The translations under genes and the position numbers were made by a program. The notes under the pieces were generated by a model, which was given only the letters and a program-made list of their open reading frames with translations, was not told the origin of the DNA and ran no database searches. Below are positions 1 to 47,318 of a stretch of 47,318 nucleotides of DNA, in pieces. This DNA comes from an uncultured Clostridia bacterium (lineage in GTDB: Bacteria > Bacillota > Clostridia > TANB77 > CAG-508), in assembly GCA_944391825.1 (NCBI GenBank), contig CALXUZ010000002.1, forward strand, positions 1-47,318, written 5' to 3'. The first letter of the stretch is position 1. Each line of letters begins with the position of its first letter.

Positions 1-8197: not shown

Positions 8198-9133
8198 ATG
8201 AGCCGAAAACCAAAAGTAATAGTTATTTGTGGACCAACAGCTTCTGGAAAAACAGGATTATCCATAGAACTTGCAAAAAAGATGGATGGTGAAATAATAT
8301 CATGTGATTCAATGCAAATATATAAGGATATGACAATTGGAACTGCTAAGCCTACTTTGGAAGAAATGCAAGGAATTAAACATTATTTAATTGATTTTGT
8401 TTCTCCAGATGAAAGGTATAGTGTGGCAGATTTTAAAGAAGATGCAGAAAATGCAATTAAAGAAGTTTTGGAAAAAGGCAAAGTTCCAATTGTAGTTGGT
8501 GGAACTGGATTATATGTTGATGCTCTAGTATATAATATTCAATATCCAGAAATAGAAATAGACCTTGAATATAGAAAAAAACTAGAAGAAAGGGTGGAAA
8601 AAGAAGGGGTAGAAAAATTATATTTAGAGGCACAAAAAATAGATAAAGAAGCAATGGAAAAAATTAGTATAAATGACCAAAAACGTATTATGCGTGTTTT
8701 GGAAATTTATCATCAAACAGGAAAAACAAAAACAGAACTAGAGGCAGAATCACGTAGCATTGAACCACAATATGATTATTTAATATATGGTATTGATATG
8801 AATAGGGAAAATTTATATGACAGGATAAATATGCGTGTTGACATCATGCTAGAGCAGGGACTTATTGAAGAAGTAAAACTATTGCTTGAAAAATATAAGC
8901 ATTTTCCTACAGCAATGCAGGGCTTAGGGTACAAAGAAGTTGCGGGCTACTTAAAGGGACTTTTGACTAAAGATGAAATGATAGAAATATTAAAAAGAGA
9001 AACAAGAAGATATGCAAAGCGACAATTAACATGGTTTAGGAAAAATAAAGAAATTAAATGGATAGATGGATTATTGCCAAAAGATGAAAACATACAGAAG
9101 ATTTTGGAGGATTATAGTGGGAAAAAAGCATAA
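8198..9133 (+). CDS. miaA: tRNA dimethylallyltransferase
   Basis: P-loop GPTASGKT, DSMQIYKDMTIGTAKP, C-terminal RRYAKRQLTWFR. Confidence 0.95.
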   Translation: MSRKPKVIVICGPTASGKTGLSIELAKKMDGEIISCDSMQIYKDMTIGTAKPTLEEMQGIKHYLIDFVSPDERYSVADFKEDAENAIKEVLEKGKVPIVVGGTGLYVDALVYNIQYPEIEIDLEYRKKLEERVEKEGVEKLYLEAQKIDKEAMEKISINDQKRIMRVLEIYHQTGKTKTELEAESRSIEPQYDYLIYGIDMNRENLYDRINMRVDIMLEQGLIEEVKLLLEKYKHFPTAMQGLGYKEVAGYLKGLLTKDEMIEILKRETRRYAKRQLTWFRKNKEIKWIDGLLPKDENIQKILEDYSGKKA

Positions 9134-10394
9134 CAAAAATAAAAAGATTAACATTAAAGTTTTATTAAAAAATAGGAAGCTTTTTTTAGCGTACATTTTA
9201 ATTGTGGTTGCAGTAATATATTGCTTTTACAAGGTATTTGTGCTAATTCAAAATCCAACAGATACATTTACGGTTGAACAAGGAAAAATTTATCAAGAAG
9301 AAGCAAATACAGGGTATATAATTAGAGAAGAAACTGTTGTAAAGGGTTCAAATTATAAAAATGGAATGTCACAAATAAAAACTGAAGGTGAAAGAGTTGC
9401 AAAAAATGAGGCTATTTTTAGATATTATTCAAACAATGAAGAAAATCTGGTAAAAAAAATAGCTGAATTAGATGAAAAAATAGATGAAGCTATGAACGGA
9501 CAGACTGAACTTTTGTCAAGTGATATTAAGTCATTAGAAAAACAAATTGATGAACAAATATTATTACTAAGGGAAGTTAACAGTATTCAAACAATTAAAG
9601 AAACTAAAAAAGAACTTAATGATAATATTACAAAAAAAGCTAAAATTGCAGGCGAATTAAGCCCATCAGGTTCGTACTTAAAAAAATTAATTGATGAGCG
9701 AAGCGAATATGAGAACAGCTTAAATGAAGGGGCAGAATATTTAACAGCACCAATTAGTGGAGTTGTATCATACAAAGTAGATGGATATGAAGAAATACTA
9801 TCACCAGATAATTTTAGTAATTTAACAAAAGACACACTTAAAAACATAGATACTAAAACAGGGCAAATAGTTGCAGATAGCAAAGAGAGCGGAAAGATTA
9901 TTAATAATTTTGAGTGTTATATTGCATGCGTTTTAAATTCCGAGCAAGCAAAAGATGCGGAGGTTGGAGACATAGTAGAACTAAGATTACCAAATAATGC
10001 TGAGGTTTCTGCAACTATAGAATACATTTCAAACGAAGATGATGACATTATAATAGTATTTAAGCTAACTGAGCAAGTACAAGAGCTAGTGAGCTACAGG
10101 AAAATATCATTTGATATTATATGGTGGAGCTATAGTGGCAAAAAAGTTCCAAATTCTGCAATTGGAACAGAGAAAAAAGGTGATAATGAAATATCGTATG
10201 TTGTTAGAACTAGAGCAGGATATCAAGACAAAATTTTAATAAAAATTAAAAAGCAAAATGATAAATATTCAATAGTGGAAAATTATACAAATGCAGAGCT
10301 TCAAGAATTGGGCTATTCTGCAGAAGAAATATATGGAAGAAGTACACTTACATTATATGACGAAATATTAAAAAATCCGACATTAAATAATTAG
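9117..10394 (+). CDS. HlyD/membrane-fusion-like protein with N-terminal anchor and coiled coil (function uncertain)
   Basis: GTG 9117 follows GGAGG; a TM helix, a long coiled-coil segment and beta-rich flanks typical of periplasmic-adaptor-like proteins. Confidence 0.45.
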   Translation: MGKKHNKNKKINIKVLLKNRKLFLAYILIVVAVIYCFYKVFVLIQNPTDTFTVEQGKIYQEEANTGYIIREETVVKGSNYKNGMSQIKTEGERVAKNEAIFRYYSNNEENLVKKIAELDEKIDEAMNGQTELLSSDIKSLEKQIDEQILLLREVNSIQTIKETKKELNDNITKKAKIAGELSPSGSYLKKLIDERSEYENSLNEGAEYLTAPISGVVSYKVDGYEEILSPDNFSNLTKDTLKNIDTKTGQIVADSKESGKIINNFECYIACVLNSEQAKDAEVGDIVELRLPNNAEVSATIEYISNEDDDIIIVFKLTEQVQELVSYRKISFDIIWWSYSGKKVPNSAIGTEKKGDNEISYVVRTRAGYQDKILIKIKKQNDKYSIVENYTNAELQELGYSAEEIYGRSTLTLYDEILKNPTLNN

Positions 10395-10526
10395 AGAAAT
10401 ATTACAATTATGTTACAAAAATATTAAATTATTATTACAAACGTAAAAACTATTGACAAGAAAGCAAAAAAGTTAGATACTTATTAAGAATAACGAAGGA
10501 CGAATAAAATTTTAGGAGGGTATAAA

Positions 10527-11006
10527 ATGGCAGGAGCAATTATGGAAAAAGTATGGGGATTATTTGGTATGGACCCAGCAGAGGAGAGAGAGGAAGAAGA
10601 AGTAGAAAATTACGATGAAGAAGAAGTTGTGGAAGATGAAGAACAAGAGGAAAGGAAACTATTTGGCAGAAAAAATAATAAAGTTGTTAATATGCCACAA
10701 GTACAACAAGTAAAAATGGTTATTTCTCAACCAACTACTTTTGAACAAGCTGCAAATATCTGTGACCTATTAAAACAAAAAAAATCGGTAATTGTTAATC
10801 TAGAATATGTGAATAAAGATGTTGCAAGAAGGATTATAGATGTTGTTTCGGGTGCTGTACATGCACTAGATGGACATATACAAAAAATATCTAATTCTAT
10901 TGTTTTAATTGCACCATTTAATTATGATATTGAAAATGAGATGGCAAGAGATGAAATTAAAAATAAATTATCTGTTTCTTGGCTAAGAAATGGAAATAAT
11001 CAATAG
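10527..11006 (+). CDS. sepF: cell division protein SepF
   Basis: Acidic N-terminal linker, then a conserved SepF core (VISQPTTFEQAANICDLLKQKKSVIVNL...DGHIQKIS). Confidence 0.85.
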   Translation: MAGAIMEKVWGLFGMDPAEEREEEEVENYDEEEVVEDEEQEERKLFGRKNNKVVNMPQVQQVKMVISQPTTFEQAANICDLLKQKKSVIVNLEYVNKDVARRIIDVVSGAVHALDGHIQKISNSIVLIAPFNYDIENEMARDEIKNKLSVSWLRNGNNQ

Positions 11007-11018
11007 GAGGAAACCATT

Positions 11019-11468
11019 ATGCTAACACCTTTAGACATTGAAAATAAAAAATTTTCAAAACAAATGATGAATGGTTATAGTGTAGAAGAAGTAGATGATT
11101 TCTTAGACGATTTAACAGTGGATTACCAAAAATTATATAAAGAATCTGCAGAAAATAAAAATAAATTAGAAGAATTAACAGAAAGTATATCTAAATATAA
11201 AAATATTGAAAGTACATTGCAAAATACATTAATAATGGCACAAACTGCAGCAGATGACATGAAAAATGCTGCAAAAAAAGAAGCTGAGCAGATGATTAGT
11301 GAAGCACAAGCTGAAGCGAGAAAATCAATTATAGAATTAGAACAAGAAATAACATTAAAAAGAAAAGAATTAGAAGACCTAGAAAAACAATTTGATGTAT
11401 ACAAGGCGAAAATGGAATCTCTTTTAATATCCCAATTAGAACTATTAAAAGAAGTAAACAAAGATTAA
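11019..11468 (+). CDS. divIVA: DivIVA-domain cell division protein
   Basis: MLTPLDIENKKFSKQMMNGYSVEEVDDFLD N-terminal lipid-binding domain followed by a coiled coil. Confidence 0.85.
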   Translation: MLTPLDIENKKFSKQMMNGYSVEEVDDFLDDLTVDYQKLYKESAENKNKLEELTESISKYKNIESTLQNTLIMAQTAADDMKNAAKKEAEQMISEAQAEARKSIIELEQEITLKRKELEDLEKQFDVYKAKMESLLISQLELLKEVNKD

Positions 11469-11489
11469 GAATTTTATCAAATATCACTT

Positions 11490-11546
11490 AACACCAAGCG
11501 AAAAAAGAAAACTTTAAAAAATCCTTTACTTTTTTCGTTTGGTGTT
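11490..11546 (+). terminator. long hairpin (18-bp stem) downstream of divIVA; putative terminator
   Basis: AACACCAAGCGAAAAAAG ... CTTTTTTCGTTTGGTGTT, with one G-T pair. Confidence 0.4.
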
Positions 11547-11677
11547 ATATAATGTATTCGCAATATTACAAATATTTAACAATGTTACAATTGCATTAAG
11601 ATAATGTTACAATTTTGTTAAAACTATTGACATATTGGCTAAAAAATATAAAATAGATATATCAAAATAGAGGAACT

Positions 11678-12235
11678 ATGAGAGTAATTAGCGGAACAGC
11701 GAGAGGAACAAAACTAAAATCAATTGAAGGTTGGTCCACAAGACCAACTTTGGATAGAGTAAAAGAATCTTTATTTAATATTATACAAGATAATATTAAA
11801 GATTCTGTGATGTTAGATTTGTTTTCAGGAAGCGGTGCTATTGCAATTGAATTCTTAAGTAGAGGTGCTAAAAAAGCATATCTATGCGAGAAAAATTTTT
11901 CGTCTATAAAAATGATATATGAAAACTTAGAAAGAACAAGATTGAAAGATAAAACAATTGTAATAAATAAGGATTACAAAAAATGTTTGGACATAATGCA
12001 AAAAGAAGAAATTAAATTTGACTTTATATTTTTAGACCCACCGTATAGAGCAGATTTTGCAGTTGATGCAACCAAAAGAATATTAGAAAAAAATCTACTA
12101 AAAGAAAAAGGTACCATAATTATAGAAACCGATGATGAGAAGCGAGAATTACTCGAAATAGAAGATTTAGATATTAAAATAGATGACATTAGAAAATATG
12201 GGAGAGTTAATCTTATTTTTTTGAAAAAGCAATAA
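11678..12235 (+). CDS. rsmD: 16S rRNA (guanine966-N2)-methyltransferase RsmD
   Basis: MRVISGTARG, RPTLDRVKESLFN, LDLFSGSG SAM motif, FLDPPY. Confidence 0.85.
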   Translation: MRVISGTARGTKLKSIEGWSTRPTLDRVKESLFNIIQDNIKDSVMLDLFSGSGAIAIEFLSRGAKKAYLCEKNFSSIKMIYENLERTRLKDKTIVINKDYKKCLDIMQKEEIKFDFIFLDPPYRADFAVDATKRILEKNLLKEKGTIIIETDDEKRELLEIEDLDIKIDDIRKYGRVNLIFLKKQ

Positions 12236-12296
12236 AGCTTAAGAAATTTATAAGAGTAGAATTCTAAAGCGTCTTAAAATCGAAAGGGGTAAAATA

Positions 12297-12734
12297 ATGG
12301 AAATATTTACTTTATTAGAAACTTTAGAAGACATGCTAGAAAAAAGTAGAACCGTGCCTTTTTCTGGTAAATGTATTACAGATAAAGAAGAAATACTAGA
12401 TATAATTAAAGAAATTAGACTAAAATTGCCAGAAGAATTAAAACAAGCAAAATGGGTTAAAGAAGAAAGGCAACGTATTTTAGTTGAGGCTCAAAATGAA
12501 GCAGATGAAATTATTAAAGAAGCAGAAAATAGAATAATTTCAATGATTGATGAACATGAAATAACTAGAAAAGCATATGAGAAAAAAGTTGAGATTATAG
12601 AAACTGCAAATGAAATGTCACGCGAAATTTCAAAAGGCACAAAAGACTATGCAGATGGAGTTTTGGCAGGTATTGAAGTTGCTTTAAAAGATGCTTTAAA
12701 AGTAATCGAAGATAATAGAAAAGAGCTTAAATAA
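12297..12734 (+). CDS. hypothetical coiled-coil protein
   Basis: Good SD (AAAGGGG) and a charged helical sequence; I do not recognise a family. Confidence 0.5.
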   Translation: MEIFTLLETLEDMLEKSRTVPFSGKCITDKEEILDIIKEIRLKLPEELKQAKWVKEERQRILVEAQNEADEIIKEAENRIISMIDEHEITRKAYEKKVEIIETANEMSREISKGTKDYADGVLAGIEVALKDALKVIEDNRKELK

Positions 12735-12742
12735 ATTTTCGG

Positions 12743-12812
12743 AAGTCAGAAATCGGAAGTCAAGGACTAAAAATCAATATAATGTTGATTTCCGTTTTCT
12801 GACTTTTCTTTT
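12743..12812 (+). terminator. long-stem terminator
   Basis: AAGTCAGAAATCGGAA pairs with TTCCGTTTTCTGACTT (one mismatch), followed by TTCTTTTT. Confidence 0.55.
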
Positions 12813-12813
12813 T

Positions 12814-12860
12814 GGGGACGGGTCCCAGTCACCCTATTTAGGGTGACTTAGGGACGCTTC
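12814..12860 (+). repeat. REP-B copy 1: GGGGACGGGTCCC-AGTCACCCTATTTAGGGTGACT-TAGGGACGCTTC
   Basis: The 47-nt nested palindrome recurs at 35584, 40519, 41686 (+) and 41776 (-). Confidence 0.85.
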
Positions 12861-12906
12861 TTTCTAAAAAAACTCAAATTGTACTTACAAAAGGGAGGAG
12901 AACAAA

Positions 12907-15285
12907 TTGGCAAAACGTGGAAGAAGAAAAAAAAGCAATAAAGTAGATATGAATATTGCGGTAGTGGTATTAATATTACTAAGTATATTGTTAATGATTT
13001 TAATATACACAAAATCTGGAAGAATTGGAGCAGAATTAAGCCCAATGCTTGGCGGAGTTATGGGATTTATTAAATATATTATTCCAATTGGGTTATTACT
13101 AATTGCAATATACATGACAAATAATGATAGAGAATATATAACACATAAATTAATACAATATGGTGTGTTTTTGGTGTGTGTTGCTACAATTTTAACCCTT
13201 TTTCAGTGCAATATTAATATAAATGAGGATTTTTCAAAAGTGGTAGAAGATTGCTATAACTTGGGTGAAAAGGACATTGGTGGCGGTGTTATTGGTGCTA
13301 GTGTAGCATTTCCATTAATTGCATTACTAGGAAAAGTTGGTGCAATAATTTTGACAATTGGAATTTCAATAATAATGCTGATATTCATGTTCGGAATTAG
13401 GCCGGCGGAAAAAATTAGTGAAATTATGGAAAAGATGGCAGAGAGAAGGGAAGAGCGCAAGGAAGAGAGATTAAAAGAGAAAGAAGATATAAGACTTGCA
13501 GAAAAACATAAAGAGACTAAATCAGAAAGAAAATTAAGAGAAAAAGAAGAAGCAGAAAAACTAGCTGCACAGTTTGAAAACCAATTAACAATAAATTTAG
13601 ATGATGATAATAAAAATAAAAAATATGATCATAGTAATGATGGTTTGGATATTCCTTTTTTTGGCAAGAAAAAGAAACAAGATGAGGAGAAAAACGACTC
13701 TCCAGATGTTATAGAAGGTAACCTATTTAAACAAGTTGAAGAAGAAAAAACAGATAAAACCAAAGAAGTATTGCAATTAGAGCATACAATAACCGTAGAA
13801 GATGATAATTATGAGTTCCCACCAGTTCAGTTACTAAGTGAACCAGAAAAAAAGGTTAACAAAGGTGGCAAAAAACTTGTAACAGATACAGCTACTAAAC
13901 TACAAAAAACTTTGTATAGCTTTGGGGTTTCTGCTAAAGTGGAAAATGTCTCTGTTGGACCTGCTATAACAAGATATGAGTTAAAGCCAGCAGAAGGTGT
14001 AAGAGTTAGCAAGATTGCAAATTTAGCAGATGATATTGCCTTAAATTTAGCAGCAGAAAGCATACGTATAGAAGCACCAATTCCAGGAAAACAAGCAGTA
14101 GGAATTGAAATTCCAAATAAAGAAAACGAAACAGTTCATTTAAGGGAAATTTTAGAGTGTGATGCTTTTACAAATCATAAGTCAAAACTTGCATTTGCAT
14201 TGGGAAAAGATGTTGCGGGACAACCCATAGTTACAGATATTTCTAAAATGCCCCATGTTTTAATAGCAGGTGCAACAGGTTCTGGTAAAAGTGTTTGCAT
14301 AAATACTTTAATTGCAAGCATAATTTATAAAGCAAAACCAAGTGAAGTAAAATTACTAATGGTAGATCCAAAAGTAGTAGAACTTTCAGTATATAATGGA
14401 ATTCCACATTTGCTAATTCCAGTCGTAACCGCACCTAAAAAAGCTGCAGGAGCGCTTGCTTGGGCAGTACAAGAAATGGAAAATCGTTATCAAGTATTTG
14501 CTTCAAAAGGTGTTAGAGACATAAAAGGTTATAACGAATTGATGAAAAAAGAGACCGAAAACAGTATTTTACCACAAATTGTAATAATCATAGATGAGCT
14601 TGCAGACTTAATGATGGTTTCGCCAAAAGATGTTGAAGATTCAATTTGCCGTTTGGCACAAAAGGCAAGAGCTGCTGGTATGCATTTGGTTATTGCAACA
14701 CAAAGACCATCTGTTGATGTTATTACAGGTATTATTAAAGCAAATATTCCATCAAGAATTTCATTTGCAGTATCTTCACAAGTGGATTCTAGAACAATAT
14801 TAGATATGGCAGGTGCAGAAAAACTACTAGGAAAAGGTGACATGTTATTCTACCCTGCTGGTGCACCAAAGCCTACAAGAGTTCAAGGAGCATTTATTAC
14901 AGACCAAGAAGTAGAAAAAGTTGTGGATTTTATTAAGGCAAATGGCGAAGTTACATATAATGAAGATATTATGGAACAGATTGAAAATTCGGATAAAACA
15001 GAAAAAGAATTAGAGGCAGAGCAATCTGCAGACGATGATGGAGCAGACCCATTATTAATGGAAGCAATAGATACTGTTGTAGAAACAAGGCAAGCTTCAA
15101 CATCATTTATACAAAGAAGATTTAAGGTTGGGTATGCACGTGCTGGAAGAATAATTGACCAAATGGAGGAAAGAGGTATTATTTCCGGATATCAAGGTAG
15201 CAAGCCACGTGAAGTTTTAATGTCAAAAGAAAAATGGCAGGAGTTAAAAATGAGCCCTGTAGTTAGTGAAAACGAAGAAGAATAA
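12907..15285 (+). CDS. ftsK: DNA translocase FtsK/SpoIIIE (TTG start)
   Basis: N-terminal TM helices, linker, Walker A GATGSGKS, DELADLM, C-terminal gamma wHTH domain. Confidence 0.95.
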   Translation: MAKRGRRKKSNKVDMNIAVVVLILLSILLMILIYTKSGRIGAELSPMLGGVMGFIKYIIPIGLLLIAIYMTNNDREYITHKLIQYGVFLVCVATILTLFQCNININEDFSKVVEDCYNLGEKDIGGGVIGASVAFPLIALLGKVGAIILTIGISIIMLIFMFGIRPAEKISEIMEKMAERREERKEERLKEKEDIRLAEKHKETKSERKLREKEEAEKLAAQFENQLTINLDDDNKNKKYDHSNDGLDIPFFGKKKKQDEEKNDSPDVIEGNLFKQVEEEKTDKTKEVLQLEHTITVEDDNYEFPPVQLLSEPEKKVNKGGKKLVTDTATKLQKTLYSFGVSAKVENVSVGPAITRYELKPAEGVRVSKIANLADDIALNLAAESIRIEAPIPGKQAVGIEIPNKENETVHLREILECDAFTNHKSKLAFALGKDVAGQPIVTDISKMPHVLIAGATGSGKSVCINTLIASIIYKAKPSEVKLLMVDPKVVELSVYNGIPHLLIPVVTAPKKAAGALAWAVQEMENRYQVFASKGVRDIKGYNELMKKETENSILPQIVIIIDELADLMMVSPKDVEDSICRLAQKARAAGMHLVIATQRPSVDVITGIIKANIPSRISFAVSSQVDSRTILDMAGAEKLLGKGDMLFYPAGAPKPTRVQGAFITDQEVEKVVDFIKANGEVTYNEDIMEQIENSDKTEKELEAEQSADDDGADPLLMEAIDTVVETRQASTSFIQRRFKVGYARAGRIIDQMEERGIISGYQGSKPREVLMSKEKWQELKMSPVVSENEEE

Positions 15286-15303
15286 AATTTTAAAAGGAAT
15301 ACA

Positions 15304-16869
15304 ATGGATAAAAAAGAAAAGATTTTGTCAAAATTAAATATTAAAGATTACAATAATCGCCTAGAGAAGATTTTAGAAAAGAAAAAATTTTCATTAGATA
15401 CTAAAAATCTTCTTTTGGGCATGCTTTATAGAATTGAAAATGGGTATGCAGATTACAAAAAAACAAAAGTAGAAGTTCCAAGCAAAAATGAATTTATTGA
15501 AAATATTTTTAATATTATTATGTCTAATTGTAATGAAATTAGTGTTGCCGAATTTGACTCACAAGCAAGCAAAATTCTAAAAGAGAAAAATGAAAAATAT
15601 ATTATAGAAAAAGATAATGGAAAAATAACTGTGCTAGGAAATGAATTACTATTATTTGACTGTATACTAAAAATAGCACAAAAACAAGTTTGTGTTCCCG
15701 AAGAATTAGAAGATTTTAAAGTACCAATTTCTAATTTTTTGAATTTGGGAGATTTGATTAATAAATCTGAAGTAATGAGGGATTTTAATGGCTGGTCTTG
15801 GAATCCAATACTTAAAAACATACAGGATATAAAAATAAATGTCATTTTTCAAACTCTAATTTATTTAGCAGGAAATGAATTTGTTAATAAGTGGATAAGT
15901 AATACAAGTGAACTAGCAGATTATCTTGAATTATTACAATTTTATATTAAAGAAAACTTTGGAGAAAAAAGAGCGAGTGAGTTTTTGAGCATATTTTGTA
16001 AATTAGTTATAGATATTTCAATATCACAGGATAAAGACCAGATGGCATTTTGGAAGGAAAAAAGAAAATATTTTGATACTGAATTAGATATTTTGCAAGA
16101 TAAACAAAAATTTCTAAAAGAAATAACAGAAGAAAAGAAGAAATATGGTAAACAAATAGAAAACATTGATAAAATTATGAACAATAAGGAGTTGTTAAAA
16201 GAAGAATATATAAGTAGAAATGAAAAATTGCCCAATAAGGAAAAAATTTTTAGTATTAGCCATTTGGTAGGAAGACTAGAAAAGGAAAGAGAAGAATTGC
16301 TTACAAAGATAAAAGAATGTAATAACCTTATAGAACCAAAAGGATATGTTGAAAGAAAGAAGAAAGTAGAAGAAAAAGTGGAGTTTTTAAATAGTTTAGA
16401 TATTGAACAAAAAGAGGATATGAAAAAAACTATTATATATTTATGCGAAATCTTTTTGGAGTGTTTTCAAATAAAAATTGCCAAGGCAAAAACCAAGCAG
16501 GAAATAGTAGATTATATCTACGAATTGCGATATTATGGATTCTTAGCATTGGATAGTGAAGGAACTAAGATAAAAGATGTGGTAAAACTAAGACCAATAA
16601 TTGAAAAAAATAAAGTCAATTTATTAAAAAAAGCAAAGCAGTTATATGCAATAGATGAGGTTACAGATGATGAAAAGGCAAATGAAGAAATTTTGGAAAA
16701 TATTTTTGATAGTAAGATGATTGATTTAGACCATATGGTAATACAAACAAGAGTAACAGAAGGAAAACTATATATTGAATATTATGATGAAAATATTTTG
16801 GAAAATACTATTCAATTGCAAAGTGATAGAACACTTAAATTAAAAAAGAAAACAAAATTATTTATATGA
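15304..16869 (+). CDS. hypothetical 521-aa protein, no recognisable domain
   Basis: Long uninterrupted ORF tightly packed between ftsK and the next gene; K/E/I/N-rich. Confidence 0.6.
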   Translation: MDKKEKILSKLNIKDYNNRLEKILEKKKFSLDTKNLLLGMLYRIENGYADYKKTKVEVPSKNEFIENIFNIIMSNCNEISVAEFDSQASKILKEKNEKYIIEKDNGKITVLGNELLLFDCILKIAQKQVCVPEELEDFKVPISNFLNLGDLINKSEVMRDFNGWSWNPILKNIQDIKINVIFQTLIYLAGNEFVNKWISNTSELADYLELLQFYIKENFGEKRASEFLSIFCKLVIDISISQDKDQMAFWKEKRKYFDTELDILQDKQKFLKEITEEKKKYGKQIENIDKIMNNKELLKEEYISRNEKLPNKEKIFSISHLVGRLEKEREELLTKIKECNNLIEPKGYVERKKKVEEKVEFLNSLDIEQKEDMKKTIIYLCEIFLECFQIKIAKAKTKQEIVDYIYELRYYGFLALDSEGTKIKDVVKLRPIIEKNKVNLLKKAKQLYAIDEVTDDEKANEEILENIFDSKMIDLDHMVIQTRVTEGKLYIEYYDENILENTIQLQSDRTLKLKKKTKLFI

Positions 16870-16883
16870 AAGGAAAAGATTTT

Positions 16884-18533
16884 ATGAAGATTACTTTTTT
16901 AGGAGCAACTAAAACCGTAACTGGTTCTAACTTTTTGGTGGAAGCTGCAGGGAAAAAATTTTTAGTAGATTGTGGTATGTACCAAGGCAGTAGCAAGGAT
17001 GAAATGCAAAACAATGAACCTTTTCCATTTAATGTACAAGATATAGACTTTATGCTATTAACACATGCACATATCGACCACTCTGGTAGAATTCCAAAGT
17101 TATATGTAGATGGATATAGAAATCCAGTTATTACAACAAAAGCAACTAGGGATTTGTGTTCAATAATGCTACCAGATAGTGGGCATATCCAAGAACAGGA
17201 GATTCAATGGAGAAACAAAAAGAGGATAAGGGAAGGAAAAGAGCCCTTACCACCATTATATACGGCACAAGATGCAATTAACTGTATGGAGATTTTTAAA
17301 CCTGTTCATTATGATGAAATTATAGATATTGATGAAAATATACATGTACGTTTTAATGATGCGGGTCACATGCTAGGTTCTGCAATTATTGAAATTTGGG
17401 CAAAAGAAGACGGCAAAGAAACCAAAGCCGTATTTACAGGTGACTTAGGAAATAATGATATACCACTTTTATCATCACCAACAATGATTGAGACAGCAGA
17501 TTATTTAGTTATGGAATCCACATATGGTGGAAGATTACACATTAGAAATGATGAAAAAGCAAATTTATTCTTAGATGTAGTTTCAGAAACATTGGAAAAA
17601 GGTGGAACTGTGGTAATTCCATCATTTGCAGTTGGAAGAACACAAGAAATATTATACGAAATTAATAATTTAAAAGAAGGTCAAAACAGCGAAGAATTTA
17701 AGAAAAAATATGAAGAATTGATGAGAGTACCTGTTTATGTGGATAGTCCCCTTGCAATTTCTGCAACAGAAGTGTTTAGAGAAAATGCAGACTTATTTGA
17801 TGAAGAAACACAAAAAATTATAAAATCTGGAGACAATCCACTAGAATTTCCAGGTTTACAATTCACAAGAACAGCTGACGAATCAAAAGAATTAAATGCA
17901 AGGCAAGAATCAGCAATAATCATTTCAGCAAGTGGTATGTGTGAAGTTGGTAGAATTAAACATCACTTAAAACACCACTTGTGGGAATCAAATAGCACAA
18001 TTTTATTTGTAGGTTATCAAGCACCTGGAACTTTGGGAAGAAGATTAGTAGATGGAGAGAAAAAGGTTAAGATTTTTGGAGAAGAAATTGCAGTAAATGC
18101 AAGAATTGAATATATAGAAGGTTATTCAGGACACGCAGACCAAGAGTGGCTACTAAACTTTATTTATTCATTTATAACAAAGCCAAAACACATCTTTTTG
18201 GTACATGGGGAGCCAGATGGACAAATAATTTTAAAGGATAAAATCCTAGAAAATATTAATATTCCTGTCACAATTCCAGATTATGGAGAGTGCTACACAT
18301 TGGATGACCAATTAACAATGGAACAAGTAACAACACCTGTAGTAAGAGAAAATATAGAAAGAAATGATGTACTTGATAAGATTAAGACATTGAAAGAAGA
18401 ATTGGATGACATGGAAACAATTGTTAAAGAAGAATATTTGGGAAAAGCTAATAATGATGACTCAATTTCTAGGTTAAAATTAAGATTAAAGGAAATTGAA
18501 GACCAAATTGTAAAAATTGTGGAAAATGCTTAA
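16884..18533 (+). CDS. MBL-fold beta-CASP ribonuclease-like metallo-hydrolase
   Basis: MKITFLGATKTVTGS and HAHIDHSG motif, beta-CASP and C-terminal RNA-specificity-like region; an alternative start lies at 16866. Confidence 0.8.
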   Translation: MKITFLGATKTVTGSNFLVEAAGKKFLVDCGMYQGSSKDEMQNNEPFPFNVQDIDFMLLTHAHIDHSGRIPKLYVDGYRNPVITTKATRDLCSIMLPDSGHIQEQEIQWRNKKRIREGKEPLPPLYTAQDAINCMEIFKPVHYDEIIDIDENIHVRFNDAGHMLGSAIIEIWAKEDGKETKAVFTGDLGNNDIPLLSSPTMIETADYLVMESTYGGRLHIRNDEKANLFLDVVSETLEKGGTVVIPSFAVGRTQEILYEINNLKEGQNSEEFKKKYEELMRVPVYVDSPLAISATEVFRENADLFDEETQKIIKSGDNPLEFPGLQFTRTADESKELNARQESAIIISASGMCEVGRIKHHLKHHLWESNSTILFVGYQAPGTLGRRLVDGEKKVKIFGEEIAVNARIEYIEGYSGHADQEWLLNFIYSFITKPKHIFLVHGEPDGQIILKDKILENINIPVTIPDYGECYTLDDQLTMEQVTTPVVRENIERNDVLDKIKTLKEELDDMETIVKEEYLGKANNDDSISRLKLRLKEIEDQIVKIVENA

Positions 18534-18560
18534 AAATAACTAAAAAAGGATGAAAAACAG

Positions 18561-20501
18561 ATGAAAAATAAATATATGAACGATGCCATTATAGGTGGCG
18601 GAAATATAACAGCAAGCTATACAGAAAAAGGAGAACTATTAAGGGTAATGTATCCAGCACCAGATTTTAGAAATTGGATAGACGAATTTCTAACAGGTGT
18701 AAAAATAAACGATTCTGGAATTGTTTACTTGCATGATGATATTAATAATCAATATAATCAGTATTATACAGAAAATACAAATGTATTACACACAGAAATT
18801 TTAAATACATATTTTAAATTAAGTGTAAAACAAACTGATTTTGCTATGTTAAATAAAAGTGTATTGATAAAAAAATATGAATTTGAAAACAAAAATAATA
18901 TTGAACTAGAAGTGAATTTTTTAGTACATGCAAAACTATTATCGGATACAAATAATATGGTTGGTTCAGAAATAAAAGAAAATGCTTTGGTACAATATTC
19001 ACATGATTATACCATGTATACATTTTCTAAAAATCCACTACTTAGTTATCAACTAAACGATACTAGTTCAAATATTGTAAGTGGTGTAATCCAAGATAAG
19101 GACTATATTGGTATGTCTAGTGATTCTAGTGTTAGTTATGATATTGGAACATTAAAACCAGGAGAAAAAAAGAAATTTGTACTATTTTTATATTTCAAAA
19201 TAAACGAAGAAAATCAGTCAGAAGTTGCAATAAAAAAAGAATTAGCAGACATTAGAAAATTAGACGAAAACAAAGAAGAACAATCAGTTGAAAAATATTG
19301 GAAAAAATATGTAAAAGACCATATAAACATAGAATTAAAGCCAGAAACAAGCGAATATAATAAAAAATTTAATAAAATATACCAAAGATCAATACTTCTA
19401 TTTCCATTATTAATAAATCATCAAACAGGAGGAATATCTGCAGCAGTAGAAGTGGATGAAAATATAAAAGAGTGTGGAAGATATAGTTATTGCTGGCCAA
19501 GAGATGCGGTTTTTGTAACAAGAGCACTTGACCAAGTAAAAATGATAAAAGAAGCAGAAAAATTTTATAAAGTCTTTTGCAAAAACACACAAAGCAAAAA
19601 TGGTATGTGGGAGCAAAGATTTTTTACAGATTGCAAATTAGCACCTTGTTGGGGATACCAAATAGACGAAACAGCAAGTGTAATATATGGATTATATGAA
19701 CATTATAAAGTAGTAAAAGATGCAAAATTCCTAAAAGACACCTATAAAATGTGTGAAAACGCAACTAAATTTTTAATAAACTATTTAGATAACATTTTTG
19801 GTACAAAAGACAAATCAGATATAGTAAAAAATGAAATAGAAAAAACATATCACACAGAGGATAGAAATAAATTACCAGTAAGCTATGACTTATGGGAAGA
19901 AAATGAAGGTATCCACTTATATTCTTTAGCTTCAATATATGGGGCATTTCAGTCAATGAAAAAAATCCATGAAGTATTAAAACCTGAATTTGAGCCAAAT
20001 AATAGGCTAAAAGTTGAAGCAATAAACAAACTAGAAGCAAAAGTAATTTTATACCAAGAAGAAATAAAAAAATACATTTTAGCAAACTTATATGATACAG
20101 AAACAAAAGCATTTTTGAGAAACAAAACTGATAAAAAAACAGACATTAGCCAATTGGGAATAGTGGTACCATTTGAAATATTTTCACCAAAAGAAAAGAA
20201 AGTGCTAAACACTGTAGAAAAAATAAACATGACAATAAGAACATATACGGGTGGATATTTAAGGTTCGAGCAAGACCATTATATGGGTGGAAACAGTCCA
20301 TGGCCAGTTGCAACATTATGGATGGGCATGTATTACCAAAAGGCGGGAGAAAAAAACAAGGCAAAAGAATGCCTCAAATTTGTTGTAAACACTGCAAACA
20401 AACACGGCTTTTTAGGAGAGCAAGTAGACAATAGCACAATGAGCCCAAACTGGGTAAACGGCCTAGCCTGGTCCCACGCCATGTTCATTTGTCTTAATTA
20501 G
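18561..20501 (+). CDS. glycoside hydrolase family 15 (glucoamylase/glucodextranase-like)
   Basis: CWPRDAVFV, WEENEGIHLYSLA, GYLRFEQDHY, LAWSHAMF (alpha/alpha)6-barrel motifs. Confidence 0.8.
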   Translation: MKNKYMNDAIIGGGNITASYTEKGELLRVMYPAPDFRNWIDEFLTGVKINDSGIVYLHDDINNQYNQYYTENTNVLHTEILNTYFKLSVKQTDFAMLNKSVLIKKYEFENKNNIELEVNFLVHAKLLSDTNNMVGSEIKENALVQYSHDYTMYTFSKNPLLSYQLNDTSSNIVSGVIQDKDYIGMSSDSSVSYDIGTLKPGEKKKFVLFLYFKINEENQSEVAIKKELADIRKLDENKEEQSVEKYWKKYVKDHINIELKPETSEYNKKFNKIYQRSILLFPLLINHQTGGISAAVEVDENIKECGRYSYCWPRDAVFVTRALDQVKMIKEAEKFYKVFCKNTQSKNGMWEQRFFTDCKLAPCWGYQIDETASVIYGLYEHYKVVKDAKFLKDTYKMCENATKFLINYLDNIFGTKDKSDIVKNEIEKTYHTEDRNKLPVSYDLWEENEGIHLYSLASIYGAFQSMKKIHEVLKPEFEPNNRLKVEAINKLEAKVILYQEEIKKYILANLYDTETKAFLRNKTDKKTDISQLGIVVPFEIFSPKEKKVLNTVEKINMTIRTYTGGYLRFEQDHYMGGNSPWPVATLWMGMYYQKAGEKNKAKECLKFVVNTANKHGFLGEQVDNSTMSPNWVNGLAWSHAMFICLN

Positions 20502-20541
20502 GGACAGTCCCCAATCTACCATTTTTGTCTTCGTTGGGGAC
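20501..20541 (-). repeat. REP-A copy 1 (inverted orientation), left flank of the RAYT gene
   Basis: Reverse complement reads GTCCCCAACGAAGACAAAAATGGTAGATTGGGGACTGTCCC; the GH15 stop TAG (20499-20501) abuts it. Confidence 0.85.
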
Positions 20542-20562
20542 AGCCTATTAATAATTTATTAG

Positions 20563-20603
20563 AAAATTTTGGAAAAAATATAGCATATTAGATAAAAATA
20601 TGC
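20563..20603 (+). terminator. rho-independent terminator after GH15
   Basis: AATATAGCATA / TATGCTATATT stem with a T-rich tail. Confidence 0.6.
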
Positions 20604-20723
20604 TATATTTTATATAGTTTAATTAGTCATGTCGATTATTATTTCGCTGGCTAATGCATAGGGGCATATTATTTAGTAAAAAGATTATGATAAGGGAAAT
20701 TGAGAAAGGAGAATAGGAATAGT

Positions 20724-21503
20724 ATGCCACGAATATCTAGAAGGAATAGCATTAACAATAGCAGAATTTATCATATTATTTTGAAAGGAGTAAATGGACA
20801 GGAAATATTTTTTGACGATAATGATAGAATTAAATTTTTGCAACAATTAAAAGATAGAAAAAAAGAATATCAGTATGAAATTTATGCATATGTTTTAATG
20901 AATAATCATATACACTTAATTTTATTTGATAAAGAAAATAGAATGTCTAATATAATGCACAGAATCTGTACATCATACGCACTATATTTTAATCGAAAAT
21001 ATGAAAGAAAAGGACATTTATTTCAAGATAGGTTCAAAAGTAAATGTGTAAATTCTGAAAATTATTTATTGAGATTACAGAGATATATTCATAGAAATCC
21101 TCAAAAAGAAGCAATTGGCAAAATGGAAGAATATAGGTGGAGTAGTTATAAAGAGTATGTATCTGGTGCTCAAATTGCTAATCCTAGTTTCGTTTTGAGT
21201 CTTTTTTCCGAAAATAAATCTAGGGCTGTTGAAATGTTTATTCAATATAACAAACAAAATGAAGAAAAGTATGGAATAGAAGAATTTGAGATTAGAAAAA
21301 AACTAACAGATGAAGAAGCAATAGATAGGATTAAAATGTTGTTAAATACAGAAAATGTATTGTCGATATTGAATTTAAATGCTAAAACAAGAAACAAATA
21401 TATAAAAATAATAGCTGAAGTAGACGGTATATCTTATAAACAAATAGCTAGAATATTGGGTATCAATACAAGAACAATACAAAGAGCAGTAACTGGTAAA
21501 TAA
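20724..21503 (+). CDS. REP-associated tyrosine transposase (RAYT, IS200-like Y1/HUH) with C-terminal HTH tail
   Basis: YHIILKGVNGQEIF, HUH = NNHIHLIL, GHLFQDRFKS, catalytic-Tyr helix LQRYIHRNPQKEAI; C-end GISYKQIARILGINTRTIQRAV; ATG 20724 follows AAAGGAGA. Confidence 0.8.
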   Translation: MPRISRRNSINNSRIYHIILKGVNGQEIFFDDNDRIKFLQQLKDRKKEYQYEIYAYVLMNNHIHLILFDKENRMSNIMHRICTSYALYFNRKYERKGHLFQDRFKSKCVNSENYLLRLQRYIHRNPQKEAIGKMEEYRWSSYKEYVSGAQIANPSFVLSLFSENKSRAVEMFIQYNKQNEEKYGIEEFEIRKKLTDEEAIDRIKMLLNTENVLSILNLNAKTRNKYIKIIAEVDGISYKQIARILGINTRTIQRAVTGK

Positions 21504-21520
21504 TATTAAAAAAGAAGTGT

Positions 21521-21562
21521 GTCCCTAAAGAAGACAAAAGTGGCACATTGGGGACTGTCCCC
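21521..21562 (+). repeat. REP-A copy 2
   Basis: GTCCCTAAAGAAGACAAAAGTGGCACATTGGGGACTGTCCCC; a partial second unit continues into the radA SD/ATG. Confidence 0.85.
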
Positions 21563-21574
21563 AAAGGAGACAAA

Positions 21575-22930
21575 ATGGCGAAGACGGTGTTTGTATGTAG
21601 TAATTGTGGTTATGAGTCTAGTAAGTGGCTGGGTAAGTGCCCGGGGTGTAATGAGTGGAATTCTTTTTATGAGGAAAAGCTAAATAAGGCAACGGTTAAG
21701 GGAGGAGATAAAAAGAGCAAAGCGGTTAGCCCAAAAGCTTTAAATGAGGTTGTGGGAAAGGATGCCAGCCGTACTCATACAGGAATAGGAGAATTGGATA
21801 GGGTTTTAGGTGGAGGCTTGGTAAAGGGCTCTTTGGTTTTAGTTGGTGGAGAGCCTGGCATTGGAAAGTCTACGCTTATTTTGCAACTTTGTGATAAGGT
21901 TCAAGGAGAAGGCAAGGTTTTATATGTTTCTGGAGAAGAATCTGCAGAGCAAATTAAGCTAAGGGCTGATAGATTGGGAATTCATAATGATGATATTTTG
22001 TTTTTAGGCGAAACAGATATTGAGATGATTGAAAATAATATCTTGGAAATAAATCCAAAGTTGGTTATTATAGATTCAATACAAACTATGTATTCAGAAG
22101 ATATTTCGTCTGCTGCAGGAACTGTGAGCCAAGTGCGTGAGATTACAGCTCGTGTTATGCGTGTTTGCAAAAGCAATGAAATTACCACTATTATAATAGG
22201 ACATGTTACTAAAGAAGGAAATATAGCAGGTCCAAGGGTATTAGAACATATGGTAGATACCGTGCTTTACCTAGAAGGCGAAAGGTACTTTTCGTATAGA
22301 ATTTTGCGTAGTGTTAAAAATCGTTTTGGTTCTACTAATGAAATAGGCATGTTTGAAATGAAAAATGAAGGCATGGTGGAAATTACAAATCCTTCTTCTG
22401 TATTAATATCAGAAAGAGAGGATAATCCACCAGGATCTGTTATTGTAGCGAGTATGGAAGGAACAAGACCGCTTCTTGTTGAATTGCAAGCATTAACAAC
22501 TCCAACAGTATTCGGATTTCCAAGAAGAACTGCAAATGGAATTGATTATAATAGGCTTACAATTTTAGTGGCAGTGTTGGAAAAACGAGCAGGTTTGCAA
22601 CTAGGATCACAGGATATATACTTAAATGTTGTAAGTGGAATAAAAATTAATGAGCCTGCAGTGGATTTAGGTATGGTTATAGTTTGTGCATCAAGCTTTA
22701 AAAACACAAGTATAGATAAAAGAACGGTTATAATAGGCGAAGTTGGCTTGACAGGAGAGGTAAGAGCGGTTAATATGATAGATAAAAGATTAAAAGAAGC
22801 GGAAAAATTGGGCTTTAAGACTTGCGTTATACCAGAAAGTAACAAAAAACTATTGAAAGATAAGTATAATTTAGATATAATAGGTGTCAGAAATGTAAAT
22901 GATGCGATGAGGGCAGTGGAGCTAAAATAG
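21575..22930 (+). CDS. radA: DNA repair protein RadA/Sms
   Basis: Zn finger CSNCGYESSKWLGKCPGCNEW, Walker A GEPGIGKST, KNRFG, Lon-like C-domain; the true start is ATG 21575 (MAKTVFVC), not 21548. Confidence 0.95.
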   Translation: MAKTVFVCSNCGYESSKWLGKCPGCNEWNSFYEEKLNKATVKGGDKKSKAVSPKALNEVVGKDASRTHTGIGELDRVLGGGLVKGSLVLVGGEPGIGKSTLILQLCDKVQGEGKVLYVSGEESAEQIKLRADRLGIHNDDILFLGETDIEMIENNILEINPKLVIIDSIQTMYSEDISSAAGTVSQVREITARVMRVCKSNEITTIIIGHVTKEGNIAGPRVLEHMVDTVLYLEGERYFSYRILRSVKNRFGSTNEIGMFEMKNEGMVEITNPSSVLISEREDNPPGSVIVASMEGTRPLLVELQALTTPTVFGFPRRTANGIDYNRLTILVAVLEKRAGLQLGSQDIYLNVVSGIKINEPAVDLGMVIVCASSFKNTSIDKRTVIIGEVGLTGEVRAVNMIDKRLKEAEKLGFKTCVIPESNKKLLKDKYNLDIIGVRNVNDAMRAVELK

Positions 22931-22939
22931 TTATAACCT

Positions 22940-22981
22940 GTCCCGGATGAAGACAAAAGTGGTAGATTGGGGACTGTCCCC
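22940..22981 (+). repeat. REP-A copy 3
   Basis: GTCCCGGATGAAGACAAAAGTGGTAGATTGGGGACTGTCCCC, followed by the partial unit AAGAAGACAAAAAGGAGG containing the disA SD. Confidence 0.85.
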
Positions 22982-23004
22982 AAGAAGACAAAAAGGAGGA
23001 TGAC

Positions 23005-24063
23005 ATGGATATTGCTGAAGTATTAAAGATGATTGCACCAGGTACGCAAATTCGTGATGGCTTGGAAAATATTTTAAAAGCTAAAACAGGTGCATTAATA
23101 GTCATTGGTGATACAAAAGAAGTTTTAGATTTGGTTGATGGTGGATTTAAATTAGATATTGATTATACTTCTTCAAGGCTTTATGAGCTTGCTAAAATGG
23201 ATGGAGCAATTGTCCTTAGCAATGATTTGAAGAAAATTTTATATGCAAATACACAGCTAATTCCTTCATCAAATATAACTACAACTGAAACAGGTACAAG
23301 ACATCGTACGGCTGAGCGTACGGCTAAGCAAACTGGAGCCTTAGTAATAAGTATTTCTCAAAGAAGAAGCATTATTACTATATTTAAAGGCAATTACAGA
23401 TATGTTTTAGAAGATACTTCAAAGGTGATTTCAAAAGCAAACCAAGCTTTACAAACTGTTGAAAAATATAAGAAGGTTTTTGATGATAAATTAAGCTTAC
23501 TTAATGAATATGAATTTAATGACATTGTAACATTGGAAAATGTAATTAGTAGTATTCAACGCGCGGAGATGGTAGTGAAGGTAGTTGATGAGGTGCAGAT
23601 GGCAATTTATGAATTGGGTGCAGAAGGTAGACTTTTGGAGATGCAGTTAGAAGAATTAGTAGGTGATTTGGAAAAAGAGGAATTATTAATTATTAAAGAT
23701 TATATTGCACCTGGCAAAAAGCGCACTGCAGAAAAGGTATTAGAAGAAATTAGAAAATTAGACCATGATGATTTATTAGTTGCAGAAAAAATTGCTAAAA
23801 GCTTAGGCTATGAAGATTTTGACAATTATGATGAGGTCGGAGTTTACACAAGAGGATACCGTGTACTTAATAAAATACCAAGGATGCCAAGCAATATAGT
23901 TGAAAATCTGATTAAAAGTTTTAAATCTTTTCAACATATTTTGGCAGCTGATTTACCACAGCTGGATGAAGTTGATGGAATTGGAGAAATTAGAGCAAGA
24001 ACTATAAAACAGTCATTAAAACGTATGCAAGAACAATTTATGTTTGACAATTTAATTATGTAA
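23005..24063 (+). CDS. disA: DNA integrity scanning protein DisA (diadenylate cyclase)
   Basis: DAC domain (GALIVIGD, DGAIVL, GTRHRTAER) plus a C-terminal HhH domain. Confidence 0.9.
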   Translation: MDIAEVLKMIAPGTQIRDGLENILKAKTGALIVIGDTKEVLDLVDGGFKLDIDYTSSRLYELAKMDGAIVLSNDLKKILYANTQLIPSSNITTTETGTRHRTAERTAKQTGALVISISQRRSIITIFKGNYRYVLEDTSKVISKANQALQTVEKYKKVFDDKLSLLNEYEFNDIVTLENVISSIQRAEMVVKVVDEVQMAIYELGAEGRLLEMQLEELVGDLEKEELLIIKDYIAPGKKRTAEKVLEEIRKLDHDDLLVAEKIAKSLGYEDFDNYDEVGVYTRGYRVLNKIPRMPSNIVENLIKSFKSFQHILAADLPQLDEVDGIGEIRARTIKQSLKRMQEQFMFDNLIM

Positions 24064-24106
24064 TATGTTATATTAGTAAAATTAAAAGATAGAAAGTCGG
24101 AGAACC

Positions 24107-24120
24107 GTCCCTAAAGGAGG
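24107..24120 (+). repeat. REP-A unit fragment GTCCCTAAAGGAGG supplying the SD of the next gene
   Basis: Matches the start of the REP-A unit; ATG lies at 24126. Confidence 0.5.
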
Positions 24121-24125
24121 AAAAA

Positions 24126-24929
24126 ATGATTAAAAGGATATTATTAGTTTTAGGAATTATTTTAGTATTAGTAGGAATAGGTTTTGTGAGCTATGGATTT
24201 TATAAAAAGTTAACAACTGATATTCCAAACCCAGTAGCTACAATGGAAGTGGAAGATTATGGAACAGTTAAAATAGAATTGTATCCAGATAAAGCACCAA
24301 ATACAGTAGCAAACTTTATTAGGCTTGCAAATCGTGGATTTTATAATGGGCTTACTTTTCATAGAACAATACCAGATTTTATGATACAGGGTGGAGATAA
24401 GGCTGGAAATGGCTCGGGCTCACCAAGTTTAAGCGATATTGAGGATAATGTAACAGAAGATGAGGAATATAATATTCCTGGTGAATTTATTGCAAATGGA
24501 TATACAGAAAATAATTTAAAACATACTAAAGGTGTTATATCTATGGCAAGAACTGATTATAGTTCAATTAGCAGTATTGCAAGCTATGGATATAATTCTG
24601 CTGGTTCGCAATTCTTTATAATGACAGAGGATAATAGTTCTTTAGATGGACTTTATGCAGCATTTGGTAAAGTAATAGAAGGTATGGATGTTGTGGAAAA
24701 AATTGCCGATGTAGATGTATATTATAGGGATGGAGACCTAGAAGAAGATGAGGAAGTTCCAACAGATGAAGATGGAAACCAAATCGCATCAGATACTCCA
24801 AAAGAAGCTCCAGTTATTCAAAGCATAACAGTAGAAACTTATGGAGTAGATTATGGAATTCCAGAAACTGTAGAAGTATTTGATTATTATAATTGGCTAA
24901 TGCAAAATTATGGGTTAACATTACAATAA
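24126..24929 (+). CDS. membrane-anchored cyclophilin-type peptidyl-prolyl isomerase
   Basis: N-terminal TM helix and FHRTIPDFMIQGGD cyclophilin signature. Confidence 0.85.
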   Translation: MIKRILLVLGIILVLVGIGFVSYGFYKKLTTDIPNPVATMEVEDYGTVKIELYPDKAPNTVANFIRLANRGFYNGLTFHRTIPDFMIQGGDKAGNGSGSPSLSDIEDNVTEDEEYNIPGEFIANGYTENNLKHTKGVISMARTDYSSISSIASYGYNSAGSQFFIMTEDNSSLDGLYAAFGKVIEGMDVVEKIADVDVYYRDGDLEEDEEVPTDEDGNQIASDTPKEAPVIQSITVETYGVDYGIPETVEVFDYYNWLMQNYGLTLQ

Positions 24930-25007
24930 GATATAAGAAAGACATTTCATTTTGAGAATATGTAAGACTTAAGGAAACTTGAACTTGCCAATATTAAAAA
25001 TTACAAT

Positions 25008-25036
25008 AAAATAGCCAAAATAATTTTGGCTATTTT
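25008..25036. terminator. bidirectional terminator between convergent genes
   Basis: AAAATAGCCAAAATAATTTTGGCTATTTT. Confidence 0.7.
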
Positions 25037-27381
25037 ATTTCTACAATTGTAACTCCCATTTCGCCTTCTCCATATGTACCCGATCTAAAAGATTCAACAT
25101 GAGGGTTTTTCTTTAAATATTTATGAATTCCCTCACGTAATTTCCCAGTACCTTTACCATGCACAATTCTAACAGGTGAAATTCCGCTCATATAGCAATT
25201 ATCCAAATATTTATCAATTACATAAATCGCTTCATCAACATTTTGACCAATAACATTAATTTCTGGAGAGATAAATTTTGTCTTGGAATTTTGCACAGTA
25301 GTAACTTTTCCAGAATTGAAATTCTTATTAGTTCTTTCATTATCAATTAAGCTAAGTTCAGATAATTTTAAATTCATTTTTGCCAAGCCTACCTGCACTA
25401 AGACTTCGCCATCTTTGTTTGAAGTTTTACTTAAAACTATTCCTTCAGTTTGCATAATTGGAACCCAAACTTTTAATCCTTCATGAATATCCTTAAAAGT
25501 AACTTCATTAAAATTTTCAATTCCGTTTCCTGATTTTACCACATTTCCCATTCTTTTTACTTTTTCATTTAATTCATTTCTTAACTGATTAGCATGCTTT
25601 GTATTTAAGTTTTCATCACTTAACTGCCTTATAATCTCGGTTGCTTCTTCTTTGGCAGAAAGTAAAATATCCCTTGCCTCAATTTTAGCATCTTCAATTA
25701 TTTTCTGATGTTTTTGAATTAAGGCAGATTGGTCCTGTTCTAGCGATTTTCTAAGTAATTCTATTTGATTTAAATTCTTTTCAGTCTCAATTTTCTGCTT
25801 TTCAATAGCCAATTTATCATCATAAATATTTTTAAGCAATTCTTCGATAGAAACATGGTCATCTTCTACAAAAGAGCTAGCTTTTTCTATAATGCTCTCA
25901 GGCAAGCCTAAGCGTTTGCTAATTTCAAAAGCATTACTTTTTCCAGGAATACCAATTAATAAATGATATGTAGGTTTTAAATTTTCAACATCAAACTCAA
26001 AGCTAGCATTTTCAAAACCATCTGTAACTAATGCAAACTCTTTTAATTCTTGATAATGTGTGGTGCAAATAGTTAAAGCACCAATTTGATAAAAATACTC
26101 TAAAATAGCCCTTGCAAGACTAGCACCTTCAATAGGGTCAGTTCCTGAGCCTAATTCATCAAGCAAAATTAAAGAATTACTAGTTAGATTATTTGTGATT
26201 TTTACAATATTCAAAATATGTGAAGAAAATGTGCTTAAAGATTCCTGAATATTTTGTTCATCACCAATATCTACAAAAATTTTATCAAAAACACAAATGC
26301 TACTTTCCTCATGGCAGGGAATAAGAATTCCCGAATATGCCATTAAAAGCAAAAGCCCAACAGTTTTTAATGCAACAGTTTTTCCACCGGTATTTGGACC
26401 AGTGATAATTAAAGAGGAATAATCAACCCCTAAAGCAATATCAATAGGAACAACAACTGACTTGTCTATTAATGGGTGCTTAGCTTTTTTTAGAGAAATA
26501 TTTTTTTTACTATTTAAAATTGGCATAACACCATTAATATTCTTAGAATATTCGGCTTTTGCAAATATTAAATCCAAAATACCAATAGTGTTTATATTAC
26601 TTTTTAAAAATTCAATAACTCCATAGAATTTAGAAGTAAGAATTTGCAAAATTTTCTCAATTTCAAGTTCTTCTTCCATTTTTACACTAGCAATTTGGTT
26701 ATTTGCCTCAAAAACACTAGTAGGTTCAATATATACAGTTGAGCCACTTGCTGAAATATCATGAACAAAACCTTGTATCATGCCTCTATATTCTTGTTTT
26801 ACAGGTATAACATATCTATTATTGCGAATAGTAATAACAGGCTCCATCAAGTATTTAGAATATGTACTGGAGTGCAAAAAAGAAGATAGCTTATCTTTAA
26901 CATTTTGCTCCAAAGTTCTGCACTTTCTTCGTAATCCAGCAAGTTTAGGTGAAGCATTATCACTAATAGTATTTTCATCTAAGATTTTCTCAAAAATTTC
27001 TTTCTCTATTAAATTATTGGAATATAAAGAAGAAAAATAGCCTTGCAATTCTGCAAAATCTTCATCTTTATAATATTCTTTTAATTCCCTTGCAACTTTT
27101 AACAATTTAGCTAAATCTAGCAAGGCTTTTGCAGACAAAATTTGGTTACTTTCCAAAGTTTTTATATAAATATCCAATGGTTCAAGTGCATCTAAAGGTG
27201 GACTGCCATTTTTGTAAATAGCAGTAACTGCTTCCATTGTTTCTTTAAGTAAATTATCCACTTTGTTAAAACTAAAACTTGGTTTTAAATTATTGCAAAA
27301 GTTTTTTCCCATATATGTCTTACAATATTTTTGTATTATTTGTATAATTTCATTGTATTCTAACTTAGTATAAACATCCAT
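25030..27381 (-). CDS. mutS2: endonuclease MutS2 (MutS-family ATPase with Smr domain)
   Basis: Walker A GPNTGGKT, DELGSGTDP, C-terminal Smr (VRIVHGKGTGKLR). Confidence 0.95.
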   Translation of the reverse strand: MDVYTKLEYNEIIQIIQKYCKTYMGKNFCNNLKPSFSFNKVDNLLKETMEAVTAIYKNGSPPLDALEPLDIYIKTLESNQILSAKALLDLAKLLKVARELKEYYKDEDFAELQGYFSSLYSNNLIEKEIFEKILDENTISDNASPKLAGLRRKCRTLEQNVKDKLSSFLHSSTYSKYLMEPVITIRNNRYVIPVKQEYRGMIQGFVHDISASGSTVYIEPTSVFEANNQIASVKMEEELEIEKILQILTSKFYGVIEFLKSNINTIGILDLIFAKAEYSKNINGVMPILNSKKNISLKKAKHPLIDKSVVVPIDIALGVDYSSLIITGPNTGGKTVALKTVGLLLLMAYSGILIPCHEESSICVFDKIFVDIGDEQNIQESLSTFSSHILNIVKITNNLTSNSLILLDELGSGTDPIEGASLARAILEYFYQIGALTICTTHYQELKEFALVTDGFENASFEFDVENLKPTYHLLIGIPGKSNAFEISKRLGLPESIIEKASSFVEDDHVSIEELLKNIYDDKLAIEKQKIETEKNLNQIELLRKSLEQDQSALIQKHQKIIEDAKIEARDILLSAKEEATEIIRQLSDENLNTKHANQLRNELNEKVKRMGNVVKSGNGIENFNEVTFKDIHEGLKVWVPIMQTEGIVLSKTSNKDGEVLVQVGLAKMNLKLSELSLIDNERTNKNFNSGKVTTVQNSKTKFISPEINVIGQNVDEAIYVIDKYLDNCYMSGISPVRIVHGKGTGKLREGIHKYLKKNPHVESFRSGTYGEGEMGVTIVEIK

Positions 27382-27455
27382 AATATATTCCTTTCGATAA
27401 TATTATGCCATAAAACTGTAAAGAATACAAGATATAATATAGGAGGTAGAAAATT

Positions 27456-27587
27456 ATGAATGAAACAATAAAAAGTTTAATACAAAGAAGAAGTATTTTA
27501 TGGAGCACCTACAGTATAGCTTATCCAGAAGAACAATTACCTGAACCAAAAGAAAGAAAAAAAGACTATGTAATATTTGCAAAATAA
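27456..27587 (+). pseudogene. 43-codon remnant resembling the N-terminus of a nitroreductase-family gene
   Basis: MNETIKSLIQRRSI... is the typical nitroreductase start; strong SD AGGAGG; the ORF stops far too early. Confidence 0.35.
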
Positions 27588-27604
27588 AAATAAATAAAAT
27601 AATC

Positions 27605-27626
27605 GTAGGGGCGACCAGTGGTCGCC
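27605..27626 (+). repeat. REP-like GC hairpin GTAGGGGCGACCAGTGGTCGCC
   Basis: TAGGGGCGAC resembles the REP-B/REP-C half-site TAGGG(T/C)GAC; it forms a GC island in AT-rich spacer. Confidence 0.4.
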
Positions 27627-27665
27627 AGAAAAATCAAAATAAAAAGCAAATTTTAGAAAAAAGTA

Positions 27666-36044: not shown

Positions 36045-36992
36045 ATGACTTTAGATAATATTTTAGAAGAAATAAACAAAGCGGAAAACATAGTAATATT
36101 AACTCATGAAAATCCAGATGGAGATGCAATCGGAAGCGGGCTAGCAATGTACCATGCATTAAAAGCATATGGAAAAAAACCAGATATTATTGTTCCAGAA
36201 CACTCAAGAACTTTTAATTGTTTGCCTGGAATTGAAGAAGTAAAAACAGAAAGCAATATTGAACATTATGATTTAGCAATATCGCTAGATTGTGCGACAA
36301 TTAAAATGCTAAATGGTTTTGCTGATTATTTTGAAAATGCAAGAGTAAAAGTTTGTATAGACCACCATAGTACAAATACTATGTTTGGAGACTATAACTA
36401 TGTAAACCCAGCAGCACCAGCATGTAGCCAAATTTTACTTGTGATTTTAGAATATTTTGGAATAGAAATAAGCAAAGAAATTGGTACATGCATTTTAGCA
36501 GGAATAATAACAGATACAGGTGGATTTAAATATCAAGGAGTTACAGCAGAAACTTTTGAGTTTGTTGCATGGCTATTAAATAAAGGGGTAAATGTATCAA
36601 AACTATATCGCCAAGTGCTAGAAGTTAAAACTAAGGCTAACTTTGAGTTGCATAGATTAGCAAGCAATAGAATTGAATTTTTAGAAAATGGAAAAGTTGC
36701 ATATACATATATTACAGCAGAAGATGAAAAAAGCGTAAATGCTGAAAGTGGCGACCATGAGGGAATAGTGGAGATAGGCAGAAGTGTAGAAGGTGTTGAG
36801 GTTTCTGTATTTGTTCGTGAGACTGAAAAGGGCTGTAAAATTTCACTTCGTTCAAATGAATATGTAAATGTAGCAGATGCGTGCATAGTTTTTGGCGGAG
36901 GTGGACACGCAAGAGCAGCAGGTTGCACAATTCAAGGAAGTGTGGAACAAGCCAAGGAGAAAATATTAAAAGAAGTTATTAGGTTATTGTAA
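36045..36992 (+). CDS. nrnA: DHH/DHHA1 phosphoesterase (NrnA-like oligoribonuclease/pAp phosphatase)
   Basis: NPDGDAIGS, CIDHH, ITDTGGF, GGGGHARAAG motifs. Confidence 0.85.
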   Translation: MTLDNILEEINKAENIVILTHENPDGDAIGSGLAMYHALKAYGKKPDIIVPEHSRTFNCLPGIEEVKTESNIEHYDLAISLDCATIKMLNGFADYFENARVKVCIDHHSTNTMFGDYNYVNPAAPACSQILLVILEYFGIEISKEIGTCILAGIITDTGGFKYQGVTAETFEFVAWLLNKGVNVSKLYRQVLEVKTKANFELHRLASNRIEFLENGKVAYTYITAEDEKSVNAESGDHEGIVEIGRSVEGVEVSVFVRETEKGCKISLRSNEYVNVADACIVFGGGGHARAAGCTIQGSVEQAKEKILKEVIRLL

Positions 36993-37867
36993 TGGATGGA
37001 ATTTTAGTTGTAAAAAAGGAAAAAAATTATACTTCACATGATATAGTAGCAATAGTAAAAAAAATAACTAAAACAAAAGTGGGGCATACTGGCACATTGG
37101 ACCCAATGGCAACAGGTGTGCTTCCTTTGCTTTTAGGGGAAGGCACAAAACTTTCAAAATATTTAATACAACATGATAAGATTTATATAGCTACTATCAA
37201 ACTTGGGCAAAAAACAGATACGCAAGATGCAGAAGGAAAAGTAATAGAAGAAAAAAATGTGAAATCTGATTTATTAAATGAGGAAAATGTTAAAACAATA
37301 TTAAATAATTTAAAAGGTAGGCAAGTTCAAACTCCACCAATATATTCTGCAATTAAAGTAAATGGAAAAAAGCTATATGAATATGCCAGAAAAAAACAAG
37401 AAGTTGAAATTCCAAAAAGAGAAATTGAAATATATGAAATGGAATTAATAGGCATAAATGAAAGCGAGAAAACAATAACATTTAAAGTGCATTGCTCAAA
37501 AGGTACATATATAAGGAGTTTATGCGAAACCATCTCGGAAAAATTAGAAACAGTTGGATACATGAAAGAATTAGACCGCATAAAAGTAGGAAGTTTTTTT
37601 GAAAATGAAGCCGTTACATTAGAAGCAATAAAAGAAAATGCTGAAAACAAAGAATTTTGGGCTAAGAACATAATTACGATTGAAGAATTTTTTGAAAATA
37701 AGCCTAAAATAATATTGCCAGAATATAAACTAAAATTATTCTTAAATGGAGTAAACTTAAGCATAAAAGCACAAGATGGAATATACAGAGTTTACAGCGG
37801 ACAAAATATATTTATAGGCACAGGCGTAATAAAAGGTAGTTTACTTAAAAGAGAAATTGTAATATAA
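36992..37867 (+). CDS. truB: tRNA pseudouridine(55) synthase
   Basis: GHTGTLDPMATGVLPLL catalytic motif. Confidence 0.95.
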   Translation: MDGILVVKKEKNYTSHDIVAIVKKITKTKVGHTGTLDPMATGVLPLLLGEGTKLSKYLIQHDKIYIATIKLGQKTDTQDAEGKVIEEKNVKSDLLNEENVKTILNNLKGRQVQTPPIYSAIKVNGKKLYEYARKKQEVEIPKREIEIYEMELIGINESEKTITFKVHCSKGTYIRSLCETISEKLETVGYMKELDRIKVGSFFENEAVTLEAIKENAENKEFWAKNIITIEEFFENKPKIILPEYKLKLFLNGVNLSIKAQDGIYRVYSGQNIFIGTGVIKGSLLKREIVI

Positions 37868-37901
37868 AAGACGTTGAAATTTAAAATTTCAACGTCTTTT
37901 T
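37866..37901. terminator. terminator after truB
   Basis: AAAAGACGTTGAAATTTAAAATTTCAACGTCTTTTT. Confidence 0.8.
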
Positions 37902-37986
37902 ATGAGGTTTTGTTTATCACTTTCTACTACTCAAACAAGAAAGTGTCACACCTCTCACCACTCATCTGTCACATCTCACTTCTCAA

Positions 37987-38520
37987 TTAATAATTCTCGC
38001 AATTTACTTCAAAATATGCTCTTGGGTGTTTGCAAACTGGGCATATTTCAGGAGCCTCTGTTCCAACATGAATATGTCCACAATTTCTACATTTCCAAAC
38101 AGTAATACTTCCTTTTTTGAAAACTTCTCCATTACCTAAATTATCAATTAATTTTCTATATCTTTCTTCATGGTGTTTTTCAACTTCAGCAATTCCTCTA
38201 AAAGTTTCAGCAATATCAGTAAATCCTTCCTCATCAGCTACTTTAGCAAAATCTGCATACATAGTTGTCCACTCATAATTTTCACCAGCTGCAGCATCAT
38301 TCAAGTTAGACATAGTATCTCCAATACCTTTTAAATATTTAAAGTGTAATTTTGCATGTTCTTTTTCATTTTCAGCTGTTTCTAAAAATATAGCAGCAAT
38401 TTGTTCATAACCTTCCTTTTTTGCAACACTTGCAAAATAAGTATATTTATTTCTAGCTTCTGATTCTCCAGAAAAAGCTGCTCTTAAATTTGCCTCTGTT
38501 TTTGATCCTTTTAATTCCAT
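37987..38520 (-). CDS. rbr: rubrerythrin
   Basis: Di-iron ExxH four-helix domain ([17 protein letters not shown]) plus a C-terminal rubredoxin CRNCG...CPVC. Confidence 0.95.
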
Positions 38521-38609
38521 AAAAATTCCTCCTTAAAAATAATTTACGCTATTATAATATAGCATAAACTAGAAAAAGTCAATGATAAAATTATATAAAA
38601 GTTTGGGAA

Positions 38610-38626
38610 AATTATTAAAAATAATT
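38610..38626. promoter_or_regulatory. 7-3-7 AT palindrome AATTATT-AAA-AATAATT (candidate Fur/PerR-family operator)
   Basis: Perfect inverted repeat in the rbr/dut divergent promoter region. Confidence 0.3.
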
Positions 38627-38704
38627 GGAATTTAAACCTTGATATTTTAAAATTAATGTAATAGAATAAAGCCATAAATACCAAGATAGAAAGGAAAGAT
38701 AAAA

Positions 38705-39166
38705 ATGGAAAGAATAAGAGGATTTGAAGTAGCAAAAGGATTTGAAGAAAGCAATATTAATATGCCAGTACGAAAGACAAAATATTCTGCTGGGTATGAT
38801 ATAGAAGCTGCAGAAGATACTGTAGTTCCAGCATTTAAACTAGGTCAAGCACCAACACTTATAAAAACAGGAATTAAAGCATATATGCCAAAAGATGAAT
38901 ATTTAATGCTTTGCAACAGAAGCTCTAACCCAAAGAAAAAAGGACTAGTATTGGCCAATAGTGTGGGAATTATAGATGGAGACTATTATGGAAATCCAGA
39001 TAATGATGGACACATTATGTTTGCATTTTACAATATAAAAGCAGAAGATATTGAAATAAAAAAAGGTGAGTGTATAGGACAAGCAATTTTTCAAAAATTT
39101 GCTATTACAGATGATGACAATGCAGAAGGCGAAAGACTAGGCGGTTTCGGCTCAACAAGTAAATAG
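38705..39166 (+). CDS. dut: dUTP diphosphatase
   Basis: SAGYDI, GIIDGDYYG, GGFGSTSK motifs. Confidence 0.9.
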   Translation: MERIRGFEVAKGFEESNINMPVRKTKYSAGYDIEAAEDTVVPAFKLGQAPTLIKTGIKAYMPKDEYLMLCNRSSNPKKKGLVLANSVGIIDGDYYGNPDNDGHIMFAFYNIKAEDIEIKKGECIGQAIFQKFAITDDDNAEGERLGGFGSTSK

Positions 39167-39182
39167 GGGACGGTCCCTTTTT
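39164..39182 (+). terminator. REP-core hairpin plus T-run acting as the dut terminator; it overlaps the stop codon
   Basis: TAG-GGGAC-G-GTCCC-TTTTT. Confidence 0.5.
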
Positions 39183-39215
39183 GCCCATTTATGGATAATT
39201 TGGGACAGGTGAGTA

Positions 39216-39257
39216 AAAAACTCCCAACAAGTATTACATTTGTTGAGAGTTTTTTTG
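39216..39257 (+). terminator. second rho-independent terminator
   Basis: ACTCCCAACAA / TTGTTGAGAGT stem followed by TTTTTT. Confidence 0.65.
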
Positions 39258-39260
39258 TCT

Positions 39261-39301
39261 GTCCCTAAGTAGGACAAAAGTGGTAGATTGGGGACTGTCC
39301 C
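39261..39301 (+). repeat. REP-A copy 5
   Basis: GTCCCTAAGTAGGACAAAAGTGGTAGATTGGGGACTGTCCC. Confidence 0.85.
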
Positions 39302-39340
39302 TAACGAAGACACATATTCAAAAAAATTTTCAAAAAACTA

Positions 39341-39368
39341 TTGACAAAATTTAAAAAGGGAGTATAAT
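39341..39368 (+). promoter_or_regulatory. sigma-A promoter of the ctsR operon
   Basis: AAAACTA-TTGACA, 16-nt spacer, TATAAT. Confidence 0.65.
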
Positions 39369-39377
39369 ATTCTTGTA

Positions 39378-39400
39378 GGTCAAAGAAAGTCAAAGTCAAA
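39378..39400 (+). promoter_or_regulatory. CtsR operator (direct heptad repeats)
   Basis: GGTCAAAGAAAGTCAAAGTCAAA matches the (A/G)GTCAAAnAn(A/G)GTCAAA consensus, just downstream of the -10. Confidence 0.8.
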
Positions 39401-39439
39401 ACAATAAATTAAATATAATACAAAAGGAAGTGATTAAAG

Positions 39440-39887
39440 TTGAGAATATCCGATATGATAGAAGAATTTATTAAAGAAATGTTTTCAGATGATGATGCAT
39501 CTATTGAAATTCAAAGAAATGACTTAGCACAATATTTTAATTGTGTGCCATCACAAATAAACTATGTAATTTCAACAAGATTTAATCCATCACAAGGATA
39601 CTATGTAGAAAGCAAAAGAGGTGGTGGAGGACATATAAAAATTACAAAAGTAAATGTAACAAAAAGCAATTACTTGATGCACGCAATTAGTAGCATTGGA
39701 GACAAGATTACAGCACAAGAAGTTGATATTTTTATTAGTAATTTCCTATCAGAAGGAATTATTTCTCGGAACAGAAGCAAAACTATTAAAAGTAGCAACA
39801 AGTGATAATGTACTGACAGTACCGCAAAATATTAAAGATAACTTGCGAGCAAATATTTTTAAAAATATGTTAATTAATTTAGTATAA
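39440..39887 (+). CDS. ctsR: class III stress-gene repressor CtsR (TTG start). The frame is interrupted and needs a +1 shift at in-frame CGG 39767-39769
   Basis: ORF 39440-39805 (ISDMIEEFIK, VPSQINYVISTRF, SKRGGGGHIKI) continues in ORF 39696-39887 (TEAKLLKVATSDNVL...LRANIFKNML). Confidence 0.85.
39767..39769 (+). other. candidate +1 recoding site: TCT CGG A read as TCT [C] GGA
   Basis: The only in-frame CGG of ctsR, at the frame junction. Confidence 0.4.
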
Positions 39888-39933
39888 ACCAAAGATGATA
39901 CGAAACATAAAATAATTAAGGAGGTTGATTTTT

Positions 39934-40515
39934 ATGTTATGTCAAAATTGTGGAAAAAATGAAGTGACTTTTAGATACACACAAATAATAAATGGTGTAA
40001 AAAAGGAGATGGCACTTTGCGATAAATGTGCCAAAAGTTTAGGACTAGAAAGTTTGGATTTTAATATGCCAATTAATTTTTCAAACTTTTTAGGAGATTT
40101 TTTAAATGGAGCAGTAGATACGGACTTTTTACCAAGCTTTACAAAAACTGGTGTATTGCAATGTGATAATTGTGGTATGACATATAATGAATTTGTAGAT
40201 GCTGGAAAACTTGGCTGTAGTGAGTGCTATGACATATTCTCAAACTTTTTAGATCCAGTTCTTAAAAGTATACACGCATCTGATACACATGTAGGGAGAA
40301 GAAGCAGACTTAGCCTAGCAGATAAAAAAAGAGTTGCAGAAGATATTAAAAAAATTAAAAAAATGAATTCTGAAAATGCAAAAAACGCTAAAAGAGAGGC
40401 TAATAGCAAAGAAGAAAAAATAAAAAAATTAAATGCAGAGTTGAAAACAGCTATTAAAGAAGAAAGATACGAAGACGCAGCTAAAATAAGAGACGAAATC
40501 AAAAAAATGTCTTAG
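39934..40515 (+). CDS. mcsA: McsA (zinc-finger / UVR-motif activator of McsB)
   Basis: CQNCGKNE...CDKCA and CDNCG...CSECY zinc fingers; C-terminal UVR-like EERYEDAAKIRDEI. Confidence 0.85.
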   Translation: MLCQNCGKNEVTFRYTQIINGVKKEMALCDKCAKSLGLESLDFNMPINFSNFLGDFLNGAVDTDFLPSFTKTGVLQCDNCGMTYNEFVDAGKLGCSECYDIFSNFLDPVLKSIHASDTHVGRRSRLSLADKKRVAEDIKKIKKMNSENAKNAKREANSKEEKIKKLNAELKTAIKEERYEDAAKIRDEIKKMS

Positions 40516-40518
40516 TTT

Positions 40519-40561
40519 GGGACAGTCCCCAGTCACCCTATTTAGGGTGACTCAGGGACGC
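40519..40561 (+). repeat. hybrid REP: REP-A core (GGGACAGTCCCC) fused to the REP-B central hairpin
   Basis: GGGACAGTCCCCAGTCACCCTATTTAGGGTGACTCAGGGACGC. Confidence 0.8.
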
Positions 40562-40671
40562 ATCTACATTTAAAAACAAATTATTATTGCTAGGAAAAGC
40601 AAAAAATAGTGCCAAAGTTATCTTAATTGTGGACAGACTTTAACAAGGGCAAAAAAGAAGGAGGAGAGAAT

Positions 40672-41688
40672 ATGCAAAATTGGTATTTACAAAATGGTAA
40701 AGATTCAGATGTGGTAATAAGTTCAAGAGTTAGACTAGCTAGAAATTTAATGGATATTCCATTTCCAACAAAGTTTACAAAGGAGCAAGCTAAAAAGGTT
40801 TTAGAAAGAGTAAAAGAAATTACACCAAGTATTGGTTATGGGCTAAAGTTCATAAACCTAAATGACTTGGATGATATTACAAAAGTAAGCCTAGTGGAAA
40901 AGCATGTAATTAGTCCAGAGTTTGCTATGAATAAACAAAAAATAGGTGGTATGGTTATAAATGATGAGGAAAATATTTGCATGATGATAAATGAAGAAGA
41001 CCATATTCATATTCAGGTTTTTAGCTCTGGATTGGACCTAGAAAATTTGAAAAATTTAGCTATTGAAATAGATGAAAAATTAGATAATATGGTAAATTAT
41101 GCTAGCCATGAAAAATATGGGTATTTAACTTCCTGCCCAACAAATGTTGGAACAGCGATGAAGGCATCTGTAATGGTGCATTTGCCAGCATTAACAATGA
41201 CAGGAAATATTGGAAAAATATTTAATATTGTCAATGGCTTTGGCATGAATATTCGTGGAATTTATGGAGAAGGCACACAAAGCCAAGGAGATATTTATCA
41301 AATTTCTAATAAACAATCACTTGGAATTACAGAAAATGATATTATTAAGAATTTAAATATTATTACAGAAAGAGTAATTGAACAAGAAAGGATGGCAAGA
41401 AAATATTTAGCTAAAAATTCAATAGACTTAGAAGATAGAGTTTACCGCGCATATGGAACTTTGGCATATGCAACAAAACTTTCATCTGATGAGTGTAAAA
41501 AACTGCTTTCATATGTAAAATTGGGAACGGATTTGGGAATAATTAAAGAATTAAATGATAGCAAAATATCAAAGTTATATTTATACAACCAACCTGCAAA
41601 TTTACAGAAGTATGTAGGAAAACCACTAGATGGATATGAGAGGGAAATTAAGAGACCAGAAGTGATTAAAGAGATAATGTCAGCTTAG
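40672..41688 (+). CDS. mcsB: protein arginine kinase McsB
   Basis: ATP:guanido phosphotransferase domain (SSRVRLARNL, NEEDHIHIQ, TSCPTNVGT). Confidence 0.95.
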   Translation: MQNWYLQNGKDSDVVISSRVRLARNLMDIPFPTKFTKEQAKKVLERVKEITPSIGYGLKFINLNDLDDITKVSLVEKHVISPEFAMNKQKIGGMVINDEENICMMINEEDHIHIQVFSSGLDLENLKNLAIEIDEKLDNMVNYASHEKYGYLTSCPTNVGTAMKASVMVHLPALTMTGNIGKIFNIVNGFGMNIRGIYGEGTQSQGDIYQISNKQSLGITENDIIKNLNIITERVIEQERMARKYLAKNSIDLEDRVYRAYGTLAYATKLSSDECKKLLSYVKLGTDLGIIKELNDSKISKLYLYNQPANLQKYVGKPLDGYEREIKRPEVIKEIMSA

Positions 41689-41733
41689 GGACGGGTCCCA
41701 GTCGCCCTAATTAGGGCGACTAGGGGACGCTTC
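41686..41733 (+). repeat. REP-B copy 4 (overlaps the mcsB stop TAG)
   Basis: TAGGGACGGGTCCCAGTCGCCCTAATTAGGGCGACTAGGGGACGCTTC; compensatory A-T to G-C change. Confidence 0.85.
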
Positions 41734-41775
41734 ATAATAGTTATAAATAATATAATAAATTAAAGATTTGGAGGA

Positions 41776-41821
41776 GAAGCGTCCCAACTCACCCTATTTA
41801 GGGTGAGTGGGACCCGTCCCC
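41776..41821 (-). repeat. REP-B copy 5 (inverted); forms a REPIN-like doublet with copy 4
   Basis: GAAGCGTCCCAACTCACCCTATTTAGGGTGAGTGGGACCCGTCCCC; compensatory G-C to C-G change. Confidence 0.85.
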
Positions 41822-41845
41822 AATCAGGAAAGGAAGTGTATTATT

Positions 41846-44296
41846 ATGATGTATAAATTTACAAATAGAGCTGAAAAAGCCTTGGAATTTGCGGCAGAGC
41901 TTGCTGCAGAATTTGGACATAATTATATTGGAACAGAACATATTTTATATGGCTTGGCAAAAGAAGGTACAGGTGTTGCAAGCAAAGTATTAGAAATGCA
42001 AAACATTACCCCTGACGAGATTGCACAGGAAATTGACAATTTAATAGGCAGAGGAGAAGAGATTGAGGATATTTCTGATATTGGTTTTACACCTAGAAGC
42101 AAAAGAGTAATTGAAAGTGCTTTTATAGAGTCTAGAAAATTAGGCTCTGAATTTATCGGAACAGAACATTTACTAATTGGTATTATGCGTGAAGGTGATA
42201 GTGTTGCTGTTCGTATTATGATGGATTTAAATGTAAGCCCACAAAAATTATACAATGAAATTATTAAGGTTATTAACGAAGATGATAATGCTAGTATGCC
42301 TGATAGACAGGGAAATAACAAAGCGCGTGGCAGTTTTAACCAAACTCCAACACTAAATCAATTTGGTACAGACTTAACTAAAAGAGCAGAGGAAGGAAAA
42401 CTAGATCCAATTATAGGAAGAAAAAACGAGATAGAAAGAGTTATACAAATTCTATCAAGAAGAACTAAAAATAACCCATGTTTAATTGGTGAGCCCGGTG
42501 TTGGTAAGACTGCGGTAGCAGAAGGGTTAGCCGAAAAAATAGTTTCAGCTAATGTGCCAGAGATGTTAAAAAATAAAAGAGTTGTAAGCCTAGATATTGC
42601 AAGCATGGTGGCTGGCGCAAAATACCGTGGAGATTTTGAGGAAAGAATAAAAAAATGCCTAGAAGAAGTTAAAAAAGCAGGAGATGTTATATTATTTATA
42701 GATGAAGTTCATACTATTGTTGGTGCTGGCTCTGCAGAAGGTGCAGTTGATGCTGCAAATATTTTAAAACCACTATTAGCAAGGGGAGAAGTACAAGTTA
42801 TAGGTGCTACAACCTTGAATGAATACCGTAAATATATTGAAAAAGATAGTGCATTAGAAAGAAGATTTTGCCCAGTAACAGTTGGAGAGCCAACAGAGGA
42901 AGAAACAATACAAATATTAAAAGGTATTCGTGATAAATATGAGGCACATCATAATGTAAAAATTACAGATGAGGCAATAAGAGCAGCAGTGGAATTATCT
43001 ACAAGATATATTAATGATAGATTTTTACCAGATAAGGCAATAGATTTAGTTGATGAGGCAGCATCCCGTGTAAAAATGAGAACTTATACACAGCCAGATG
43101 TTCTAAAAAAATTAGAGGATAAAATTGCGGAAATAGGAAAAGAAAAAGAAGAAGCAATTCGTAGCCAAGACTTTGAAAAGGCTGCAAGTCTTCGTGATAA
43201 AGAAAGAGAGCAAAAAGAAAAACTAGAAAAAGAGACTGAAAAATGGAAAAACAAAAACAATAAAAATGTAACAGCATTAACAGAAGAGGACATTGCAGAA
43301 GTTGTGGCAAGTTGGACAGGTGTTCCTGTACAAAGATTAACACAAAGTGAAAATGAAAAACTTAAAAATCTAGAGCAAACATTGCATAAAAGGGTAATAG
43401 GACAAAATGAAGCAGTAGATGCTGTGGCAAAAGCAATTAGAAGGGGCAGAGTAGGGCTAAAAGACCCTAACCACCCAATAGGTTCATTTCTATTTTTGGG
43501 TCCAACTGGTGTTGGTAAAACAGAACTTTCAAAGGCATTGGCAGAAGCATTATTTGGAAACGAAGAAGCTATGATACGTATTGATATGTCTGAATATATG
43601 GAGCCACACTCAGTTGCAAAATTAATTGGTTCACCTCCAGGATATGTTGGGTTTGATGAAGGTGGACAGTTAACAGAAAAAGTTAGAAGAAAACCATATT
43701 CTGTTATATTATTTGATGAAGTAGAAAAAGCCCACCCAGATGTTATGAATATGTTACTTCAAATTTTAGACGATGGACGATTAACTGATAGCCAAGGAAG
43801 AACTGTAAACTTTAAAAATACTGTTATAATAATGACATCCAATATTGGTGCAAGGCTAATTACAGATAAAAACACTTTGGGATTTTCTGCATCAAGTGAC
43901 AAAAAAGAAGAAACACAAAAAGAATATGAAAACATTAAAAAAGATGTTATGGGAGAGCTAAAAAAACAATTTAGACCAGAATTTATAAACCGTATTGATG
44001 AAATTATTGTATTCCACAAATTAAATGATGAAGATGTAAAACAAATAATTGACATTATGTTAAAACAAGTTGAAAAACGTATGAAAGAGCAAGATATTGA
44101 AATAGAACTTGATGATAGTGTAAAAGACTTAATTGCTAAAAAAGGTGTGGATACAAATTATGGGGCAAGACCACTTAAAAGGACTATTCAAAACATATTA
44201 GAAGATAGAATTGCAGAAGCAATTTTAGATGGAGAAATAAAGCCACATAAATTGGCTAAAATAAGTGCAAAAGATGAAAAGCTGATTATAGAGTAG
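41846..44296 (+). CDS. clpC: ATP-dependent Clp protease ATP-binding subunit ClpC
   Basis: Clp_N repeats, two AAA+ modules ([16 protein letters not shown]), UVR motif; the true start is ATG 41846 ([13 protein letters not shown]), not 41807. Confidence 0.95.
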
Positions 44297-44300
44297 ATTT

Positions 44301-44327
44301 AAAAAGCTAGCGTAACGCTAGCTTTTT
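44301..44327. terminator. bidirectional terminator
   Basis: AAAAAGCTAGCGTAACGCTAGCTTTTT. Confidence 0.8.
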
Positions 44328-45183
44328 AAAATGGGTTTACATGTACTACAGCTTTGTATATTTTATCCAATGCTTCTACATTTTGCTCTAATTGGTCAGC
44401 TAATTTATGGCTTTCAAATGTAGACATATTGCCATCCACATAAATTGTTAAAACAACAACATATTGGTAACCAACAGGAGTAGATGAAATTTCATCTACT
44501 TTTTGTATTTCCTTATAATTATGTGCTAAATCAAGTATTATATCTGAAGTGTTTTGGTCAAGTGAAATATCCATTAAAACATTGTAGCTTTCAACAAAAA
44601 TTTTAACACCAGTTATGCAAATCCATATAGAAATTCCAATACCAACTACACCATCAAACCAATAAATATTTGCTAAAGTAAGTAAAATTGAAACAAGTGT
44701 AAAACTAGTTACAATGCAGTCATTACGGTGGTCTTTGGTATTTGCTTCTAATAATATATTTTCAAATTTCTTAGCAAGACTCTTAGTATATATGTATAAA
44801 GTGAGTTTTACTATTATAGTAATAATACAAACAAATATTAAAAACCATGAAAAGGTTAACTCACTACCATAAATTAAAGTATAAATGGAATCATATAATA
44901 GTTTAAAAGCAATTACTACCATGGAAATTCCTATAAATAACGAAAAAATATATTCAGCTTTTCCATGACCAAAATTATGTGTTCTATCTTGCGGCTCACT
45001 AGCAATTTTGTTACCAATAAAAGTCATTAAAGAAGCAAAAATATCACCAGCACTATTTGCTGCGTCTGCAATCATAGCTTGGCTTCTAAAAATAAAACCT
45101 ACGGTTCCTTTAATAATTAATAAAAATAGATTTCCTAAAATTCCAAATAATCCAGCCTTTTTAGTTTGTTCAAAACGGTCCAT
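44326..45183 (-). CDS. cation diffusion facilitator family transporter
   Basis: Six TM helices, ADAANSAGD and HGKAEY motifs, C-terminal cytoplasmic domain. Confidence 0.85.
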   Translation of the reverse strand: MDRFEQTKKAGLFGILGNLFLLIIKGTVGFIFRSQAMIADAANSAGDIFASLMTFIGNKIASEPQDRTHNFGHGKAEYIFSLFIGISMVVIAFKLLYDSIYTLIYGSELTFSWFLIFVCIITIIVKLTLYIYTKSLAKKFENILLEANTKDHRNDCIVTSFTLVSILLTLANIYWFDGVVGIGISIWICITGVKIFVESYNVLMDISLDQNTSDIILDLAHNYKEIQKVDEISSTPVGYQYVVVLTIYVDGNMSTFESHKLADQLEQNVEALDKIYKAVVHVNPF

Positions 45184-45270
45184 CTTGTAAAAACATCTCC
45201 TTGTTTATTTTATGCAATACAAAATATTATATCATGTATTTTAAAATAAACAAGTGAAAAAAATTAAAAG

Positions 45271-45299
45271 TTGCACAAAAATTACAACCATGTTATAAT
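45271..45299 (+). promoter_or_regulatory. sigma-A promoter
   Basis: TTGCAC, 17-nt spacer, TATAAT. Confidence 0.55.
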
Positions 45300-45329
45300 T
45301 ATAACTAGTTCATACAAAGGAGCAAATAT

Positions 45330-45677
45330 ATGGAGTTTATGGGTATTATATATATACTTATTTTTATAATTTTTGCATTAGTTATATCAGCAATTTTTCA
45401 AATAAGAGCAGCAGGTATAAAAATTAAAGATTTTTGGGGTTTTATTCAGGCAAATGAAATGCTTGATAAATTATATAAATTTTCTAAAAGGGCAAAAACA
45501 ATGAGCCCACAGGAACAAATTATATTTTTAGCAGAAGCGGAAAAAGTATTTGATGCATATGATAAAATTCCTACAATTGTATGGGAAAATGAGTATCGAA
45601 AATATTCGGAAGTTTTGGAAACATATAAAAATATTCGTGTTTCAAGATGGAGCGAGGAAAATTCAAAAAATGTGTAA
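45330..45677 (+). CDS. hypothetical small membrane-anchored protein
   Basis: SD AAAGGAG, one N-terminal TM helix, terminator downstream. Confidence 0.5.
   Translation: MEFMGIIYILIFIIFALVISAIFQIRAAGIKIKDFWGFIQANEMLDKLYKFSKRAKTMSPQEQIIFLAEAEKVFDAYDKIPTIVWENEYRKYSEVLETYKNIRVSRWSEENSKNV

Positions 45678-47318: not shown

Follow-up and report, generated by a model that had tools for sequence, protein, structure and literature searches.

The closest described relatives of the repeat treated here are the TIRtrons and the REP/REPIN-RAYT systems of Enterobacteria and Pseudomonas (REPtrons). The terminal inverted repeats (TIRs) of TIRYT genes have the motif GGGGWSAS in common, and some of them belong to dispersed families as well (Di Nocera et al. 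2013, PMC3733652). TnpA_REP proteins of subclass 2.1 carry HTH_23/HTH_28/Bac_DnaA_C domains, and no REP-like sequences were reported near the genes of this subclass (Quentin et al. 2018, PMC6006769). The repeat family REP-B belongs in this surrounding. With a probability of roughly 70%, what is seen in REP-B is a terminal inverted repeat in dispersed form, as a small DNA repeat that is non-autonomous; the transposase it belongs to would be a RAYT-like Y1 (HUH) tyrosine transposase with a C-terminal HTH, of the TIRYT or TnpA_REP subclass 2.1 kind. REP-B is real and was not previously described, its hosts are uncultured gut Clostridia, and its general kind is already known.

The window, that is, the whole stretch of 47,318 nucleotides that was analysed, comes from the chromosome of a Firmicute with 30% GC and includes ftsK, infB-rbfA and ctsR-mcsA-mcsB-clpC. 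A preliminary description had placed five copies of REP-B in it, at 12814, 35584, 40519, 41686 and 41776 (the last inverted); all of them were found, with the stem variants given for them, and the 47-nt sequence quoted for the first copy was confirmed letter for letter at 12814-12860. The core CCCTAnnTAGGG occurs five times in the window against 0.08 expected from shuffles (its listing has six matches, the palindromic core of B4 being counted on both strands), and the motif GGGACnnGTCCC has five window matches against 0.10 expected, four of the five in REP-B copies. Chance does not account for the five copies.

Each REP-B unit is built of a box, a 22-nt palindrome and a second box, the two boxes being direct. 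The box reads (A)TTGGGGACGG(TTC) and the palindrome AGTCACCC-TAWWTA-GGGTGACT; in the lineage of the window the 5' box evolved to GGGGACGGGTCCC, by which the hairpin was lengthened to about 14 bp. The variant stem pairs are, as first described, AGTTACCC/GGGTAACT in B2, AGTCGCCC/GGGCGACT in B4 and ACTCACCC/GGGTGAGT in B5. B3 had been equated with B1, which holds for the hairpin only: in B3 the 5' box reads TGGGACAGTCCCC instead of GGGGACGGGTCCC, with CAGGGACGCATC on the 3' side. B1 and B3 have the loop TATTTA, B2 and B5 have TAAATA (in the orientation of the element) and B4 has TAATTA. Folded as ssDNA, single units give a bulged hairpin of about 14 bp at -12.9 to -16.4 kcal/mol (z -5 to -6.6), while for the REPIN-like inverted doublet of B4 and B5 the value is -45.5 kcal/mol (z -11.6). 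Every copy in the window occupies a gene junction (Table 1), some of them intimately so: the infB reading frame runs into B2 and is stopped by the TAA of its loop (35605-35607), the mcsB stop codon TAG arises within the box of B4 (T-TAG-GGAC), and the clpC start follows the 5'-box end of B5 after about 22 nt.

Table 1. Coordinates of REP-B, its sister repeats and the Y1 gene in the window.
Feature	Position	Strand	Remarks
B1	12812..12861	+	TT-GGGGACGG-GTCCC / AGTCACCC-TATTTA-GGGTGACT / TA-GGGACGCTTCT; between 145-aa ORF and ftsK
REP-A, left terminal repeat of Y1 gene	20498..20545	+	TTAGGGACAG-TCCCCAATCTACCATTTTTGTCTTCG-TTGGGGACAG; GH15 stop TAG inside first box
TIRYT-A, Y1 (HUH) transposase with C-terminal HTH_23, 259 aa	20724..21503	+	between GH15 and radA
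REP-A, right terminal repeat of Y1 gene	21519..21566	-	inverted relative to left repeat; abuts radA SD and start
REP-A, dispersed	22936..23000	-	between radA and disA; same boxes, non-palindromic cargo GAAGACAAAAGTGG
Solo box	24099..24114	-	GGAGAACCGTCCCTAA on + strand; directly upstream of PPIase gene SD
REP-A, dispersed	30386..30450	-	upstream of rimP
B2	35582..35631	+	T-A stem variant; carries GGGTCCA
REP-C	39163..39203	+	same box plan, different small palindrome TAGGGGACGGTCCC-TTTTTGCCCATTTATGGATAA-TTTGGGACAG
REP-A, dispersed	39257..39312	-	upstream of ctsR promoter
B3	40516..40565	+	A-type 5' box TGGGACAGTCCCC; begins immediately 3' of mcsA stop codon
B4	41685..41734	+	G-C stem variant, loop TAATTA
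B5	about 41775-41825	-	inverted, C-G stem variant

The box is not confined to REP-B. A comparison by nhmmer revealed that REP-A, REP-B and REP-C have a common architecture, TTGGGGAC-N-GTCCCC, then cargo, then TTAGGGAC(A/G)G. For REP-A, four dispersed copies were reported in addition to the inverted copies that flank the Y1 gene at 20724-21503; a homologue of REP-C is present at L019 3415-3456, and tandem REP-B units with a common box were found in L002 and L015.

The Y1 protein encoded at 20724-21503 had been put forward as the partner of REP-B, and the flanks of that gene and of its allele in other strains speak against this. TIRYT-A has the HUH motif as HIH and its tyrosine in RYIHRNP; it matches Pfam Y1_Tnp at 1.1e-12 and HTH_23 with 26.9 bits (cut-off 24.6, residues 237-263), and a PDB sequence search with it (phmmer) returned no relative at E <= 0.01. 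At the same GH15|radA locus, conspecific strains carry TIRYT-B, a 268-aa Y1 allele that is 41% identical to TIRYT-A and has the motifs HIH and RYIHLNP (Pfam Y1_Tnp 7.7e-15). No significant HTH was found in TIRYT-B by Pfam, yet it aligns with TIRYT-A through residue 252. With the NCBIfam model REP_Tyr_transpos (NF047646), TIRYT-A scores 65.3 and TIRYT-B 67.5 bits, both below the cut-off of 80. In the strain locus L207 the 268-aa Y1_Tnp gene is flanked by REP-B on both sides, at 2805-2856 (sense), where the repeat overlaps the GH15 3' end, and at 3856-3908 (inverted), where it abuts the radA start. When strain loci were searched with the REP-B model, L157 too proved to have a copy in the interval from the Y1 gene to radA, and L157 and L207 have identical PPIase and the same GH15-Y1-radA-disA synteny. 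The association extends to TIRYT-B orthologues: in L209 (71% identical) the gene is again flanked by inverted REP-B variants, in L208 (76%) a REP-B variant lies downstream, and in L211 (56%) the boxes are kept with a different palindrome between them. Since TIRYT-B is flanked on both sides by inverted REP-B, REP-B is the terminal-repeat family of a B-type Y1 enzyme that the window does not encode, and the window locus is an A-type cassette whose REP-A termini belong to a sister family. Judged from these sequences, TIRYT-A is probably not the cognate enzyme of REP-B, and the common box would allow cross-recognition. Among the facts that count against the preferred reading, the window strain has five intact REP-B copies despite TIRYT-A at the locus.

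The resemblance to TIRtrons is close in several respects. The window protein is a Y1 HUH enzyme with a Y---NP motif and a C-terminal HTH_23, its gene lies between inverted repeats containing GGGGWSAS, and the repeat at its flanks also occurs dispersed, in moderate abundance, as a partly self-complementary family with dimers and clusters. The match to GGGGWSAS is exact in REP-A (GGGGACAG), whereas the REP-B box GGGGACGG has G for A at position 7; both repeats are inverted around their genes. Unlike TIRtrons, REP-B has its palindrome between boxes that point the same way instead of being inverted; at a single locus of the species either of two allelic cassettes is found, each with a different repeat family; and the host is an uncultured AT-rich gut lineage of Clostridia outside those surveys. 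REPtrons resemble REP-B in that they consist of short extragenic palindromes in tens of copies with occasional inverted doublets (here B4-B5), and in that the repeat flanks a Y1 gene that is present once and inherited vertically, with the repeat copies evolving as a within-genome population. They differ in that the foot of the REP-B hairpin has no GT[AG]G, the 5' bases being GTCCC (top strand) or CCCTA (bottom strand) and not GTAG or GTGG; in that the Y1 proteins here score below the NCBIfam cut-off (65-68 versus 80); and in that the copy number of REP-B is lower. Classical REPs are without the conserved boxes and the extra HTH domain found here.

REPs with a CGTC tag were considered too, as the bottom strand of REP-B has CGTC 5' of its palindrome (GAAG-CGTC-CC-TA-AGTCACCC...). 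In the CGTC families the tag abuts a stem of 8-9 bp that starts with A/T pairs, the loop has 4-5 nt and a CCA tail is present (PMC3733652). REP-B was not assigned to them: its CGTC lies inside a longer box and 4 nt from the stem, the stem starts with AG, the loop has 6 nt (4 if T.A closes), and there is no CCA tail. The TnpA enzymes of IS200/IS605 elements (IS608, ISDra2), which are Y1 HUH enzymes acting on ssDNA hairpins, insert beside a short specific sequence without target duplication and excise precisely, and they serve as the mechanistic model for REP-B. In contrast to the present system, those elements lack both terminal inverted repeats and an HTH domain; the present enzyme is of the RAYT-like type (class 2), and transposition by it is putative.

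A wider set of copies was collected from a one-genome-per-species collection with the pattern GGGAC-N12-CCCTAnnTAGGG-N6-7-GGGAC, which leaves the outer five stem pairs unconstrained. About 36 further matches were obtained in four MAGs of uncultured Clostridia, together with one chance match in an Armatimonadota contig, and a sequence-only nhmmer model added three degenerate copies. REP-B is thus not restricted to the window. The resulting alignment (A3) holds 42 copies from four related MAGs; two of these MAGs account for about 23 and about 14 copies, which lie in either orientation to the genes. A link to phages was also looked for and dropped, a scan of a viral collection having given one chance match, in a 63% GC contig.

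The larger set alters the picture of the stem. Among the 42 copies, the stem is of the consensus type in 17, a fully compensated variant in 6 and imperfect in 19. At the pair C20-G35, C-G is found 24 times, T-A 3 times and an unpaired state 13 times; at G18-C37 the counts are G-C 31, C-G 1, G.U 1 and unpaired 7, and at A21-T34 they are A-T 36, G-C 2 (orthologues) and unpaired 2. Double changes that preserve a pair fill 7 cells against 1.4 in shuffles, and none of 500 shuffles reaches 7. Fisher tests on single pairs of the stem gave p = 0.037, 0.17 and 0.053. Compensatory changes are therefore real, as first described, yet far less clean than the five window copies imply, the window being an unrepresentative sample of REP-B stems. 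Non-compensatory substitutions, which the preliminary description had named as speaking against its view, do appear in the larger set and weaken that view in part, because single changes exceed doubles about four to one (28 mismatched against 7 compensated cells). A modest excess of coordinated changes stays, so that the hairpin is kept beyond what independent mutation would give.

The same alignment bears on what is conserved. The substitutions had been read as a sign of selection on the folded structure rather than on the primary sequence, and the second half of this statement does not stand, since CCCTA..TAGGG and the GGGAC boxes are almost invariant across copies. Alternative pairing among GGGAC...GTCCC...GGGAC, which had also been suggested, is confined to one lineage; the outer GTCCC/GGGAC helix is not conserved, GGTGGTC or GGTTCT replacing GGGTCCC in sister genomes. 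TATTTA forms the loop in 22 copies, its reverse complement TAAATA in 18 and TAATTA in the other 2; the orientation of the asymmetric boxes stays fixed. Read on the B1-sense strand the stems have 28 mismatches and 2 wobbles, and on the opposite strand 14 mismatches and 16 wobbles; the mismatches are chiefly C.A on the B1-sense strand (the mRNA strand for B1-B4), which is T.G on the other. This strand bias is a hint only, many cases coming from one genome (CAMSEM) and perhaps from one founder.

Orthologous sites were compared among conspecific strains, whose loci were obtained via look-ups with window proteins and which are 0.3-1.1% divergent. At the infB-rbfA site, where B2 resides, strains with identical RbfA have a T-A allele, a C-G allele, or a C-G allele with a mismatch in the second arm; a half-changed intermediate between C-G and T-A was not seen at this site among these strains. 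A copy orthologous to B2 is present in the MAG CAMSEM, whose coding DNA is about 80% identical, and each of the two copies has the box variant of its own genome. B1 is identical in ten strains, and the eleventh (L195) has a flipped loop and a T.G pair. B4 and B5 have one single change each, in one strain or MAG, and the B4 orthologue is present in L004; B1-B5 are stable across many strains. As the loop occurs in both orientations and a flip is seen at an orthologous locus, palindrome-specific DNA events do occur. Segregating sites number 5 of 199 in REP-B and 127 of 8263 in the mostly coding surroundings (p = 0.24); the two proportions are not different, and therefore neither strong constraint nor hypermutation is clear.

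Presence and absence of the repeat vary as well. The site upstream of the PPIase gene has only the solo box GGAGAACCGTCCCTAA and no REP-B in the window and seven other contigs, and is filled with REP-B in L157, L162, L166 and the more distant CALXVE; in L207 the repeat was judged present from the 98-nt spacer between disA and the PPIase gene. The filled L166 allele has 13-nt direct repeats and the outgroup CALXVE is filled, and the empty site may be a deletion between boxes, not a pre-insertion site. Slippage between boxes fits the L166 allele and not that of CALXVE, from which GTTG would be retained. Among the strains fetched, the filled site was seen in the B-type strains L157 and L207, a co-occurrence that may be linkage because the PPIase and Y1 sites are just 2.7 kb apart. 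Taken together, the patterns among strains are DNA-level dynamics of turnover, conversion or template switching, and inversion.

Such dynamics raise an alternative that concerns the earlier inference on the fold and not the identity of the element: the compensatory pattern could be purely mutational, with quasipalindrome template switching, loop inversion and ectopic gene conversion producing it and no selection on the fold. Correction of quasipalindromes by template switching and inversion of hairpin loops occur in DNA. In the known cases (thyA and lacZ of E. coli, small inversions of chloroplasts) an imperfect palindrome becomes perfect in one step or a loop is inverted between its arms, and the counterparts in REP-B would be the double stem changes and the TATTTA/TAAATA flips. 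These are processes of general mutation, unlike an element family, and their operation in REP-B would be read from patterns. The loop orientations of 22/18/2 within fixed flanks and the flip at an orthologous locus point to them, as do the B2 alleles, which differ at both paired positions with almost unchanged flanks in such closely related strains, and the box variants that orthologous copies have in common with their own genomes, a mark of concerted evolution. The same data are compatible with selection, however, the persistence of 19 imperfect stems out of 42 shows that correction would be inefficient, and the recurrence of unrelated palindromic cargo beside the same box in distant lineages (77 metagenome units; L211) suggests that the hairpin itself matters. 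A wholly mutational origin is a possible explanation to which somewhat less than even odds are given. What had been taken as the signature of fold selection is thus retained to the extent that the hairpin is kept beyond chance, and loses its force as proof, for template switching in one step or gene conversion in DNA can give the same signature. Strain polymorphism, loop flips and the C-G/T-A allele pair are explained by hairpin processes in DNA no less well than by selection for a fold of the RNA. In sum, the preliminary observation was confirmed and its interpretation is partly supported.

An RNA role was weighed separately. REP-B might be mainly a cis element of RNA, an operon hairpin that guards the upstream cistron from 3' exonucleases, guards a processed 5' end or tunes translation at the junction, with the fold under selection. 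The window copies do lie where co-directional genes meet (ftsK, infB-rbfA, mcsA-mcsB-clpC) and are bound to be co-transcribed, about 30 of 44 copies directly adjoin a stop codon or SD with one end, the fold is strong, and REPs elsewhere are established stabilisers of mRNA (discussed in PMC3733652). Against these stand the about equal orientations of the copies (about 22 sense and 17 antisense), the missing T-tail with no copy called terminator-like, the lack of an Rfam family, and the coming and going of copies among near-identical strains whose flanking genes are unchanged. Furthermore, 19 of 42 stems are imperfect, C.A mismatches prevail on the mRNA strand of B1-B4, and the loop flips and the association with Y1 termini are properties of DNA. 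Over the whole window just two tRNAs reach the Rfam gathering score, and a permissive Rfam search of 40400-41900 returned only mir-2513 at 38.8 bits against 89, a match of a miRNA precursor to the B4-B5 hairpin. REP-B is not a novel structured RNA, and the evidence is against an RNA role as its primary cause, which is considered improbable. As for intrinsic terminators, REP-B has no T-run and is not among the terminator-like sites, its 3' flanks being GCTTCT followed by variable sequence. A target consensus was looked for at the junctions flush with gene boundaries and was not found.

The preferred reading of REP-B as the dispersed terminal repeat of a Y1-HTH transposase leads to a model in which mobilisation by the Y1 enzyme is proposed by analogy. 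Following the IS200/IS605 and RAYT paradigm, the enzyme would recognise the box and the folded hairpin on ssDNA, and would cut and rejoin beside the box in the manner of IS200/IS605 TnpA and E. coli TnpA_REP. Copies would be gained beside boxes and lost between boxes, and tandem box arrays would arise. Compensatory stem changes would represent upkeep of the DNA hairpin, either because foldable copies are propagated preferentially or through one-step correction from arm to arm or conversion from copy to copy, the same class of events as the loop flips. Should there be an effect at the level of RNA, for instance through a hairpin in the mRNA between genes of an operon, it would be a secondary one.

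Several consequences follow from these observations. REP-B gains a concrete partner in a specific Y1-HTH allele, and a natural experiment is offered by conspecific strains in which one locus carries the A or the B cassette, the two having separate repeat families built on a common box. Of the by-products of the analysis, the polymorphism of the A and B cassettes and the deep conservation of the box are of greatest interest. It can now be tested what is recognised by the HTH domain and what by the Y1 domain, whether an enzyme mobilises its own family only, and whether selection or correction at the DNA level maintains the hairpins, questions that concern the least understood branch of RAYT-like enzymes. 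A caution is attached, in that perfect compensatory changes in a few copies of a palindromic repeat are weak evidence for a functional RNA.

The box and the enzyme were found together well beyond the species of the window. A scan of metagenomes with a box-only pattern, aimed at a sample of REP-B unbiased by the hairpin, had no REP-B among the matches listed. It revealed at least about 100 contigs of 25-74% GC with tandem TTGGGGACGGTTC units and short, often palindromic, lineage-specific cargo, and among the matches listed the box is conserved over about 11-13 nt throughout this range of GC. Four of 120 contigs picked solely for box pairs encode a Y1 homologue between inverted box arrays; these four have 50-62% GC, and contigs with a homologue adjoining boxes span 31-62% GC. 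In the converse approach, which started from the protein, four homologues were taken irrespective of the DNA around them; three of them, in Clostridium aceticum, in Ca. Syntrophocurvum alkaliphilum and in a syntenic Clostridia MAG, are flanked by inverted GGGAC(G)GTTCT boxes, and boxes of this kind are absent from the fourth, in Ornithinibacillus. There is a single copy of the Y1 gene, which in each lineage examined lies beside radA (the window, L203, L207-L211) or a comM-like gene (C. aceticum, Ornithinibacillus).

Two further proposals draw on this association. In one, the boxes are fixed chromosomal sites of a domesticated, non-transposing Y1-HTH protein that works with the recombination helicase encoded next to it (radA or comM), and REP-A, REP-B and REP-C are sites of ssDNA processing or repair by the host. 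The single-copy gene in its conserved neighbourhood, the box of about 11-13 nt retained in contigs of 25-74% GC and the stability of B1-B5 in many strains accord with it, and RAYTs have been argued to be domesticated and vertically inherited (PMC5581495, PMC6006769). Nevertheless, two very different Y1 alleles with their own repeat families swap at one locus in one species, which amounts to cassette turnover, the repeats are polymorphic in presence, and cargo sequences and box variants are lineage-specific, so that domestication, though a serious alternative, appears unlikely. The other proposal, equally speculative, holds that (A)TTGGGGACGGTTC might be the site, deeply conserved, that HTH-bearing Y1 enzymes of different bacterial phyla recognise, that these enzymes might be vertically inherited partners of the recombination helicase genes radA or comM, and that REP-A, REP-B and REP-C might be allele-seeded, modular sites of a host ssDNA-processing system. 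If it were true, it would overturn the published view of subclass 2.1 enzymes as lacking associated repeats, and a host function would be indicated in place of a merely selfish repeat.

The cargo between the boxes was examined for self-complementarity in 77 metagenome units. The perfect stem has a mean length of 3.7 bp against 2.7 bp in shuffles, and it reaches 5 bp or more in 26% of the units; the palindromy of this cargo is real but modest.

Between the GH15 gene and radA, the entire Y1 cassette, consisting of a terminal repeat, the Y1 (HUH) transposase gene with its C-terminal HTH, and a second terminal repeat, was found to be allelic within one species. The window carries the A-type; the B-type occurs in some conspecific strains. 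Comparison of the two types revealed that the boundaries of the swap coincide exactly with the outer ends of the repeats: the left boundary lies after GCCATGTTC and the right one before the radA ATG. In each lineage examined, a recombination helicase gene directly adjoins the Y1-HTH gene. This adjacency may reflect a functional link, and no mention of it was found in the literature searched. The coordinates of these and the other features are collected below.

Location of the features in the window and in the fetched loci (L-numbers)
Feature	Location	Remarks
A-type Y1 cassette	window 20498-21566	259 aa; REP-A ends
B-type Y1 cassette	L207 2805-3908; L157 1-410	268 aa; 41% identical to A-type; REP-B ends
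radA neighbour of Y1-HTH gene	window 21548-22930; L203, L208, L209, L211	gut Clostridia
comM-like Mg-chelatase/Lon_C neighbour of Y1-HTH gene	L197/L198, L201/L202	Clostridium aceticum, Ornithinibacillus
mcsB stop TAG inside REP-B box	window 41686-41688	
GH15 stop TAG inside box	window 20499-20501	
infB end at REP-B loop TAA	window 35605-35607	
REP-A units	window 21517-21595, 22936-23014, 30386-30464, 39257-39335, 20498-20545	
Contigs with tandem box arrays	L037-L156	e.g. L040, L045, L109, L117, L140, L145, L150
Terminator-like long hairpins around a box	window 45684-45725 and 39163-39245	
sigma-70 promoter upstream of ctsR	window 39341-39368	TTGACA-16-TATAAT
MITE-like repeat	window 45732-45882	about 150 nt
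Its copies in CALXVE	L001, L004, L007, L008, L016, L032, L035	two copies in L016
bAvd-like ORF region	window 29487-29777 and about 29200-29490; L205 11786-12494 vs L206 11862-12152	

REP-B, a 22-nt palindrome bracketed by GGGAC-type boxes, is placed asymmetrically with respect to genes. In about 30 of 44 copies the 5'-box end coincides with a gene boundary: a stop codon, or an SD where the copy lies the other way round. Beyond the 3'-box end a spacer of 20-90 nt follows. A target consensus was looked for at the flush gene-boundary junctions and none was found. Units of the sister family REP-A, with the pattern GTCCC-TAA-AGGAG-ACAAAA-(A/G)TG, contain on the + strand a stop codon and the SD-like sequence AGGAG; the units at radA and rimP include the start codon as well (at 21582 and about 30446, respectively). 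REP-A may be a source of translation signals where genes adjoin.

Among the matches listed, metagenome contigs with GC contents of 25-74% carry TTGGGGACGGTTC with lineage-specific cargo in tandem arrays with a period of 33-45 nt. A literature search for this exact box string found it in none of the relevant papers among those searched.

Several minor observations were made. One box-centred terminator-like hairpin reads GTGTCGTTTTTGGGACAGTCCCCAAAACGACAC, followed by a T-run. The right arm of the large palindrome 3' of dut varies between strains, being TGTC vs ACTCACC in L180 and L182, and ACTCACC lengthens the palindrome. The promoter upstream of ctsR is a perfect sigma-70 consensus; the final box of a REP-A copy precedes it by about 20-30 nt. 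The MITE-like repeat has terminal inverted repeats ATTATATTATGA...TCATAATATAAT, and its copies in CALXVE, a related MAG, are 80-95% identical. The bAvd-like ORF is annotated by precomputed Pfam as an accessory protein of diversity-generating retroelements, and the called genes of that stretch include no reverse transcriptase gene. Strain L205 has an extra MutS_I-like ORF just upstream of bAvd, absent from L206 and the window, and its bAvd is displaced about 340 nt further along.

Follow-up and report, generated by a model that had tools for sequence, protein, structure and literature searches.

A Y1-HTH nuclease gene between inverted repeats and the dispersed repeat that accompanies it in an uncultured Clostridia bacterium

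Within a 47,318-nucleotide stretch from an uncultured Clostridia bacterium (GCA_944391825.1 CALXUZ010000002.1:1-47318, hereafter the window), a gene for a Y1 HUH nuclease lies between two inverted copies of a short repeat. This arrangement raises the question of what the gene is: an ordinary insertion sequence, a host regulator, or a fixed enzyme with its own dispersed repeat. The initial annotation had proposed a RAYT-type transposase with inverted REP copies, in other words a REPtron in a Firmicute. The features of the locus are as follows.

20488..20542, minus strand: upstream flank repeat, type A, inverted (inverted-repeat search and sequence)
20577..20612, plus strand: palindrome, AATATAGCATAT-N-ATATGCTATATTTT, in the gap from the upstream repeat to the Y1 gene (sequence comparison)
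20724..21503, plus strand: Y1 HUH nuclease gene; the product's C-terminal extension is helical and has an HTH at its end (Pfam, NCBIfam, AF2, Foldseek)
21520..21574, plus strand: downstream flank repeat, type A (inverted-repeat search and sequence; radA start taken from the called gene)

The Y1-HTH protein and its gene

The 259-residue product is composed of a Y1 HUH part (residues ~1-145) and a tail that ends in the HTH (residues ~229-257). Pfam searches returned Y1_Tnp (E 9.9e-13, residues 15-125) and, for the segment of the tail already described as HTH-like, HTH_23 (residues 229-255, E 1.7e-5, 25.0 bits with the cutoff at 24.6). The IS200/RAYT hallmark motifs read from the sequence at the outset are real: across 29 aligned family members, H62 and H64 of the HUH motif (H62-I-H64), the catalytic Y121 (RYIHxNP in the family, R-Y121-IHRNP here), G97 and F100 are invariant, as are the Y-x3-NP motif and W139-S140-S141 (WSS), and the HTH tail is kept throughout. 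The AF2 model had a mean pLDDT of 86.8, with the tail folded as helices at pLDDT ~85-92. Using this model, Foldseek ranked the E. coli TnpA-REP structure first (4ER8_A, E 1.4e-6, TM 0.67) and also found resemblance to the IS608 and ISDra2 TnpA structures. Searching the PDB with the single sequence matched no Y1 structure; a family profile was needed, and 4ER8 was the sole Y1 structure that it matched. NCBIfam gave 65.4 bits for REP_Tyr_transpos (NF047646, cutoff 80) and 15 bits for transpos_IS200 (cutoff 55). Because the RAYT model scores far above the IS200 model and 4ER8 is both the only Y1 profile match in the PDB and the top Foldseek hit, these results support a TnpA-REP/RAYT-like Y1 enzyme and not an IS200 transposase. 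The proposed REPtron therefore stands as far as a TnpA-REP-like Y1 enzyme bracketed by a dispersed intergenic repeat is concerned. A classical RAYT of subclass 2.2/2.5 with GTAG REPs, as represented by the NF047646 equivalog, was rejected in view of the score below cutoff and the lack of a conserved GTAG.

The gene has a GH15 glycoside hydrolase gene and radA as neighbours, and a check of the neighbourhood showed no tnpB partner beside it, as the initial annotation had stated. The order GH15-Y1-radA-disA is kept in relatives' loci at 64% and 52% protein identity. In all contigs recovered with the exact protein, the gene is found in a single context, and only one copy is present in ~65 kb of window and neighbouring contigs, in line with the earlier single-copy claim. 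The gene is low in copy number and vertically inherited at a fixed locus. The palindrome at 20577..20612 is likewise kept at the orthologous loci of 64% and 52% identity and could be a GH15 terminator or an operator; a promoter and terminator scan of the Y1 locus found nothing above chance.

An ordinary autonomous insertion sequence of the IS200/IS605 family, consisting of TnpA only, would explain the Pfam match, which is named 'Transposase IS200 like', and the fold shared with IS608 and ISDra2 TnpA. We nevertheless regard it as highly improbable, given the IS200 score, the Y-x3-NP motif (a class 2 signature), ~115 extra C-terminal residues, flank hairpins that are inverted rather than direct, and a single genomic context whose chromosomal position is kept down to 52% identity.

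Inverted hairpin flanks in the window and in relatives

The flanking copies, originally put at about 41 nt, are present as inverted-repeat arms of 55 nt (84% complementary). Starting at the GH15 stop codon, the upstream copy contains a full core GGGAC-A-GTCCC at 20501-20511, then linker A and a half-core GGGAC at 20537. In the downstream copy, a half-core (GTCCC, 21521) precedes linker A, which leads to the core GGGAC-T-GTCCC at 21551-21561; AAAGGAG (21563-21569) in the tail that follows is the ribosome-binding site of radA, whose ATG is at 21575. The sequence GGGGACAG, found at 20536-20543 (+) and 21555-21562 (-), fits the pattern GGGGWSAS.

This layout holds across the family, as ~42 of 61 relatives carry an upstream/downstream inverted repeat with GGGGAC. 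Relative to the gene, GGGGAC peaks 75 to 50 nt before the start codon (26 loci) and GTCCCC 0 to 50 nt past the stop (33 loci). Most of the relatives' flanks have GGGGACGG, one position off the published GGGGWSAS consensus. Among 47 flank elements from the 61 relatives, a set preselected for GGGACGGTT with a register fitted from one of its members and with non-independent upstream and downstream copies of the same locus, 81% of hairpin positions are paired compared with 62% in shuffles (0 of 500 reach 81%), and the covariation score is 0.50 compared with 0.18 in shuffles and 0.10-0.18 in slid controls. The tip GGG-ACGGT-TCT is invariant in these elements, including its G.T pairs. Of 92 flanks, 72 fold better on the G-rich strand and 18 on its complement (p 9e-9), and most relatives have an imperfectly palindromic core with G.T pairs, formed on one strand only. 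A new finding here is that Firmicute-type relatives have flanks that form covarying hairpins whose tip is invariant. Further copies of the repeat occur in relatives at ~2 per 10 kb, often as inverted pairs; as the 52% identity relative L008 has only the two flanking copies within 12.8 kb, dispersal is not universal.

The protein might instead be a DNA-binding regulator or replication-associated factor whose HTH, related to DnaA domain IV, binds double-stranded cores as operators or landing sites with no strand transfer. The family-wide HTH tail, a core that in the window is perfectly palindromic over 11-12 bp and would suit a dimer, the conserved palindrome between the upstream repeat and the gene, and the published suggestion that DnaA-like tails may target the replication fork (PMC6006769) are all in line with such a role. 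However, a pure binding protein has no need of invariant HUH and tyrosine residues, the G.T pairs on one strand of most relatives' imperfect cores point towards single-stranded recognition, and the motif is unlike DnaA boxes (PMC6006769), so that we give this explanation little credence.

An intergenic mosaic with a 36-nt period

Apart from the gene's flanks, the window contains the following members of the repeat family.

12814..12856, plus strand: type B copy, GGGGAC-GG-GTCCC, palindromic linker AGTCACCCTAtttAGGGTGACT, GGGAC (sequence, folding)
22939..22993, plus strand: type A copy in the radA-disA spacer (repeat search, sequence)
24107..24111, plus strand: lone GTCCC beside the ribosome-binding site of the PPIase gene (strain alignment)
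30389..30443, plus strand: type A copy 5' of rimP (repeat search, sequence)
35584..35626, plus strand: type B copy that overlaps the final codons of infB (repeat search, sequence)
39166..39207, plus strand: type C copy, GGGGAC-G-GTCCC-N25-GGGAC, with a third linker, right after the dUTPase gene (sequence)
39260..39314, plus strand: type A copy 5' of ctsR (repeat search, sequence)
40519..40560, plus strand: type B copy between mcsA and mcsB, with a type-A-like tail before it (repeat search, sequence)
41688..41821: inverted type B pair in the mcsB-clpC spacer, 41688-41729 (+) and 41781-41821 (-) (sequence, folding)
45682..45718, no strand assigned: simple palindrome with the core at its tip and a T-run after it (sequence)

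The core is an 11-12-bp palindrome, GGGAC-N-GTCCC (N being 1-2 nt in this genome), and is joined to linkers of 24-25 nt. Eleven cores occur in the 47 kb, with ~0 expected by chance, and the 12-mer GGGGACTGTCCC, allowing one mismatch, was found 10 times compared with 0 in 100 shuffles. All 12 same-strand pentamer spacings of up to 80 nt are 35 or 36 nt. The intergenic bias put forward for checking is evident, since at least 32 of 46 pentamers fall in the non-coding 14% of the window, and about a third of its spacers have the element. The copies announced at 22940, 30390 and 39261 are full type A copies, and the listed 'fragments' are real, although a better reading is that they belong, as further members, to a mosaic family. 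Its members in the window include five copies with a palindromic linker (type B; 12814, 35584, 40519, 41688 and 41781), the type C copy, which shares its skeleton with the other types, the simple hairpin at 45682-45718 and the lone GTCCC at 24107. Adding ~18 kb from neighbouring contigs revealed only two more repeat clusters, and a related GGGGTGACAT repeat is present at both window ends. An Rfam search with the repeats gave no match, and the core sequence was not found in published papers in a literature search.

Folding differs between the types. The type B copy at 12814 forms a strong single-stranded DNA hairpin (z -6.8 and -5.5) and the inverted pair at 41688..41821 a REPIN-like doublet (z -9.9). 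Type A copies fold no better than shuffled sequence (z -1.2 to -2.4) and hence are not classical REP palindromes. The palindrome at 45682..45718 is terminator-like and has the same form as copies in other phyla. A resemblance of the repeat to E. coli REPs had been seen in a GTAG 3 nt 5' of the hairpin; this proved to be a coincidence of one linker type, present at 4 of 11 window cores, all with linker A, and at 2 of 47 flank hairpins of relatives, and GTAG was rejected as a conserved tag. As at radA, the tail of the copy at 30389..30443 provides rimP with AAAGGAG and a GTG start, and the longest-ORF call of rimP extends through the repeat. The repeats matter for annotation in that they lengthen ORF calls and also create spurious small ORFs; they may further mark metagenome assembly breaks, as the GGGGTGACAT relative at both window ends suggests.

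Strains of the same species are separated by three 36-nt module insertions or deletions, as seen in alignments and gap lists. At the lone GTCCC at 24107-24111, strains L003, L004 and L006 have 36 nt more, which yields a complete type B element. Between L209 and L210 one lost and one gained module cancel in length, making the MAFFT alignment misleading, and a module-wise parse was used. On the GGGAC strand, the breakpoint at window position 24113 is 1-3 nt 5' of the pentamer and those in L209/L210 are 3-5 nt 3' of it. An IS608-like reading, with cleavage immediately 3' of GTCCC, was dropped because the breakpoints differ between events. They have no one fixed position relative to the pentamer. 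Replication slippage between direct repeats accounts for the indels equally well as enzyme action.

The core 17-mer is found in several phyla. Scanning a contig collection for ASATTGGGGACTGTCCC returned at least 115 stretches, mostly from other phyla, where the copies consist of an A-run, a hairpin and a T-run like bidirectional terminators; in the related Clostridia MAG CALXVE01, three contigs have one copy per 8-kb stretch. Searches of the 115 scanned loci with the protein (tblastn) and with the family profile (hmmsearch) located a Y1 homolog near the repeat only at L053. A Kiritimatiellia Y1 homolog has three cores at its 3' end.

Such data could also mean that the host uses the repeats as structural or regulatory palindromes of its own, be it as terminators, as hairpins that stabilise mRNA or as sites of another protein, and that they are unrelated to the Y1 gene, which would have them as flanks owing to their abundance in spacers, with the indels arising by slippage. 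The share of spacers occupied, the terminator-like copies in other phyla, the two tails that work as Shine-Dalgarno sequences, the variable breakpoints and the near absence of Y1 genes from the scanned loci fit this account. It is nonetheless unlikely in our view: inverted GGGGAC hairpins are found at fixed distances from start and stop in most of the 61 distant relatives and in unrelated contexts, the hairpin stems covary together within each pair, the strictly invariant HUH and tyrosine residues favour a working nuclease, and the Kiritimatiellia homolog again combines gene and cores.

We consider it probable that the locus is a TIRtron, that is, a single-copy, vertically inherited class-2 Y1 HUH nuclease gene (Y1 core plus C-terminal HTH) bracketed by inverted cognate repeats that have undergone BIME-like spread. 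The conserved part of the repeat would be a small hairpin tip, GGGG-ACNGT-YCYY, which here takes the form of the perfect palindrome GGGAC-N1-2-GTCCC. The repeat would have dispersed into intergenic and intercistronic spacers, giving a BIME-like mosaic in which cores follow one another at a constant interval of 35-36 nt, separated by linkers of 24-25 nt that fall into three or more sequence types. From the analogy to E. coli TnpA-REP (PMC3333891, PMC3479197, PMC8266576) we infer that the Y1-HTH protein binds, cuts and moves repeat modules. It would bind the core hairpin in single-stranded DNA, for example at replication forks, and cleave and rejoin nearby via Tyr121, with the outcome that 36-nt modules are added, removed or shuffled. 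With one flanking hairpin on each strand, the Y1 gene itself would not be excisable and would stay fixed. The host appears to have taken over some copies as ribosome-binding sites (radA, rimP) or terminator-like hairpins.

Relation to known Y1 systems

The gene type has already been described. Di Nocera, De Gregorio and Rocco (2013) described the TIRYT/TIRtron lineage, whose terminal inverted repeats (TIRs) share GGGGWSAS (PMC3733652); the motif of the repeat, which the initial annotation did not recognise, is thus known. The main text of that paper (PMC3733652) contains no mention of Firmicutes, Clostridi-, Gram-positive or six Firmicute genera, and 'Bacill-' appears there solely in connection with Bcr1, a MITE that is unrelated. 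Quentin et al. (2018) consider TIRYT probably equivalent to their TnpA-Y1 subclass 2.1 (PMC6006769), which includes 291 of the 292 sequences that make up RAYT group 1 in Bertels et al. (2017) (PMC6006769, PMC5581495). This is the second-largest Y1 protein group, present in ~15% of strains, with tails of the HTH_23, HTH_28 or Bac_DnaA_C type, and the survey found neither REP-like secondary structures in its flanks nor a REP-like partner (PMC6006769). A search of the literature using the TIRYT term, which occurs in only two papers, found no biochemistry of any TIRYT/subclass 2.1 enzyme. Our protein has the HUH motif, the catalytic tyrosine in Y-x3-NP and the Y1 fold that define class 2 (PMC6006769), its gene is bracketed by inverted copies of a dispersed intergenic repeat, and it shares the C-terminal HTH_23 and GGGGWSAS flanks of TIRYT/subclass 2.1. 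Judged by these features it matches the TIRYT, TnpA-Y1 subclass 2.1 or RAYT group 1 type, an assignment based on domain architecture, motifs and flank motif. New here are the covarying hairpin flanks, the intergenic mosaic with its 36-nt period, the strain-level module indels and the occurrence of the core 17-mer in several phyla.

In a wider reading, which we offer as possible but doubtful, subclass 2.1 Y1-HTH enzymes would be the Gram-positive (and wider) counterpart of RAYTs, acting on one ancient hairpin, GGGG-ACNGT-YCYY, with a range that reaches from Bacillota to Actinomycetota and Kiritimatiellota; the REPs of proteobacteria, by contrast, are lineage-specific. The system would be currently active in this Clostridia lineage, where 36-nt modules of core plus linker would be gained and lost and would be put to new use by the host, as ribosome-binding sites and terminators. 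The locus and its relatives provide concrete substrates, namely an invariant tip with strand-specific G.T pairs, defined linkers and natural 36-nt presence/absence alleles, and make a putative mobilisation of short repeats by these enzymes in Gram-positive bacteria directly testable.

With IS200/IS605 TnpA (IS608, ISDra2) the protein shares the HUH/Y1 fold and, as a prediction, recognition of subterminal hairpins in single-stranded DNA, whereas those elements are multi-copy and mobile, have end hairpins that are direct on one strand, and possess another tyrosine motif and no HTH tail. E. coli TnpA-REP (RayT/YafM; REPtron, subclass 2.2, RAYT group 2) is the closest solved structure and is likewise encoded by a single-copy gene between inverted repeats (PMC3333891, PMC3479197, PMC8266576). 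As with E. coli REPs and BIMEs, we find intergenic hairpins with a short conserved tag and mismatches favouring one strand, as well as mosaics of palindromic units and fixed-length linkers. In contrast to E. coli, there is no GTAG tag, and the conserved element is located at the hairpin tip instead of 5' of its foot; the protein, with its additional HTH domain, falls short of the curated RAYT cutoff, and the host is a low-GC Clostridia bacterium rather than a proteobacterium. The likeness to TIRYT/subclass 2.1 extends to the Y1 core with class 2 Y-x3-NP, the serine motif after the tyrosine, the HTH_23-type tail, the low copy number and the inverted GGGGWSAS flanks (here GGGGACAG) at short, similar distances; in that group, too, flank repeats form moderately abundant dispersed families in some genomes, and group 1 has been noted in Clostridia. 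Descriptions of that group treat the flanks as TIRs, whereas here they are covarying hairpins with an invariant tip and belong to a mosaic that is dense, has a 36-nt period and shows polymorphism among strains.

The Y1 gene and its protein

The feature around the Y1 gene is real. The gene is TnpA-REP-like and its layout resembles a REPtron; by domain architecture, motifs and flank motif it is assigned to the already described TIRYT/subclass 2.1 lineage. The initial annotation had described a Y1 ORF with inverted flanks and a recurring repeat, and this description was accurate. The encoded protein (259 aa) matches Pfam Y1_Tnp at residues 15-125 (E 9.9e-13), the flanking arms are 84% complementary over 55 nt, and the core 12-mer GGGGACTGTCCC (general form GGGAC-N1-2-GTCCC), was counted 10 times in the window, at most one mismatch being allowed, and not once in 100 shuffles.

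20724-21503, plus strand: Y1 gene
20488-20542: upstream arm of the inverted repeat
21520-21574: downstream arm of the inverted repeat

The nearest NCBIfam model was the REP-associated tyrosine transposase (65.4 bits, below its cutoff of 80), with the IS200 model far off at 15 bits. A second Pfam match, to HTH_23 at residues 229-255, scored barely over the gathering threshold. Homologs (n=1191) are mostly 250-290 aa long; where a source is named, which is the case for few, it belongs to Clostridia or Bacilli. When 29 relatives with identities down to 39% are aligned, the HUH histidines H62 and H64, Y121 of RYIHxNP, G97/F100 of GHLFQ and, past the tyrosine, a W-S-S motif are invariant, and the C-terminal HTH (GIS..QIARI.GI....I.RA) is conserved. 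Searching the PDB with the family profile, the sole Y1 structure matched was E. coli TnpA-REP (4ER8, E 1.3e-4). The best Foldseek match of the AlphaFold model (mean pLDDT 86.8) was 4ER8_A (E 1.4e-6, TM 0.67, rmsd 2.6 over 140 columns), with the IS200, IS608 and ISDra2 transposases ranking after it.

The window has a GC content of 30.7%, and its plus strand shows a marked excess of G over C and carries 37 of the 40 long ORFs. The Y1 gene lies between a GH15 glycoside hydrolase gene upstream and radA-disA downstream, with no tnpB at the locus. This locus is also present in MAG GCA_947857065.1 and several metagenome assemblies, and the order GH15-Y1-radA-disA is kept in two orthologous loci, L007 and L008 (64% and 52% protein identity). 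The exact Y1 protein has identical neighbours on every contig recovered; the gene does not move. In Clostridium aceticum (locus L010 from CP009687, 6001-9508), a Y1-HTH gene of 41% identity immediately precedes dprA and the Mg-chelatase-like gene comM, in the order Y1-comM-dprA. DNA-processing or recombination genes are neighbours both here (radA) and there (comM-dprA), which may be a coincidence. Further, a palindrome, AATATAGCATAT...ATATGCTATATTTT, is located at 20577-20612, past the upstream repeat and ahead of the Y1 start, and a GGGG(C/A)AT box immediately 5' of the Y1 ribosome-binding site; both are conserved in three species (the window, L007 and L008). The palindrome may serve as a terminator or as an operator for autoregulation.

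Hairpins flanking Y1 genes

GGGAC-containing inverted repeats lie on both sides of the Y1 gene in L007, L008 and C. aceticum as well, with lineage-specific inner sequence. To these we added a survey of 61 metagenome loci of Y1 relatives (33-47% identity) with both flanks present. An inverted upstream/downstream repeat was found in about 42 of the 61, almost all containing GGGGAC, usually in the form ACAAGGGGACGGTTCTnTTGT. GGGGAC positions peak between -75 and -50 relative to the start codon (26 loci) and GTCCCC positions between 0 and +50 past the stop codon (33 loci).

A gap-free alignment was made of 47 flank elements chosen for carrying GGGACGGTT, all of which fit a single hairpin with a 12-bp stem and the 5-nt loop ACGGT. 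Paired cells amount to 81% versus 62% in shuffles (observed value reached by 0 of 500) and the covariation score is 0.50 versus 0.18 in shuffles and 0.10-0.18 in slid controls, a comparison that leans towards the hairpin as elements had been picked by their motif, the structure was taken from one member, and upstream and downstream copies within one locus are non-independent. At three stem pairs there are at least 20 double-sided changes, while the tip pairs are invariant, two of them being G.T. The better-folding strand was the G-rich one in 72 of 92 flanks and its complement in 18 (p 9e-9). Upstream and downstream hairpins are on opposite strands, which is the layout of a REPtron and not of IS200/IS605.

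A mosaic repeat family

Linker-bearing elements in the window share the skeleton GGGAC-N1-2-GTCCC-N22-25-GGGAC and use at least three linker sequences.

Repeat elements in the window
20488, 21520, 22939, 30389, 39260: type A, non-palindromic linker
12814, 35584, 40519, 41688, 41781: type B, linker is the palindrome AGTCACCCTAtttAGGGTGACT
39166: type C, third linker sequence
45682-45718: simple hairpin, tip formed by the core

As single-stranded DNA, type B folds strongly (z -6.8 and -5.5) and an inverted type B pair (41682-41828) more strongly still (z -9.9), whereas type A folds no better than shuffles (z -1.2 to -2.4). All 12 same-strand pentamer spacings of up to 80 nt in the window are 35 or 36 nt; the spacing is 37 in L007 and 35 in L008. 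At least 32 of the 46 GGGAC/GTCCC pentamers fall outside the longest ORFs, in 14% of the window, and by our reading several of the remainder count as coding merely through over-extended ORF starts; the longest-ORF call for rimP (30388-30966) extends through a type A repeat. Copies occupy spacers of the conserved operons radA-disA, rimP-nusA-infB and ctsR-mcsA-mcsB-clpC (39440-44296), the last with repeats ahead of ctsR, between mcsA and mcsB, and, as an inverted pair, between mcsB and clpC. Two type A tails (21563-21577 and 30432-30449) read AAAGGAGACAAAA(T/G)TG and so supply radA and rimP with a Shine-Dalgarno sequence and the context of the start codon, AAAGGAG being at the right distance in both.

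Conspecific strains (98-99% identity) differ in three places by exactly one 36-nt module each. Strains L003, L004 and L006 have a complete type B element versus a lone GTCCC at window position 24107, a type B module is present in L209 and absent from L210, and the type A module that is single in L209 is a tandem pair in L210. Relative to the pentamer on the GGGAC strand, breakpoints lie 1-3 nt to the 5' side in the 24107 case and 3-5 nt to the 3' side in L209/L210. Because their place relative to the pentamer differs, enzyme-mediated cutting and replication slippage between direct repeats are not distinguished.

Type A copies were found on at least three other contigs of a related Clostridia MAG (CALXVE01), and about 18 kb of extension to the window yielded two more clusters. 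Extrapolating from the resulting density of about 14 cores in 65 kb, a genome might hold hundreds of repeats. Away from the Y1 gene, relatives carry about 2 extra copies per 10 kb versus an estimated chance level of about 0.6, frequently as inverted pairs 35-60 nt apart; L008 has no copies besides its two flanks within 12.8 kb. Among the matches listed, the exact core 17-mer recurs in Coriobacteriia (several MAGs, Collinsella, Enorma), Lachnospiraceae, Oscillospiraceae, several Clostridia MAGs and others, nearly always as the centre of ACATTGGGGAC-T-GTCCCCAATGT with genome-specific stem bases and often A- and T-runs; many ACATTGGGGACTGTCCCCAATGT palindromes occur in MAGs of the three named groups. 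The palindrome ACATTGGGGAC-T-GTCCCCAATGT is multi-copy and often terminator-like in loci L012-L126 among these matches, with tandem arrays at 27-40-nt spacing in some Coriobacteriales contigs. In a Kiritimatiellia MAG (locus L053 from JAZTWW01, about 5700-6620, minus strand), the 3' end of a Y1 homolog carries three CAACTGGGGACAGTCCCC units, through which the reading frame continues, each unit being translated ..TGDSPQ...

Two other elements of the window also vary between strains. Between mutS2 and rimP, a segment of 2.84 kb (27431-30268) is replaced by about 72 bp in L003, L004 and L006, and L001 has an additional insertion of about 330 bp with a MutS_I-like ORF. Within the segment, the ORF at 29487-29777 is bAvd-like (Pfam E 2.4e-10) and the one at 27931-29199, of 422 aa, has an N-terminal methylation motif; no reverse transcriptase was seen. 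The segment may belong to a diversity-generating retroelement or be what is left of one. The second, of about 147 nt (45733-45879), has a perfect 16-nt inverted repeat at its ends (CACAATTATATTATGA / TCATAATATAATTGTG), has no Rfam match and looks like a MITE or small RNA gene. It is absent in the GCA_947857065.1 strain, and another MAG has a copy of 84.5% identity next to a type A repeat.

Comparison with known systems

RAYT-like genes between inverted repeats were named TIRYTs/TIRtrons by Di Nocera et al. 2013, a word confined to two papers; many of their flanking repeats share GGGGWSAS and some form moderately abundant families (PMC3733652). The window's GGGGACAG matches GGGGWSAS. Quentin et al. 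did not find REP-like sequences near subclass 2.1 genes (PMC6006769), and Bertels et al. 2017 recorded the presence of RAYT group 1 in Clostridia, the 16-mers at its flanks having about 12 copies (PMC5581495).

The window ends (1-72 and 47179-47318) differ from the matching contigs of strains L209 and L207 and carry inverted copies of another repeat, GGGGTGACAT, with spacings of 36 and 35 nt; GGGGTGAC likewise matches GGGGWSAS. A second repeat family, perhaps with its own Y1 gene, is thus suggested, at whose copies the assembly breaks.

We found no paper containing the core and no Rfam family covering it. New here are flanks that are covarying, strand-asymmetric hairpins, a 36-nt mosaic repeat family, polymorphic between strains, in a low-GC Clostridia genome, and a core that is conserved across phyla. 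The RAYT/REPtron assignment of the initial annotation holds for gene and layout, but not in the sense of a classical GTAG-REP RAYT, given the model score below cutoff and a GTAG, the tag of classical REPs, that is not conserved here, its resemblance to the E. coli one being coincidental. By analogy with E. coli TnpA-REP (PMC3333891, PMC3479197, PMC8266576), the repeats may be mobilised by the Y1 protein, and in their cores and fixed-length linkers they resemble E. coli BIMEs.
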